This document shows, piece after piece, positions 1 through 64,000 of a stretch of 64,000 nucleotides of DNA. A model generated the notes under the pieces. It was given only the letters and a program-made list of their open reading frames with translations. It ran no database searches and was not told the DNA's origin. This DNA is from Thermoanaerobaculia bacterium. GTDB lineage: Bacteria; Acidobacteriota; Thermoanaerobaculia; Multivoradales; UBA5704. Position numbers and translations under genes: made by a program. Every line of letters begins with the position of its first letter. Positions within the stretch are counted from its first letter, which is position 1. Location of the stretch: assembly GCA_044226625.1 (NCBI GenBank), contig JBGAGQ010000005.1, forward strand, positions 1-64,000. The letters run 5' to 3'.

Positions 1-485
1 TAGCCGAAGATCCAGGTTTCCATGGCGCACCCTTCCTCCAGCGGGGTGTCGTGGCCGCCGTCGGCCGTGTGATCGACCCAATGGGTCGTCTCGTGGACGA
101 TCGTGGCGGCGAGCACCATCAAGAGCGCGGGATTGTGCTCGACGTCCAGTTTCAACTGCTCGTCGATGAAGATGGTGTTCGGGGCGGTGAGATGCCGGTA
201 CTCACCGTACGTGCCGGGATCGAGGTTGTCGATTTTGATCTCCGGCCCTTCCCCGTCGTCGTCGAAGCCCTCTGGGTCCATCCCCTGGTCGAGAGGGCCG
301 TGGAGGAAACAGTCCACTCCTTCCGAACCGTTGACGATCTGGTTCGCCATCGAGATCGCCTGTCCCAGGATGGGACATGCGGCGAGCAGGTCCGGATCGA
401 TTTTCCATGCCGTGGCGGGTGCCGCGAACAAAAGCGCCGCGGCGAAGAGCGGAATCGCGCGAACCGATTTCCTCGGTGTTCTCAT
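1..485 (-). CDS. Secreted zincin metallopeptidase (HExxH), Tox-MPTase3-like; runs off the left window edge
   Basis: Not in the ORF track. Manual translation from ATG 485 gives MRTPRKSVRAIPLFAAALLFAAPATA-W (signal peptide) ... LAATIVHETTHWVDHTADGGHDTPLEEGCAMETWIFG. The ATG overlaps the TGA of the upstream gene (ATGA). Confidence 0.75.
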   Translation of the reverse strand, partial: MRTPRKSVRAIPLFAAALLFAAPATAWKIDPDLLAACPILGQAISMANQIVNGSEGVDCFLHGPLDQGMDPEGFDDDGEGPEIKIDNLDPGTYGEYRHLTAPNTIFIDEQLKLDVEHNPALLMVLAATIVHETTHWVDHTADGGHDTPLEEGCAMETWIFG

Positions 486-1390
486 GGGCGCTCCGCGGGC
501 TCGACCGGAGCCGGCTGGACGCGCTTGCCCTGGACCGCGATCTCCACGTCGGCGTAATCGTTGAGTAGCCCGTAGATCCGGAGCCCTCGGGAGGCGTCGA
601 GCGGCGGATCGAAAGTGATCGTGCCGTGGCGCAGGTCGACCGCTCCCTTGGGCACGCTTTCGAGGTCGAGGAGCAAAGCGGTACCGCCGATGCCGGTCGC
701 CGTCACCTTCAACGAAGTGACGTACCCGTTGTCACGACCGAAGGCGGCGAACGCGGGGGTGATCGTATGGTCGGGGGCGATGGCACACTTTTCGTTTTGC
801 CCGAGCAGGCCGTCGGCGAACGCGCAGAGGTTGGCGTCGCGGACGTTGGTCGGCTGGATGCGCAAACTGTCGCCGGCTTGCGCCGCCGCGGAAAGCTTGC
901 AGGTGACCTGGAAGTTGCGGTTGTTGCCGACGCATTTGGACTCGCTGTCGGCGTCGGCGCCGTTTTCCTGAAGGCGGATCTTTCCATCCGGCGTCGGCTG
1001 ATTGTTGTCGGCATGGTTGAGCGCGTTGCCGCCTCCCCCTTCATCGGTCGGGCCTGCGCCCGGGGGGGCGCTGCTCTCGTTGCCCGCTCCCGTGGAGAGA
1101 GAGCCATTTTCGTCGTCGTCGGCGTCCCAGTCTTCGTCGGTGTGTTGCGGATCGTCGACCACGCAGCCGGCGATCTCGAAGCCGCCCACCGCGCGCGAGA
1201 CGACCAGATCGCAGATCGGCACCCCGGTCGTGTTGGTGAAGGTGAAGGCCGGGGTCGTCTCGCCGGCCGGGATGTTGACCGTGGTGGTGCCGCCGGAAAG
1301 GTTGGTCGGAGTCGCGGCGAGGATCGGTACTGCGAAGGCGAGGGCGGAAGCGACGGCGAGGCGGGCGGGGGTGCGCGGCGAATGAGCCAT
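482..1390 (-). CDS. Hypothetical secreted acidic, Cys-containing protein
   Basis: AGAGGAG RBS before ATG 1390; signal peptide MAHSPRTPARLAVASALAFAVPILA; Asp-rich loop DEDWDADDDENG; several Cys; beta-rich appearance. Confidence 0.75.
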   Translation of the reverse strand: MAHSPRTPARLAVASALAFAVPILAATPTNLSGGTTTVNIPAGETTPAFTFTNTTGVPICDLVVSRAVGGFEIAGCVVDDPQHTDEDWDADDDENGSLSTGAGNESSAPPGAGPTDEGGGGNALNHADNNQPTPDGKIRLQENGADADSESKCVGNNRNFQVTCKLSAAAQAGDSLRIQPTNVRDANLCAFADGLLGQNEKCAIAPDHTITPAFAAFGRDNGYVTSLKVTATGIGGTALLLDLESVPKGAVDLRHGTITFDPPLDASRGLRIYGLLNDYADVEIAVQGKRVQPAPVEPAERP

Positions 1391-1561
1391 CGTTGAGACT
1401 CTCCTCTGGGTAGACGAGCTTTCATAGGCCCACCGATGCGAATCGGCGGGTCGGTTCATGACGACAGGGTCTTCCTAGAGGCGCCTCTACGACCGGTGTG
1501 CCGAGAGGGCGTCGGGGAGGGACAACGAAACGCTCACCTCGAGCGACGGGGGGCCGAAAAT

Positions 1562-1593
1562 GAAAACGGCTCCCGGGGTCGGGAGCCGTTTTC
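1562..1593. terminator. Intrinsic (probably bidirectional) terminator hairpin
   Basis: GAAAACGGCTCCCG-GGGT-CGGGAGCCGTTTTC perfect stem just downstream of the DUF4331 gene. Confidence 0.8.
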
Positions 1594-1612
1594 GCGCTCT
1601 ACGTGCGAACCT

Positions 1613-3127
1613 TTACAGCGAGTCGGGATCCGGGATGTCCGGAACGGTCGGAACGTTCACCCCACCGTGACCCTGGAGCAGCCCCTGGTGCGCCGGGGCG
1701 AGGAAGGGGAATCGATCGAGGAAGTTCTTGTCGTTCACCTCGACGCCCTTGGCGAGCCCGGCGGCCGGGTCGCCCGCGGCGATCAGGCTGATCAACACGG
1801 TATTCACGTTGACCTGATGGCTGTTCGGCGTCGGCCCGCCGCCCAGGCGCCGGCCGTTCGGGAACTGCGAATCGACCGCGGCGTCCAGCGTGATCACGTC
1901 ACCGGTGAATCCGTCGGCGACCGGGATCGGACGGCCGAGGTTGATCGCGTTGACGATGTCGAGGCGCGGGCCCTTGAGCGTCGCGACCGCGGAATCGGGC
2001 ACTCCGAGAGCCTTGTAGATTCCGAGGGCCTCCGCGTCGCGGACCAGGACCGGGTAGAGGATGTCCGCGCCGAAGGAGCTGACGTCGGTCAGGGGCGACT
2101 GGTGGAGATATTTGCCCTGACGCTGCGTGCCGATCAGGCCGGCGTTGAACAGGGGGAGGGCGTTGCGGCCGACTTGGACCCACTCGCCCGAGCCGCGGAG
2201 GCCGGTGATCGCGTTCGTCGGATCGACGATCTGGTTCTGCTGCCGGCTGATGCTGGTCCAGACGCGGAGCAGGCTGTCGGTCGAGTTGGCGCGCAACTCA
2301 CCGTTGTGGGGAATGCCGCCGGGGAAGATGTCGGACATCGGAACTTCGAGCGCGATCGAGAAGATGTTGAAGCCGGTGAAGACGTCCTCGCCCGGCGGGC
2401 GGCGGGCGCCCGGGATGCCGCCCAGATCGTCGGTGTTCAGATTGACGAGGTCGAAGATCCCCTTCTCGTCGAGCTGGTACGGATCGTCGAACTGGCCGGC
2501 GATGACGCGACCGCCGTTCGAGAGCGTGTGGATGTAGGTGTCGACGAACGCCTGGTCGTACAAGCCCTGCTCGCGGCTCGAAGCGTCGCCCGAGTCATAG
2601 CCCTTGAAGGTGCCGAGGCCGTAAACCAGCCGGTCGGTCTGCGGACCATGGTTGTTCGGCAGGACGGTCAGGTTACCGCCGAGGAGGACCCGCTGCTTGC
2701 CCGGCTCGAGACGCGAGACGCGCATCTTCTCGGTGCCGCCGGTGAGCTGCCAGAGCAGCTCGTTGCCGCCGCCGAGATTGTCGGTCGGGCTGGGAGCGCC
2801 CTCGGGCGTGATCTTGTTGAAGAACTCGACGCGGTAGACGACCTGATCCTTGAGCTTCTTGCCTTTGCCGATGTGGAACTCGTAGCGATAGCCGTTGCAC
2901 GCGCGAAGGCCCTGGTTGCCCTGCCCCGGCTCGTGGAGCGGGTTGAAGTCCATGATCAGGTAGAGCTTGGAATGGGCACCGTCGGACACCCAGGCGTAGG
3001 TGTCGGTGTTGTCGGCGCACGGCTCGTTCAGGACCGTGAGCGCTTCGCGGTGGCTGGAAGCTTGCGCGGCGCCGGCGATCGAGCCGAGGCAGGCTAGCGC
3101 CATCAGTGTTTTGAACACTCGGTTCAT
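1613..3127 (-). CDS. DUF4331 family secreted protein
   Basis: Signal peptide followed by ASSHREA, DNTDTYAW, FDDPY, FPNGRRL and FPFLAPAH motifs typical of DUF4331; AGAGGAG RBS. Confidence 0.85.
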   Translation of the reverse strand: MNRVFKTLMALACLGSIAGAAQASSHREALTVLNEPCADNTDTYAWVSDGAHSKLYLIMDFNPLHEPGQGNQGLRACNGYRYEFHIGKGKKLKDQVVYRVEFFNKITPEGAPSPTDNLGGGNELLWQLTGGTEKMRVSRLEPGKQRVLLGGNLTVLPNNHGPQTDRLVYGLGTFKGYDSGDASSREQGLYDQAFVDTYIHTLSNGGRVIAGQFDDPYQLDEKGIFDLVNLNTDDLGGIPGARRPPGEDVFTGFNIFSIALEVPMSDIFPGGIPHNGELRANSTDSLLRVWTSISRQQNQIVDPTNAITGLRGSGEWVQVGRNALPLFNAGLIGTQRQGKYLHQSPLTDVSSFGADILYPVLVRDAEALGIYKALGVPDSAVATLKGPRLDIVNAINLGRPIPVADGFTGDVITLDAAVDSQFPNGRRLGGGPTPNSHQVNVNTVLISLIAAGDPAAGLAKGVEVNDKNFLDRFPFLAPAHQGLLQGHGGVNVPTVPDIPDPDSL

Positions 3128-3207
3128 TTTCGTTTCTCCTCTGGATGGCCGAATCGGCCTTCTAGGTCAGCGATCCGTTCGATTCGGGTCGTGCTGTCAA
3201 GGGGCTC

Positions 3208-3233
3208 TACGGCGAGGAGGGGAGCTTGGATGA
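3208..3233 (-). promoter_or_regulatory. Putative ECF (SigK-like) promoter for the DUF4331 gene
   Basis: Minus strand TCATCC-N15-CCGTA resembles the SigK-type CCATCC-N15-CCGAA promoter. Confidence 0.45.
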
Positions 3234-3370
3234 CGGGCGGAAAAAATCGTTTCGAGCGCCGCGAGCGGGCTCGGTCGAGCCCCTCGGCCGTGGGCCAGAG
3301 AAGAATCGGAGAGACGAGGACGGAGCCCGGAGGCTCCGCCGCCTTTACCTCGGGTTTCGCGACGCGATCT

Positions 3371-4207
3371 CTAGAACGGGTGCTCGAAGCTCAGGTAGAG
3401 GAAGACCGCCTTCTCGCCGTCGCTAGGTCCGACGCCGATGGGGAAGGCGATACCTGGGACGATCTGGAGGCCGCTCGCGAGGTTGTACGACCAGCGGACG
3501 CCCGGGCTGATGGTGAAGGCGTGGGACTTGGCCGTGAAGTCCGGCGCGACCGTCGTCTCGTCGATCGAGTAGACGGCTTCGAGCATTAGGTTCACCCGTG
3601 GATGAACGAGCCAGACGAGGCTCTGGCCGAGCTGGGGAGTGAAATTGTCCGCCTGATCGCCGATCTCGTTCTTGGCCTTGCGGGTCCAGGTGAAGCCCAG
3701 GTTGGTGTGCGCCGCGAGGCGAGGCGAGACGGCGACCGACAGGGGGAGGTTGACCTGCAGGCCGAGGGCTCCCGTGCCTCGGCCTTCCTTTTCGTCGCCG
3801 GTCGGCAGGAGCAGCGTCAGCCGCGGCGAGAAGGCGACCGGCGCGTTGCCGTCGCCGACGAGTTGGTAGCGATAGTTCAGTGCGAGGTCGCCCGGACCGC
3901 CTTCGTCGGTCTGCCCGAATCGACCCGCGGCATGACTCCAGGCGAGGGTATAGCTCAGCTGGTGTTTCGGGCTCAGGAACGGCCATTCCTGGGTGAACGT
4001 CGCCGCCCAGTCGTGGCTGTCGTGATCCTGCTCCCAGGTGGTGATGTGCTGTACAACGCCCATCTCCTGGTTGTAGGCCTCCTCGATCAGGAAGGAGTTG
4101 TCCTGGATCGGCGGAGCCTCGCCGTCTCGAGCGAAGGCCGGTGCGGTGATGAGGGGGAGAAGGGGGAGGGCGAGGGCGAGGAGGGTCGAAAGGGCGAGAG
4201 CGCGCAT
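3371..4207 (-). CDS. Outer-membrane beta-barrel 'transporter' (MetA-pathway/COG4313-like)
   Basis: Signal peptide; IQDNSFLIEEAYNQE motif; GDLALNYRY, LLLPTGD; C-terminal YLSFEHPF barrel signature. Confidence 0.75.
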   Translation of the reverse strand: MRALALSTLLALALPLLPLITAPAFARDGEAPPIQDNSFLIEEAYNQEMGVVQHITTWEQDHDSHDWAATFTQEWPFLSPKHQLSYTLAWSHAAGRFGQTDEGGPGDLALNYRYQLVGDGNAPVAFSPRLTLLLPTGDEKEGRGTGALGLQVNLPLSVAVSPRLAAHTNLGFTWTRKAKNEIGDQADNFTPQLGQSLVWLVHPRVNLMLEAVYSIDETTVAPDFTAKSHAFTISPGVRWSYNLASGLQIVPGIAFPIGVGPSDGEKAVFLYLSFEHPF

Positions 4208-4326
4208 GACGTGAATTATCCCGGTTCCTGGGGCGGGGCGCGACCGTTCCGATTGCGGTAGGGTCGAAGGGCGGTATGGCGCGGTTTGCGCCGCTTCCGC
4301 GAACCCGACCTTTTTGGAGCCCGACC

Positions 4327-5670
4327 ATGAGCCGCACTCCCCGCGATCTCTATTCACGACCCTTTACGGACGACGAAGAAGAAGAGCCGTCGGTGCGAGG
4401 GGCGCATCCGGAATCGTTCATGATGAGCTACGGCTACCGTCCGGAGTGGTCCGAAGGATCGGTCAAACCGCCGCTCTTCCAGACCTCGACCTTCGCGTTC
4501 AAGAACGCCGAGCAGGGCAAGGCGTTCTTTGCCTACGCCTACGGTCTGGCCCCGCTCAAAGGGCCCATGGGGCTGATCTACAGCCGGATCAACAATCCGA
4601 ACCTGGAGATCCTCGAAACGCGCCTGAATCTCTGGGACCGCGCCGAGGCGAGCGCGGTGTTCGCCTCCGGCATGGCCGCGATCTCCACCTCGCTCCTCGC
4701 GCACGTGCCGATCGGCCGTTCGATCGTCTACTCGCGGCCGGTCTACGGCGGCACCCACTACCTGCTCGAGAAGATCCTTCCCGAGATGGGCATTCCGTCG
4801 CGGCATTTCCCGGCCGGCGCGGACCCTTCCTTGGTGGAGCGTTTGCTGGTCGAGCTCGAGGCGGCCGGGACCCCGTGCCGGGTGCTGCTCCTCGAGGTGC
4901 CGGCGAACCCGACGCTCGTGCTCACCGACATCGCCGCGATCGCCGAGGTAGCCCACCGGCACTCGGCCTTGGTGGCCGTCGACAACACCCTCCTCGGGCC
5001 GCTCTACCAGCAGCCGCTTTCGCTCGGCGCGGACCTCGTCCTCTACTCGGCGACCAAGTATCTCGCCGGCCACAGCGACGTGGTGGCGGGCGTGGCGCTG
5101 GGCAATCGTGAGGTGATCGACCGGGTCAAGCAGTTCCGGACCATTCTGGGCACCATGCTCGACCCGCACTCGGCGTGGTTGCTGCTCCGCTCGCTCGAGA
5201 CCTACAAGCTGCGGATGACCTGCGAGCGGAAGAACGCGGAGCGGATCGCCGCGTGGCTCGCGAGCCATCCCAAGGTCGCCCGGGTCTATTACCCGGGGAT
5301 CATCCACGATCGGAGCCAGCGCGAGATCTACGAGCGGCAGTGCACCGGGGCGGGCGCTCTGATCTCCTTCGAGCTCAAGGAGGGGGGCGAGGCCGAGGCG
5401 TTTCGCCTTCTCAACGCGGTCAAGCTGATCAAGCTCGCGGTGAGCCTGGGAGGAACCGAGTCGCTGATCGAGCATCCGGCGACGATGACCCACTCCGACA
5501 TTCCGGCGGACGAGCAGCGGGAGATCGGCATCACCCCGCAGATGATCCGTCTCGCGGTAGGAATCGAGCACCCGGACGAGCTGATCGCCGACCTCGAAAA
5601 CGCCTTCGAGGCGATCGGCTCGACTTCGAGAGAGGTGCCGGCGGCGGGTTCGGTTGCCGAGGTGCGATAA
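4327..5670 (+). CDS. Cystathionine gamma-synthase/methionine gamma-lyase family PLP enzyme
   Basis: YSRINNPN, FASGMAAIS, DNT, YSATKYLAGHSD (PLP lysine), VSLGGTESL, IRLAVGIE. Confidence 0.93.
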   Translation: MSRTPRDLYSRPFTDDEEEEPSVRGAHPESFMMSYGYRPEWSEGSVKPPLFQTSTFAFKNAEQGKAFFAYAYGLAPLKGPMGLIYSRINNPNLEILETRLNLWDRAEASAVFASGMAAISTSLLAHVPIGRSIVYSRPVYGGTHYLLEKILPEMGIPSRHFPAGADPSLVERLLVELEAAGTPCRVLLLEVPANPTLVLTDIAAIAEVAHRHSALVAVDNTLLGPLYQQPLSLGADLVLYSATKYLAGHSDVVAGVALGNREVIDRVKQFRTILGTMLDPHSAWLLLRSLETYKLRMTCERKNAERIAAWLASHPKVARVYYPGIIHDRSQREIYERQCTGAGALISFELKEGGEAEAFRLLNAVKLIKLAVSLGGTESLIEHPATMTHSDIPADEQREIGITPQMIRLAVGIEHPDELIADLENAFEAIGSTSREVPAAGSVAEVR

Positions 5671-5682
5671 GAGCGATCGAGG

Positions 5683-6843
5683 TCAGATCACGACTTCCCG
5701 CGCGGGCTCCCGTAGGTTGTAGTGGGAGCTCATCGATCGGCCGTAGGCGCCGACCGTCGCGATCAATAGGACGTCCCCCTCGTGCGACTCGGGGAGGCGG
5801 CGGTCGATGCCCAGCACGTCGCCGGTCTCGCAGATGGGACCGACGACGCGCACGGCCTCGGTGGGAGGCTCGCCCCAACGAGTGAGGTTGGCGATCTCCT
5901 GGTGGGCGCCGTAGAGCATCGGCCGAATCAACGAGTTCATGCCGACGTCGACGCCGACGTAGCGGTTCTTTCCCTTGCCCTTCGTCTGGGTCACCGTCGC
6001 GAGCAAGACCCCCGCTTCGGCCACCAGGAACCGCCCCGGCTCGAGCCAGAGCTCGAAACGTCGGTCGCCCTCTTCGAGGCGCCGGCGGAGAGCACCGAGT
6101 GCCTCGGCGAGAGGCTCGAGGTCGAGCCCGGACCGGCCCGCCGGATCGGAAACGCCGAGACCGCCGCCGAGGTCGAGAACCGTCGCATCGGGAAAGAGGG
6201 CGCTTGCCTCGGCGAGATCGAGCGCCGTTTCGTGCCAGATCTCGGGATCGAGAATGCCGCTCCCGGCATGGCTGTGGAGGCCGACGATCCGCACCTCGGC
6301 GCGCCGGGCGAGATCGGCGAGCTCCGGCCATTCCGCCCGCGGGATGCCGAATTTCGAATGCTCCCCGGCGGTGCGGACATGAGAGTGATGGCCGGCGCCG
6401 CGGCCGAGGTCGAGCCGGACGAAGAGGTCGCGTCGCGCGAGGCTCGTCCGCCAGTGGAGCAGCGGGTGGAGGCTGTCCAGGGTCAAGCGGACGCCGAGTT
6501 CGAGCGCCGCGTCGTATTCGCGGCGCGGCGCGAAGTTCGGGGTGAACAGGATCCTCTCCGGAGAGACTTCGGGACAGGAGCCGAGCACCCGTTCGATCTC
6601 GCCGGGCGAGACGCATTCGAACGCGAGACCGAGCCGCGCGAAGCGGCGCAGGATCTCCGGGTGCGGATTCGCCTTGACCGCGTAGAGGAGGCGATCGAAG
6701 ACCCCGAGGCCGGCGAGCTTCGCCGCGGCCCGATCCAGGCTTTCGAGCTCGTAGACGTAGGAGGGGGTCGCCTCGGCGGCGATCGCCAGCAGCTCGTCGC
6801 GCCGCGCGAGCCACCAGGGCGTGGCCTCGCTCACGGATGCCAC
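5683..6843 (-). CDS. lysA: Diaminopimelate decarboxylase
   Basis: YAVKAN, ECVSPGE, SKFG, HSHAGSG, DLGGGLG, EPGRFLVAEAG, VGPICETGD, GAYGRSMSSHYNLR. The GTG start near 6843 is inferred; the upstream ORF extension is a shadow frame. Confidence 0.9.
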   Translation of the reverse strand: MASVSEATPWWLARRDELLAIAAEATPSYVYELESLDRAAAKLAGLGVFDRLLYAVKANPHPEILRRFARLGLAFECVSPGEIERVLGSCPEVSPERILFTPNFAPRREYDAALELGVRLTLDSLHPLLHWRTSLARRDLFVRLDLGRGAGHHSHVRTAGEHSKFGIPRAEWPELADLARRAEVRIVGLHSHAGSGILDPEIWHETALDLAEASALFPDATVLDLGGGLGVSDPAGRSGLDLEPLAEALGALRRRLEEGDRRFELWLEPGRFLVAEAGVLLATVTQTKGKGKNRYVGVDVGMNSLIRPMLYGAHQEIANLTRWGEPPTEAVRVVGPICETGDVLGIDRRLPESHEGDVLLIATVGAYGRSMSSHYNLREPAREVVI

Positions 6844-6848
6844 CGGGG

Positions 6849-8216
6849 TCAACTTTCGGTCGGCTCGGCCGGCGACTCGGGCCGCACGGTCGCGCGCAGG
6901 GTCTTGACGCGATGCCCCTCGATCGCCATCACCTCGAGCCGCAGGGGACCGAGCAAGATCGAGTCGCCGACCTGCGGCACCCGGCCGAGCTCGGAGAGCA
7001 CGACTCCGCCGATCGTGTCCTCGTCGCGCTCCGATAGCTCGAGGTCGAGCTCGTCTTCGAGGTCTTCGACCAGCATGGCGCCGGAGACGTCGTAGACGCC
7101 GTCGCTGCCCGCGAGGCCGACGATCTCGGCGGTCTCCCGGTCGAACTCGTCCTGGATCTCGCCGACGATCTCCTCGATCACGTTTTCGAGCGTGACGATG
7201 CCGGAGACGCCGCCGTACTCGTCCATCACCGCCGCGAGGTGGAACTTCTCGGCGCGCATCCGCTTGAGCAGACGGTCGAGCTCCAAGGTCTCCGGCACGA
7301 AGACGATCGGCCGCGCGATGTCCCGGATCTTGGTGATCGGCCGGTCGGCGCGGAAGATGTCTTTGATGTGGACGATCGCGATCGGATGGTCGAGATCTCC
7401 CTCGCAGAGCGGGAATCGCGTATGTCCCGAGCGGCGCGCGATCCGCAGGTTCTCGTCGAGGGTCCGGTCGGTCGAGAGATAGACCACGTCGCCGCGCGGC
7501 ACCATGATCTGCCGTGCCACGCGGTGCGAGAGCTCGAACACGTTGTCGAGGAGCTCCCGCTTCTGGAGCGAGAGATCCCCCGCCTGGGGTCCCGAGAGGA
7601 GCAGACGCAGCTCCGCCTCGTCGTGCTCCAACTCGCTTTCGGAAGCGGGCTCGATGCCCACCAGCTTCAAAAGCGCATTGGCCGACAGATTCAGCAGCCA
7701 GATCGCCGGGTAGGTCACCTTGTAGAAGGCGAAGAGCGGCCAGGCGATGAACAGGGTGGTCGGCTCCGATTTGCGGATCGCGATCGATTTCGGAGCGAGC
7801 TCGCCGAGCACGATGTGGAGGATCGTGATGATCAGGAACGCGAGCGTGACCCCCGCCGAGTGGACGAGGGCGGGGTTGGTTCCGCCGGTCATCGCGGCGA
7901 TCAGCGGCGAGACGATCCAGGCGAACGCGGGCTCGCCGATCCAGCCGAGCGCGAGGCTCGAGAGCGTGATGCCGAGCTGGGTCGCCGAGAGATAGGCGTC
8001 CAGATGTTTGATCATGTGCGCCGCGACGTTGCCGGCGCGGCGTCCGCTGCCGGTGTGAGGCTCGATCTGCGTCGGTCGCACCTTGACCAGCGCGAACTCG
8101 GCGGCGACGAAAAACCCGTTGAGCAGGATGAGGACGAAGGCGAGGAAGAACCCCGTCCAAGGCGAGATGAAGCTCGCATCGACGGGCGCGCCCGCGGCGA
8201 TCAACCAGGGGATCAT
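6849..8216 (-). CDS. HlyC/CorC (CNNM) family DUF21-CBS-CorC transporter-associated protein
   Basis: NGFFVAAEFALV, QLGITLSSLALGWIGEP, GELAPK, CBS pair (HTRFP, DEYGGVSGIVTLEN), CorC_HlyC C-terminus. Confidence 0.93.
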   Translation of the reverse strand: MIPWLIAAGAPVDASFISPWTGFFLAFVLILLNGFFVAAEFALVKVRPTQIEPHTGSGRRAGNVAAHMIKHLDAYLSATQLGITLSSLALGWIGEPAFAWIVSPLIAAMTGGTNPALVHSAGVTLAFLIITILHIVLGELAPKSIAIRKSEPTTLFIAWPLFAFYKVTYPAIWLLNLSANALLKLVGIEPASESELEHDEAELRLLLSGPQAGDLSLQKRELLDNVFELSHRVARQIMVPRGDVVYLSTDRTLDENLRIARRSGHTRFPLCEGDLDHPIAIVHIKDIFRADRPITKIRDIARPIVFVPETLELDRLLKRMRAEKFHLAAVMDEYGGVSGIVTLENVIEEIVGEIQDEFDRETAEIVGLAGSDGVYDVSGAMLVEDLEDELDLELSERDEDTIGGVVLSELGRVPQVGDSILLGPLRLEVMAIEGHRVKTLRATVRPESPAEPTES

Positions 8217-8346
8217 CGAGAAGATGGGACGGCGCGCCTCGCCTCGCCCGGGCGGCCCGCGCGAGGACGCGGACGGACGGCGAAGCTCGGACTCGGTGGG
8301 TCGTCGTTCAAGGTGCAGCGAAGTCTAGCACAGGGTCCTCGGGGCC

Positions 8347-8378
8347 CAGGGGAGGGCTCCCTTCGGAGCCTTCCCCTG
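8347..8378. terminator. Hairpin/terminator downstream of the peptide precursor
   Basis: CAGGGGAGGGCTCC-CTTC-GGAGCCTTCCCCTG stem. Confidence 0.65.
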
Positions 8379-8401
8379 CTGACGGGACGCGGGGCCGAGA
8401 C

Positions 8402-8599
8402 TTAGGGCAGGGCGGTGCAGCCGACCGCACAGGTGTTGAAGTGGGTCACGAAGGGACAGAATTTGGTGACGCAGATCGTGGTCAAACAGATCTGGCTCGG
8501 GGGGAGCCCGATGTCGCCGCCTTGGGCGGCGGCGAGCGGCGAGCGGTCCAGGACGGCGACGGTCTCGCGGTGGAGCGTGAGGCGGGGGGACTTCTTCAT
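8402..8599 (-). CDS. RiPP (class I lanthipeptide-like) precursor peptide with double-glycine leader
   Basis: MKKSPRLTLHRETVAVLDRSPLAAAQGG leader (LxLx[K/R]x5L motif plus GG); 37-aa core with 5 Cys, 6 Thr and 1 Ser; GAGGAG RBS; own downstream hairpin. Confidence 0.8.
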   Translation of the reverse strand: MKKSPRLTLHRETVAVLDRSPLAAAQGGDIGLPPSQICLTTICVTKFCPFVTHFNTCAVGCTALP

Positions 8600-8720
8600 G
8601 GCTCGATCTCCTCGAATTGTCGGTGAAGGCGCGGCGGTCCCTTCTGGGAGACCGCCGGCGCTTCATTCACTGTAGAGGTCGAGACGAAGCCGTCGCCTCT
8701 GCCAAAAGTCAGGATTTTCG

Positions 8721-10004
8721 TCAGCCGAAGGTCGGGGGACAGATACCCGCCAGACGCTCGGAGAGAAATCGCCGCTCCGGCTCCAACCGAGCGAGCGCCA
8801 GGGCGCGGCGATACGCCTCCACGGCTTCCTCCATCCGCCCCAGGCGGCACAGAAGATCCGCGCGCGCCGCCGGCAAGAGATGGTAGTCGGACAGCGCTCC
8901 CTTCGCTTCGATCTCGTCGAGCAATGCAAGACCGGCCGCCGGCCCGTCCGCCATGGCCACTGCCACCGCCCGGTTGAGCTCGACCACGGGCGACGGGCGG
9001 GTGCGCAGCAGGATGCGGTAGAGCTCGGCGATCTGGCGCCAGTCGGTCTGCTCGGCGCGCTCGGCCCGGGCGTGGACCGCGGCGATGGCGGCCTCGAGCG
9101 CGTAGGCGTCGGGAGGACCGGAGTTCAAAGTGCGCTCGAGGCGCCAGAGCCCTTCGGCGATCCTGCGACGATCCCATCGGGAGCGGTCCTGGTCGGCCAG
9201 CAGGATCGGCATCCCGTCGTCCGCCGTCCTCGCGTCGCCGCGGGCGTCGTGGAGGAGCATGAGCGCGAGCAACCCTTCGGCTGTCCTCCGCTCGTGGCGA
9301 CCGGCGAGCAGGCGGGTCACCAGACGGCCGAGGTGGATCGCCTCCCGGCAGAGCTCGCGGCGGACCAAGGCGTCGCCGGCGGTGGCGGCGTAGCCCTCGT
9401 TGAAGACCAGATAGATCACGGCCAGCACGGCGTCGAGCCGCTCGGGCAGCTCGGCGGGGTCCGGGATTCGATAGGGGATGGCCGCGGCGCGGATCTTCGC
9501 CTTGGCCCGCACGATCCGTTGCTGGAGCGTCGGCAGCGGCGTCATGAAGGCTCGTGCGATCTCCTCGGCAGCGAGACCGCAGACCGTCCGCAAGGTGAGC
9601 GCCACCTGCGCCTCCGGCGCGAGCGCCGGATGGCAGCAGGTAAAGATCAGACGCAACCGTTCGTCGGGCCAAGCGCTGTCGTCCGAATGCCCGGCCACTT
9701 CAGGATCGACGCCTTCGCGCGCGAGGGTCGCGAGCTTCGCGGAAAGCACCCGCTCGCGCCGCAAACGGTCGAGCGCCTTATGGCGCGCGGTCGAGATCAG
9801 CCAGGAGCGGGGTTGATCGGGGACGCCTGTGGTAGGCCATGCGGCGAGCGCGATCGCGCAAGCGTCCTGCAAAGCCTCCTCGGCGCGGTCGAAGTCGCCG
9901 AGGAGGCCGATCAAGGTCGCGAGCACGCGGCCGGATTCCTCGCGGACGATCCGGTCGAGAGCCAGATCGGGGCGCAAGGGGCCGGCGGCGGGCTCGCGGG
10001 ACAC
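8721..10004 (-). CDS. ECF42-type RNA polymerase sigma factor with C-terminal TPR extension
   Basis: AEEALQDA, LRLIFTCCHPAL, VIYLVFNEGY, DQDRSRWD, YALEAAIAAVH, SPVVELNRAVA; adjacent DGPF gene. Confidence 0.92.
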   Translation of the reverse strand: MSREPAAGPLRPDLALDRIVREESGRVLATLIGLLGDFDRAEEALQDACAIALAAWPTTGVPDQPRSWLISTARHKALDRLRRERVLSAKLATLAREGVDPEVAGHSDDSAWPDERLRLIFTCCHPALAPEAQVALTLRTVCGLAAEEIARAFMTPLPTLQQRIVRAKAKIRAAAIPYRIPDPAELPERLDAVLAVIYLVFNEGYAATAGDALVRRELCREAIHLGRLVTRLLAGRHERRTAEGLLALMLLHDARGDARTADDGMPILLADQDRSRWDRRRIAEGLWRLERTLNSGPPDAYALEAAIAAVHARAERAEQTDWRQIAELYRILLRTRPSPVVELNRAVAVAMADGPAAGLALLDEIEAKGALSDYHLLPAARADLLCRLGRMEEAVEAYRRALALARLEPERRFLSERLAGICPPTFG

Positions 10005-10021
10005 GTTCGATTCGGGAGAGC

Positions 10022-10384
10022 TTACTGGTCGCCGCCGCCGAGATCCGGGATCGGCCGGATCTCGATCGAGCCGACGCGCACCGCCGGGATACGGGCCGCG
10101 ATCGCGATCGCCTCGTCGAGATCGGCGGCCCGGATCTGATAGTAGCCGCCGAGCTGCTCGCGGGTTTCTGCGAACGGGCCGTCGGTGGTGAGGGTCTTGC
10201 CCTCCCGGACCCGAACGGTGGTCGCGGTGTTCGTGGCTTCGAGCGGATTGCCCGAAAGGTAGTGGCCGGAGGCGCGGATCGATTCGGTGAAGGCCATGTA
10301 TTCGCCAAAGATCTTGCCCTGCTCCTCGGGCGACATCGCGAGCCAGTTGGCTTCGTTTTCGTAGATCAGCAGCAGGTAGTTCAT
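10022..10384 (-). CDS. YciI/DGPF family protein
   Basis: MNYLLLIY, TDGPFAETREQLGGYY, IEIRPI; GAGGAG RBS. Confidence 0.93.
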   Translation of the reverse strand: MNYLLLIYENEANWLAMSPEEQGKIFGEYMAFTESIRASGHYLSGNPLEATNTATTVRVREGKTLTTDGPFAETREQLGGYYQIRAADLDEAIAIAARIPAVRVGSIEIRPIPDLGGGDQ

Positions 10385-10443
10385 GGAGCTCTCCTCGGTG
10401 TTCACGGGAAGGGAAGCGCGGTGCCGCGCCTCGGGTTCGACCT

Positions 10444-12018
10444 CTAGTCGAACGGGAAGCGGCGAGATCGACAACCGAAGCCGAACGATCTCGCGAGGAT
10501 CGGTGGCATCAAGTTCGCGTCGCCCTGGGCCGCGGAGGCGAGCGCCCCGAGCGTGGCCCGCACGTGCGAGGGCTCACGTCGGGCGCGGAGCGCGCGAAGG
10601 CGAGTCACCTGATCGCGCTCGATCTCGGGGTCGATCTGCAGCACCTCGATCGGCGGCTCGGCCTCGGCCGTAAATGCGTTCACTCCCACCACCAGATCGC
10701 GCTTCTCCTCGATCGCGATCTGGGCCCGATAGGCGGCCTCGGCGATCTCGCGTTGCTGGAAACCGCGCTCGATCGCGGCGACCGCGCCGCCGAGCTCGTC
10801 GATCTTGTCGACGTAGGCGCGAGCCCGCCGCGCGATCTCGTCGGTCCAAGCCTCGATCACATAGGAGCCGCCGAGCGGATCGGCGATCTCGGCCACCCCG
10901 CTCTCGCTGGCGATGATCTGTTGGGTTCGGAGGGCGACCCGCGCGGCTTCCTCGGTCGGCAGGCCGAGCGCTTCGTCGAGCGAGTTGGTATGGAGCGACT
11001 GGGTGCCGCCGCAGACCGCGGCGAGCGCCTGGAGCGCCACGCGTGCGACGTTGTTGGTCGGCTGCTGCGCCGTCAGCGTCGAGCCCGCGGTCTGGGTGTG
11101 GAAGCGCAGCCAGAGCGACCGCTCGTCCTTGGGCGCGAACCGCTCGCGCACCAGCTCGGCCCACAGGCGGCGGGCGGCGCGGAACTTCGCCACCTCTTCG
11201 AGGAAGTTGTTGTGGGCGTTCCAGAAGAACGACAGGCGCGGCGCGAACGCGTCGATCGCGAGGCCGCGGTCGAGCGCGGCGGAGACGTAGCAGAGCGCGT
11301 TGGCGAGGGTGAAGGCGACCTCCTGGACCGCCGTGGAGCCCGCCTCGCGCATGTGGTAGCCGGAGATCGAGATCGTGTTCCACTTCGGCACCCGCTCGGC
11401 GCAGAAGGCGATCACGTCGGTGACCAGCCGGAGCGACGGGCCGGGGGGGTAGATGTAGGTGCCGCGCGCCGCGTACTCCTTGAGAATGTCGTTCTGCACG
11501 GTGCCGCCCACGCGCTCCCAGGGGACCCCTTGCTCTTCGGCGACCACGAGGTAGAGCCCCAGCAGGATGGCGGCCGTCGAATTGATCGTCATCGAGGTCG
11601 TGACCCGGTCGAGCGGGATGCCGGAGAAGAGGCGGCGCATGTCCTCGATCGAATCGATCGCCACGCCGACGCGGCCGACCTCGCCGAGCGCGAGCGCGTG
11701 GTCCGAGTCGTAGCCGATCTGGGTCGGCAGATCGAAGGCGACGGAGAGGCCCGTGGTTCCCTGTTCGAGCAGGTAGCGATACCGGCGGTTCGACTCCTCG
11801 GCGGTGGCGAAGCCGGCGTATTGCCGCATGGTCCAGCGCTTGTGGCGGTACATGTCGGCGTACAGGCCGCGCGTGAACGGATAAACCCCCGGAGGGGCGA
11901 TCGTCGCGGAATCAGCCCCCGCGACGTCGGCGGGGCTATAGGAGGTCTCGATCGGAATGCCGGACGAGGTCTCCAGGGGAGGCGCCGGCTTGGCGGGAAC
12001 GCGGGATTCGACGGGCAT
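10444..12018 (-). CDS. Methylmalonyl-CoA mutase family, substrate-binding (large) subunit; C-terminus apparently truncated
   Basis: [64 protein letters not shown]. Similarity ends at NLMPPILA and is followed by an atypical tail. Confidence 0.9.
10447..10473 (-). promoter_or_regulatory. ECF42-dependent promoter of the DGPF-sigma operon
   Basis: Minus strand TGTCGA-N17-CGAC matches the described ECF42 promoter (TGTCGA / CGA/TC). Confidence 0.7.
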
Positions 12019-12158
12019 GGACGAATTATAGGCGGTCAGCCGGCAGGGAATTTTGGAAGGGGTCGGCGGAGTACGCACCGCTTTGCCCGGGGCTCGATTG
12101 GGGAGCTCCCTCGCCGGTCGCGAGGGGGGAAAGTTGTGGAAATCCTGTGGAGACGGCA

Positions 12159-12205
12159 CTACCAGATGTGGTGTCCGGCCACGGTGTGCCCCCTATCACT
12201 GGTAG
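12159..12205. promoter_or_regulatory. Tandem NrdR boxes
   Basis: CTACCAGATGTGGTGT (12159) and weaker CCCCTATCACTGGTAG (12190), 31 bp apart and upstream of nrdJ; resemble the acaCwAtATaTwGtgt consensus. Confidence 0.7.
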
Positions 12206-12215
12206 TGAACAGGGG

Positions 12216-12244
12216 TTGACAGGCCATGGGGCGGGCGGTACTTT
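12216..12244 (+). promoter_or_regulatory. Sigma70 promoter of nrdJ
   Basis: TTGACA-17 nt-TACTTT. Confidence 0.75.
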
Positions 12245-12354
12245 GGCGCTCGACGTCCAGGTGCATCGCAGGGGTACGGGCGGAATCTCGCCCTGCCGCT
12301 GCCGCAATGTTTTCACCACGATCTAACAGGCAGAATAGCTAGGAGAGCTACCGC

Positions 12355-15098
<2,744 letters not shown>

Positions 15099-15189
15099 AA
15101 TTCGCGCGCTAGGCTCACCGCAGTCGTAGGGCAGGAAGGCGCGTCTGGAGGGGCGTGCCGGCAGGACCAGTACCCGCAGGGGGAGGAGA

Positions 15190-15228
15190 GACGGGGGAGG
15201 GAGCTCGAGCTTCCTTCCCCGTCGGTTT
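15190..15228 (+). terminator. Putative terminator after nrdJ
   Basis: GACGGGGGAGGGAGCT-CG-AGCTTCCTTCCCCGTC stem followed by GGTTT. Confidence 0.6.
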
Positions 15229-15368
15229 AAACCCTCCCGGTTCCGTCCAACCTCTTCCTCTCGCTCTCGAGCCCCCGATCGACCGAGCCGATCGTCCGTT
15301 TCGGGCAGGTGCCCTGCGGGTCGAGCCGTTTCGTCCGCGGCCGCGGGATGCCATATATTGGCGCGGCC

Positions 15369-15890
15369 ATGAAGACGCTCCGCCTCGGTTCCGTCCTTCC
15401 GCTCGCCCTCGTCACGGTCCTGCTCGGCTTCGGTTGCCAGGAAGGCTATTCCTCTTCCGCCGCAGCTTCGAAGACCGCCAATGCGGAGGCGGCCAAGTTC
15501 CGGCTGAAGACCCTCGACGGTGCAAGGTCCTTGGGGCCGCCGGATTTCCGCGGCAAGGTCGTGATCGTGGACTTCTGGGCGACCTGGTGCGGCCCCTGCC
15601 AGATCCAGGCGCGGATCCTCGACTCGCTCGCCCGCAGTTATCAGGGCAAGAACGTGCAGTTCCTCGCCGCGAACGTCGGCGAGACCGCCCAGACGGTCCA
15701 GAGCTTCGTCAAGGACAAGCCGTTTCCCTACCCCGTCCTGGTCGATCCGGACGGCGTCTCCGACGACCTCGGCGTGATTGCCCTGCCCACGCTCCTGATC
15801 ATCGATCCCAAGGGGAAAGTCGCTTACTTCGAAGCCGGGATCGCCGACGCGGACGTGATCAAGCGGATCCTGCGGCAGTCCGGGGTCTGA
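15369..15890 (+). CDS. TlpA/ResA-like thiol-disulfide oxidoreductase lipoprotein
   Basis: Lipobox LGFGC; DFWATWCGPC; LPT..IID. Confidence 0.9.
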   Translation: MKTLRLGSVLPLALVTVLLGFGCQEGYSSSAAASKTANAEAAKFRLKTLDGARSLGPPDFRGKVVIVDFWATWCGPCQIQARILDSLARSYQGKNVQFLAANVGETAQTVQSFVKDKPFPYPVLVDPDGVSDDLGVIALPTLLIIDPKGKVAYFEAGIADADVIKRILRQSGV

Positions 15891-16251
15891 GGATCAACGC
15901 GAGATTGCGGGCGTACACCGCGAGCCCGGCGATCTGACCGACCGATCCCACCGGGTCGCCGCGGCGTAAGAAATAGACGGAGAGGATCAGCCCGCCGAAT
16001 AGGCTGAGCCACCAGAATACGACGGGAACGACGCTCTGGCGCTTCCGCTCGGTCGCGACCCATTGCGCGAGCATCCGCGCGGTAAAGAGCGCTTGGCCGA
16101 GGAAGCCGAAGGCGATCCACGCGGTCGGTAGTCCCGCCTTCCGCGCATCCGTGGCCGCCTTGGGGTCGTTGGTGACGTGGGAGATGAGGGGCAGCAGCGC
16201 GAGACCTGCGGCGAGGCCGACGACGAAGATGACGAGATAGATCGGTTTCAC
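15859..16251 (-). CDS. Lipid A biosynthesis N-terminal (LAB_N) domain membrane protein
   Basis: GFLGQALFTARMLAQWVATERKRQSVVPVVFWWLSLFGG...DPV..GQ..G..VYARNL. Confidence 0.85.
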   Translation of the reverse strand: MKPIYLVIFVVGLAAGLALLPLISHVTNDPKAATDARKAGLPTAWIAFGFLGQALFTARMLAQWVATERKRQSVVPVVFWWLSLFGGLILSVYFLRRGDPVGSVGQIAGLAVYARNLALILRPRTAAGSA

Positions 16252-16422
16252 GCCGGCATGGTACCGCACAGCCGATCGGCTCCACCCCGCCGGCTAGCCG
16301 TGTCGCCGTCTCTCCGGTAACATCCAAAAACCAACGCAGCAAGCAGACCTCGATGCGAACCCGCGCTTCCGCTTTCGGGCGGAGGACGGATTTGGCGGGG
16401 AAAAGAGCGTGAAAGTCAGGCG

Positions 16423-17049
16423 ATGAATCACATCCACCCGATCGAGCCGATTGCGACCGTCCTCCTGATCATCCTCTTGATCTATCTTCGCCGGAAGGGC
16501 AAGGCGGAGCGCGAGGCCAGCAAGCCGAAACCCGTCACGCAGCAGGTCGTGATCGAGCGGCCGGCAAAGGTCGAGGAGCCGCCGGAAGTCGTCTACGCGA
16601 AGCTTCGTCGTCGCGCGTTGGGGATGACCCCCGAGGTGATGGGCGTGGCGAACGACATCGGCCCGGGCGATCCGTTCGTGGTGCTGATGGAGATGGGCAT
16701 GCCGGGAACGGTCGTCACGCTCGCTTGTTTTGCCGACGGGGACGCGGGGGTCTATTACCAGACCGGCGGCGGCATGGTCGGGGGGCGGGCGCATGAAACG
16801 GTGCGCCAGGCGGCTAAGGGTTTCATCGCGCAGATCGCCCCTCTCGTGGTGGGGATGGAAAAGAAAGCCGACCCGCCGTTGCCCGAGTCGGGGCGGGTGC
16901 GGTTTACCGCGGTGAACTCGGAGGGATGCTTCACCGCCGAGACCGACCGCGAAGCGCTCGCCGACCCGGACAACGCGCTCTCCGCCCTGTTCTACAGCGG
17001 CCAGGAAGTGGTGAGCCAGATGCGGGAGGTCCTCGCGCAGAAGTCCTGA
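16423..17049 (+). CDS. Hypothetical membrane-anchored protein
   Basis: N-terminal TM helix plus basic stop-transfer; VVLMEMG..TLACFADGDAGVYYQTGGGMVGG motif; good codon bias. Confidence 0.75.
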   Translation: MNHIHPIEPIATVLLIILLIYLRRKGKAEREASKPKPVTQQVVIERPAKVEEPPEVVYAKLRRRALGMTPEVMGVANDIGPGDPFVVLMEMGMPGTVVTLACFADGDAGVYYQTGGGMVGGRAHETVRQAAKGFIAQIAPLVVGMEKKADPPLPESGRVRFTAVNSEGCFTAETDREALADPDNALSALFYSGQEVVSQMREVLAQKS

Positions 17050-17061
17050 GTTCGAAGCGGA

Positions 17062-18036
17062 TCACTCCCAGACCTGGGCGAGGCGGTCGCGTTCGATGCG
17101 CCAGACGCCGTCGATTTTGCGCAGGAACAAGCTTCCTCTATAGGTGGCGGTTTGCCGGGAGCCGGCGAGATAAATCTCGGCTTGGTCGCCTTTCGTCCGG
17201 CCGCCGGAGATCTCGATCTGCGGCAAGGACAGCGAAGGAAGGTCGCCGAGCAGGTCGTTTCGGAGGCCTTCCGCCTGTTCTTCCGGCACCATCCCCTCGA
17301 AGGCGTCCAGGCGCGCGGCGATCGCGTCGCCGCAGACCCGAGCGATCGCCACGCGATCGGCGCTCGACAGGATTCCGCGGCAATCGAGCAGGAAGCGGCC
17401 GACCTCTCCTCCGTCCTGCGCGAGAAGCGTTTCACCGACCGGTTTGGCGATCGGTACCGCGAGGGTCAGATCGATGTCGAATCCGTTTCCTTCGAGCGCG
17501 TCGGCCGCCTTCGTACGGATCCAGCCGAGGACCCTGCCGTCTTCGATCATCAGATGAGCCTGTGCCGCTTGCGACCGCGAGCTGCAGTAGCCGCATGCGG
17601 CGCCTTTCGGCAGGCGGAAAGAAAGGCCCTCCCAAGCGCCGTCCTCCTGGGCCACGTCGAGCGTCACGGTTCCCGCGTCCTCCGCCGTCTGCCGGTCGAG
17701 CTCGCCGGTGAGGTCGAGCGCACCTTCGAGCGCGGTTCGGTCGAGCCGATGGCCGGCCAGCCGGACCTTGACCACGGTTTCGTTCCCGAAGAATCCGGGC
17801 CCGAGGTAGGCATAGGCGTCGACGACCGAGAAGCCGTCTCCCTCCCGGCCGAAGGAACCGGATGCCGTGGACGAGGAGGCCAGGACGGCCGCGACCTTCC
17901 CTTTCTTCGACCGGTGCCGATGCTTGGGACGCTTCGCCGCCTGGGCCTCGTCGGCCGCGAACAGGCCGGCGACGAACCCGAAGAGGAACAGGCCGAGGGC
18001 GAGCGAGGCGGTCCTTCCGCGCGGCACGATCTTCAA
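17062..18036 (-). CDS. Hypothetical secreted protein
   Basis: Hydrophobic signal segment LALGLFLFGFVAGLFAA, basic KRPKHRHRSKK patch, CGYC; start codon uncertain. Confidence 0.6.
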   Translation of the reverse strand: MKIVPRGRTASLALGLFLFGFVAGLFAADEAQAAKRPKHRHRSKKGKVAAVLASSSTASGSFGREGDGFSVVDAYAYLGPGFFGNETVVKVRLAGHRLDRTALEGALDLTGELDRQTAEDAGTVTLDVAQEDGAWEGLSFRLPKGAACGYCSSRSQAAQAHLMIEDGRVLGWIRTKAADALEGNGFDIDLTLAVPIAKPVGETLLAQDGGEVGRFLLDCRGILSSADRVAIARVCGDAIAARLDAFEGMVPEEQAEGLRNDLLGDLPSLSLPQIEISGGRTKGDQAEIYLAGSRQTATYRGSLFLRKIDGVWRIERDRLAQVWE

Positions 18037-18047
18037 ACGGACGAGCC

Positions 18048-19481
18048 TTACCGGACGATCTTCGCCATTACGTGCTTGATCTGGGTGTAGTCCTCGATCG
18101 CGTACATCGACATGTCTTTGCCGTAACCCGATTGCTTGTACCCGCCGTGGGGCATCTCGGAGACCAGTGGCATGTGATCGTTGATCCAGACGCATCCGAA
18201 GCGTAGCTTGCGCGAGGCATGAAGAGCCCGGTTCACGTCCCGGGTCCAGACCGAGGCCGAAAGGCCGTAGTCGACGTCGTTGGCCCAGGCGATCGCCTCG
18301 TCGTCCGAGCCGAACCGGGTGACCGTCACCACGGGCCCGAAGACCTCCTTCTGGACGATCTCGTCCGCTTGGAGGGCGCCAGCGACGACCGTCGGCCGGT
18401 AATAGAAGCCGCGCCCGTCGGGCGCGCCACCACCGGTCACGACCTGGGCATGGCCGGTCGCCCGGGCACGGTCGACGAAACCCGAGACCCGATCGCGCTG
18501 CTCGGCCGAAACCAGCGGCCCGAGCGCGGTCGATTCCTCCTCGATCGGCCCCATCTCGATCGATTCGACCGCCGGCACCAACCGTTCGAGGAGAGGCTCG
18601 TAGATCCCGTCCTTCGCGTAGATCCGACAGGCGGCGGTGCAATCCTGACCGGAGTTGGCGAAACCGGCGAACTTGACCACCGAGACGGCGAGGTCGAGAT
18701 CGGCGTCGTCGAAGAGGACGACCGGCGCTTTGCCGCCGAGCTCAAGGTGCACCTTCTTGAGCGTCGCCGCGGCGGCGCGTGCGACTTCTTTGCCGGTCGA
18801 GACGTCGCCGGTGAGCGAGACCATCCCGACTTTCGGATGGGCGACGAGCGGCGCGCCGACGGGCAGGCCGTGGCCGGTGATCACGTTGAACACGCCGGGC
18901 GGAAAGATGTCGGCGGCGAGCTCCGCGAGGCGCAGGGCGGTGAGCGGCGTCTGCTCGGACGGCTTCAAGACCACCGTGTTTCCCGCCGCGAGCGCCGGAC
19001 CGATTTTCCAGATCGCCATCATCAGCGGGTAGTTCCAGGGGGCGATGAGACCGACGACGCCGATCGGCTCGCGCCGGATCATGCTGGTGTAGCCGGCGAG
19101 GTACTCGCCTGCGGCCTTGCCCTCCTGGCAGCGCGCCGCCCCGGCGAAGAAGCGGAGGTTGTCGATCACGAACGGTAGCTCGGCGCGAGCGAGGGTGATC
19201 GGCTTACCGACGTTCGCGGCTTCGAGCGCGGCGAGCTCCTCGGCGTTCTGCTCGATCCGGTCGGCGAGCTTGAGCAGCATCAGGCTGCGGTCGGCCGGGG
19301 TCGAGTCGAACCAGGTTTCGAACGCCGCGGCGGCCGCGGCGACCGCCCGGTCCACGTCCTCGCTCGAGCCGTATGGAACGACCGCCAGAGGCTGCTCGGT
19401 CGCGGGATGGACGAGCGTCTCGGTCTCGCCCGAAGCCGCGGCGGTCATCTCGCCGTTGACGAACATCGAATAGGTCTTCAT
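18048..19481 (-). CDS. Gamma-aminobutyraldehyde dehydrogenase (PatD-like ALDH)
   Basis: [56 protein letters not shown]. Confidence 0.9.
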
Positions 19482-19509
19482 GCCGTTCGCTCCGGAGGTC
19501 GGATCGAGG

Positions 19510-20274
19510 TCAGAAGGAAACCGACGCGCCGAACGTGACGATCGTCTCGTCTTCCGACGTCCCGGTGAGCTCGGGAGTTGCCTCGCGCCGCTTGTCGAGG
19601 CTGTCGAGCGCGATCGAGCGCTGGACCGAGCCGTGGATCGAGAACTTGTCGTTCAGCTGGATCGGCACGTTGACGCCGAACAGGGCGTCGTTCAAGGTTC
19701 CGTCCGAGACCGCCTTGTTGTTGTAGCCGAAGTCCCAACCGACCGAGGCGGAAAAATCGAGGCTCGCCTTGCTGCTGAGCTCGAAGCTGTGAGAGATGCC
19801 GAAACTGCCGTAGCCGCCTTTGACCTTGTCGTTGTCGTACCAGTAGCTGAACTTGGGCGACAGCGGACCGCCGAAGCCGAGATAACCGTACACCTCATAG
19901 GTGTCGAGGAAGACCAGGATGTCCTCGGCGTCCTTGTTGTACTGATAGCTCACGGCGCCGAGGGTCAAGGTGGCGCTGCCCAGCGGGATCGCGTATTCCG
20001 CGCCGAGATCGACCTCGCGATAGTCGCCATCGGGGATATCACCGGCGTAGCCGTAGCTGTAGAGCGAGAGGTTGCCGACCCCGAAGAGGAGGTACGGTGT
20101 GAGGACCGACTCGTCGTCGAGTAGATCCGAGCCGCGGAACAGGTATTGGCTGCTGCGGTCGACGCCGGCGGTGAAGCTCCAACTCTTTTCCGGCTCTCCT
20201 TGTCCGAAGCCGGGCGCGGCGATCGCCGCGAGGACGACGAGGGCGAAAAACGGCATGAGACGAGAAATTTTCAT
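19510..20274 (-). CDS. TorF/Gcw_chp family putative porin
   Basis: Signal peptide; SQYLFRG, EVDL, YEVY motifs; C-terminal Phe. Confidence 0.75.
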
Positions 20275-20454
20275 CGATCGGTCCCCTCGGAAATGGAATG
20301 CGAAACGCGATCGTCGCCTCGGGTGAGGCCGCCTCTCGATCGTTTCGACATGAGCTCTAGGGTAGTGTACTGCGACTTGGTCCGCGGGCAAGGACCCGGT
20401 GCGCACCGGCCGTCCCGCCCTCCGTCAAGCCAAGAGACTCCCGAAGGGGCCGAG

Positions 20455-21027
20455 ATGACCGACGCCACCGATCGTTCGAGCGAGAGCCTCCTTCGCTCGA
20501 TTCTCAAGAGCCAGTACCACGCCGCGCTTGGAATGTTGCGCCAGGCGGTCGAGCGCTGTCCGGAGGAGATTTGGCTCGATCTCCGGCCGGTCAACCCGTA
20601 CTGGCGGATCGCGTATCACGCGCTCTATTTCACCCACCTCTACCTTCAGCCGAGACTTGAGGATTTCCACCCCTGGGAAGGCCATCAGACCGGCATGCAT
20701 GATCTCGACGACGTCCCCGCGGAACCGGAGCTCCTCCTCTACATGGAGCTACCGCATCGCCCGCCGCAAACCGGCCCTTACTCGAGAGAGAGAATCCTCG
20801 ACTATTGGCGGTTCGTCGACGGGGTGGTGGACCCGATCGTCGAGCAGATGGACGTTTTGAGCTCGGCGAGCGGTTTTTCCTGGTATCCGATCGGCAAGCT
20901 CGAGCATCAGCTCGTGAACGTCCGGCATTTGCAGCACCACGCGGCGCAGCTTGGCGATCGATTGCGGAACGCGACCCGCGACCTGGGCGTCGAGTGGTAC
21001 GGCCGTTGGCCGCGTCCGGCGCGCTGA
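20455..21027 (+). CDS. DinB family protein
   Basis: WRIAYHALYF and EHQLVNVRHLQHHAAQL His motifs. Confidence 0.8.
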   Translation: MTDATDRSSESLLRSILKSQYHAALGMLRQAVERCPEEIWLDLRPVNPYWRIAYHALYFTHLYLQPRLEDFHPWEGHQTGMHDLDDVPAEPELLLYMELPHRPPQTGPYSRERILDYWRFVDGVVDPIVEQMDVLSSASGFSWYPIGKLEHQLVNVRHLQHHAAQLGDRLRNATRDLGVEWYGRWPRPAR

Positions 21028-21142
21028 AACTCAACGCGGCGCCTCGATCCGGTGGGAGAGGGGCGGCGGGGCTCCGAGCCACCCGCACGGGTGGCGCCTC
21101 CGCGCGGTCGGCCCGAGTAGCGTTCCCGAGCGGAAACGGAAC

Positions 21143-22000
21143 ATGGTCCTCAAGCTTCTCGTCGCCATGCTCGTCGGGTCGTCCACGAGTCTCGCGCTCG
21201 GCGTCCTGTTCGGGGCCGTACGGTGGAAATCGAAAACCGAGGCCTTGCGCACCCGCCTCGCCGCGGCGCGGCGCCCGGTGTCGCCAAGGACGTTCGATCC
21301 CGCCGAGCTGATCGGTTTGCCGCCTCCGGTCGAGCGCTTCTTCCGGGCCGCTCTACGGCCGGGACAGCCGATGATCGCGGCCGCTCACATCTGCCACGCC
21401 GGGATCTTCAACCTAGGCGAAACGCGACCGAGCTGGAAGCCGTTTACCTCGACCGAGGTGGTTACCCTTCGGCGGCCGGGGTTCGATTGGGACGGCCGCA
21501 TCGCGGTCGCGCCGGGGATGGCCGTTCGCGTGCACGACGCTTACGTCGCGGGCGAGGGGATCCTCGAGGCTCGTCTGCTCGGGCTGGTCAAGCTCGCGGG
21601 AGAACGGGGCACGCCGGAGCTCGCGCGCGGCGAGCTGCTCCGCTATCTGGCCGAGGCGATGTGGTACCCGACCGCCCTGCTGCCGAGCCAGGGGGTCCAT
21701 TGGGAGCCGCTGGACGACACCTCCGCCCGCGCCACCTTGAGCGACGGCGGCACCACCGTTTCGCTCGACTTCCATTTCGCCGCCGACGGTCTGATCGAAT
21801 CGAGCCGGGCGGTGTCGCGCAGCCGGACGTTGGGTGGTGTGGTGATGGAGAGCCCCTGGGGGGGCCGCGGATGGCGTTACGAGCTCAAGGACGGCATGCG
21901 GATCCCCATGGCGGGAGAGGTCGCTTGGCTCACTCCGGAGGGAGCCTATCCGTACTGGCGCGGCGAGATCGCGAGCCTGCGCTACGAATTCGCGCGGTAG
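21143..22000 (+). CDS. DUF6544/DUF6920-like membrane-anchored protein
   Basis: LPPPVERFF, GFDWDGRI, GELLRYLAEAMWYPTALLP, GMRIP..GEVAW. Confidence 0.7.
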   Translation: MVLKLLVAMLVGSSTSLALGVLFGAVRWKSKTEALRTRLAAARRPVSPRTFDPAELIGLPPPVERFFRAALRPGQPMIAAAHICHAGIFNLGETRPSWKPFTSTEVVTLRRPGFDWDGRIAVAPGMAVRVHDAYVAGEGILEARLLGLVKLAGERGTPELARGELLRYLAEAMWYPTALLPSQGVHWEPLDDTSARATLSDGGTTVSLDFHFAADGLIESSRAVSRSRTLGGVVMESPWGGRGWRYELKDGMRIPMAGEVAWLTPEGAYPYWRGEIASLRYEFAR

Positions 22001-22013
22001 GCTTCGGTTCGAG

Positions 22014-22590
22014 ATGCCGAAGAAAAGCGAAAACGGGCCCCGGTTTTTCCCTCGCCCCGAAGACTTCCGCGCTTGGCTCGCTACCCATCACGCGACGGCG
22101 GACAGCCTGTTTGGTCGGTTTCTACCGGCGCGACTCGGGGCTTCCGAGCTTGACCTGGCAAGAGTCGGTCGACGAGGCGCTCTGCCACGGTTGGATCGAC
22201 GGCGTGAGAAAGCGCCGGGACGAGACGAGCTACACGATCCGTTTCACTCGCCGACGGCCGGCGAGCATCTGGAGCGCGATCAACATCGGGCGCATGAACG
22301 AGCTGATCGCCGAAGGCCGGGTGCGGCCCGCCGGGCTCGCCGCCTTCGAGCGCCGTACGGAGAAGCGGTCCCAGGTCTACGCCTACGAACAGCGCGACCG
22401 GGCCGCCTTCGATGCCGAGACCGAACGCCGCTTCCGCGCGGAGGCGGCCGCCTGGGCGTTCTTCGTCGCCCAGCCGCCGGGCTATCGGCAGCTCGCGACC
22501 TATTGGGTGATGACCGCGAAAAAGGAAGAGACGCGCGCCCGGCGCCTCGCCAAACTGATCGACTTTTCCTGCCGGGGCCAGCGGATCTGA
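22014..22590 (+). pseudogene. YdeI/OmpD-associated (bacteriocin-protection) family protein with a +1 frameshift near 22110
   Basis: FRAWLATHH in one frame continues as LVGFYRRDSG..ESVDEALCHGWIDG..RFTRRR..SIWSAIN..AKKEETRARRL in another; extra T in CTGTTTGGTC. Confidence 0.8.
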
Positions 22591-22647
22591 GCGCGCTTCG
22601 CGGTTCGGCTGGAACGGCTACAATATGAAGCACCCTCGGGAGATCTA

Positions 22648-23652
22648 ATGCGCGCACGTCGCCTCGACCTCAGCCCTCTGTTGGACGCCTTCGGCGCGGC
22701 GCTGGTCGCCGTCGTTCTCGCCTTTCTCGTCACCGCGGTTCCCGCGGCGGCGGCCAAAGATCGAATTTTCGAGCTGACCGACCCGCGGGGCGACGACCAC
22801 GGTGACGGCTCGCTTCGATATCCGCTCCGGTATTACGGGCTCGCGGCGGGCGACCTCGATCTAACCTCGTTCTCCGCCCGGGCGGTGTCCGGCGGTACGG
22901 AGTTCGAGGTGGGCTTCGCGAGTCCCGTTCGTGCGACCGGGCGGCGGACGATCGACATCGGAGGAACGAATCTCGACTCGGTCGCCCGATTCGGTTTCTA
23001 TACCGTCAACGTCGACGTTTACATCGACACCGACCGAAAGGCGGGCTCCGGGGCGACGAACACGCTGCCCGGCCGCCGCGCCGAGATCGATCCCGCGTTC
23101 GCCTGGGAACGGGCGGTTGCCCTCACGCCGAGACCGTTCGACGCGAAGACGACCTTGAAACGAATCCTGCTCCGGTCCCTCAAAGAGGAGCTGCGCGCCA
23201 AAGACGGCGGCCTCAGCCGCGACCAGGCGGAGTTGATCCAGACCACGCTTCCGGGTGACCTCGAAGCGCACATCTTCTTCCCTAACCGGATCAAGACCTC
23301 CGGCCGGACGATCAAGTTCTTCGTTCCCGACGATTTCCTGGGCGCGACGGCGAGCGCGGATTGGGCCTACACGATCGTCGTCACCGCCTGCGACATCGAT
23401 CAGCGGTTCGACTTGGGCGACCGCCTCCCGACCCGCCGGGACGCCGACAATCTGTTCATCCTGCCGCTCGCGCCGGGCGGCAACGAGGACAAGATTGGCG
23501 GGGGGCAGGAGGACGACGATCTGCAGCCACCGATCATGGACCTCGTGGTGCCGGCCGGATTCACCCAGGAGAAAATCCTGCGCGACTACGATCTCGGCAA
23601 AGAGCGTCCCGTCCGGCTGCCCGGGGTCGTGCCCGCAAACGCCGGCAAATGA
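22648..23652 (+). CDS. Secreted glucodextranase DOMON-like (Glucodextran_C) domain protein
   Basis: Signal peptide; DPRGDDHGDG..YP, DLTSF, NVDVYIDTD, LPGR, AWE. Confidence 0.75.
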   Translation: MRARRLDLSPLLDAFGAALVAVVLAFLVTAVPAAAAKDRIFELTDPRGDDHGDGSLRYPLRYYGLAAGDLDLTSFSARAVSGGTEFEVGFASPVRATGRRTIDIGGTNLDSVARFGFYTVNVDVYIDTDRKAGSGATNTLPGRRAEIDPAFAWERAVALTPRPFDAKTTLKRILLRSLKEELRAKDGGLSRDQAELIQTTLPGDLEAHIFFPNRIKTSGRTIKFFVPDDFLGATASADWAYTIVVTACDIDQRFDLGDRLPTRRDADNLFILPLAPGGNEDKIGGGQEDDDLQPPIMDLVVPAGFTQEKILRDYDLGKERPVRLPGVVPANAGK

Positions 23653-23686
23653 TCCGTCTGGGCGCGGCGGCCGAGCCCCGCCACGC

Positions 23687-24883
23687 CTAGTGGCGCGCCG
23701 TCCCTTTCTGCAGGCGTACGCGCCCCCCGCCTCGGACATCCACCGCGACGCCACGCCAGGCTTCTTCGTCGGGCAAGTTGGAGTAGTAGCCGAGCACGTA
23801 CTGGTTGCGGAGCTCGTCGAGAATCGAGGAGAGCGCGCCCGCCATCTGATCGATCGAATCGATCACCTCGATCCGCCCTCCGCTCTCTTCCACAGCGCGT
23901 TCGAGGCCGGAGCGCTCCCGGTCGTTCGTTCGGGCGTCGCGCCAGATCGACCAGCGATAGATGAGGCCGAGCCGTTCCTCTTCACGCCGTAGCCGAATCC
24001 AGTAGAGGGCCATCGGCTCGCGCTCCAGCCGGCTGCGGATCCAGGCGATCGGCAAGACGCTCTCGATCTCCCCGCCGTCGGAAAGCAGCACGATCACTCG
24101 CCGCCCCTGCCGCGGCGCGAGCCGTTCGATCGCCACGTAAAGCGCGTCGTTGAGCGCGGTGCCTCCGCTCGCCCGCGCGCCGTTGAGTGCGAGGTCGAGA
24201 ACGCCGGGAACGCTGGTGAACGGAGTCTCGAGCTGCAACCGATCCGAGAACAGGAGCAGCTTCGCTTCGTCGAGCGGGCGCATCGCGCGCAGGAAGGAGC
24301 GCGCTCCGTCGAGCGCCGACTTTAAGCGGTCGCCCTCCATGCTGCGGCTCGAATCGACCAGAAGCGTGGCGGTGAACGGGATGTCGCCGCGCTCGAAGGT
24401 GACGATTTCCGGGCGCCCGCCGCCCCGCTCGCGGATCGTGAAATCGCTCTTCTCGAGCCGCTGATCTCCGCCCGAGACGGTGACGTAAAGCTGCCGCAGC
24501 AGGACCTCGATGGTGAGGTCCGTGGCGATGCTCGGCGTGCGGATCGAGGCGCTCGCGAGCGGTGCGCCGCCGCCGCCATAGCCGACCGCCTCGAAACGGT
24601 GGCCGACGTTGTCTTGGCCGACGTCGACGAGAAGGCGGAACGGCGCTTTTTCGGCGCTTCCCGCGCGCTTTCCATCGAGAAAGAACTCGACCCGAGAAAC
24701 ACCGCTCCCAGGCGGCGCGTCGACCCGCATCTCGACGGTGCCGAACGCCGCCTGATCGGCCGGCGGGCTCGTAAAGGTAAGAACCGCGGCGCCGAGCGGC
24801 GCGGCGAGGGTTACACCGACCAAGAGGCCAGCCAACAGGAGGCCTCCGAACGAGAAGCCCTCGCGGGAGCGACGGGCGCTCAT
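23687..24883 (-). CDS. Secreted Ig-like + VWA domain protein
   Basis: Signal peptide; VEFFLDG..PF Ig-like segment; MIDAS DSSRSM; GGTALNDAL; LLSDG; ELRNQYVLGY. Confidence 0.85.
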   Translation of the reverse strand: MSARRSREGFSFGGLLLAGLLVGVTLAAPLGAAVLTFTSPPADQAAFGTVEMRVDAPPGSGVSRVEFFLDGKRAGSAEKAPFRLLVDVGQDNVGHRFEAVGYGGGGAPLASASIRTPSIATDLTIEVLLRQLYVTVSGGDQRLEKSDFTIRERGGGRPEIVTFERGDIPFTATLLVDSSRSMEGDRLKSALDGARSFLRAMRPLDEAKLLLFSDRLQLETPFTSVPGVLDLALNGARASGGTALNDALYVAIERLAPRQGRRVIVLLSDGGEIESVLPIAWIRSRLEREPMALYWIRLRREEERLGLIYRWSIWRDARTNDRERSGLERAVEESGGRIEVIDSIDQMAGALSSILDELRNQYVLGYYSNLPDEEAWRGVAVDVRGGGRVRLQKGTARH

Positions 24884-27096
24884 CGGTCGCCCCATGGTGC
24901 GCCGGCCGGCAGAGCGGTCGCGAGGGCGGCCAGGCGATCCTTGCCCGCCTTCTCGAGCTCGAGCCAAAGCGCCTCGATCCGCTCGCGCGGCAGTTGGTCG
25001 TAGCGGAGACGCGGCGCAAGTTGCGGCCCTTCCGCCGGAGCCCAGGCGGCCAGCCGAGCCTTCGCCTCCCTCGCCTCGTCCGGCGGGGTTTTGAGCCGGT
25101 CGGAGAGCGCGGCGGAGAGCAGGATGAGCTTTTCGTCCTCGGGAAAGGCGCGGAGGCCGTTCGCGAGGGTCCGGGAGGCGCCGGCCAGATCCCTCCCCTC
25201 GATCTGGAGCCGGGCGAGCTCTTGCGCCGCGAGGGCGAGCGGCCAGGTCGCCCGCTCCGACGGAAGCGCTCCCTGCGTATTGGCACTTTCCGGGTTCCCC
25301 GCTTTTGCAGCGGTCCCTGCCACCTGCGCGAGAAGCCGCTCGAACCGTTCGCGGGCGTCTTTCGTACGGCCGAGCCGGGCCGCGTTGATCGCGAGACGCA
25401 CGGCGGCCTCCGGTTCGAGGCGACCTCGCGCCTCGAGCTTTTCGAGCCCCGCGACCGCCGCTTCGTAGCGTCCGTGACGCTCGTCGACCTGGGCCTGGGC
25501 GAGCAGCGCTTCCGGTAGTTCCGGATCGAGCTCCAGGGCGCGCTTGAGCTCGGCCTCGATCAGAGTCGTGAGGCCGCTGCGATCGAGATTCGGTGTCAGG
25601 CTGATCAAAAAACCGGCCGCCAGGCGGCGTCCCTCGGGGGTGGGAACAGCTTGCGCGTACAGCTCGGCGAGGCTTCCCACGAGGAGCATCGCGTACATCG
25701 CGGGCTGGCGCAGGCCGCGCTTCTGGTAGGTGCCGTGCAGCTGACGGTACAAACCCATCACCGGAATCAGACTCTCCGGATCGCGCAGTTTGAGCAGGCG
25801 CAGGATCGCCCCTTCGAGCACGATCAGCTCTTCGCGGGCTGCCGCTTTCGGGCCGGAAAGGAGGGGCACCTCGAAGGCGGCGATCTCATCGGCCACTTGG
25901 TCGATGTCCTTTTCGGGGAGCCGGGAGAGAATCCGAGCGTACGTGGCGCGCAGAGCCGACGCTTCGGAGCGCCGCCAGCGTCCGGTCGCGGTTTCCTCCG
26001 CGGCAGCTCCGGCGGCCTTCTCACCGCCCACGGAAGCAGTGGAAGTGCCGACGCTCTCGCGCTCGGCCCAGCTCGCGGCGAACTCCTCGGCCGAGACGAG
26101 GTCGAAGATGAGATCGGGCTGCGCACCGAACGGCGCGCCCGGTTCGGCGACGCGGAGCTCGTAACGGCCGGCGGAAAGGCCGCGGGTCGGAATCGAAACG
26201 TCGATGCGTTCGAAACCCTCCTCTTGGCCGGTCGCCGTGACGCTCGCGGTCGGTTCGGTCCCGGTCGCCGCCCCGGTCGCGCGCAGCTCGAACCTCGTCT
26301 CGAGCGTCGGCCGCGGCGCCCGGCCCCCGAGCGAGAAGAGCGCCACCGGCACGTCGCCCTCGAGGCGAACGAGTGCCCGGCGCGAAAGCGGCCAGAAGGA
26401 AGGCAAGCCGAGGGAGGGAGCGTCGAGCGAGGAAACGGTGAGCCAGTCCGAGCCCGAGCCCGGCGCGAACCCCGGCACTGACCGTGGGGCGCTTGCCGGA
26501 ACGACGAGCTTTTCGGTCGCGAGACCGATCGTCTTCGACGCGGCATGCCCCACGAGGACGCGAAGGCTGTAGACCCCTGGGCGGAGGAAGAATCCGCCGA
26601 AAAAGCGGAGACCGTGGGTGGGCAGCGACTCGGCCGCGCCGGGGATCTCGATCGTCTCGAGCAGCGAGCCGGCGAGCGCACCTCGCTCGTCCAAGGCGTA
26701 GACCGCGACGTCCACCGGAAGCGGTCGGCCCGTCGGATCGGCCGCCGCCGCGAGAGCGCCGCCCGCGGCTTCGATCGTCAGCCCGACCTTCACCCGGCCG
26801 TCGGAAGGTTTCGCCGCAGGGCTCGACGCGCTCGGAGGAGTCGGAAGTGGAAGCGCCAGGACCGCCAGCGCGACCGGTCCGCCTTGCTGGCCGCTCCAGA
26901 GCAGCGCCGCGCTCTCGACCCGAAGCCCGCCGGTGCGCAGCACGCGGATCTCCCGAGCCGGCAGGGATTCGTCGGCCGGTGGGTCGACCGGTTCCACGGA
27001 TTCCCGCCCCGACCCCGGCTCCTGCGCGGTCAAGGCGGAAGCGAGACCGAGGCCCGCCGCGAGGCAGAGCACGAGGCGGCGACGGCTGCGCGTCAT
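24880..27096 (-). CDS. Secreted protein with beta-sandwich N-terminus and C-terminal TPRs
   Basis: Signal peptide; PGVYSLRVLV and GRYELRV strands; TPR-like helices (RALELDPE, EAAVRLAINAARLG); ATGA overlaps on both sides. Confidence 0.75.
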   Translation of the reverse strand: MTRSRRRLVLCLAAGLGLASALTAQEPGSGRESVEPVDPPADESLPAREIRVLRTGGLRVESAALLWSGQQGGPVALAVLALPLPTPPSASSPAAKPSDGRVKVGLTIEAAGGALAAAADPTGRPLPVDVAVYALDERGALAGSLLETIEIPGAAESLPTHGLRFFGGFFLRPGVYSLRVLVGHAASKTIGLATEKLVVPASAPRSVPGFAPGSGSDWLTVSSLDAPSLGLPSFWPLSRRALVRLEGDVPVALFSLGGRAPRPTLETRFELRATGAATGTEPTASVTATGQEEGFERIDVSIPTRGLSAGRYELRVAEPGAPFGAQPDLIFDLVSAEEFAASWAERESVGTSTASVGGEKAAGAAAEETATGRWRRSEASALRATYARILSRLPEKDIDQVADEIAAFEVPLLSGPKAAAREELIVLEGAILRLLKLRDPESLIPVMGLYRQLHGTYQKRGLRQPAMYAMLLVGSLAELYAQAVPTPEGRRLAAGFLISLTPNLDRSGLTTLIEAELKRALELDPELPEALLAQAQVDERHGRYEAAVAGLEKLEARGRLEPEAAVRLAINAARLGRTKDARERFERLLAQVAGTAAKAGNPESANTQGALPSERATWPLALAAQELARLQIEGRDLAGASRTLANGLRAFPEDEKLILLSAALSDRLKTPPDEAREAKARLAAWAPAEGPQLAPRLRYDQLPRERIEALWLELEKAGKDRLAALATALPAGAPWGDR

Positions 27097-28994
27097 CGGC
27101 CTCCGGGAGCGCCCGGAGTCGCCGCGGGTGTGGCCGCGCGAGTGGCGGCGGGCGCGAAGTCGGTCTGGACTACCGCTTCGGCGCGGCCCAGGTCGTCCCA
27201 GACGCCGGCGGCGATGCGATGCGGGCCCGGGCGTACCACCAACGTGACGCGAACTCCGACCGTCTGGCCGAGGGCCGTGAGCAGATTCTCGTTCGGAACG
27301 CGGATCGGCGCGTCGACGATCGTGATCGCCGAGAGGCGCTCCTTCGCGTCCTTCGCTCCGACGTAGATGCGCAGCTTGCCTTCGTGGACGTTCTCCTGCG
27401 GCAGCAGCACCAGCTTGGCCATGGGGACCTTGACCAACAGCGCGAGCTCGACCGAGCTCCCTTGGCCCGGACGTTCGGCTTCGATCTCGAGCGCGGCGTC
27501 GAGCGGGTTATCCTCGGCTTCGGCCTCACGTGGGGACCGGAGTAGCAGGGCGGTCGCGGTCCGCTCCTTCATCCGTTCGTCGGTCGTCTGGTCCCGATCC
27601 GCCTCGCGGTGGCGGACGCGGTAGCGCCGATCGCGCATGCGCACGTCGAGGGCGTGGAACTTCTTGTCGGCGGCCCTCGTCGGCGAGTAGCTCAAGAGAT
27701 ACGAACCGCCGATCTCCCGCTTGATGCGATCCAGGAAGCGGCCGGGATCGGCGTTCGGCGTGGCCGCCAGCCCTCCCGTGCCCGCGGCGGCGATCTGAAG
27801 CCCGAAGCCGCGCGAGAGCTCCTCGCTGCGCGCGAGGTCGGTCGGCAGCAGGTTGTCGCCGGGGTTCTCGGCCGAAACGCCGAGGCTCGCGTCGGGGAGC
27901 GCGAGGCCGTAGATCGTCACCCGCTTGGCGTTGGCTCGTTGGGTCAGATCTTCGATCTTGGAAGTCGTGTCGTCGCGGAACCCCTCGACCGTGTTCATCA
28001 TGTCCTGGTAATCGGTCCCCTCGTACTTGCGGCGGAAGACCTCGATCAGCATGTCGGCCGGCCGGAGCGACAGACCCCCTCCGACCCAGAGAAGCGCGCG
28101 GCGACCGGGCAGCCCGGACATCGCGTCGACGACCGAGGCGAGAGCCGCGATCGTCTGCCGGTCCTGGGCGTTCTGTTGCTGGGCGAAGAGGCGGATTCCC
28201 GATTCGACGGAGCGCGCCTCCATCTCCGAGCTGTCGGGCCGCTCGCCTCCGGAGGGCAGGCTCGCTCGTTGGATCTCCTCGAGCAAGCGGCGCCGCGCAG
28301 CGGCGGCATCGAGGCCGCGCGCCGGACGGTCCATCTCCTCCTTGAGCGCCTTGCGTAGCGCCTCGGCGTCGCCCGGCGGGATCTCGGTGAGGCGCAGGCC
28401 GCCGTCGAAACCCGCAAGCAGGATGTGATCGTTCCTGCCGGTCCGCGCCTCGAAGAAATTCTGCAGGGAATCGCCCAGCCTCGTTCGCGCGAACGGCGGC
28501 AGGCTCAGGTGATCGACGAACACGGCAATTTGAAGCCGCCCCTCCGGCCGGTCGTCGAGCGTGCCGGTGCGCGGGATCGCGGAGACCGCAGCGGCGGGCG
28601 CGGGCTCCTGCCCAGCTGTCGGCGCGGGCGCTTCCCCACCTTCGCCCTCCGCGCCGACGGCCACCCCCGGTCCGTAGAAATGGCTGATCTCGACGCGCTT
28701 TCCGTCTTCGAACAGCTCGAAGTCGGAGGCGGTGAGACCGGACACCGGCTCTCCTTTGGCATCCGTCACGACGACTTCGACGTTGACCAGCCGGACGTCG
28801 ACCGAGGCGAAGAAGGTCGAATCCTCCGGCGCCGCCTCCTCGGCGGCCGGGGGAGGGCTCGGCTTTTTCTGGGCGGCGGCAGGCGCCGCGGCGAGGCCTG
28901 AGGTTCCGGACGCGGCGAACCAGAGCGCCAGGATGCCGAAACCGACGTGGGTGAGAGCGGCTCTACGGAGCGGACGGGCGGTCGAAGTCGACAC
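27093..28994 (-). CDS. VWFA-related Acidobacterial domain protein
   Basis: VDVRLVNVEVVVTD..G.PV.GL...DFELFEDGK, LPGRRALLWVGGG, TGG, YLLSYSP, FHALDVR; GTG start inferred. Confidence 0.85.
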   Translation of the reverse strand: MSTSTARPLRRAALTHVGFGILALWFAASGTSGLAAAPAAAQKKPSPPPAAEEAAPEDSTFFASVDVRLVNVEVVVTDAKGEPVSGLTASDFELFEDGKRVEISHFYGPGVAVGAEGEGGEAPAPTAGQEPAPAAAVSAIPRTGTLDDRPEGRLQIAVFVDHLSLPPFARTRLGDSLQNFFEARTGRNDHILLAGFDGGLRLTEIPPGDAEALRKALKEEMDRPARGLDAAAARRRLLEEIQRASLPSGGERPDSSEMEARSVESGIRLFAQQQNAQDRQTIAALASVVDAMSGLPGRRALLWVGGGLSLRPADMLIEVFRRKYEGTDYQDMMNTVEGFRDDTTSKIEDLTQRANAKRVTIYGLALPDASLGVSAENPGDNLLPTDLARSEELSRGFGLQIAAAGTGGLAATPNADPGRFLDRIKREIGGSYLLSYSPTRAADKKFHALDVRMRDRRYRVRHREADRDQTTDERMKERTATALLLRSPREAEAEDNPLDAALEIEAERPGQGSSVELALLVKVPMAKLVLLPQENVHEGKLRIYVGAKDAKERLSAITIVDAPIRVPNENLLTALGQTVGVRVTLVVRPGPHRIAAGVWDDLGRAEAVVQTDFAPAATRAATPAATPGAPGGR

Positions 28995-29128
28995 GTTCGG
29001 CGGCGCCTCCTGGGTTGGTGTTCTTAGGTCCGGATCGTACACCGCTAGGCCCGACTCGAAGCGTGCGCCGGGGCGAGTTGCCGGAACGGCGCCGCGACGG
29101 TCCGCGCGCTGGCGTGGCCTAAGCCGCC

Positions 29129-30853
29129 CTAGAAACGCCAGACGCCGGTCGAATAGGGGGGCAGCTTGATTCGCGTACCGGTCTTGCCGCCGCTCGGCGG
29201 GGCGATCCCTGGCGAGACGAACAGCGGCTCGAAGCGGGCGCCGACGAAGAACGGGCCGGCTTCGACCTCGACGCCGGAGAGATTGTGGACGACGAGAGAA
29301 TGCGCCCCCTCGTAGCGCAGCAGGTAGCTCAGCACGGCGGCCAGCTGACCCGGAGGCTTCACCCGCTCCATAGTGCCATAGCGGAGCGAGTTGGAGCGGT
29401 GGCGGGCGCGGATCAACAGGCGGTAGGTGGAGAGGAGCGAGTTGGGATCGGCGCTCTGGGCGGCGACGTTCGCCCTCTCGTGGCCGGGCGCGAGCCCCTG
29501 CCAGGGCTTGCCCGTGGTGAACCCACCGGTCGCGGAGGCGTCCCAAGGCATCGGCGTCCTTTTGAGCTCGTCTTGTCCCCCGGGTCCGTTCTGGAGCCCG
29601 AGCTCTTCGCCGTAATAGACGAACGGCGTCCCCGGAAGCGTGAGAAGGATCGCCGCCGCGAGCTTCAAGCGCGCCGGGTCGTTCGTCAGCTCGGTGGCGA
29701 TCCGGATCATGTCGTGATTGGTGAGAAAGGTCCCGTCGAGCGCGCCTTTCGGGTAGAGCTTTGCCCTCGCGTCGAGGGCGGCCTGGATCGCCTCCGGATC
29801 CCCGGCCTTGAGCGACGACAGGATCGCGCTCGCGAGCGGGAAGTCGAAGCTCATCGGCAGCTCGTCGCCGCCCGCCACCTTGGCGGCCGAACCGTAGTAG
29901 CGCGCGATCCGTTCGGCGTCGGTCCAGTTTTCGCCGACCAGCAGAGCCTGGGGATTCGCCTTCCGCACCGCGGCGGAGAGCTCCTTCAGGAAGTCGTGCG
30001 TCTCCGTGGTGTCCACCTGGGCGTCCGCCGCGCCGTTTTCGATCAAATGCCGGGTGGCGTCTAGGCGGAATCCGTCCACCCCCCGGTCGAGCCAGAGCTT
30101 GGTGATGCGGGCGACCTCGGCGCGCACGGCGGGGTTTCGTAGATTGAGGTCCGGCATGCCGCCCCAGAAGACTCCGTAGTAGTAACCGCTCTTCCCCTTG
30201 TGCCAGGTGGCGTTGCCGTTGCCCCACGGGGTCGTCCAATGCGGGTCGTCGCCGCGCCAGACGTACCAGTCGCGCTTGGGAGCGGCGGTCGAGCCGTCGG
30301 CTTCCTTGAACCAGGTGTTCTCGGTGCTCGTGTGGTTGATCGGCAGGTCGAGGATCACCTTCATCCCGCGCCGGTGCGCCTCGGCGATCAGGCGGGAGAA
30401 ATCCGCCTCGGTGCCGTAGGCGGGTTGGATCGTCTCGTAATCGGTGACGTCGTAGCCGTGGTACGACGGCGAAGCGAAGATCGGCATCAGCCAGAGCGCG
30501 TCGACATTCAGGTCGCCCGTGCTCTTGGGGTCGCCGTCGTTCAGGTAGTCGAGCTTGGAGATCAGGCCAGGCAGGTCGCCCACCCCGTCGCCGTTCGAAT
30601 CTGCGAAGCTCCTCACGAAAACCTCGTAGAACACCGCGCCGCGAGCCCAGGTGAGCTGCCAGGCGTCCGCGGGCAGGGGATTGACCGAGGGATCGAGCGT
30701 GGGATTGGGAACGGCCTCGGAGCTTTCCGGTGCCGCGACCGGGGGAGGACCAGGTTCTGTCGCAGGCGTCACTGGCGCAACTTTCGCCGAGGAGGTCAGA
30801 AAGCCGCCGATCCACGCGATGCCTATCGAAGCCGCCACAATCCGAATTCGCAT
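29129..30853 (-). CDS. Secreted alpha-amylase family (GH13) glycoside hydrolase
   Basis: [55 protein letters not shown]. Confidence 0.93.
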
Positions 30854-30862
30854 ACCGGTATC

Positions 30863-31432
30863 TTACGGTGCCTTCTTCCCGACCCGTCGGATTTGAGCGG
30901 CGAGATCGGAGCCGCCGAGCCGGGCGACCGGCTCGAGCCGCTCTTCTCGTTCCAGCCTCGCGACGGTCGGGGCGTCGACTCGTTGCAGGGCCGAGCCGTC
31001 CGCGGCGGGGCGCAGGCGAAAGATCTCGGCGCGCAGCGTCTCCAGGGAACCGTCGAGCCCGAGGTCGGGTACCTGCATCGTCACGGTGCCGGAGGCGCCG
31101 AGGTTTCTCGATTCGTTCGGCGCGCCGGATGCCCCGGTTCCGCGGATCTCGAACGGGTCCGGCAACGACCCGACAGCGAGCGCTTCGCCGTCGCGGCTCA
31201 CACGCCAGAGAAACGGGCCAATGGAAGCGTCGGACAGGGTGGCGACCCCGGAAATTTCGGCGGCACCTATCACCCGCGCCGTTCCGGCCTGCGTCACCTC
31301 GAGCGTCAGATGGAGATAACGGGGCGCCGCGGTCGCGACCGCTTCCCGGGGCGTGTCGCGTGCCGATGGTTCGCAGGCGCGCGATCCCAAGAGCAATAGA
31401 AAGAGCGACGCGGCGATCGATAGTGTCTTCAT
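30863..31432 (-). CDS. Hypothetical lipoprotein, paralog of 31531-32415
   Basis: LLLLGSRAC lipobox-like sequence; LAVGSLPDPFEIR motif; GGAGG RBS. Confidence 0.75.
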   Translation of the reverse strand: MKTLSIAASLFLLLLGSRACEPSARDTPREAVATAAPRYLHLTLEVTQAGTARVIGAAEISGVATLSDASIGPFLWRVSRDGEALAVGSLPDPFEIRGTGASGAPNESRNLGASGTVTMQVPDLGLDGSLETLRAEIFRLRPAADGSALQRVDAPTVARLEREERLEPVARLGGSDLAAQIRRVGKKAP

Positions 31433-31530
31433 GTAGGAAGAACCTCCTCTCTCGAGGGCGGCGCCGGCGCGTCGTGAAAGTGGCCGGAGAGGCGAGTCTG
31501 CCCCTCCGGCTCGAAGGCACGCAAGCTCGG

Positions 31531-32415
31531 CTACCGTGGAGGCTCGATCACCCGTTCGAGGGGGAGCGCTCGTTGGCGGATCTGCGGCGCGAGCGTCGCC
31601 GCCGGCAGGGTTGCGAGGACCCGGATCCGGCTTGTCCGTTCAAGGCGGGCGAGCTCCGAGGCGTCGATCTTCGACAAGGCCTGGTCGGGGGACAGCTCGA
31701 CGAGGGAGACGCCGAGCCGCTCGATCCGCGCATCGGATCTCGGCAACGGCACCTGCACGACCACCGTCGCGTTCTTGGCGCGCTCGAAATGGTGCCCCCT
31801 CTGGGTCCCCGGTGGGCTGAATGCGCGCAGCTCGAAAGGATCGGGCACGCCTTGGACCGCGAGCGTGCTCTCACCGTCCTTGACCACGTAGGCGAAATTC
31901 CCCAGTGGCTCGTCGTTGAGCGGTGCCGGACCGGGGACTTCGGCCGCGCTCGCGAGGTCGATCTCGCCGGACGCGCTCACATGGAGCACCAGCTGGAGGT
32001 GCGATCCGGCGACCGCCTCGGCGGCGAGTCTCCCTTTCTGCCCCCCGCCGCCGCTCGGCCGCAGAGCCTTTGCCGCCGCGAAGCTCGGTTGCTCCGCGGC
32101 TGGAGCGGTTGCCGACATTGCGGCAGATGCCGCCCGGAGCGCTTCGTCCATCGTCAGGATCTTGCCGGCAACCGGGGCGAGGACCGGCGCCGCTGGTGTG
32201 CCCTGCATCCGGACTGGTTCGTCGCCCGGCATCGGGACTCCGGTGGCGGGTGCGGAGATAGGCTGGCCCGGCTGGGCCTCGCCCTGTTTCGACTGGGCGC
32301 CCGCGTCGGGCGGCGGTTCTTGGGCGGACGTGGGATAGGGCAGCAACGCCGCGGACCAGAGGCCGGCCACGAGGGCCAGGGTCGATACGCGCCGGGGTTT
32401 TCTCGTTCGTTTCAT
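31531..32415 (-). CDS. Hypothetical secreted protein, paralog of 30863-31432
   Basis: Signal peptide, Pro/Ala linker, then a domain containing LAVQGVPDPFELR. Confidence 0.75.
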   Translation of the reverse strand: MKRTRKPRRVSTLALVAGLWSAALLPYPTSAQEPPPDAGAQSKQGEAQPGQPISAPATGVPMPGDEPVRMQGTPAAPVLAPVAGKILTMDEALRAASAAMSATAPAAEQPSFAAAKALRPSGGGGQKGRLAAEAVAGSHLQLVLHVSASGEIDLASAAEVPGPAPLNDEPLGNFAYVVKDGESTLAVQGVPDPFELRAFSPPGTQRGHHFERAKNATVVVQVPLPRSDARIERLGVSLVELSPDQALSKIDASELARLERTSRIRVLATLPAATLAPQIRQRALPLERVIEPPR

Positions 32416-32471
32416 GACGAAGCTCCTCGATCTCGTCTCAGTTGCAGTCGCATCGGCCGGGGGGCGAACGA

Positions 32472-34670
32472 TCAGGGCAGGCTGTCCGACCAGGGTTTGG
32501 CGTCGTAGAGCGGGCTCAGGATCCAGTGGTAGTAGTGGCGGTCCATCACGAAGCCGCCAGCCGCCTTACGGAGCAGGCCGAACCACTCGTTGTTGCGGAT
32601 GAAGAGGTCGGCTTTACCGGCGCCTCCTTCGTAATTCGCCGCGGCGAGCTTGTCGACGTTGCCCAAGTTCCAGCCGCCGGCTCCCGGGATGCCGAGCACC
32701 CAGTCCGACGACCAGCTACCCAAGAGAGCGGTGCCGTTGGAGATCAACGTCCCCAGGTATTCTGTCGGCCAATCGACTTTCGGGTTGAACACGAACAGGT
32801 CGGCTTTGCCGTCCTTGTTGGCGTCGCTCACGAAGAAGCGGTCGCCCTTCTTCATCGTCCAACCCGGAATGTTCGGCGCCCAGCCGGTCGCCGGATCGTC
32901 GTCGTAACGCTTCACGTAGGCGAGCGCGGCGCCGGTCGAACGGGTCATCTCGAAATAGGCGACGCTCCAATCCTGGCCGTTGAAGACGTAGAGGTCGTCC
33001 TTGTGGTCGCCGTCGAAGTCGCCGACCAAATGGCTGTCGTGGGCGCCCATGTTCCAGCCGGAGGGGAGCGTCCCCGTGTACAGCTTGATGTCCGAGAGGG
33101 CGGCGCCGGACGACTTGATCATGCCGAGATATTTGGGCGACCAGTTCGTGCCGTTGAAGACGTAGAGGTCGTCTTTGTTGTCGCCGTCGAAGTCTCCCAC
33201 CATGTACCGGTCGCCCGCCGCCATGATCCAGCCCGGGATCGAGGCGTCGTAGCGCCGGACCCCGGATATCGAGGTGCCGGACGACTTGAGCATGCCCAGA
33301 TACTTGGTGCTCCAGCTGGAGCCGGAGAAGAGGTAGAGGTCGTCCTTGCCGTCGCCGTCGAAGTCCGCCACGAACAGCTGGTCGGAAACGCCCAGATTGC
33401 CGTATCCGGGGATGCTGCCGTTGTAGTGGATGACCGTCTCGAGGCCGGTGCCGTTCGAGCGCAGGAGACCGAGCCATTTCGTGCCCCAGCTCGTCGTGTT
33501 GAGCACGTAGACGTCGTCTTTGCCGTCGCCGTTCCAGTCGGCGACGAAGAAACGGTCGCCCGAGGCGAGCGTCCAGTAATACGAGCTCGCCGGCGCCGAC
33601 GGAACCCGGTTGTTGGCGACCCATACCTCGTCCAACCGGTTAGGGCCCGGGCTCGCGCGGTAGATCGCGAGGTCGCCGCCGTTCTGCACTAGCACGTCGT
33701 CCCTGCCATCGCCGTTGAAATCGCCGTAGACCGCGTTGGCGAAAGTGTGGCCGAGGTTGGGATAGAGCGCCTTGCGCATCAAGGTCTGACAGACCGGACA
33801 GTAATCGGGCGTGTTGCCGCGCATGCGGCAGTTGTTCACCGGCCGATAGATGCCGCTGACCTTGGTACCGCACCCTTGGAAAATGCCCACCGTCCGGTTG
33901 CTGTCCATTCCGCCGCCGAACGTGGTCGGCACCGGAGTCGACGGGTTGATGAAGCGGTTCCAGAAGTTGTTCGCGCGGCTCGTATTGGTCGAGCAGTTGC
34001 GCTCGTTGGTCGCGCCGCCGGAATAGGCGCCGTCGACCGAGTACTCGTCCCAGAGGCCGCCGATGCCGTGGCCGTATTCGTGCGCCACGACGTCCCAGCC
34101 GACCGCCTTGGTCACGTGCTGCCGGCCGCCGCCGCCGCAACCGCCGAAACCGACCTCGTTGAGGAGGATCAGGACGTAGTCGTAATGGGAGACGTTCGCG
34201 GCCAGCGCGGCGAGGATCTTCGCGTCGGTGTCGCTCGAGTACTCCATCCAGCAATGCGCCCACGACCCCGAAAAGATCATCTTGAGCGCCGTGTTCTTCA
34301 CCGTCGTACTGGTGATCGTGTCATCGCTCGAGTCGGCCGGCGTCCCGTGCTCGTCATAGACGCGGCGGGTCACGCCGGATTGCGCCGAGACGAGATTCAG
34401 ACGATAGACGTTGAAGGCATTCTGCTCGGTGCGGTAGAAGTCGTGGTCGAAGACCCCCTTGAGCACCAGGTTGTCGACGTCCGTGTTGTAGGTCGCCTGG
34501 TCACCGGAGGCGTAGCCGTCGCCCAGGACCACCAAGATCTTCTTGCCGGCGTCCGAGCCGTTGTCGATCACCTTGGTGCACTGCGCGCCGATGCACGAAG
34601 CCCGGCCGGGGCTCGCAAAGACCAGGGCGCCGAACAGCATCGCCGCTGTCAAAGCAAACACTTTCTTCAT
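32472..34670 (-). CDS. M64 family metallopeptidase with FG-GAP/VCBS repeats
   Basis: Signal peptide; VLGDGY; HEYGHGIGGLWDEY; CRMR Met-turn; YCPVC; repeated GDFDGDxKDDLYVFN. Confidence 0.88.
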   Translation of the reverse strand: MKKVFALTAAMLFGALVFASPGRASCIGAQCTKVIDNGSDAGKKILVVLGDGYASGDQATYNTDVDNLVLKGVFDHDFYRTEQNAFNVYRLNLVSAQSGVTRRVYDEHGTPADSSDDTITSTTVKNTALKMIFSGSWAHCWMEYSSDTDAKILAALAANVSHYDYVLILLNEVGFGGCGGGGRQHVTKAVGWDVVAHEYGHGIGGLWDEYSVDGAYSGGATNERNCSTNTSRANNFWNRFINPSTPVPTTFGGGMDSNRTVGIFQGCGTKVSGIYRPVNNCRMRGNTPDYCPVCQTLMRKALYPNLGHTFANAVYGDFNGDGRDDVLVQNGGDLAIYRASPGPNRLDEVWVANNRVPSAPASSYYWTLASGDRFFVADWNGDGKDDVYVLNTTSWGTKWLGLLRSNGTGLETVIHYNGSIPGYGNLGVSDQLFVADFDGDGKDDLYLFSGSSWSTKYLGMLKSSGTSISGVRRYDASIPGWIMAAGDRYMVGDFDGDNKDDLYVFNGTNWSPKYLGMIKSSGAALSDIKLYTGTLPSGWNMGAHDSHLVGDFDGDHKDDLYVFNGQDWSVAYFEMTRSTGAALAYVKRYDDDPATGWAPNIPGWTMKKGDRFFVSDANKDGKADLFVFNPKVDWPTEYLGTLISNGTALLGSWSSDWVLGIPGAGGWNLGNVDKLAAANYEGGAGKADLFIRNNEWFGLLRKAAGGFVMDRHYYHWILSPLYDAKPWSDSLP

Positions 34671-34752
34671 GGCTCTCTCCTTTGCCTCGCAGGAGAGGGC
34701 GCTTTCGCCGGGAGAAAAGTTACAGGCGATTCTTAAACTGCCGAAACGATCC

Positions 34753-35621
<869 letters not shown>

Positions 35622-35625
<4 letters not shown>

Positions 35626-36679
35626 CGCCGTCCACCTCCCGCGGTGGTCCTTTCGCGCGCCCCCACCGCGACGAACAGGATGATCAGCGCCTGGAGCACG
35701 AAGATCAGGTCTTTCGAGACCTTCTCCGTGAAGATGTCAACGAACAGGCCGCCGCGCAGCAGGGCGCCGAACAGGAGCGCCGATAGGAGCACGCCGAGCG
35801 GCCGGTTGCGGCCGAGCAGCGCGACGGCGATTCCGGTGAAGCCGTAGCCGGCCGAGAAACCGTCGTAGTAGCGATAGCGGTAACCGAGCACCTCGGAGAC
35901 CGCGACCAGACCGGCGAGGCCTCCCGACAGCGCCATGGCGAGGACGATCTGGCGCGGCGTCGAGATGCCGCCGTACTCGGCGGCATCGGGGTTGGCGCCG
36001 GTCGCGCGGATCTCGTAGCCCCAGCGGGTGCGCTTCAGGAAGAGCGCGACCGCGACGCACATGGCAAGCGCGAGCAGGAAGGCGACCGACAGGGGGATCC
36101 GCTCCGGAAAGCCGGGCAGGAAACGGCCGAAGCGCGGAATCTGCGCCGCCGCCGGGATCGGCACCGTCTCGAGCAACGCGTCACCCGGCTTCTTGTAGTG
36201 GTATTCGGTGAAATAGCTCGCGATCGCCACGGCGACGAAGTTGAGCATGATCGTCGTGATCACCTCGTGCGCCCCGAAACGCGCCTTGAGCACGCCGGGC
36301 ACAGCTCCCCAGAGCGCTCCGGCGAGTACCGCGGCGGCGATACACAGCGGCACCAGCAGAAAGGCCGGCGCTCCGGCGAAGGTGATGCCGGCCCAGGCGG
36401 CGGCGAAGGCGGCGAGCGTGAGCTGCCCTTCGGCTCCGATGTTCAACAGGCCCGCACGCATCGCGAGCGCTACGGCGAGGCCGGTGAAGATCAGCGGCGT
36501 GGCGTAGAACAGCGTGTACCCGATGCCGTCGGGCCAGGTGAGGGCGCTGCTGATCAACAGGGTGAAGGTCTGGACGGGGGAGTCGCCGACCATCGCCACG
36601 ATCACCCCGCCGACGACGAAGGCGGCCAGGACGGCGAGGATCGGGGGCGCCCAGCCGGGCAGGTTCTTGGTCGGGTCCT

Positions 36680-36683
<4 letters not shown>
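35622..36683 (-). CDS. Nucleoside/sugar ABC transporter permease
   Basis: [31 protein letters not shown]. Confidence 0.92.
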
Positions 36684-38239
<1,556 letters not shown>

Positions 38240-38272
38240 GGAGTCTGGGGTCTCGGTTCGGAAAGGCGCCGG

Positions 38273-39280
38273 CTAGTTCGCCATCGCGTCGGTGACCTTG
38301 ATCTCGCCGCGGATGATCTTCGCCTTCGCGGCTTCGACCTCGACGATCACCGGGTCCGGGATCAGCCCGGCGTTGTACTGGTCCATGGCGTAGCCGATCC
38401 CCCCGTTGTCCAGGCCGTAGACGTGGATGCCCCCCTTGAAGCGACCTTGGACGCGATCCTCGATGATCTGGTAGACAGCGTTGTCGATCCGCTTGACCAT
38501 GCTGGTGAGCACGTGGCCGGGCTTCACCCAGTTCTGGTTGGAGTCGACGCCGATGATGAGCTTGTCGCGCTGCTCGACCGCGTCGAAGACGCCGAGCCCG
38601 GAGTTACCGGCGGCGGCGAAGATCACGTCCGCCCCTTTGCCGATCTGCGCCTCGGCCAGCTCCTTGCCCTTGCCGGGGTTGTTCCAGGCCGATTCGGTGA
38701 CCCCGACGTAGTTGGGAATCACCTTGACGTCCGGACGCACGGCGCGCGCCCCTTCCTCATAGCCGGTCGCGAAGCGGTGGATCAGGGGGATGTCCATGCC
38801 GCCGACGAAGCCGAGCACCCCGGTTCTGCTCTTGCGGGCGGCGATCATCCCGACCAAATAGGAGCCCTCGTGCTCTTTGAAGACCAGCGAGGCGACGTTC
38901 GGCAGGTCGAGCACGCCGTCGACGATCGCGAACTGGAGCTTCGGATAGTCGCGGGCGACGGCATCGACGATCGGCATCTGGGCGAAGCCGATGCCGATGA
39001 TCAGGTCGTAATTGCGCTCGGCGAACGCGCGCATCGCCGGCTCGAGGGAGGTCGGGTCGCCCGGCTCGGCGTCGCGCAGCACGATCGGGAAGTCCTTTGC
39101 CGCGCGCTGCACGCCCTGCCAGGCCGCGGCGTTGAACGACCGGTCGTCCTTGCCGCCGCTGTCGAACACGATGCCGACGTGGACCTTGCCGGCCTCGGCC
39201 GGCGGCGCTCCCGCCATACGGCAGCCCGCGAGCAGCAGGCCCGCCGCCAAGACCACCGACCCCACGTTCGTGCGCCACAT
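38273..39280 (-). CDS. BMP family ABC substrate-binding lipoprotein
   Basis: LAGC lipobox; GGKDDRSFN, GSYLVG, GADVIFAAAG, IGVDSNQ. Confidence 0.92.
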   Translation of the reverse strand: MWRTNVGSVVLAAGLLLAGCRMAGAPPAEAGKVHVGIVFDSGGKDDRSFNAAAWQGVQRAAKDFPIVLRDAEPGDPTSLEPAMRAFAERNYDLIIGIGFAQMPIVDAVARDYPKLQFAIVDGVLDLPNVASLVFKEHEGSYLVGMIAARKSRTGVLGFVGGMDIPLIHRFATGYEEGARAVRPDVKVIPNYVGVTESAWNNPGKGKELAEAQIGKGADVIFAAAGNSGLGVFDAVEQRDKLIIGVDSNQNWVKPGHVLTSMVKRIDNAVYQIIEDRVQGRFKGGIHVYGLDNGGIGYAMDQYNAGLIPDPVIVEVEAAKAKIIRGEIKVTDAMAN

Positions 39281-39422
39281 GTTTCGGAGCGGCAGGCTAG
39301 CGCGAGCGACCGGGCGCGGGCAAGCGGCTGGCGGGAGAAAGACGAGAAATCCTCGCCGAGCTTTCGCGAGCGCGCGCCGGCCCGCCCCGACACCGGTTCG
39401 GGCTCGATCGTCGCGGACGGGC

Positions 39423-39980
39423 TTACTCGTCGCCTTGCGGTTCAATCTCCTCGGTCTCGGCGAGCAATCGGTCGAGCTCGGCGGTCTCGGAGAGGCGGTC
39501 GAATTCGCTGGTCTCGCCGCGCCGACGGCGCGGGCCGCCGGTGTGCTGGATGCGTTCGAGCGCGGTCTGGCCGCCGTACTTCTCGACGATCCGGTCGTCG
39601 TAGTCGTCGGCGACCGTCGCAACCGCGGTGATCGCACGCAGGAGGTCGCGCGGCTCGAGGTCGCGGCCGAACAGGGAGTGCGAGAAGAAGACGTCGTCGT
39701 CCACGAGCGAGAAATGCCCGAGGGCGAGGTTGTGGTTGAGCTCGAGCAGCCCTAGCAATAGGTCGTCGGCCGCGTCCACGCCCTGGACGCAGTAGGACAT
39801 GATGCGGACCATCACCTCGTCCGGCCCGTATGGCTCGACCGAGATCTCGAGCACGGTGGTCCCATAGCGGACGTAGAAATGACCCTCTTCGGGGTCGCAA
39901 TAGGGGTCGTCGAAGAACTCCGATAGGTACTCGCGGACCCGACGAAAGGTCTCCTCCTGGATCGCGTGCTTTCCTGACAT
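39423..39980 (-). CDS. YbjN/T3SS-chaperone-fold protein
   Basis: LLELNHNLALGHFSL, ADDYDDRIVEKYGG. Confidence 0.7.
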   Translation of the reverse strand: MSGKHAIQEETFRRVREYLSEFFDDPYCDPEEGHFYVRYGTTVLEISVEPYGPDEVMVRIMSYCVQGVDAADDLLLGLLELNHNLALGHFSLVDDDVFFSHSLFGRDLEPRDLLRAITAVATVADDYDDRIVEKYGGQTALERIQHTGGPRRRRGETSEFDRLSETAELDRLLAETEEIEPQGDE

Positions 39981-40092
39981 AAGGCTCCCCTCTTCCTTCT
40001 AAAAGAGGAGTGTATCTCGCCCCGCGTAGCGAGCGCTTCCGAACGGCGCGGTCGAGCGCCGGCGAGGGAGCCCGAACGGGGTCTCGCCGCCG

Positions 40093-40121
40093 TTGACACC
40101 TCTAGACCCGTGGGCTAACGT
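40093..40121 (+). promoter_or_regulatory. Sigma70 promoter for the fadL-lipase operon
   Basis: TTGACA-17 nt-TAACGT. Confidence 0.65.
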
Positions 40122-40251
40122 TCATCATCGCCCTTTCCAGGCGCTTACAAATCTTTGAACGAGCAGATCTTGTCTCGATTGAACGATTGATGGACATACC
40201 ATCTCAAATCCAACGCAAATACCGGCAGCTTCTGCCAGGAGGATGACAGGC

Positions 40252-41553
40252 ATGCGCAGGCTAGGAACTTCTTTGATCGGCACCGCGCTCTCGGCTTTGG
40301 CCCTGGCCGCGGCGGCCGGCCCGTCGTACGCGGCGGGCTTCGGCATCTTCGAGCAGGGCACGAAGGCGATGGGCATGGCCGGCGCGTTCACCGCGCAGGC
40401 GGACGACGGCTCGGCGATGTTCCACAACGCGGGCGGGCTCGCGTTCGCCACCGAGCGGGAAATCTCGGGCGGCTTGGTCCTCTTCCACACCACCAAGGCC
40501 GATTTCGACGGCGCGTCGCCGTTCCCGGGACCGAATTCGCACGCGGAACAGAAGACTCTTTCGCAGCTCCTTCCCCACGCCTATTGGGTCCAGCCGATCA
40601 ACCAGACCTGGAAGTTCGGCGTCGGTCTGGAAGCGCCGTTCGGTCTCACCACGGAGTGGAACGCGAACACCTTCTCCGGCCGTTACCTGAGCACCAAAGC
40701 GGCGGTGCGCGCGGTCGACATCAACCCGACGATCGCCTGGCAGGTGACGCCGAGCTTCGGCATCGGCTTCGGCGCGATCGCACGCTTCTCCGACATCGAG
40801 CTCCGGCGCCGCGTTCCGGCGGTCAACCCGTTCACCCAGCAGGTCGTCGACGTGGCTTCGATCAAGCTCCAGTCCGACCTCGAGAACGCCTACGGTTGGA
40901 ACATCGGCATTCTGCACAAGTTCAACAATAGCTTCTCGTGGGGCCTCTCCTACCGGAGCAAAGTGAAGACCGATTACGAAGGCGACGGCCGCCTGACCCA
41001 GGTCTCGACCGGTAACGCCCAACTCGACGCGGTGCTCCGCACCCGCCTGCCGTTCGACCGCGACCTACCGATCGCCACCTCGATCGAGTACCCCGACATG
41101 GCGAGCCTCGGTCTCGCGTTCTCGCTGTCGCCGAGCCTTCTGCTCGAAACCGACGTCAACTGGACCGGCTGGAGCTCGTTCGACACCACCACGATCCGCT
41201 TCACCGGCGGCGACCTGCCGAACTCGACGATTCGCTCGGAGTGGAAGGACGTCGAGAACTACCGCGCCGGCCTGCGCTGGACCACCAGCGCCACCTCGGA
41301 ATGGCGCTTCGGCTACGTCTACGACGAAACGCCGCAGCCGGAAGAGGCGGTAACGCCGCTGCTCCCGGACGCCGACCGCAACGGCGTGACGATCGGTTAC
41401 GGCCACAAGGGGGCCTCGTACAAGGCCGACTTCGCGCTCATGTACCTCGACTTCAAGGACCGCACCCGCAAGAAGACCTTCGACGGCGAGAGCCCGTTCC
41501 TCGGCACGTACCAGACCAAGGCGCTGCTCGCTAGCGCGACCATCACCTTCTAA
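40252..41553 (+). CDS. OmpP1/FadL long-chain fatty acid outer-membrane transporter
   Basis: AGFGIFEQG..GMAGA..ADDGSAMFHNAGGL, PFGL, WTGWS, LPDADR; C-terminal Phe. Confidence 0.9.
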   Translation: MRRLGTSLIGTALSALALAAAAGPSYAAGFGIFEQGTKAMGMAGAFTAQADDGSAMFHNAGGLAFATEREISGGLVLFHTTKADFDGASPFPGPNSHAEQKTLSQLLPHAYWVQPINQTWKFGVGLEAPFGLTTEWNANTFSGRYLSTKAAVRAVDINPTIAWQVTPSFGIGFGAIARFSDIELRRRVPAVNPFTQQVVDVASIKLQSDLENAYGWNIGILHKFNNSFSWGLSYRSKVKTDYEGDGRLTQVSTGNAQLDAVLRTRLPFDRDLPIATSIEYPDMASLGLAFSLSPSLLLETDVNWTGWSSFDTTTIRFTGGDLPNSTIRSEWKDVENYRAGLRWTTSATSEWRFGYVYDETPQPEEAVTPLLPDADRNGVTIGYGHKGASYKADFALMYLDFKDRTRKKTFDGESPFLGTYQTKALLASATITF

Positions 41554-41573
41554 GAGCTCGGAGAACCCAGCCC

Positions 41574-42941
41574 ATGCGTAGGTATTCGCTCGCTCTGCTC
41601 GCCCTTCTCGCCCTGGCGCTTCCCGCGCTCGGGCAGGCCGATTTCACCCGTTACGTCGCGCTCGGCGACAGCTTGACCGCCGGTTATCAGAGCGGCGGTC
41701 TCGCCGGCTCGATCTCCCGGAACAGCTATCCCGCCCTGATCAGCCGCCAGGCGCGTCCCGGCGCGGCGTTCGACCAGCCGCTGATCAGCGATCCGGGCAT
41801 CCCGGCGGTGATGGAACTGCGCAGCCTTTCCGGTCCGACAATCCTGCCGAAGGGCGGCGGTCCGGCGACGTTGACCAACCCGCTCCTCACCCGTCCGTAC
41901 AACAACCTGGGCGTTCCGGGTGCGAACGTGCGCGACACCGTCTCGACGGTGACCGGTAATCTCCACGATGTGGTTCTTCAGTCGTTCAGCCCGGCGTTGC
42001 GGGGTCGCTCCGCGCTCCAGCAGGCGATCCAGCAGAACCCGACGTTCGTGACGATCTGGATCGGCAACAACGACGTGCTCGGCGCGGCGACGTCGGGCGT
42101 CGTGATCGAAGGTGTCACGATCACCCCGGTCGCCCGGTTCGAGGCCGACCTGCGCGCCATCGCTTCGGCGATCGCAGCTACGGGCGCCCGGATGGCGTTC
42201 GGCAACATCCCCGACGTGACGACGATCCCGTTCGTCACGACGGTTCCCCGGTTCGTCGTCAACCCCGCCACCAGCCAGCCGGTCCTGGTCAACGGCCAGC
42301 CGGTGCCACTGATCGGCCCGAACGGTTCGCTCGTCGCGGGCGATCGCGTGCTGCTCACCGCGACCACCGAGCTGCGCGCGGGAAAGGGCATTCCGGTCGC
42401 TCTCGGCGGCACGGGACAGCCGCTGTCCAACACCTCGGTGCTGAGCGTGGCGGAGATCGCGACGATCTCGGCGCGCGTGGCGGCCTACAACAACATCATC
42501 GCCACCGTCGCTAACGAGCGCGGCGCGGCGCTGGTCGACGTCAACGGTGTGTTGACCCAGGCGGCGGCCCGCGGCATCTCGGTGGGCGGCGTCACCTTCA
42601 CCCCGTCGTTCCTTACCGGCGGCATCTTCTCGTATGACGGCGTCCACCCGACCTCGTTCGGCTACGCCTACATCGCGAACGTCTGGATCCAGGCGATCAA
42701 CGCGCGGTACGGCACGAGCGTCCCGCCCGTCGACCTTTCGCCGTTCATCTTCGGAGGAGCTTCGGAGGCGGAGGGTGGCGTCCTGGTCGGAGACGACACC
42801 GAAGGGGCGGAGTACTTCTCGGTCCTGTTCAGCGACGAGGCGAAGCACAACCTGTTCTCCAGCCTGAACATCCCGGAGAACCCGCAGGCCCCGCCCTCCG
42901 GCGGCGGCCGCGGCGGCCGTCGCGGCGGGCGCCGGCACTAA
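41574..42941 (+). CDS. Secreted SGNH/GDSL lipase
   Basis: YVALGDSLTAG, NLGVPGA, WIGNNDVL, DGVHP. Confidence 0.9.
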   Translation: MRRYSLALLALLALALPALGQADFTRYVALGDSLTAGYQSGGLAGSISRNSYPALISRQARPGAAFDQPLISDPGIPAVMELRSLSGPTILPKGGGPATLTNPLLTRPYNNLGVPGANVRDTVSTVTGNLHDVVLQSFSPALRGRSALQQAIQQNPTFVTIWIGNNDVLGAATSGVVIEGVTITPVARFEADLRAIASAIAATGARMAFGNIPDVTTIPFVTTVPRFVVNPATSQPVLVNGQPVPLIGPNGSLVAGDRVLLTATTELRAGKGIPVALGGTGQPLSNTSVLSVAEIATISARVAAYNNIIATVANERGAALVDVNGVLTQAAARGISVGGVTFTPSFLTGGIFSYDGVHPTSFGYAYIANVWIQAINARYGTSVPPVDLSPFIFGGASEAEGGVLVGDDTEGAEYFSVLFSDEAKHNLFSSLNIPENPQAPPSGGGRGGRRGGRRH

Positions 42942-42994
42942 GAGCCGAGCGTCGAGACGGTTCCCCTACGAGCTGCGGGGACAAAGACGAGAAC

Positions 42995-43020
42995 GGGGGC
43001 GGAGCGATCCGCCCCTTTTT
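42995..43020 (+). terminator. Rho-independent terminator
   Basis: GGGGGCGGA-GCGA-TCCGCCCC followed by TTTTT. Confidence 0.85.
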
Positions 43021-43239
43021 CGTTGGCTACTAACTACGGCACTCCAGCCACGACCTTTTCGTTCGATCCGCTTGCGAGGGCCGCTTCGCAAGGCAAGATC
43101 GCTCGAGTCGCCGTTCCTGGGACCGCCGGCGTCCTCGCCGGCCTAACGCCTCGTCGGCGATGAACGCTCTCTCGCACTACGGCCCCGTGACTCCCTCGGG
43201 GAACCAGCCCGCTCGCACCATAGAATGCGCGCAATCATC

Positions 43240-46038
43240 ATGGCGAGCGTGTTCATCTCCTACAGCCACGTGGACGAGGTGTGGAAAGACCGCCTCCTCC
43301 GCCACTTCCGCGTCTTCGAGCGGCAGGGACTCGCGTTCTCCGCCTGGCAGGACCGCGAAATTCCGGGAGGCGGAGACTGGGAGGCGGAGATCCGCAAGGC
43401 GATGGCCGGGGCGGATGCCGCGGTGCTGCTGGTTTCGGCCGACTCGCTCGGGTCGAAGTTCATCAACGAGGTGGAGGTGCCGTACCTGCTCGGTCGCCGA
43501 GAAAGGGACGGGCTGCCGTTCATTCCGATTGTGGTAGCGCCCTGCAATTGGAAGGACCTACCGTGGCTCCAAAAGCTGAACTTGCGCCCCCGGGACGGGC
43601 ATCCCCTCTCGGGCGGAACCGATCACGAAATCGAGGACCAACTCGCGGCGATCGCGGCTGAGGTTTTCCGCCTCGCCACGAAGGTCCCGGGAACATCGGG
43701 CGGTCCGACTCGGGGAGGGGCCGTCGCCACCCGCGCCGACTGGCGTCTTGTCCATCCGTACGGCATGCCGCCGAACTTCACCGGGCGAGTGGCGGAACGT
43801 GGGCAGCTTACCGAGTGGGTGGAGGAGAACGGCCCGGCCCTGCTGGTGCTCCGGGCGCTGGGTGGCTTCGGCAAAAGCGCGCTCGCCTGGCATTGGTTGA
43901 TGAACGACGTCAATCCCTGCCGCTGGACGCGGGTGGTCTGGTGGAGTTTTTACGACGATTCCTCCTTCAATGAGTTTCTACGCGAGGTCCTGGGCTATCT
44001 CGGTGTGAATGCGGATGCGCTCTCCATTCGGGATGGAGTTCGCCAGTTGGTTGATCTGCTCCGCCGCTCGCCGGTCCTCCTCGTCCTCGACGGCTTCGAG
44101 CGTGCGCTGCGAGCATTCGCGCGGTTGGATGCCGCTTACCATTTGGACGAAGAGGAAAAGCTTTTGGGTAAGGAGGAAGACCGAGACTGCGTGAGCCTGG
44201 CGTCGGATGCGTTCCTTCGAACAGTGTCTTCCTTGCCGGGACTCGCAGGGCGCGTAATCCTAACAACGCGCCTCCGTCCGCGGCCGGTGGAGACGCGTGT
44301 GGGCGAGGTTCTTGCCGGATGTCGAGAGATCGAGCTGACAGCGCTGAGCAAAGCGGACGCAGTGGACTTCTTTCACGCGGAAGGCATCCGAGGCACGCGT
44401 GCCGAGATCGAAGCAGTCTGCGGTAGCTACGGCTTCCATCCCTTGAGTCTGCGTCTCCTGGCAGGGTTGATCGTGAAGGATTTCCGGAACCCACGAGACA
44501 TCGCCGTTGCCCAGCGGCTGGATGTTTCGGGCGATCTGGTCCAACGCAAACATCACGTCCTGGAACAGTCATACAAGAGCCTTCCCGTCAAAGACAGGCG
44601 CCTACTCTCGCGGATCGCCTGCTTTCGCGGCGCGGTGGACTACAAGGCGCTTTACGCAGCGGCGGGTGGCCTCGCGGAGAACGAAGTCGAGATCATCCTC
44701 AAGGATCTCCTCGAGCGGGGCTTGCTTCACCACGAGGAGCGCGATGGCCGCTTCGATCTACATCCCATTGTTCGGCGTTACTCCTATGACCGGCTGGGAA
44801 TGGAAGAAAAGGAAGACGCTCACAGGCGCCTCCGCGATTACTTCGCCGCGGTGCCTCCGCTCGAGAAGGTCAAGACCCTTACCGACCTCGCTCCAATGAT
44901 TGAGCGTTACCATCACATGGTACGGGCGGGAGACCTTGACAGAGCGCACGAGTTATTCCGCGATCGACTCCATGAAGAATTGTACTATCAGCTCGGCGCC
45001 TACGAGTCATGCATTGAACTCCTGCGCGCACTCCTCCCCGATGGCGGAGAATTCCAACCCCGCCTTACCAAGGAGATTGATCAGGGCTGGACACTGATTA
45101 CCCTCGCCAACTCTTACAGCCTTTCTGGTCAGCCGAAGTGGGCGCTTCCTCTTTTCGAACAGGCAGTGGCGCTCGTCCAGCGTCCGGGAGAGGAACGGAA
45201 CCTAGCAATCGCGCTTGGGAACCTAGCGTTCATGTCTCAGCATCGAATTGGTGCTTTCAGATCTGGCGAGGTCAATATTCGGCGAAGTATCGAGCTCTTC
45301 CGAGAACTCGGCGACACGCTGTATGCAGCATTTGGCTGCCAGGAGCTTGGTCGGATGCTCGGTTTTCGTGGATATTGGGAGGCAGCTGAGAACGAACTGG
45401 CGGAAGCGTTCTTGGAATTCGAAAAGAGCGAGCATGCTCAGAGGCAAGGATTTGTTTGGGCTAATCGTGCCCTTCTTTCCCTTCAGCGCCTTCGGGCAGA
45501 CGTGTCCGATAGTCAAGAAAAAATACGCCAGAGTGCCCTATTAGCCGCCCGCAGTGCCCTTGAGATGGCGAACGTATCTGCAAGGGCGGACGGCCCAAAG
45601 GAGCGCGACTTCGTCCAAGCCCACTGGCTGCTTGGCGCCGCCCTGGGCGAGAACAGAGACATCGGGCAAGCAGACCGGCATCTAACCGAAGCGCTGGAGC
45701 GCTGCCGTCGAATCAACCTCGTCGAGAAAGAAGCAGACATCCTGATCGAACTCGGCCGCCTTCGGCGGCTGCACGGTGAAAAGGCGGAAGCTCGGCGGTT
45801 AGGAGAGGAGGCGTCAGGGATCGCCGAGCGGTGCGGCTACGTGCTCCAAGGCGCCGACGCCCATCTTCTTCTCGCAGCCGTGGACCGCGACGCGGGAGAT
45901 CACGCCTCATCCTGCGAGCATGCTCTGGAAGCCAAACGCCTCGCGACCTGCGACGGCCCGCCCGATTACACGTATAAGGTGGCCTACGACGAGGCCGTAG
46001 CGATGCTAGCGGAGGGGGCACCTCCCGGCGCCCCCTAA
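43240..46038 (+). CDS. TIR domain + STAND (NB-ARC-like) NTPase + TPR protein
   Basis: VFISYSH..W.D.EI..G..W...I..A...AVLLVS..S.FI.EVE (TIR_2); FTGR, GGFGKS Walker A, LLVLDGFE Walker B, ILTTR, HPLSL, LHPIVR; helical repeats. Confidence 0.88.
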   Translation: MASVFISYSHVDEVWKDRLLRHFRVFERQGLAFSAWQDREIPGGGDWEAEIRKAMAGADAAVLLVSADSLGSKFINEVEVPYLLGRRERDGLPFIPIVVAPCNWKDLPWLQKLNLRPRDGHPLSGGTDHEIEDQLAAIAAEVFRLATKVPGTSGGPTRGGAVATRADWRLVHPYGMPPNFTGRVAERGQLTEWVEENGPALLVLRALGGFGKSALAWHWLMNDVNPCRWTRVVWWSFYDDSSFNEFLREVLGYLGVNADALSIRDGVRQLVDLLRRSPVLLVLDGFERALRAFARLDAAYHLDEEEKLLGKEEDRDCVSLASDAFLRTVSSLPGLAGRVILTTRLRPRPVETRVGEVLAGCREIELTALSKADAVDFFHAEGIRGTRAEIEAVCGSYGFHPLSLRLLAGLIVKDFRNPRDIAVAQRLDVSGDLVQRKHHVLEQSYKSLPVKDRRLLSRIACFRGAVDYKALYAAAGGLAENEVEIILKDLLERGLLHHEERDGRFDLHPIVRRYSYDRLGMEEKEDAHRRLRDYFAAVPPLEKVKTLTDLAPMIERYHHMVRAGDLDRAHELFRDRLHEELYYQLGAYESCIELLRALLPDGGEFQPRLTKEIDQGWTLITLANSYSLSGQPKWALPLFEQAVALVQRPGEERNLAIALGNLAFMSQHRIGAFRSGEVNIRRSIELFRELGDTLYAAFGCQELGRMLGFRGYWEAAENELAEAFLEFEKSEHAQRQGFVWANRALLSLQRLRADVSDSQEKIRQSALLAARSALEMANVSARADGPKERDFVQAHWLLGAALGENRDIGQADRHLTEALERCRRINLVEKEADILIELGRLRRLHGEKAEARRLGEEASGIAERCGYVLQGADAHLLLAAVDRDAGDHASSCEHALEAKRLATCDGPPDYTYKVAYDEAVAMLAEGAPPGAP

Positions 46039-46052
46039 AGCTCGACCGGCGA

Positions 46053-47243
46053 TCAGTAGTCGATGTACCCGTCCCGCGTCCGCACCCGGACTCCCGAAGC
46101 CTTCACGCGGACGTCGACCTTGTGCCAGCGGCCGTCGTTCTTGTTCGAGGTGCAGTAGTAGGAGAGGGCGTACTGCTCGCGGAGCTCTTCGAGGATGCCT
46201 CGGAAGGCGGAGGTGAAGTCTTCGTTCTTGGCGATGCGGACGATGCGGCCGCCGCTTTCGTCGATTGCCTTTTCGAGCTGGTCGAACTCGCGGTCGTTCG
46301 CCTTCCAGTTGCGCCACGCGGAGGTGAAGGACTTGTGTTTTCCGTCATCGTCGAGAGCGATCCAGTAGATCAGCGCTTGGCTCACCCGTGCCTCGCGGAG
46401 GACTTCCGACATCGGCAGCACGCTGTGGATGTCGGAGCCGTCGGAAAGCAGGACGACGACGCGGCGGCCCTGGTGCGATTCGAGGATTTTGAGCCCGGCG
46501 AAGAGGTAGTCGTTCACCGCCGAGCCGCCCGCCGCCTCGACCTTTTCCAGAGTCTTGTTGAGCAGAGCCTGGTCGTTCGTGATCGGCGTGCTCGCCATCA
46601 GGCGATCGGAGAACAGGAGGACGCTCGCCTGGTCCTCCGGGCGCATGCCCGCGACGAAGGCGCGCGCGCCCTTGAGCGCCGCGTCGATCCGCTCGCCGCG
46701 CATGCTCTCGCTGCTGTCGATCAGGAGGACCGCCGAGAGCGGCAGCTCGCCACGGTCGAAGGCGACCAGCTCCTGCTCCTGCCCATTGTCGAAGATCCGG
46801 AAATCGCTCGGGTTCAGGTTGAGCACCCGCTGGCGGTCGCGGAGCACGGTGGCGTAGAGCTGCTGCAGCTCGAGGTCGAGCCGCTCGTCGATCTGCACCG
46901 GCGAGGTGGTGAGGGCGTCTGAAGCGCTTGAGCCGGAGGCGCCGTAGGCGACGACCCGAAACTCGCGCGCAACGTTCTGGTCGCCGGCGTTCCAGGTCAA
47001 CTTGTACGGAGGCGTCGCGACCGAACCGACCGAGCGGCCGCCGACGAAGAACTCCACCCGGGAGATCGGCTCGTTGCCCGCGACCGCCGCGGTGAGCTCC
47101 GTGGGACCGAAGACCGGTTGGCCGGGCTCGGGGCTGGTGATCTTCACCTGGATCGTCGCGAAGGCGGCCTGGGCGGCGCCGAGCGCGCCAAGCCCGCAGA
47201 GCAGGAGACGAAGCGTGAGGGCGAGGTGGGGGGAACGATTCAT
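46053..47243 (-). CDS. Secreted Ig-like + VWA domain protein (paralog of 23687-24883)
   Basis: VEFFVGG..PPY; DSSESM MIDAS; LLSDG; ELREQYALSY; VRTRDGY. Confidence 0.88.
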   Translation of the reverse strand: MNRSPHLALTLRLLLCGLGALGAAQAAFATIQVKITSPEPGQPVFGPTELTAAVAGNEPISRVEFFVGGRSVGSVATPPYKLTWNAGDQNVAREFRVVAYGASGSSASDALTTSPVQIDERLDLELQQLYATVLRDRQRVLNLNPSDFRIFDNGQEQELVAFDRGELPLSAVLLIDSSESMRGERIDAALKGARAFVAGMRPEDQASVLLFSDRLMASTPITNDQALLNKTLEKVEAAGGSAVNDYLFAGLKILESHQGRRVVVLLSDGSDIHSVLPMSEVLREARVSQALIYWIALDDDGKHKSFTSAWRNWKANDREFDQLEKAIDESGGRIVRIAKNEDFTSAFRGILEELREQYALSYYCTSNKNDGRWHKVDVRVKASGVRVRTRDGYIDY

Positions 47244-48364
47244 CGCGCCACCCCGTCCGCGGCGGGGGCCGCGCTGACGCCGGAGGAGAGCGAAGAGGCG
47301 AGCGTCACCAAGCGGACCTTTCCCGCCGGTTCGACCACCCGGTCCGAGTCGTCGAACAGCTCGTCGGAGAAGCGGTTGTAGCGATAGCGTGAGTCGTCGC
47401 CCGGATCCGCGCCGATCTCGGCGAGGCGGTCGAGCACCGAGCGAGCTTCCTGTTGCGCCCCCTTGGCGTCCAGCACCGAGGCGAGCTGGAGCGTCAGCCG
47501 CGCCGAACCCGGGAATTTCTGGAGCGCCGCACGCAGGACCTTCTCGGCCTGCTCCGGGCGCTTGGCATCGACCTCGATCCGCGCGAGCTCCTGAGCCGCG
47601 AGCAGGCCGATCCAGGGCGCCGGGGGTACCTCGGCGAGGGGTGCCAGGAGCTTCTTCGCGTCCCCTCCGCGATCGAGGCGCGCGAGGCAGATGGCGAGGC
47701 GAAGGGCGGCTTCGGGATATTTCGAGAGGCTTTGCGGATCGCCCGAGCGCATCCTCTCGATCGCCGCGATCGCGTCCTCATAATTGCCGTTCTTTTCGAA
47801 CACGGTGGCGAGGCCGAGCAGCGAGACGCTGTTGCGTGCGTCGGCCTGCGCGGCGAGCTCGAACAGCTTCGCGGCTTGGAACGAGTCGGTCGAGACGCTG
47901 CCCAGACGGGAGATCAGGCGGCTCGCGAGCGCCGACGCTTCGGGGGTATCGACGTATTTCTTATAGAGGAGGGCTAGGTCGAGGGCGATCGTGCGGTCGT
48001 GGGTCGCAACCTGCGCGGCGCCGATGCCGCCGTGCTTCGTGTAGTAGCGGTAGGCCTCTTGGTGAAGGACCGACAGCGGAACCAGGACTTCGAGGTCGAC
48101 GGCGGCCACTTCGGAGATCACCCGCTGCTCGGCCTTGTGCAGCACCTCGCGGGTCTGCGGCGCTTCGTCGGAGATGATCGACGATTCGAACTTGACCAGC
48201 TCGGGCACAGCCCGCGCGTCGCCTGCCGCCCAGAGGCCGAGGACGGCGCGATACCCGCCTTCGAGGAGCGCCGGGTCTAGATCCGCCGCTCGGGCTCCCC
48301 CGGAAGTCAACAAGCAAAGAACGATCAGAGGCGCCCAGTTTGTGCGCGAGCGGTAAACAGCCAT
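47240..48364 (-). CDS. Secreted TPR protein (paralog of the C-terminal half of 24880-27096)
   Basis: Signal peptide; EAALRLAICLARL, LAAQELARI; ATGA overlap with the VWA gene. Confidence 0.78.
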   Translation of the reverse strand: MAVYRSRTNWAPLIVLCLLTSGGARAADLDPALLEGGYRAVLGLWAAGDARAVPELVKFESSIISDEAPQTREVLHKAEQRVISEVAAVDLEVLVPLSVLHQEAYRYYTKHGGIGAAQVATHDRTIALDLALLYKKYVDTPEASALASRLISRLGSVSTDSFQAAKLFELAAQADARNSVSLLGLATVFEKNGNYEDAIAAIERMRSGDPQSLSKYPEAALRLAICLARLDRGGDAKKLLAPLAEVPPAPWIGLLAAQELARIEVDAKRPEQAEKVLRAALQKFPGSARLTLQLASVLDAKGAQQEARSVLDRLAEIGADPGDDSRYRYNRFSDELFDDSDRVVEPAGKVRLVTLASSLSSGVSAAPAADGVAR

Positions 48365-48485
48365 GTCGGATTTCCCCCGTAATGAGACGGGGAAAGAATC
48401 TCGCAATTCGGAAGGGCTCGCAACCGCCTGGGGACCGGGCCGGCCCGGAGTGCCGCCAAAGCCCGGGGAGGAGGGATGGCCGGCG

Positions 48486-48509
48486 AAAGGGGAGCGATCG
48501 CTCCCCTTT
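48486..48509. terminator. Palindromic terminator after the TPR gene
   Basis: AAAGGGGAGCGATCGCTCCCCTTT perfect palindrome. Confidence 0.75.
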
Positions 48510-48527
48510 GGCGCATACCGGTCGAAG

Positions 48528-49835
48528 CTAGATGCTCAAATTCTCCTGCCGGCGCAAACGGCCGGACACCCTGCGGAGCAGTCGCGCGAGCTCGGACGTC
48601 GCTCGCTCGTGATCGATCGCCCGGCGCAGGACGAGCAGCGCTGCCACCGCCTCGCGGCGAATGCCGAGCGCTCGGAAGGTCTCGAGGATCTCTTCGACGC
48701 TCTCGAGAATCTCGGCGGTCCGTCCCTGCTGGAGCCAGAGCATCGCGAGATCGAGCGAAACCACGGCAGCTTCGATCGGCAGGCCGCGGCTCTCGAATTC
48801 GTCGTGGACCTCCCAGAGGCCGAGCTCGGCCGCTTCGAGGTCGCCGCGGCCCGCTTCGATCCGCCCTTCGAGCCAGCGCAGCTTCAACTGGTTGATCGCC
48901 GTCCCGCGCTGCTCGTACAGCGCCCGGCTCGCGGCGATCCAATGGGCGGCCTGTTCGTAGGCGCCCGCCTCGACCGCGCCGATCAAAAGGTTGTGGATCG
49001 CCGACAGGGCGAGGGCCGGCTCGCGGCTTGGGTCGATCTGCGCCAGGCCGTGGGCGATGTACCGGCTCGACTCCTCGAACTCGTTTTCATAGAGGAGCGC
49101 GATGCCGTGGCTGATCAGCGCGCGACCGGCGAGATGGCGCTCGCCCGCCGCCCGATGCAGCTCGTAGATCTCTTCGAGAAGCCGGCAGGCCTCGCGGAAC
49201 CGGCGCTGCGAGATGCGGAGCGACGCGGTGAGGTCGAGGATGCGGGCGTACAGCTGGCGGTCTCCGGTACCGCGCTCGGCGCGAAGCAGCGCCTCGGCGA
49301 ACGCGCTCTCCGAGCCCTGGACGTCGGCCGCGATGCGGAGGGCGTTGCCGAGCTCGGACCAGGCGCGCGCCTGGAAGTCGGCGCGATCGGCGGGGCTGCC
49401 GTCGGCGGAGCCGAGCGAGTCGGCCAGGTGGGCCGCCAGGCGGGCGAGGGTGACCATGCCGGCCGGATCGCTCGCGCGCAGGGCCCAGCTCTCGACCAGC
49501 AGGGTCGTGCAGCGCTCCCGTCCCTTGGTCAGAGGCGAGGCGAGGCGCGCCTGCTCGGCGAGCTCGATCTCGCGGTTCCTCTCGGAGATCTCCCGACGCG
49601 CCGAGGCGACGGCGCGATCGATCGGTCGATCGTAGGCCGACAGGTCGAAGGTCGGCTGCTCGCGCAGGGGGTGAAAGACCGAGCGGACCATGGGGGCGAG
49701 GAGATCCGCGCAGTGCGCGCAGCCGCGCAGGAGATGGGCGATGATCGGCTTGCCTTCACGGGGCGAGAGCTCGGCGCGCAGAAATGCCCAGAGTCGCTCC
49801 GGCTCCGGATGGGTCGTTTGAGATTCGAAGCTCAT
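48528..49835 (-). CDS. Cytoplasmic protein with N-terminal zf-HC2/ZAS-like motif and TPR solenoid
   Basis: HPEPERLWAFL..AHLLRGCAHC, then ARAWSELGNALRI, ARILDLTASL, GRALISHG, LRWLEGRI, SLDLAMLWL helical repeats; no signal peptide or TM. Confidence 0.8.
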   Translation of the reverse strand: MSFESQTTHPEPERLWAFLRAELSPREGKPIIAHLLRGCAHCADLLAPMVRSVFHPLREQPTFDLSAYDRPIDRAVASARREISERNREIELAEQARLASPLTKGRERCTTLLVESWALRASDPAGMVTLARLAAHLADSLGSADGSPADRADFQARAWSELGNALRIAADVQGSESAFAEALLRAERGTGDRQLYARILDLTASLRISQRRFREACRLLEEIYELHRAAGERHLAGRALISHGIALLYENEFEESSRYIAHGLAQIDPSREPALALSAIHNLLIGAVEAGAYEQAAHWIAASRALYEQRGTAINQLKLRWLEGRIEAGRGDLEAAELGLWEVHDEFESRGLPIEAAVVSLDLAMLWLQQGRTAEILESVEEILETFRALGIRREAVAALLVLRRAIDHERATSELARLLRRVSGRLRRQENLSI

Positions 49836-49904
49836 CGAGTTGCTCCAGAACTGTCCCACCAGCGATTGAAGGATCTCACGAAATGTCCGGCCGCGTCACA
49901 ACGA

Positions 49905-49938
49905 AATCGAGATCGATCGAAATCGATCGATCTCGATT
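49905..49938. repeat. Perfect 16-bp inverted repeat between the peptide and TPR genes
   Basis: AATCGAGATCGATCGA-AA-TCGATCGATCTCGATT. Confidence 0.85.
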
Positions 49939-49988
49939 CGGACCGCGACTCCGCCGAGCCTTTCGATCTCAAGGGATCCACTTGGATC

Positions 49989-50282
49989 TCAATGGACGGT
50001 TGGCGCGGACGGATTGGCGGACGCGTCGTGCGACGGCTGAAGCGGCACGTCGTTCGGGTCGATGGCGATGCCGTACTCGCCCCAGATCGAGGTGGCGGCC
50101 GACCGGCCCGTGTCCCATAGAGAGCCGAGCCAATGCGAGAGGGCGCTGGTGATCACCTCGGAAAAAGACGAATCCGCCGAAGCCGACAACGGCCGGCCCT
50201 CGAACGGAGCCGCCCAGGAGGGAGCCGAACCGAGGAACAACAACATCGCGAGTACCAGGGATCCCTTCGACTTGCTCGACAT
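49989..50282 (-). CDS. Small secreted (pro)peptide, 97 aa
   Basis: GGAGGAG RBS; signal peptide MSSKSKGSLVLAMLLFLGSAPSWA; Trp-containing amphipathic segment; WGEYGIAIDPND motif; TAGAAT -10-like box upstream. Confidence 0.72.
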   Translation of the reverse strand: MSSKSKGSLVLAMLLFLGSAPSWAAPFEGRPLSASADSSFSEVITSALSHWLGSLWDTGRSAATSIWGEYGIAIDPNDVPLQPSHDASANPSAPTVH

Positions 50283-50432
50283 CGCGCAACTCCTCCCGCA
50301 GACCGGCCGGCCAGTTCCGACGTGGCGCGGAAAAATTCTACGTTCTGAGAAATGGGGTGCGGCCGCAAGCCATTCCGTGACAAGCAAATCGGCGCGAACG
50401 CAACGACGAAGCGACTTGGGTCAAATCTCCCG

Positions 50433-50455
50433 GGCCAGGGCGTTTTGCCCTGGCC
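50433..50455 (-). terminator. Hairpin after phoU
   Basis: GGCCAGGGC-AAAAC-GCCCTGGCC immediately after the phoU stop. Confidence 0.6.
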
Positions 50456-50458
50456 TGA

Positions 50459-51127
50459 TCAGGTCGTTTTGGTCGCCAGCGGGTGGCGGACGTCACGCCC
50501 GTCGACGAAGTAGACGACATCTTCGCCGATGTTGGTCGCGTGGTCGGCGATCCGTTCCAGGTTGCGCGAGATCAGCAGCAGGTGGAGCGCCCGGCTGACC
50601 GTCTTCGGATCCTCGATCATGAAAGTCAGCAGCTCGCGGAAGATCTGCTTGTAGAGCGCGTCCACCTCGTCGTCCCGCCGACAGACCGCCTGCGCCAGCT
50701 CGGAATCACGCCGCACCAGGGCGTCGAGACTCTGGCGGACCATCTCCTGGACCAGCCGAGAGAGGTGGGGCAGGTCGATATACGGCTTGAGCGGCGGCTG
50801 GTCGACCAGCTGCTCGACCGACTGGGCGATGTTGACCGCCGAATCGCCGATTCGCTCGAGGTCGCTGTTGATCTTCATCACCGCGACCAGGAACCGCAGG
50901 TCGATCGCGATCGGCTGGCGCAGGGAGAGCGCCGCATGGCAGAGCTCGTCGATCTCGATCTCCATCCGGTCGATGTCCTGATCGCTCGCGATCACCTGGC
51001 GACAGAGCTCGCGGTCGCGCTCGAGCAGCGCCCGAGTCGCTCGCGCGACCATCTCCTCGACCTTGCCTCCCATGCGCAAGAGACTTTGGCGAATGCGGTC
51101 GAGGTCTTGATCCAATCGGCGTTCCAT
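50459..51127 (-). CDS. phoU: Phosphate signalling complex protein PhoU
   Basis: QPIAIDLR, DLERIGD, DDEVD, LERIADHATNI; AGGAG RBS. Confidence 0.95.
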   Translation of the reverse strand: MERRLDQDLDRIRQSLLRMGGKVEEMVARATRALLERDRELCRQVIASDQDIDRMEIEIDELCHAALSLRQPIAIDLRFLVAVMKINSDLERIGDSAVNIAQSVEQLVDQPPLKPYIDLPHLSRLVQEMVRQSLDALVRRDSELAQAVCRRDDEVDALYKQIFRELLTFMIEDPKTVSRALHLLLISRNLERIADHATNIGEDVVYFVDGRDVRHPLATKTT

Positions 51128-51215
51128 GCCTTCTCCTGAACGTTCGGGCGAAGCCAACCGAGCCCAACGGCCGATCATGGTACTCCGCCGCCCGCCGCGG
51201 GGAAACCTCCGGGAG

Positions 51216-51233
51216 GTGAATCCCGCGTGACAG
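51216..51233 (-). promoter_or_regulatory. Putative Pho box upstream of phoU
   Basis: Minus strand CTGTCAC-GCGG-GATTCAC (11-bp period). Confidence 0.55.
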
Positions 51234-51264
51234 CGGGGTGGCAAACCGACTCGGAGGGGATCCC

Positions 51265-53067
51265 TCAGGCGGGCAGCCGGACGCGGAACGTCGAGCCCTG
51301 GCCCGGGCGGCTCTGCACTTCGACCTGGCCGCCGTGGGTCTGGGCGACGTGCTTGACGATCGAGAGGCCGAGGCCGGTCCCCCCCTCGTCCCGGGAGCGG
51401 CCTTTGTCCACGCGGTAGAAGCGCTCGAAGAGACGCGGGAGCGCCTCGGCCGGGATGCCGATCCCGGTGTCCTCTACCTCGAAGACGTACCCCGGGGGGC
51501 CGGCGTCGGGGGCGGCGCGGGCGAGACGGAGCCGGACCGACCCGCCGGGGCGGTTGTACTTGATCGCATTAGCGAGCAGGTTGGTGAGCATCCTCTCGAT
51601 CCCCTCGGCGTCGCAGACCAGGGTCCAGGTCCCGTTGGCCGAGGCCGGAGCCGGCTCGAGCGTCAGCTCGACCCGGCGCTCGTCGGCGACGGAGGCGAGC
51701 CCCTCGGTCGCACGGCGGGCGATCGCCAGAAGATCGGCGGGCGCGCGGCCGGTCCGTTCGCCGACGCTTTCGAGTCGGCCGAGCGTGAGCAAGTCGTCGA
51801 GCAGCGCCTGGAGCCGCCGGCAGTGCTCGAGGATGCGGAGGATGAAGCGCGCCGCCGTGTCGGGCTCGGCGAGCGCGCCGTCGCGTAGCGTCTCGGCGAA
51901 ACCCCGGATCGCCGAAAGCGGCGTCTTCAGCTCGTGCGAGACGTTGGCGACGAAATCCCGGCGCATCTCGTCGAGCCGCTTGCCCGCCGTCGTGTCGCGG
52001 GCGACCAGCACCGCCCCGGCCAGGCGGTCTTCGTCGAACAGCGCGTCGCTCCGCACCTCGATCGTCCGGCGCTCCGGCCCGTCGGAATCGAGCTCGAGCT
52101 CCAGGCTCGCGGTGCCACTCCGGTCCGCCCCCTGCAGCGTCGATTCGATCAGCCCCTCCACCTCCGGGCGGCGCAGGACCTCGAGCATCGCCCGCCCTTC
52201 GACGTCGCCGGAGAGGCCGAACAGGCGCTGGAACGCCGGGTTGGTCAACTGGGCGCGGCGGTCGGCGCCGACCACCAGGACCCCTTCCGACATGCTCGCG
52301 AGGATCGCGCGCAGATGGTCGCGCTCCTGCTCGATCATCGCGAGCTGGCGCTCGATCGCGCCGCCGAGGCGGTTGAGCGAGAGGGCGAGGGCCGAGAGCT
52401 CGTCGTCGTCGGGGACCACGACCCGATGGTCGTATCGCCCGTTGGCCAGCTCGCCCGCGCCGGCCGCGAGGAGGGAGAGGGGGCGGAAGAGCCGGCGGTC
52501 GTTCCACCAGCCGAGGCCCAAGCTGATCGCGAGGGCGGCGGCGAGTGCCAGCGCGAGGGCGGCGGCGAGATGGCCCGAGAGGGCCTTGAGCGCGTCGAGA
52601 GGCTGCGCGAGGCGGAGGACGATCAAGCGCCCGCCCCGGCCCGGCAGCGTACGCGCGGCGTAGACGTACGGGTCGCCGGTGGTCGCGCTCCACCGCGTCG
52701 ACCATCCTTCCCCGCGCGCGAGCGCCTCCACCACCTCGGGGCGATTCGCGTGATTCGAGAGGGTGCCCAGGGTCGCGAGGGTGCGGGTGCTCTCGGCGAT
52801 CACCCGGCCGTCCTCCGCGATCACCGTGACCCGCAGGTTCCCGCGCGTCGCCGCCTGCTCGGCCCAACTCTGAAGACCGGCGGGGGGGCGAAGGTCGGCC
52901 GCGGCCGCCTCGGGGCCGATCAATCGCAGGCTTTGGTAGAGGTCGTGCGCGGTGGCCTCTTCGAGCAGCCCGGGGAGCAGCCGCCAAAGCAGGAGGGCCG
53001 CCACGCCGAGGGCGGCCACGGCGGGCAGGAGCGGGGCGATGCGCAGCCGCCGGGCGCGGGGAATCAA
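51265..53067 (-). CDS. phoR: Phosphate regulon sensor histidine kinase (HAMP-PAS-HisKA-HATPase)
   Basis: NHANRPEV, DFVANVSHELKTPL, NLLANAIKY, DTGIGIP, FERFYRVDKGRSR..GGTGLGL; TTG start overlaps the phoB stop. Confidence 0.9.
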   Translation of the reverse strand: MIPRARRLRIAPLLPAVAALGVAALLLWRLLPGLLEEATAHDLYQSLRLIGPEAAAADLRPPAGLQSWAEQAATRGNLRVTVIAEDGRVIAESTRTLATLGTLSNHANRPEVVEALARGEGWSTRWSATTGDPYVYAARTLPGRGGRLIVLRLAQPLDALKALSGHLAAALALALAAALAISLGLGWWNDRRLFRPLSLLAAGAGELANGRYDHRVVVPDDDELSALALSLNRLGGAIERQLAMIEQERDHLRAILASMSEGVLVVGADRRAQLTNPAFQRLFGLSGDVEGRAMLEVLRRPEVEGLIESTLQGADRSGTASLELELDSDGPERRTIEVRSDALFDEDRLAGAVLVARDTTAGKRLDEMRRDFVANVSHELKTPLSAIRGFAETLRDGALAEPDTAARFILRILEHCRRLQALLDDLLTLGRLESVGERTGRAPADLLAIARRATEGLASVADERRVELTLEPAPASANGTWTLVCDAEGIERMLTNLLANAIKYNRPGGSVRLRLARAAPDAGPPGYVFEVEDTGIGIPAEALPRLFERFYRVDKGRSRDEGGTGLGLSIVKHVAQTHGGQVEVQSRPGQGSTFRVRLPA

Positions 53068-53795
53068 GCGTGCCTCGGTCCGGCGGCGGCTTCCATCTCG
53101 TCCGTGCGTAGGCGGTAGCCGACTCCGATCACCGTTTCGATCCGGTCCGCCTCGTGGCCGAGCTTCCGGCGCAGGCGACGGATGTGGGTGTCGACCGTCC
53201 GGCTGTCGATGTCGTCGGCGTATCCCCAGACGTCGGAGAGCAGCTGGCCGCGGGTCTGGACCCGGCCGCCGCGCTCGATCAACAGGCGCAACAGGCGGAA
53301 CTCGGTGGCGGTCAGGGGAACCTCCTCGCCGGCGACCCAGAGCCGGTGTCCGGCGACGTCGAGCACGATGTCGCCGATCTCCAGGCGCTCGTCGCCCGAC
53401 GCCGGCTCGACCTCCGGGAGGCGGCGGCGCAGTACGGCCTTGACCCGGAGCACCACCTCGCGCGGCGAGAACGGCTTGCTGACGTAGTCGTCCGCCCCGA
53501 GCTCCAGACCGACGATCCGATCGACCTCCTCGCCGCGAGCGGTGATCATGACGATCGGCACCCGCGAGGTGGCCGACTCCCGCTTCAAGGCGCGCATCAC
53601 CTCGAGACCGTCCATGCCGGGAAGCATCAGGTCGAGCAGGATCAGGTCGGGCACGGGGTCGTGCCGGGCGGTCTCGAGACCGGCCTCGCCGCGCCCGGCG
53701 ATCTCCACCCGGAACCCCTCTTTTTCGAGGTTGTAGCGGAGGACCTCGGCGATGTCCGGCTCGTCCTCGACGATCAGAATTCGTTCTCTGATCAC
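53064..53795 (-). CDS. phoB: Phosphate regulon response regulator (PhoB/PhoP)
   Basis: ILIVEDE, LLDLMLPGMDG, GADDYVSKPFS, RTVDTHIRRLR; located in the ppx-phoR-phoU cluster. Confidence 0.9.
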   Translation of the reverse strand: MIRERILIVEDEPDIAEVLRYNLEKEGFRVEIAGRGEAGLETARHDPVPDLILLDLMLPGMDGLEVMRALKRESATSRVPIVMITARGEEVDRIVGLELGADDYVSKPFSPREVVLRVKAVLRRRLPEVEPASGDERLEIGDIVLDVAGHRLWVAGEEVPLTATEFRLLRLLIERGGRVQTRGQLLSDVWGYADDIDSRTVDTHIRRLRRKLGHEADRIETVIGVGYRLRTDEMEAAAGPRHA

Positions 53796-53962
53796 GGTTT
53801 GCGAGCCTAGCACGCGAGAATCCGCAGAACCTGTGGAAAAAGCTGAGGAAAAGGCCCGTAAGCCGTTTGTTTTCAATCATGTCGATTTCTCCGCCGGGAG
53901 CCGGCCGAAGCGTCCGTCCCCTTTGCGCACGGCAGATTTCCACAGAATCGAGCGGCCGGCCG

Positions 53963-54003
53963 GTGAAGACCGTGTTAACTCTTTGTGACAGCGCGGTTTA
54001 CAT
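53963..54003 (-). promoter_or_regulatory. Pho box array upstream of phoB
   Basis: Minus strand CTGTCAC-AAAG-AGTTAAC-ACGG-TCTTCAC, three 11-bp-period half sites. Confidence 0.7.
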
Positions 54004-54093
54004 CGTCGGTCCGGGCATTCTGTCCGGGGGCCGATCGGTCCGGGCGAGGAGGATTGGGGCGGACCGATGCCGCGCCCGGAGCTCCCTCGCGCC

Positions 54094-55713
54094 TCAGGAG
54101 AGGGCGGACTCGAGCCCTTGCCGGGCGGAAAGACGCCGGTCGAACACCTTCTCGAACAGCCGGCCGTGCGCGAGCGCCGCTTCGAGCTCGAGGTCGACCG
54201 CGTACGGAGAAATCACCTCGAGCTTCACCCGCTTCGGACGGATCGAGCAGAAGATCTGCTCGACGCGCGAGGCGTGGGTCCGGTCGAGCGCGTCGGCCAC
54301 TCGGAGGAGCGCGGCGAGGGTACGGATGGTCTTCTGTTGCCAGGGCTTCGCGCCCGCGAGCGCCGGGTGGCCCGGTTTCGGGGCTGACCCGCGATGGAAG
54401 CGCGCGACCAGCGCGACGATTTCGACCTCGCTGGGATCGAACGCGTCGAGCGCGGCGTTGCGGATCAGATAAAAGCTGTGCTCGTGATGCTTCTGGTAAT
54501 GGATCGAGTAGCCGATGTCGTGCAGCAGTGCGGCGTATTCGAGCCACTCGCGCTCGCGCCGTCCGAGGCCGTGGAGCGAGGTCGTCAGATCGAACAGCCG
54601 GACGGCGAGCCGGGCGGTCTGGAGGCTGTGGGGCAGAACGCTCTCGGTGCGCTCGGCGAGGCGAAGCACCTGGCGGCGGCGCAGGTCGTCCGGATCGGCG
54701 CCGCGCGGGATCGGCTGTCCGAGCGCGGCGAGCACCAGACCTTCGCGCAGCGCGCGGTCCGAGACCAGAAAGCGCCCGACGCCGGCATGGCGGGCGAGCT
54801 CCTCGAGCAGGATCGCCCCGGCGAGCAGCGATTCGGCGCGTGGCGGCCCGACCGAGGGGAGGGCGGCGATCTCGGCGCGCGACATCCGGGAGAGGCGCTG
54901 GAAGAGGCCCGAGAGGTCGCGGAGCTTGCACGCGCGCAGCCCCGATTTCGGCGCGCGGGCGGCGACGACCGGCGGCGCGGTCCGGGGCGGGGCCGCGAAG
55001 TGGGCGATCAGATCGGCGCAGCAGACTGCGGTTCCGGACGTCGCCACCAGGAGGCCGACCTTCCGCTTCGGAATTTCCCCGATCTCCTCGGCGAGGCGGG
55101 CTCGGATCGCGCGGCGCAGGCGCTCGATCGATCGCGGTCCCGGCGGATCGGCCGCTTTCTCCCCGATCACGGGGCCGGAGATCATCGCGGAGCAGCGGAG
55201 CGAGCCGAGCGCGAGGCTCGCGACCGACTCGAGCTCCCCGTCGCGCGCGGTCACCCATTCGGTGCTGCCGCCGCCGACGTCGACGATGACCGCGCTGCCG
55301 CCGCCGCTTCCGCCGCTGCCGAGATCGACCACCTCGCGGACCGCGCGGTAGATCAGCGCGCCCTCGTCCTCGCCCGACAGGCGCTGAACCTCGATGCCGG
55401 TCTGGGCGCGCACGCGGCCGAGAAACTCTTCGCCGTTTCTCGCCTCGCGAACCGCGCTTGTCGCCACCGCGACGATCCGCCCCGCACCGCGCAACGAGGC
55501 GAGGGTGATCATCTTGACCAAGGCGAGCAGGCCGTCTTCCATCGCTTGCTCCGACAGCTCGCCGCCGGACCCCGAGAGGCCGAACGCCGAGCGGCCGAGG
55601 CGCACCATCTCGCGCTCGCGGCCGAGCACCCGGTAGGAACCGTTCGCCTCCGGGGCAACCACGATCATGTGGATCGAGTTCGAGCCGACGTCGATCGCCG
55701 CGAGCGCGGGCAT
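54094..55713 (-). CDS. ppx: Ppx/GppA exopolyphosphatase with HD domain
   Basis: AIDVGSNS, ATSAVREA, DVGGGSTE, ALREG, LLHDIG, LRVADALD. Confidence 0.93.
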   Translation of the reverse strand: MPALAAIDVGSNSIHMIVVAPEANGSYRVLGREREMVRLGRSAFGLSGSGGELSEQAMEDGLLALVKMITLASLRGAGRIVAVATSAVREARNGEEFLGRVRAQTGIEVQRLSGEDEGALIYRAVREVVDLGSGGSGGGSAVIVDVGGGSTEWVTARDGELESVASLALGSLRCSAMISGPVIGEKAADPPGPRSIERLRRAIRARLAEEIGEIPKRKVGLLVATSGTAVCCADLIAHFAAPPRTAPPVVAARAPKSGLRACKLRDLSGLFQRLSRMSRAEIAALPSVGPPRAESLLAGAILLEELARHAGVGRFLVSDRALREGLVLAALGQPIPRGADPDDLRRRQVLRLAERTESVLPHSLQTARLAVRLFDLTTSLHGLGRREREWLEYAALLHDIGYSIHYQKHHEHSFYLIRNAALDAFDPSEVEIVALVARFHRGSAPKPGHPALAGAKPWQQKTIRTLAALLRVADALDRTHASRVEQIFCSIRPKRVKLEVISPYAVDLELEAALAHGRLFEKVFDRRLSARQGLESALS

Positions 55714-55949
55714 CGCGGAGGGATCGCCGTCGCGTTCTCGAGCTCCCAAGCCGGCCGTCGGATGGCCGAGACGCTGGACCGCGAGTTGGACCGCGAAGGA
55801 CATACCTCCCATGCTAGTCCCGAATCGCTCGAGGCGGACATCGAGCACGAGATCCGCGAGAATCTCGTAACCCTCTCCAACCTTCGCCTTGCCTCGACGT
55901 ACGTCCAGGCAGCGAAACCCGAGAGCGGACGAACCCGAGGGACGAACGA

Positions 55950-56927
55950 GTGAGCATCGAAGAGCGAGGGCGAACGGCGGACGACGACGGAACGGGCGAA
56001 CCAGGGCCGCGGTTGCGATTTGCGCCCTTTACCTACGACGTCGCCACGGGGGAGCTGGTGGGCGATGAGGGTGGGGTCGTTCGCCTGGAGCCCCAGCCGG
56101 CGAAGGTCCTCGCCCTCCTCGCCGGCCGGGCGGGGCAGTTGGTGACCCGAGAGGAGCTCCAGCGCGAGGTCTGGCCCGACGGCACGTTCGTCGACTTCAA
56201 ACGGGGTCTGAACTACTGCGTGGCGAAGATCCGCGCCGCGCTCGGCGACGACGCGGCGCGGCCGCGCTTCATCGAGACGCTGCCGCGCCGGGGCTACCGG
56301 TTCGTGGCCGCGGTCGGTTCGGCGCGGGGAGCGCGCCCGGAACCATCCGGCCACGATCCGGACGAAATCCCGGCAGCCGACCCTGCCGAGCCGCTCGCGG
56401 TTCCCGCTTCGTCGCTGCCGTCGACGCGGCCCGCGACGCTGCCGCCGGGGGTAATTCTGGCGCTAGGGGTGGCGATCGCCACGGCGTTCGGCGTGATCGC
56501 TTGGCTTGCGCGCCATTCGGCGCCGGACAAGCCGACGATCGCCGTCGCGCGGTTCGATAACGAGACCCGGAGCGGTGAGCTCGAACCGCGGGCGCAGTCG
56601 GCCACCGATTCGATCGTGGTAGGGCTCAGCCAGCCGCCGGCGGCGTGGGAGGTGATCGGCAACGCGGCGATTCTCCGGACTTCGCGATCGTTTCGCGATC
56701 TCGCCGCGATCCGGAGCGCGCTCGACGCCGACGCGATCGTCCTGGGCCAGATTCAGGGGATCGACGGCCGTTATCGCGTCGTGGTGCATCTGATCCGGGC
56801 GCGCGACGAAAAGCACCTCTGGGCGGATCTGTTTCCGGTCGGAGAGGGTGGATGGGTGGGAGCCGAACAGAAAGCGGTTGCCGCGGTGCGCGCCGCGGTC
56901 GAGACCCACCACGGCGATTTTCGTTGA
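55950..56927 (+). CDS. CadC/ToxR-like membrane-anchored regulator (OmpR-type wHTH, TM, TolB-N-like sensor)
   Basis: LEPQPAKVL, VTREELQREVW, IRAALGDDA..PRFIETLPRRGYRF; TM; IAVARFDN..HLWA. Confidence 0.85.
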   Translation: MSIEERGRTADDDGTGEPGPRLRFAPFTYDVATGELVGDEGGVVRLEPQPAKVLALLAGRAGQLVTREELQREVWPDGTFVDFKRGLNYCVAKIRAALGDDAARPRFIETLPRRGYRFVAAVGSARGARPEPSGHDPDEIPAADPAEPLAVPASSLPSTRPATLPPGVILALGVAIATAFGVIAWLARHSAPDKPTIAVARFDNETRSGELEPRAQSATDSIVVGLSQPPAAWEVIGNAAILRTSRSFRDLAAIRSALDADAIVLGQIQGIDGRYRVVVHLIRARDEKHLWADLFPVGEGGWVGAEQKAVAAVRAAVETHHGDFR

Positions 56928-57043
56928 AGAGCGGTGGGTGAGGAGCGGGTTCCTCACCCTTTCCTCACCGCGGATCGATCGATCGGCGGGGACTTTTCCG
57001 CCAATCTCCGCCTCCGAACGGACCGCTCGCCGGAGGAAACCGC

Positions 57044-57895
57044 ATGGCCCTCACACGCCGCACCTTGCTCGCCGCCGGATCGACCCTCTGCCTCGCCCGA
57101 ACTGCATTCCCCGATCCAGGCACCACGCCCCCGGAATCGCCTTCGCCGGTTTCCCCGGCCGTATCACCCCGTCCGGCGCCCCTTCCCGAGTCGTTCCCCG
57201 CTGAGCCGCCCGATCTGGTCGCGGAGACGGTCCGGGTGTCGCATTTCGATCTCGCCCGGGTCCGCGAGCTGGTCGAAGCGCGCCCCGCGCTCGCCCGGGC
57301 GACGTGGGATTGGGGATACGGCGATTTCGAGAGCGCGCTCGGCGCCGCGTCGCACGTCGGCAACCGCGAGATCGCGGAGTATTTGATCTCCCGGGGTGCC
57401 CGCCCCGATCTCTTCTCGGCGACCATGCTCGGCCAGCTCGACGTGGTGAAGGTCTGGGTGGCCACATCGCCCGGAGTGCAACGGATCGCGGGTCCGCACG
57501 GCATCACCCTCCTCTCGCACGCGCGCGCCGGCGGGGAGCGGGCGCTCCCCGTGCTCCGCTACCTCGAATCGCTCGGCGACGCCGACGCGAAGCCCGCCGC
57601 CGCTCCGCTCGCCGACGCCGATCGCGACGCGCTGCTCGGCACCTACCGCTTCGGGACGGGCCCGCGCGATCTCCTGGCGGTCGAGATGATCTCCGTGGGA
57701 AGCGGTGGCCAGAGCGTCGCGGTCCGGCGGGCGGACGGCGGACCCCGCGTGCTGCTCCATCGGGGGGAGCGCGCGTTCTCGCCCGCGGGAGCCGAGGCGG
57801 TGCGCCTGCGCTTCTCGGCCGAGAGCCCTGCCCTCACTCTCACCGTTTGGGACCCCGACCCGATCGTGACCGCCCGCCGGTCGGCGGCGAGGTAG
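57044..57895 (+). CDS. Tat-exported ankyrin-like protein
   Basis: LTRRTLL Tat motif; DFESALGAASHVGNREIAEYLISRGA and GPHGITLLSHA ankyrin-like segments; GGAGG RBS. Confidence 0.75.
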   Translation: MALTRRTLLAAGSTLCLARTAFPDPGTTPPESPSPVSPAVSPRPAPLPESFPAEPPDLVAETVRVSHFDLARVRELVEARPALARATWDWGYGDFESALGAASHVGNREIAEYLISRGARPDLFSATMLGQLDVVKVWVATSPGVQRIAGPHGITLLSHARAGGERALPVLRYLESLGDADAKPAAAPLADADRDALLGTYRFGTGPRDLLAVEMISVGSGGQSVAVRRADGGPRVLLHRGERAFSPAGAEAVRLRFSAESPALTLTVWDPDPIVTARRSAAR

Positions 57896-57946
57896 CGCGC
57901 CGGGCGGAAACGGGATCGGGTCCGCTCGGCTACACTACCGGCCGCC

Positions 57947-58690
57947 ATGGCCGACCCGACCCCTTCCGCCCCGCCGATCACGCTCCCTCCGGCCGCGTTG
58001 GACAAATCGGGGCGCGCCGTCCAGGAGATGTTCGCCGGGGTGGCGCCGCGCTACGACCTCTTGAACCACCTGCTCTCCGGCGCGCTCGATCTGGTCTGGC
58101 GTTGGCGCTCGGCCCGGGCGCTCGCCGACGTGGCGGGCGCCCCGGTCCTCGACCTCTGTTGCGGCACGGGGGACCAGGCGCTCGCGGTCGCGAAGCGAGG
58201 AGCCAAGGTCGCCGCGGGCGATTTCTGCGTGCCGATGCTCGCGTTAGCGAAGAAGAAGAAGGCGCCGGCGCGCGCCCTGCCACCGGCCTGGCTGGCGGCC
58301 GACGCGCTCTCGCTGCCGTTTCCCGACGGTCATTTCGCCGCGGCGACCGTCTCGTTCGGCCTGCGCAACGTCGCCGATCTCGACCGGGCGCTCCGCGAGC
58401 TGCGCCGTGTCCTCCGTCCGGGCGGCGTCCTCTCGGTGCTCGAGTTCGCGCTGCCGGAAAACCGCCTGGTCAAGGGGCTCTACCTGTTCTACTTCCTGAA
58501 CGTCCTGCCGGCGATCGGCAAGCTCGTCTCGCCGCGCGGCTCGGCCTACAACTATCTGCCCAACTCGGTCCTTCCCTTCCCTCAGCGGCGCGAGTTCACC
58601 GATCGGATGAACGCCGCCGGCTTCGACGAATCCGAGTGGAAGAACCTGTCGTTCGGCACCGTCTGTCTCTATACCGGGAGGGTTCGATGA
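57947..58690 (+). CDS. ubiE: UbiE/MenG quinone biosynthesis C-methyltransferase
   Basis: MFAGVAPRYDLLNHLLS, LDLCCGTGD, FGLRNV, RVLRPGG, YNYLPNS. Confidence 0.92.
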   Translation: MADPTPSAPPITLPPAALDKSGRAVQEMFAGVAPRYDLLNHLLSGALDLVWRWRSARALADVAGAPVLDLCCGTGDQALAVAKRGAKVAAGDFCVPMLALAKKKKAPARALPPAWLAADALSLPFPDGHFAAATVSFGLRNVADLDRALRELRRVLRPGGVLSVLEFALPENRLVKGLYLFYFLNVLPAIGKLVSPRGSAYNYLPNSVLPFPQRREFTDRMNAAGFDESEWKNLSFGTVCLYTGRVR

Positions 58691-59634
58691 GCGCAGGAGT
58701 TTCGGCAAAGATCTTGGACGGCCGCGCGCTCGCGGCGAAGATCCGCGACGAGGTCGCCGTCGGCGTGGCCGAGCTGGTGGCAAAGGGCGGCCGGCCGCCG
58801 GGGCTCGCGGTGATCCTCGCGGGCGAGGATCCTGCGTCCCAAGTCTACGTCGGCAGCAAAGTCAAGGCGTGCGCCGAGGTCGGCATGGTAGGCAAGAAGA
58901 TCACGCTCCCCGCGAAACTGTCCGCCGACGAGCTGCACGCCGCTATCGGCCAGCTCAACGACGACCCGGCGATCGACGGTTTCCTGGTCCAGCTGCCGCT
59001 GCCGAACGGTCTGTCGGAACGCGACGCCCTGCTCGCGATCGATCCCGACAAGGACGTCGACGGCTTCCATCCGACGAACGTCGGCCGCCTCTGGGTCGAC
59101 GAGCCGGGGTTCACCCCGGCGACCCCTACCGGCATCATCCGGATGCTGCGCGAGCACTACCAGGAGGAGGGGGGATCGCTCCAGGGCAAAGAGGTGGTGA
59201 TCGTCGGCCGTAGCGCGATCGTCGGCAAGCCGATGGCCGGCCTCCTGCTGCGCGAGAACTGCACGGTGACGATCGCCCATTCGAAGACCCGCGACCTGCC
59301 GGCGGTCTGCCGCCGCGCCGACGTGGTGATCGCCGCGGTCGGCCGCCCGGGGTTGATCGGGGTCGACCACGTGCGGGAGGGGGCGGTGGTGGTCGACGTC
59401 GGGATCAACCGGGTGAGCGACCCCGAAATCGTCGGCCGCTTGTTCCCCGGTGACGCGAAGAAAGCCTCGCAGCTCGCCGAGAAGGGATCGATCCTCACGG
59501 GCGACGTCGATTTCGTCGCGCTGCTCGAGAAAGCCGGGGCGGTCTCGCCGGTGCCCGGTGGCGTCGGCCCGCTCACCGTGGCCATGCTCGTCGCGAGCAC
59601 GCTCGCCTCCTCACGGAGGCGGCAGGGGCTCTAA
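58687..59634 (+). CDS. folD: Methylenetetrahydrofolate dehydrogenase/cyclohydrolase
   Basis: DPASQVYV, VQLPLP, KDVDGFH, GRSAIVGKP, DVGIN, PVPGGVGP. Confidence 0.95.
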   Translation: MSAGVSAKILDGRALAAKIRDEVAVGVAELVAKGGRPPGLAVILAGEDPASQVYVGSKVKACAEVGMVGKKITLPAKLSADELHAAIGQLNDDPAIDGFLVQLPLPNGLSERDALLAIDPDKDVDGFHPTNVGRLWVDEPGFTPATPTGIIRMLREHYQEEGGSLQGKEVVIVGRSAIVGKPMAGLLLRENCTVTIAHSKTRDLPAVCRRADVVIAAVGRPGLIGVDHVREGAVVVDVGINRVSDPEIVGRLFPGDAKKASQLAEKGSILTGDVDFVALLEKAGAVSPVPGGVGPLTVAMLVASTLASSRRRQGL

Positions 59635-59653
59635 GCCCTTCCGCTCCCGAGAG

Positions 59654-60277
59654 ATGCCGGACTCGAAGGGCGCGCTCGCGGTCGGCCTCACCGGAGGACT
59701 GGCGGGCGGCAAGTCGACCGTGGCGCGCCTCCTCGCCGAGGGAGGATGCACGGTTCTCGACGCCGATCGGGTGGTCGCCTCGCTCTACCGCCCGGGCGAA
59801 CCGGGGGCGCTCGCGGTGCGCGACCTGTTCGGGTCGGAGATGCTCGCCGCGGACGGCGCGGTCGACCATCGCGCGCTCGGCGCGAAGGTCTTCGCCGATC
59901 CGACGGCGAGAAAAGCGCTCGAAGCCGCGATCCATCCGCTCGTCCGCGATCGCTTCGTGAAGATCGCGGGAGCTCTCCCCCTTGGTGCGATCGGCGTGCT
60001 CGAAGCGACGCTCCTCGTCGAGGCAGGCTACGGTCCGAGCTTCGACCGGATCGTGACCGTCGAGGCACCCCAAGAGATCCGCCTCGCTCGCGCCATCGCC
60101 CGCGGCCTCCCCGAGCAAGACGCCCGCGCCCGCCTCGCGGCGCAAGGCGACGGCCTCACCCGACGCCAAGGTGCCCACCGCGAGTTAGACAACTCGGGCG
60201 ATCTCGACCGGCTCGAGCGGGAGGTAAAGGTGCTGGTCGCCGATCTGAAAGCGCTCGCGCGGGGAGCGCAACGGTGA
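59654..60277 (+). CDS. coaE: Dephospho-CoA kinase
   Basis: VGLTGGLAGGKSTV, LDAD, LEAAIHP. Confidence 0.92.
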   Translation: MPDSKGALAVGLTGGLAGGKSTVARLLAEGGCTVLDADRVVASLYRPGEPGALAVRDLFGSEMLAADGAVDHRALGAKVFADPTARKALEAAIHPLVRDRFVKIAGALPLGAIGVLEATLLVEAGYGPSFDRIVTVEAPQEIRLARAIARGLPEQDARARLAAQGDGLTRRQGAHRELDNSGDLDRLEREVKVLVADLKALARGAQR

Positions 60278-60837
60278 CGAGACCCCTTCACCTCCCGGCG
60301 TTCGTCTTGGTCACCGGCAACCCGGGCAAGCTCGCCGAGGCGCGGCGGCTGGCCGGTGTCGAGTTCGAATCGGTCGCGGTCGACTTGCCCGAGATCCAGT
60401 CCCTCTCGTACGAAGAGATCGTGCGAGAGAAGGCGGCGGAGGCGTGGCGTCTGCTCGGCCGGCCGCTCGTGGTCGAGGAGGCGGGTCTCGGCCTGCCGGT
60501 CCTCGGCGGCTTTCCCGGGCCGCTGGTTCGATGGATGCTCGAAGCGGCGGGAGCCGAAGGTCTCGCGCGCACCGGCCTCGCGCTCGGCGATCCGCGTGCC
60601 ACCGCCACCTGCCTGCTGCTCTACAAAGACGCCGATCGCGAGATCCTGGCGGAAGGCGTGACGGACGGCACGTTGATCCACCCCGGACGCGGCACGAACG
60701 GTTTCGGCTTCGACCCCGTGTTCCGGCCGGATGGAGCGGGCCTCACCTACGGCGAGCTCGAAGGAGCCGAGAAGGACGCAACCAGCCATCGCGGGAAAGC
60801 CTGGCGCGAGCTGCTGCGGCGTCTGAAGGGGAGCTAA
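60274..60837 (+). CDS. Non-canonical purine NTP pyrophosphatase (Ham1/RdgB family)
   Basis: VTGNPGKLAE, PEIQ, GFPGP, FGFDPVF, SHRGKA. Confidence 0.9.
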   Translation: MTRPLHLPAFVLVTGNPGKLAEARRLAGVEFESVAVDLPEIQSLSYEEIVREKAAEAWRLLGRPLVVEEAGLGLPVLGGFPGPLVRWMLEAAGAEGLARTGLALGDPRATATCLLLYKDADREILAEGVTDGTLIHPGRGTNGFGFDPVFRPDGAGLTYGELEGAEKDATSHRGKAWRELLRRLKGS

Positions 60838-60866
60838 TCCCGGCGGATCCATCGAAACGTGCGATC

Positions 60867-60895
60867 CCGTGAGGGGCCGGCAGCACCCCTCACGG
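60867..60895. terminator. Hairpin between convergent genes
   Basis: CCGTGAGGGG-N9-CCCCTCACGG. Confidence 0.6.
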
Positions 60896-60910
60896 TGGTG
60901 ATTGCGAGGC

Positions 60911-61423
60911 TCAGTTGGCCGGATTCTTCGACGTTGCCGCCGCAGCTTTTTCCGCTTCGGCGGTGAGGTTCGGGGACGGGCCGCAGGGCCCGACCCGGGT
61001 CGCCGCGGCCCGGATCCAGTTGACGAAGACGAAGTTGTCGCGCCATTCGACCCACGGCCCGGCCATCAAGTTGACGGTCACGAAGTCGAGCTGCATCGCG
61101 TCGTTGCCGACGTTGCCCGCGTAGTTGCCGAGCATGCTCACGTGATCGCCGTTGCCGCTCGCGTTGTTGCCTTTCTGAAACCAGAGCCCGTGCCATCCGG
61201 AAAAGGTGGGGCTGTACCAGGTGCCGTTGGCGAGGAAGCAGATCTGCTGCGATCCGACCGGTGCCATCCCGGGCGATTTGTCGACCGACCAATTGAGGGT
61301 CCATTTGCCGACCGGGTTGTTCGGGGCTTGCGCGTGACCGGGCGTGATCCCGGCCAGAGCGAGGACGAGGAAGACGGCGGCGAAAGTGGACAGGGGGCGA
61401 AGGGCGAGGGGGCGATCGTTCAT
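60911..61423 (-). CDS. Hypothetical secreted beta-rich protein
   Basis: GGAG RBS; signal peptide; Trp-rich; two Cys (QICF, VGPC). Confidence 0.7.
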   Translation of the reverse strand: MNDRPLALRPLSTFAAVFLVLALAGITPGHAQAPNNPVGKWTLNWSVDKSPGMAPVGSQQICFLANGTWYSPTFSGWHGLWFQKGNNASGNGDHVSMLGNYAGNVGNDAMQLDFVTVNLMAGPWVEWRDNFVFVNWIRAAATRVGPCGPSPNLTAEAEKAAAATSKNPAN

Positions 61424-61582
61424 GTCTTTCTCCATTGAAGGAAGGTCTAAGGAGGCGTTCGCCGTTCGGGCGCGGGATTGGACACTGCCGAAGCTCTGCC
61501 GCCGTCGAGAAGCGGCACCCGGGTAACGCCGGCCCGTTCGCAAACGCCGGAGGGAGAAGACGGCTCGCACGAGGAGACCCCC

Positions 61583-62599
61583 ATGGCCCCACTGAAAGGA
61601 ACCACCAACCAACCGAACGAGGTCGGAGTCCTCGGAGAGAGCGGCAAGTTCGAGGGGGTGCGCGGGGTGAGCCACGCCGGCTACCACGGCGGCGTCGTGG
61701 GCGTGAACGACAGCCCCGAGGCGTCGGCCGGGCCGGGGGTCTACGGCGAGAGCCGGGGCACGGGCGTGTGGGGCGTCAGCAAGACCTGGATGGGGGTGTA
61801 CGGACGCTCCGAAGGGCCCGGTGCGGGGGTGATGGGGGAGAGCGCGGGGCCGGGGGTGATCGGCAAGAGCTCCTCCTGGCACGGTGTGGCCGGCGAAAGC
61901 GAGAGCACCTCGGGCGGCGCGGCGGTCAGCGGCGAGGCGAAGAGCGGCGGCCCGGGCGTGCTGGGCAAGAGCGCTTCGGGAATCGGCGTCTGGGCGGTGA
62001 GCGAGACTTACGAAGGGTTGCGCGCCGAGACGAAGTCGGCCGACACCGCCGCGGCCGCTTTCTATCAGTTGAACGCGGGAAGCGACCGTCCGGCGCTCTA
62101 CGCGCGGCACATGGGCGGCCGCAACGCTGCGGTCTTCGAAGGCAGCGTGTTCGTCACCGGCGACGTCCTGCTCCAGAACGCCGACTGCGCCGAGGATTTC
62201 TCGATCGCCGCGGGCGCCGCGGCAGAGCCCGGAACGGTGATGGTGATCGACGAGGCGGGGAGCCTCGCCGAGAGCCTTCGCCCCTACGACAAGCGGGTGG
62301 CCGGCGTGATCTCCGGGGCGGGAGATTTCAAACCGGGCCTGATCCTCGACCGCCGGAAGGCGCCGTCCGTTTCGGAAGCCGGGCGCCGGCCGCTCGCGCT
62401 CCTGGGCAAGGTCTTCTGCCGGGTCGACGCGGGCGAGGCGGGGATCGAGGTGGGCGACCTGCTCACCACCTCCGCGGTCCCCGGCCATGCGATGAAAGCC
62501 GCCGATCCCGCGCGCGCGTTCGGCGCCGTGCTCGGCAAGGCGCTCCGGCCGCTCGCCTCGGGCCGCGGTTTGATCCCGGTGCTCGTCGCCCTTCAATAG
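61583..62599 (+). CDS. GVxGxS-repeat fibre-like protein with C-terminal tail-fibre chaperone/autocleavage-like domain
   Basis: About 10-11-aa repeats GVYGES/GVWGVS/GVMGES; C-terminal ADCAEDF..GTVMVI..VAGVIS..LLGKVFCRVDA..GDLLTTS..GHAMKA..GKAL; GAGGAG RBS; no signal peptide. Confidence 0.7.
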   Translation: MAPLKGTTNQPNEVGVLGESGKFEGVRGVSHAGYHGGVVGVNDSPEASAGPGVYGESRGTGVWGVSKTWMGVYGRSEGPGAGVMGESAGPGVIGKSSSWHGVAGESESTSGGAAVSGEAKSGGPGVLGKSASGIGVWAVSETYEGLRAETKSADTAAAAFYQLNAGSDRPALYARHMGGRNAAVFEGSVFVTGDVLLQNADCAEDFSIAAGAAAEPGTVMVIDEAGSLAESLRPYDKRVAGVISGAGDFKPGLILDRRKAPSVSEAGRRPLALLGKVFCRVDAGEAGIEVGDLLTTSAVPGHAMKAADPARAFGAVLGKALRPLASGRGLIPVLVALQ

Positions 62600-62621
62600 C
62601 GCGCCGTTGCGGAGGAGAGCC

Positions 62622-64000
62622 ATGTCCGATTTCGGTTTGCGCTCGTTGGAAGCGGCGCTCGAGCCGATCGCCGAGTGGCGGAAGCATCGGGCCCGGGAGC
62701 TCGCGCAGCGGATCCGCTGGGAGGACGGCTGGCAAGGCCATGGTCCGATTTCCCTCCGTGCGCTCGACCGCACCACGGGCAAAGGCACCCTCGGCGATTC
62801 GCTGGCCTCCCTCGGCGGCGGGCCTCTGAGCCTCGCGGCCGGTTATCGGAGCCTCGACTTTCCCGCCGGCCGCGGCGCGACCGAAACGCGGGGCGCGATC
62901 TCGCTGCGCGCCTCGTCCGAGCGGGTTCTCGACCGGGACGTCGTGAAGCTCCGATTTCTGTCGCAGAACACCTACCTGCTCCAGGGCCTGCAGATCCCGC
63001 TCGACCGGTGGATCGACGACGGTCCGCGGTGGGACGCGCTCGCCTGGTTCGGCATCCCCGGCGGTGGCGCTCTGCTCCTGCTGCTCGGGCTCACCTCGGT
63101 CGCGAATCTCGCGATCGCCGAGATCCTGGCACTGGCCGGCTGGACGCCGAGCAAGGTGATCCGCAAGCTGACCGGGATCGACCTGTCCGGCGCGAAGCTC
63201 GGCGCGAAGCCGGCGCTCGAAGATCGCGCCTCGGAATTCGGTCCGGCGCTGGCCGAATACGATCTCTGCTGTCTCTGCGAGGTCTGGACCGAGGACGCGC
63301 GGCGGCGCATCTTCGACGGGCTCGACCGGCATCTTTGGCGCTCCTCGGTCGGTCCCGACGGGTTGGACGATTGGATCTTGACCGGCAGCGGCCTGTTCTT
63401 CCTCTCGAAGCTGCCGATCGTCCGGACCGAGTCGATGATCTTCTCGGACCTTGGCAAGCGCAACCGCGACTCCGACGCCTGGTCGAAGAAAGGCGTGATG
63501 CTGAACGTCGTCGACCTCGGCTTCGGCCGGCTGGAGCTGTTCCAGACCCACCTCTACTACGGCGGCGGACTCCGCGACCAGGTGCCGGGTCCCCTCAAGG
63601 TGGCGTTCGAGGATCCGACGATCGACGATCGGCGCGGTGTCTGGCGCGCCGAGCTCGGCGAGCTCGCGGACTTCATCCGGCGCCATCACGAGCCGGAAAA
63701 CGTGGTCCTGGTGACGGGCGACTTCAACCTCCGCGGCGGCGACGCGCGCGAGTACGGGTTGATCCGTCGCGCCTTCGACCCGTTGGACCTCCACGACCTC
63801 TGGGCCTGGGACGTCTACGGCAACAATCCGAGCGAAGGGCTCACCTGCCGCTACACCGACGTCGAACCGCTGGTGCGCACTTTCGACCGCGAATGCCGTT
63901 ATCAGCCCTACCTGCCCGCGGGCGCCACAGCGCAGATTTGCGACGACCGGTTCGAGACCTTCCATTCCGCCGTGCCGCCGGCGGGCGTGGGGCGATTCGA
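62622..64000 (+). CDS. Endonuclease/exonuclease/phosphatase (sphingomyelinase-like) protein; runs off the right edge
   Basis: Not in the ORF track. Manual translation gives LRFLSQNTYL, DLCCLCEVW, GSGLFFLSK, DAWSKKGV, FQTHL, TGDFNL; GGAGGAG RBS. Confidence 0.8.
   Translation, partial: MSDFGLRSLEAALEPIAEWRKHRARELAQRIRWEDGWQGHGPISLRALDRTTGKGTLGDSLASLGGGPLSLAAGYRSLDFPAGRGATETRGAISLRASSERVLDRDVVKLRFLSQNTYLLQGLQIPLDRWIDDGPRWDALAWFGIPGGGALLLLLGLTSVANLAIAEILALAGWTPSKVIRKLTGIDLSGAKLGAKPALEDRASEFGPALAEYDLCCLCEVWTEDARRRIFDGLDRHLWRSSVGPDGLDDWILTGSGLFFLSKLPIVRTESMIFSDLGKRNRDSDAWSKKGVMLNVVDLGFGRLELFQTHLYYGGGLRDQVPGPLKVAFEDPTIDDRRGVWRAELGELADFIRRHHEPENVVLVTGDFNLRGGDAREYGLIRRAFDPLDLHDLWAWDVYGNNPSEGLTCRYTDVEPLVRTFDRECRYQPYLPAGATAQICDDRFETFHSAVPPAGVGRF

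What the first reader, a model, noticed from the sequence alone, without database searches (positions are those of the whole stretch)
48486..50345. Candidate peptide-signalling pair: secreted propeptide plus zinc-finger/TPR cytoplasmic receptor (RRNPP-like logic in a diderm)
Seen in sequence: a self-contained two-gene cassette bounded by the phoU hairpin and a palindromic terminator. Gene 1 is a 97-aa ORF with strong RBS, Sec signal peptide, a Ser-rich spacer and a short motif WGEYGIAIDPND. Gene 2 is a 435-aa soluble protein with an N-terminal HLLRGCAHC motif (HxxxxCxxC, close to the HxxxCxxC ZAS motif of zinc anti-sigma factors) followed by TPR-like helices. Established knowledge: RRNPP systems (Rap/Phr, PlcR/PapR, AimR/AimP) pair a small exported propeptide with an adjacent cytoplasmic TPR receptor and are described mainly in Firmicutes and their phages. 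Inference: this may be an undescribed peptide communication system in which a processed GxxIDPN peptide is re-imported and controls an anti-sigma-like output domain.
Basis: partly seen in the sequence, partly recalled or inferred. Interest (0 to 1): 0.85.

Follow-up and report, generated by a model that had tools for sequence, protein, structure and literature searches.

The report
Secreted peptide paired with TPR anti-sigma
A small exported protein gene sits beside a soluble zinc-finger/TPR regulator gene, and this pair recurs many times in this soil-type acidobacterium and its relatives, so it looks like an undescribed family of peptide-signal and receptor pairs, although binding has not been shown.

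Summary
Both genes lie on the minus strand. The small ORF is 49989-50282 (97 aa): signal peptide, one Trp-rich helix, then WGEYGIAIDPND. The second ORF is 48528-49835 (435 aa): an N-terminal zinc-binding anti-sigma domain of ChrR/ZAS type, then an eight-repeat TPR superhelix.

The pair is not a one-off. The genome has 22 paralogs of the TPR protein, and 17 have an adjacent small signal-peptide protein with the same C-terminal motif, (D/E)xGxxIDP(N/D)G. So do 17 of 19 related loci in relatives and 66 of 79 loci in named Thermoanaerobaculia/Acidobacteriota MAGs (HMM counts).

Some paralogs replace the zinc finger with an XRE HTH domain. Two follow an ECF sigma gene directly.

The motif is at or near the C-terminus (43 of 100 within 3 residues). 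It is often Cys-bracketed or repeated.

The family was found only in the window's own order. No name or paper for it was found.

The pair meets the five-point operational RRNPP signature, in a phylum where that signature has not been reported. Binding, processing, re-import and the sigma partner are untested. The complex prediction gave no verdict.

Best reading (about 0.5): cognate peptide/TPR-receptor modules with anti-sigma or HTH outputs.

The parts
49989..50282 (-). Small exported protein (97 aa, P0001). It is a member of a large family built as signal peptide, then a Trp-rich helix, then a linker, then (D/E)xGxxIDP(N/D)G.
50211..50282 (-). Signal peptide, residues 1-24 (K-rich n-region, hydrophobic core, SWA/AP site).
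   Evidence: Read. FLGSAP..WA is invariant in 19 of 19 orthologs. 98 of 103 family members pass a simple signal-peptide rule. The model has a helix at residues 7-19. No SignalP run was possible.
50073..50168 (-). Amphipathic Trp-containing helix of the mature protein, residues 39-70.
   Evidence: AlphaFold2 on alignment A7 gives a helix at 39-70 with block pLDDT of 84-94 over residues 41-70. W51 is present in at least 90% of 46 family members.
50049..50084 (-). Core motif WGEYGIAIDPND, residues 67-78. The family consensus is (D/E)xGxxIDP(N/D)G. This copy has D where the consensus has the last G.
   Evidence: dN/dS is 0.16 over residues 63-80.
50290..50297 (-). Shine-Dalgarno-like GGGAGGAG, 7 nt before the ATG.
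   Evidence: Conserved in 7 of 7 genus orthologs with one G/A change.
50327..50391 (-). Conserved upstream block (…TTGTCACGGAAT…GCACCCC…GAACG.AGAATTTTTCCGCG). Candidate promoter or operator of the small gene.
   Evidence: Alignment of 7 genus orthologs. No sigma-70-type site was found by the scan. The function is inferred.
49836..49988 (-). Intergenic region between the two genes. It holds a conserved element, TTCGTGAGATCCTTCAATCGC (49862-49882), about 35 nt before the TPR gene. It also holds a genome-specific insertion of about 85 nt with a 16-bp-arm palindrome.
   Evidence: the insertion is absent from 6 of 6 genus orthologs; it is single-copy in the genome.
48528..49835 (-). Soluble 435-aa protein (P0002): ZAS-type anti-sigma domain plus TPR superhelix.
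   Evidence: No TM-like segment: Kyte-Doolittle 19-residue maximum is 1.44 for this copy, and 21 of 22 paralogs are below 1.6.
49677..49811 (-). Zinc-binding anti-sigma-like domain, residues 9-53. Ligands are H9, H34, C39 and C42 (H-x24-H-x4-C-x2-C).
   Evidence: The four residues are invariant in 35 of 35 sequences and 32 of 32. Profile A4 hits ChrR 2q1z_B at E 7.8e-6 and DdvA 8rlz at 5.9e-4. 19 of 32 members hit Pfam zf-HC2 at E<0.1.
48543..49523 (-). TPR superhelix, residues about 105-431. It includes the ELGNxxR motif (N164, R167).
   Evidence: pLDDT is mostly above 90. VIA Z is 26.5 to the LGN TPR and 21-22 to RapI/RapH/NprR. R167 is invariant and N164 is present in at least 90% of sequences.
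48489..48506 (.). 18-nt perfect palindrome GGGGAGCGATCGCTCCCC, just after the stop of the TPR gene. Possible terminator.
   Evidence: Read. Not listed by the terminator scan.
50433..50455 (.). Hairpin after the phoU stop. It forms the upstream boundary of the cassette.
   Evidence: Read. PhoU was identified.

Best explanation
The window holds one copy of a lineage-specific two-gene signalling module.

Gene 1 makes a small protein that the Sec system exports. Outside the cytoplasm it consists of one amphipathic Trp-rich helix and a C-terminal turn motif, (D/E)xGxxIDP(N/D)G.

Gene 2 makes a cytoplasmic protein with two parts. Its N-terminus is a zinc-binding anti-sigma domain of the ChrR/ZAS kind. 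Its remaining roughly 330 residues form a peptide-binding-type TPR superhelix.

Proposed mechanism:
1. The TPR superhelix is the receptor for the product of the neighbouring small gene.
2. That product is most likely a C-terminal peptide that is released outside the cell and taken up again.
3. Ligand binding changes what the N-terminal domain does. It either holds or releases an ECF sigma factor. In paralogs where an XRE HTH replaces the zinc finger, it binds DNA instead.
4. Each paralogous pair would then be a private signal channel, working like Rap-Phr or other RRNPP pairs.

Shown here:
- The pairing and its recurrence.
- Purifying selection on the signal peptide and the motif.
- The identity of the domains.
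- The interchangeable output domains.
- The occasional sigma neighbour.

Inferred: secretion, processing, uptake, binding, and the identity of the sigma partner of this copy.
For: Pairing:
- 17 of 22 paralogs in the genome have an adjacent family member of the small protein. Ten are upstream on the same strand and 7 are in other orientations.
- 17 of 19 loci from relatives do. L013 is added by a motif rule.
- 66 of 79 named MAG loci do. Four more are found by the motif rule, and 3 of the remaining 9 have under 135 upstream bases.

Small protein:
- 100 of 103 members carry the strict motif.
- G is at position -4 in 114 of 128 motifs, and I is at position -1 in 95 of 128.
- 23 of 100 end exactly at the final G, 43 within 3 residues and 98 within 25.
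- 20 of 103 have 2-4 motif copies.
- dN/dS is 0.16 in the core against 0.5-0.6 in the flanks.
- A profile of the family finds 3563 representative proteins at E<=0.001 and 369 at E<=1e-10. All 13 of 13 sampled show the same build.

Receptor:
- The four zinc ligands are invariant.
- The N-terminal profile hits the ChrR anti-sigma domain.
- The TPR fold matches peptide-binding TPRs: LGN at Z 26.5, and Rap/NprR at Z 21-22, some of those solved with pheromone.
- No TM segment was found.

Output swapping:
- Paralogs on C57, C5 and C13 have HTH_31/HTH_3 in place of the zinc finger and still sit next to motif proteins.

Sigma link:
- On contig C76, two paralogs start 4 and 8 nt inside the end of a Sigma70_r2/r4 gene. 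One cluster reads small ORF, then sigma, then ZnF-TPR.

Other points:
- The pair meets all five criteria of the operational RRNPP signature quoted from PMC10075063 (passages).
- Distances between TPR domains and between small proteins correlate weakly among 17 paralog pairs (Mantel r 0.205, p 0.019). This shows co-duplication, not binding.
- One OppA-type binding protein gene exists in the genome. This is permissive only.
- Contigs of one RNA library lie on both genes.
Against: - No direct evidence of binding, processing or uptake.
- The two proteins are predicted to be in different compartments, and the organism is presumably diderm, so a peptide would have to cross two membranes to return.
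- 34 of 128 motifs are bracketed by cysteines. This suggests disulfide loops that act outside the cell and would be reduced in the cytoplasm.
- A universal motif shared by all paralogs is unlike Rap-Phr specificity. It could equally be a handle for a common protease, exporter or extracellular target.
- The pro-region helix is conserved across the family. As far as I recall, this is not typical of RRNPP propeptides.
- This locus has no adjacent sigma gene. Only 2-3 of 22 paralogs in the genome do, and only 3 of 79 MAG loci do.
- Fold and sequence similarity to Rap/NprR is no better than to designed consensus TPRs.
- The window copy has D instead of the near-universal final G, so this copy may be atypical.
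- The RNA-library contigs do not prove transcription.
Confidence: 0.5

Rival explanations
1. Regulator and target, without direct contact. The ZnF-TPR (or HTH-TPR) protein is a dedicated transcription regulator of the neighbouring gene. The small protein is the output: an exported effector such as a membrane-active or antimicrobial peptide, an adhesin-like or metal-binding loop peptide. The TPR domain senses something else.
For: - The exported Trp-rich amphipathic helix and the Cys-bracketed, repeated loops look like features of extracellular effectors.
- Conserved non-coding blocks lie upstream of both genes, and many small genes carry a structured leader. These point to regulated expression.
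- An HTH or anti-sigma output domain fits a regulator.
- The two proteins are predicted to be in different compartments.
Against: - It does not explain why almost every small gene keeps its own ligand-binding TPR regulator through dozens of duplications.
- It does not explain why the conserved motif sits at the extreme C-terminus, as in pheromone precursors.
- No biosynthetic, immunity or export genes recur beside the pair. The only other recurrent neighbour is an XRE HTH gene.
Confidence: 0.25
2. Capture before export. The TPR domain binds the small protein precursor in the cytoplasm, and Sec export of the precursor frees the regulator. This would be partner switching coupled to secretion, in the manner of type III secretion TPR chaperones or FlgM (comparison recalled).
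For: - It removes the need for re-import across two membranes.
- The closest fold, LGN, binds long extended or helical segments. A conserved 30-residue helix plus motif would suit that (ligand type recalled).
- There is a weak Pfam hit to a type III secretion TPR family, HrpB1_HrpK, at E 0.042, below the cut-off.
Against: - Sec substrates are normally exported quickly.
- Dozens of specific pairs are hard to justify for a secretion monitor.
- Cys-bracketed loops suggest that the folded state matters outside the cell.
Confidence: 0.12
3. No functional coupling beyond co-inheritance. The small ORFs and the TPR genes are neighbours that were duplicated together. The small proteins might be, for example, bacteriocin-like products with an unrelated neighbour, or part of a larger system not recognised here.
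For: - The Mantel correlation shows only co-duplication.
- Orientation varies: 7 of 17 pairs in the genome are not upstream on the same strand.
- Three small-family members in the genome stand alone.
Against: Adjacency holds across paralogs at about 30-45% identity, in several orientations and in many genomes. It also survives replacement of the N-terminal domain. Neutral linkage would not be expected to do this.
Confidence: 0.08

Closest known systems
RRNPP(A) peptide quorum-sensing pairs of Bacillota and their phages (Rap-Phr, NprR-NprX, PlcR-PapR, AimR-AimP)
   Same: - A small Sec-signal propeptide gene lies directly beside a 250-500-aa cytoplasmic TPR protein.
- The conserved element sits at the C-terminal end of the propeptide.
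- Some propeptides carry tandem repeats of the element.
- Many paralogous pairs occur per genome.
- Some receptors carry an N-terminal HTH.
- The TPR fold aligns with RapI/RapH/NprR at Z 21-22.
   Different: - The taxon is Acidobacteriota (Thermoanaerobaculia), presumably diderm.
- Most receptors carry a zinc anti-sigma domain, not an HTH or a phosphatase-type bundle.
- One motif is shared by all paralogs.
- A helix in the pro-region is conserved.
- Many motifs are Cys-bracketed.
- Sequence similarity to Rap/NprR (E 4e-5 to 2e-4) is weaker than to consensus designed TPRs.
- Binding and import were not tested.
ZAS-type anti-sigma factors (Pfam zf-HC2; ChrR of Rhodobacter sphaeroides, PDB 2Q1Z; DdvA, PDB 8RLZ)
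   Same: - The N-terminal roughly 90 residues align with the whole ChrR anti-sigma domain (profile positions 6-98 against chain residues 3-90).
- Four conserved zinc ligands are present.
- A C-terminal sensor domain follows, as in ChrR.
- Two paralogs are translationally coupled to an ECF sigma gene.
   Different: - The spacing is H-x4-C-x2-C in this copy and most family members, not H-x3-C-x2-C.
- Pfam zf-HC2 scores are below the cut-off for this protein.
- No sigma gene is adjacent at this locus or at most loci.
- The sensor is a TPR superhelix.
- A small exported protein is the constant neighbour.
LGN/Pins (GPSM2) TPR domain, a eukaryotic peptide-binding superhelix
   Same: - It is the best structural match: Z 26.5, 311 residues aligned, rmsd 4.1, and Foldseek E 1e-6.
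- An LGN-like 'LGN' sequence motif is present (ELGNxxR, with N164 conserved).
   Different: Eukaryotic cell-polarity protein with no zinc domain. The similarity is in fold only (14-18% identity) and says nothing about function.
STAND-type sensor TPRs (MalT, AfsR)
   Same: Weak family-level hits to the AfsR C-terminal TPR (NCBIfam, E 6.5e-8, far below the cut-off) and to TPR_MalT in paralogs and public homologs.
   Different: No NTPase or BTAD domain. Much shorter.

Membership tests
RRNPP (operational signature of RRNPP_detector, PMC10075063) | Propeptide is small (10-100 aa) | tested here: met
   97 aa. The criterion is quoted from passages read.
RRNPP (operational signature) | [quoted passage not shown] | tested here: met
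   Tested by a simple rule only, without SignalP. The protein has a K/R n-region, at least 9 hydrophobic residues and a small-x-small site. 98 of 103 family members pass the rule. The signal region is invariant in orthologs. Export itself is inferred.
RRNPP (operational signature) | Receptor is 250-500 aa | tested here: met
   435 aa.
RRNPP (operational signature) | Receptor harbours TPRs | tested here: met
   Pfam TPR_12 at E 7.2e-6 (26.6 bits, below the 30.1 cut-off). Paralogs score above the cut-off. The model has about 8 TPR hairpins and matches TPR domains at Z 20-26.
RRNPP (operational signature) | Propeptide and receptor genes are direct neighbours (reference gaps -50 to 191 bp) | tested here: met
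   153-nt gap on the same strand.
RRNPP (as a homologous family) | Receptor is homologous to Rap/NprR/PlcR/Rgg/AimR | tested here: inconclusive
   A profile search of PDB sequences gives RapF at E 4e-5 and NprR at 2e-4, but consensus designed TPRs reach 1e-16. VIA Z is 21-22 for Rap/NprR against 20 for designed TPRs and 26.5 for LGN.
RRNPP (as a mechanism) | Mature peptide binds the TPR groove of the cognate receptor | not testable with these tools
   Needs binding assays or a confident complex model.
RRNPP (as a mechanism) | Peptide is re-imported by an oligopeptide permease | tested here: inconclusive
   The genome has one SBP_bac_5 (OppA-type) gene, at C90:8724-9827. Presence is only permissive.
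ZAS anti-sigma factors (zf-HC2) | Four conserved zinc ligands in an N-terminal helical anti-sigma domain | tested here: met
   H9, H34, C39 and C42 are invariant in 35 of 35 sequences. The profile aligns with ChrR at E 7.8e-6 and over the whole domain.
ZAS anti-sigma factors (zf-HC2) | Literal H-x3-C-x2-C spacing and a Pfam zf-HC2 score above the cut-off | tested here: not met
   This protein has H-x4-C-x2-C. Its zf-HC2 score is 14.6-18.3 bits against a 22.2 cut-off. One paralog with H-x3-C reaches 22.3 bits. 19 of 32 members hit at E<0.1.
ZAS anti-sigma factors (zf-HC2) | Co-encoded ECF sigma factor | tested here: not met
   None lies within the cassette, whose neighbours are phoU and a TPR_19 protein. 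The feature is met for 2 of 22 paralogs (C76), and 3 of 79 MAG loci have a sigma gene within 3 kb.
ZAS anti-sigma factors (zf-HC2) | Binds and inhibits a sigma factor | not testable with these tools

The most novel reading that the evidence does not exclude
Thermoanaerobaculia carry a large, previously unrecognised family of peptide-gated anti-sigma factors and HTH regulators. Each is paired with its own Sec-exported propeptide, whose C-terminal GxxIDPNG peptide is the signal. If so, this would be RRNPP-type cytoplasmic peptide sensing in a diderm phylum outside the Bacillota, wired to ECF sigma factors, with 20 to more than 40 private channels per genome.
Probability: 0.33. Interest if true: 0.9.

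Novelty: new variant of a known kind. Interest (0 to 1): 0.74.

Why it matters
Genetically encoded peptide signals read by cytoplasmic TPR receptors are described for Bacillota and their mobile elements. The large RRNPP survey read here was run on Firmicutes and viruses. My searches found no paper linking RRNPP with Acidobacteria and no paper on the motif.

Acidobacteriota are abundant in soils and sludges and are hard to grow, and almost nothing is known about how they signal.

This family comprises:
- at least 544 protein clusters for the receptor;
- 3563 representative small proteins;
- about 20 pairs in this genome.

It would give a concrete, synthesisable set of candidate signals and receptors. 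It would also be a new way of controlling anti-sigma factors. Even if the small proteins turn out to be outputs rather than ligands, the module is a major unannotated regulatory family of this lineage.

Tried and rejected
Tried without a usable answer:
- Complex prediction of full-length P0002 (alignment A1) with residues 25-97 of the small protein (alignment A2) scored 0.07 and 0.22 against a mark of 0.32. The verdict was 'no answer'. It counts neither for nor against binding.
- NCBIfam, Pfam and PADLOC gave nothing for the small protein. The protein atlas gave only unnamed Acidobacteriota clusters.
- Rfam at E<=1 on 7 loci gave only one irrelevant weak hit.
- RNAalifold on a MAFFT alignment of 26 leader sequences predicted no pairs. 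The alignment is out of register because loop lengths differ. I did not build a covariance model, so the leader hairpin remains a side note.
- The sigma-70 promoter scan found no site in 48300-50600. I could not assign a promoter type to the conserved upstream blocks, and I considered and dropped a sigma-54 reading because the spacing does not fit.
- Sequencing runs: in RNA-library run X2 no contig lay on 47000-48385. Absence of cover is not evidence. Runs X14 and X17 barely touched the stretch.
- The genome search across the phylum used one protein at E<=1e-20. Relatives too distant for that query could exist outside the order.

Considered and rejected:
- A transmembrane anti-sigma factor. 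No hydrophobic segment was found.
- The intergenic palindrome as a conserved operator. It is an insertion private to this genome.
- A defence system. There were no PADLOC hits for either protein.

A note of mine said 18 of 19 relatives' loci. The HMM count is 17 of 19, and the eighteenth (L013) comes from the motif rule.

Supplementary files of papers were closed and were not used. The supplements of PMC10075063 might list candidates outside Firmicutes that I could not see.
Full report
WHAT IS THERE

The small ORF (49989-50282, 97 aa) starts at an ATG 7 nt after GGGAGGAG. It reads:
- a K-rich start;
- a hydrophobic core and SWA/AP, which together look like a Sec signal peptide;
- a Ser-rich stretch;
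- WGEYGIAIDPND at residues 67-78;
- a low-complexity tail.

After a 153-nt gap comes a 435-aa ORF (48528-49835) with HLLRGCAHC at residues 34-42.

The upstream gene is phoU. The downstream genes encode a signal-peptide TPR_19 protein and a VWA/Big_7 protein.

A hairpin follows phoU (50433-50455), and an 18-nt palindrome follows the 435-aa ORF (48489-48506). The simple terminator scan listed neither.

THE LARGE PROTEIN

Pfam gives only sub-threshold TPR_12 and zf-HC2 hits.

In an alignment of 35 orthologs and paralogs, H9, H34, C39 and C42 are invariant.

Evidence on the N-terminal domain:
- A profile of the N-terminal 58 residues hits the anti-sigma factor ChrR (2q1z_B, E 7.8e-6) and DdvA (8rlz, 5.9e-4) among PDB sequences.
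- The full-length profile aligns positions 6-98 with ChrR residues 3-90, which is the whole anti-sigma domain.
- 19 of 32 family members hit zf-HC2 at E<0.1.
- The spacing is H-x4-C-x2-C, one residue longer than the classical ZAS motif. The alignment to ChrR shows the one-residue gap.

Evidence on the rest of the protein:
- AlphaFold2 on the alignment gives a confident model (mean pLDDT 83.8, above 90 over most of residues 110-370). It has three short N-terminal helices, a long helix at 65-98, and about eight TPR hairpins.
- Foldseek and VIA-align put the TPR domain of LGN/Pins first (E 1e-6; Z 26.5, 311 residues aligned, rmsd 4.1).
- RapI (Z 22.1), RapH (21.4), NprR with NprX (21.2), RapF and phage Rap proteins follow. 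Designed consensus TPRs score Z 20.
- The fold is therefore a peptide-binding-type TPR superhelix, but homology to RRNPP receptors is not established.
- No hydrophobic segment long enough for a membrane span was found. The Kyte-Doolittle 19-residue maximum is 1.44 for this copy, and 21 of 22 paralogs are below 1.6.

THE PAIR RECURS

The window is contig C86 of a 6.6-Mb assembly of 133 contigs.

Paralogs of the large protein:
- phmmer finds 22 paralogs at E<1e-15 in the genome.
- Ten have a small ORF directly upstream on the same strand, with a signal-peptide-like start and [ILT]DP[NDHS][GN] near its end.

Search with an HMM of those ten:
- It found 14 further ORFs at E<1.
- Seven of them lie next to other paralogs, in convergent, divergent or downstream positions.
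- Three look like true family members that stand alone (C60, C69, C125).
- Four look like chance hits.
- So 17 of 22 paralogs have their own small partner. One more (C76:154048) lies 875 nt from a partner already counted.
- Four have none detected. One of these is 864 nt from a contig end.

Background rate of the motif regex: 65 of 22157 ORFs of 60-200 aa.

In relatives:
- 17 of 19 best-matching loci have the small ORF by HMM. One more is found by a motif rule.
- In 79 loci from named genomes, all Thermoanaerobaculia, Acidobacteriota or 'Holophagales' MAGs, 66 have it just upstream on the same strand.
- Four more are seen by the motif rule.
- Of the 9 left, 3 have fewer than 135 upstream bases.

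THE SMALL PROTEIN FAMILY

Statistics over 103 members:
- 98 pass a simple signal-peptide rule.
- 100 carry the strict motif.
- The consensus is (D/E)-x-G-x-x-I-D-P-(N/D)-G. G is at position -4 in 114 of 128 motifs, I is at -1 in 95, and the residue after DP is N in 83 and D in 30.
- The last motif ends the protein exactly in 23 of 100, lies within 3 residues of the end in 43, and within 25 residues in 98.
- 20 of 103 have 2-4 copies.
- 34 of 128 motifs are bracketed by cysteines.

Other evidence:
- Between signal peptide and motif lies a Trp-rich amphipathic helix. W51 is present in at least 90% of 46 members. AlphaFold2 predicts a helix at 39-70 with block pLDDT of 84-94 over residues 41-70, and the rest is coil.
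- Among 19 public orthologs, the signal region and I-W-x-x-Y-G-I-A-I-D-P are invariant. Only the window's copy has D instead of G after DPN.
- dN/dS among 7 genus-level orthologs is 0.16 for the core, 0.28 for the signal peptide, and 0.52 and 0.58 for the middle and the tail.
- A profile of 46 members finds 3563 representative proteins at E<=0.001 and 369 at E<=1e-10 among 1.84 billion. The best 150 are 77-203 aa long. All 13 of 13 sampled show the same build, with up to five Cys-bracketed repeats.
- All public names seen are 'hypothetical protein'.

VARIATION THAT BEARS ON FUNCTION

- Paralogs on C57, C5 and C13 have an XRE-type HTH (HTH_31/HTH_3) instead of the zinc domain. They still sit beside motif proteins, mostly of the Cys-rich multi-repeat kind.
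- On C76 (152-159 kb) there are three ECF-type sigma genes (Sigma70_r2 plus r4), two ZnF-TPR genes and one small gene. Two ZnF-TPR genes begin 4 and 8 nt inside the end of a sigma gene. One run reads small ORF, sigma, ZnF-TPR.
- Elsewhere sigma genes are rarely adjacent. Three of 79 MAG loci and none of 19 relatives' loci have one within the flanks fetched.
- The genome has 43 Sigma70_r2 matches.
- In 57 of 79 MAG loci a well-conserved 135-170-aa XRE HTH gene lies convergent, right after the ZnF-TPR gene. It is absent from the window's own ortholog group.

DISTRIBUTION

- With P0002 as query, 38 of 41 close relatives have matches. Many genomes reach the scoring cap of about 42. The 150 matches listed run from E 7e-278 down to 5e-53.
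- In a sample of 151 genomes of the phylum, only 3 (all of the same order, the window's genome included) match at E<=1e-20.
- At least 544 protein clusters match at E<=1e-20 in the 5.8-billion collection. They are named only 'hypothetical', 'TPR repeat protein' or 'MalT-like region'.

EXPRESSION

One metatranscriptome library (X2) has contigs on 48510-48939, 49023-49358, 49401-49974 and 50020-50306. The last covers nearly the whole small ORF. The tool warns that DNA can be present in such libraries, so this is only compatible with transcription.

HOW IT MOST LIKELY WORKS

One feature stays constant through duplication, change of orientation and swapping of the N-terminal domain. That feature is the link between the TPR superhelix and a small exported protein with a C-terminal motif.

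That is what one expects if the TPR is the sensor for the neighbour's product and the N-terminal domain is the output. The output would be sequestering a sigma factor, or binding DNA.

The pair meets the five criteria that RRNPP_detector uses (passages of PMC10075063):
1. a small propeptide;
2. a Sec signal;
3. a receptor of 250-500 aa;
4. TPRs in the receptor;
5. direct neighbours, with a gap inside the reference range.

Tandemly repeated motifs recall duplicated pheromone propeptides (PMC11343458, abstract only).

I therefore rate the signal-and-receptor reading at about 0.5. The re-import version is one part of it.

Against it:
- the compartment problem in a presumed diderm;
- the Cys-bracketed loops;
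- a motif common to all paralogs;
- the conserved pro-region helix;
- no sigma neighbour at this locus;
- no binding evidence at all.

Rivals:
- regulator and exported output without contact (0.25);
- capture of the precursor before export (0.12);
- mere co-inheritance (0.08).

COMPARISON AND NOVELTY

The module works like RRNPP pairs on paper and contains a ZAS-type anti-sigma domain. It is not shown to be a homolog of RRNPP receptors, it departs from the literal ZAS motif, and at this locus it lacks a co-encoded sigma factor.

Literature searches:
- 'RRNPP' with 'Acidobacteria': 0 papers.
- 'Thermoanaerobaculia' with 'sigma factor': 0 papers.
- 'IDPNG': 10 unrelated papers.
- In the ECF reclassification paper (PMC7826278, passages), the terms 'Acidobacteria' and 'tetratricopeptide' turned up no passage describing such an anti-sigma factor.

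I file it as a new variant of known kinds (peptide-TPR receptor pairs; ZAS anti-sigma factors).

Recalled rather than tested here:
- that LGN uses its Asn residues to hold peptides;
- that RRNPP pheromones come from the C-terminal end of the propeptide and return through Opp.

Noticed in passing
L056:4338-4823 (-) and 56 other genome-contig loci; in G000 near C124:7315-7788, C51:42033-42581, C76:31968-32465, C125:64849-65538: A well-conserved 135-170-aa XRE-type HTH gene (Pfam HTH_3, E 2e-7) lies convergent, immediately after the ZnF-TPR gene, in 57 of 79 MAG loci. It may be a third component, a DNA-binding partner of the TPR protein. It is absent from the window's ortholog group.
   Followed up: partly
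5' leaders of small ORFs, e.g. L069:2477-2549, L062:1256-1325, L104:2506-2569, L076:2486-2559: Many small genes are preceded by CCGCGGGC.CGG, then a 6-8-bp hairpin with loop (A)ATGGA, then a Shine-Dalgarno sequence. The 5' arm of the stem mimics GGAGG and the 3' arm is CCTCC-like. Stems differ between loci while staying paired (15 distinct 6-bp stems among 18 loci). The hairpin was found in 18 of 66 loci by a strict rule and 23 of 66 by a looser one. There is no Rfam match, and RNAalifold on a MAFFT alignment gave nothing. The window's own leader has only a weak version.
   Followed up: partly
window 49896-49985: An insertion of about 85 nt with a 16-bp-arm palindrome (AATCGAGATCGATCGA..TCGATCGATCTCGATT) lies between the small ORF and the TPR gene. 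It is absent from 6 of 6 genus orthologs and is single-copy in the genome.
   Followed up: yes
window 49862-49882; similar element in L064, L071, L077, L086, L087, L089, L112 just before the TPR gene: A conserved element, TTCGTGAGATCCTTCAATCGC, lies about 35 nt upstream of the TPR start. In a sister group it reads GTGAGACAATTRCGAGACATCT. This suggests that the TPR gene has its own promoter or operator.
   Followed up: no
window 50049-50051 (codon 78 of the small ORF): The window's copy has Asp where 18 of 18 public orthologs and 100 of 103 family members have the final Gly of the motif. No difference was listed at this place in the RNA-library contig that covers it.
   Followed up: partly
G000 contig C76, 152000-160000 (locus L026): A cluster of three ECF sigma genes, two ZnF-TPR genes and one small motif gene. 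Sigma and ZnF-TPR reading frames overlap by 4 and 8 nt.
   Followed up: partly
G000 C69:32356-33201 (+), C60:15875-16171 (+), C125:105990-106268 (+): Three small-family members have no TPR neighbour. The C69 protein is 281 aa, with at least four Cys-bracketed [IL]DPxG repeats.
   Followed up: no
window 46053-48406 (-): Downstream of the cassette lie a signal-peptide TPR_19 protein (388 aa) and a VWA/Big_7 protein (396 aa) with overlapping stop and start. They are unrelated to the ZnF-TPR family by the searches run.
   Followed up: no
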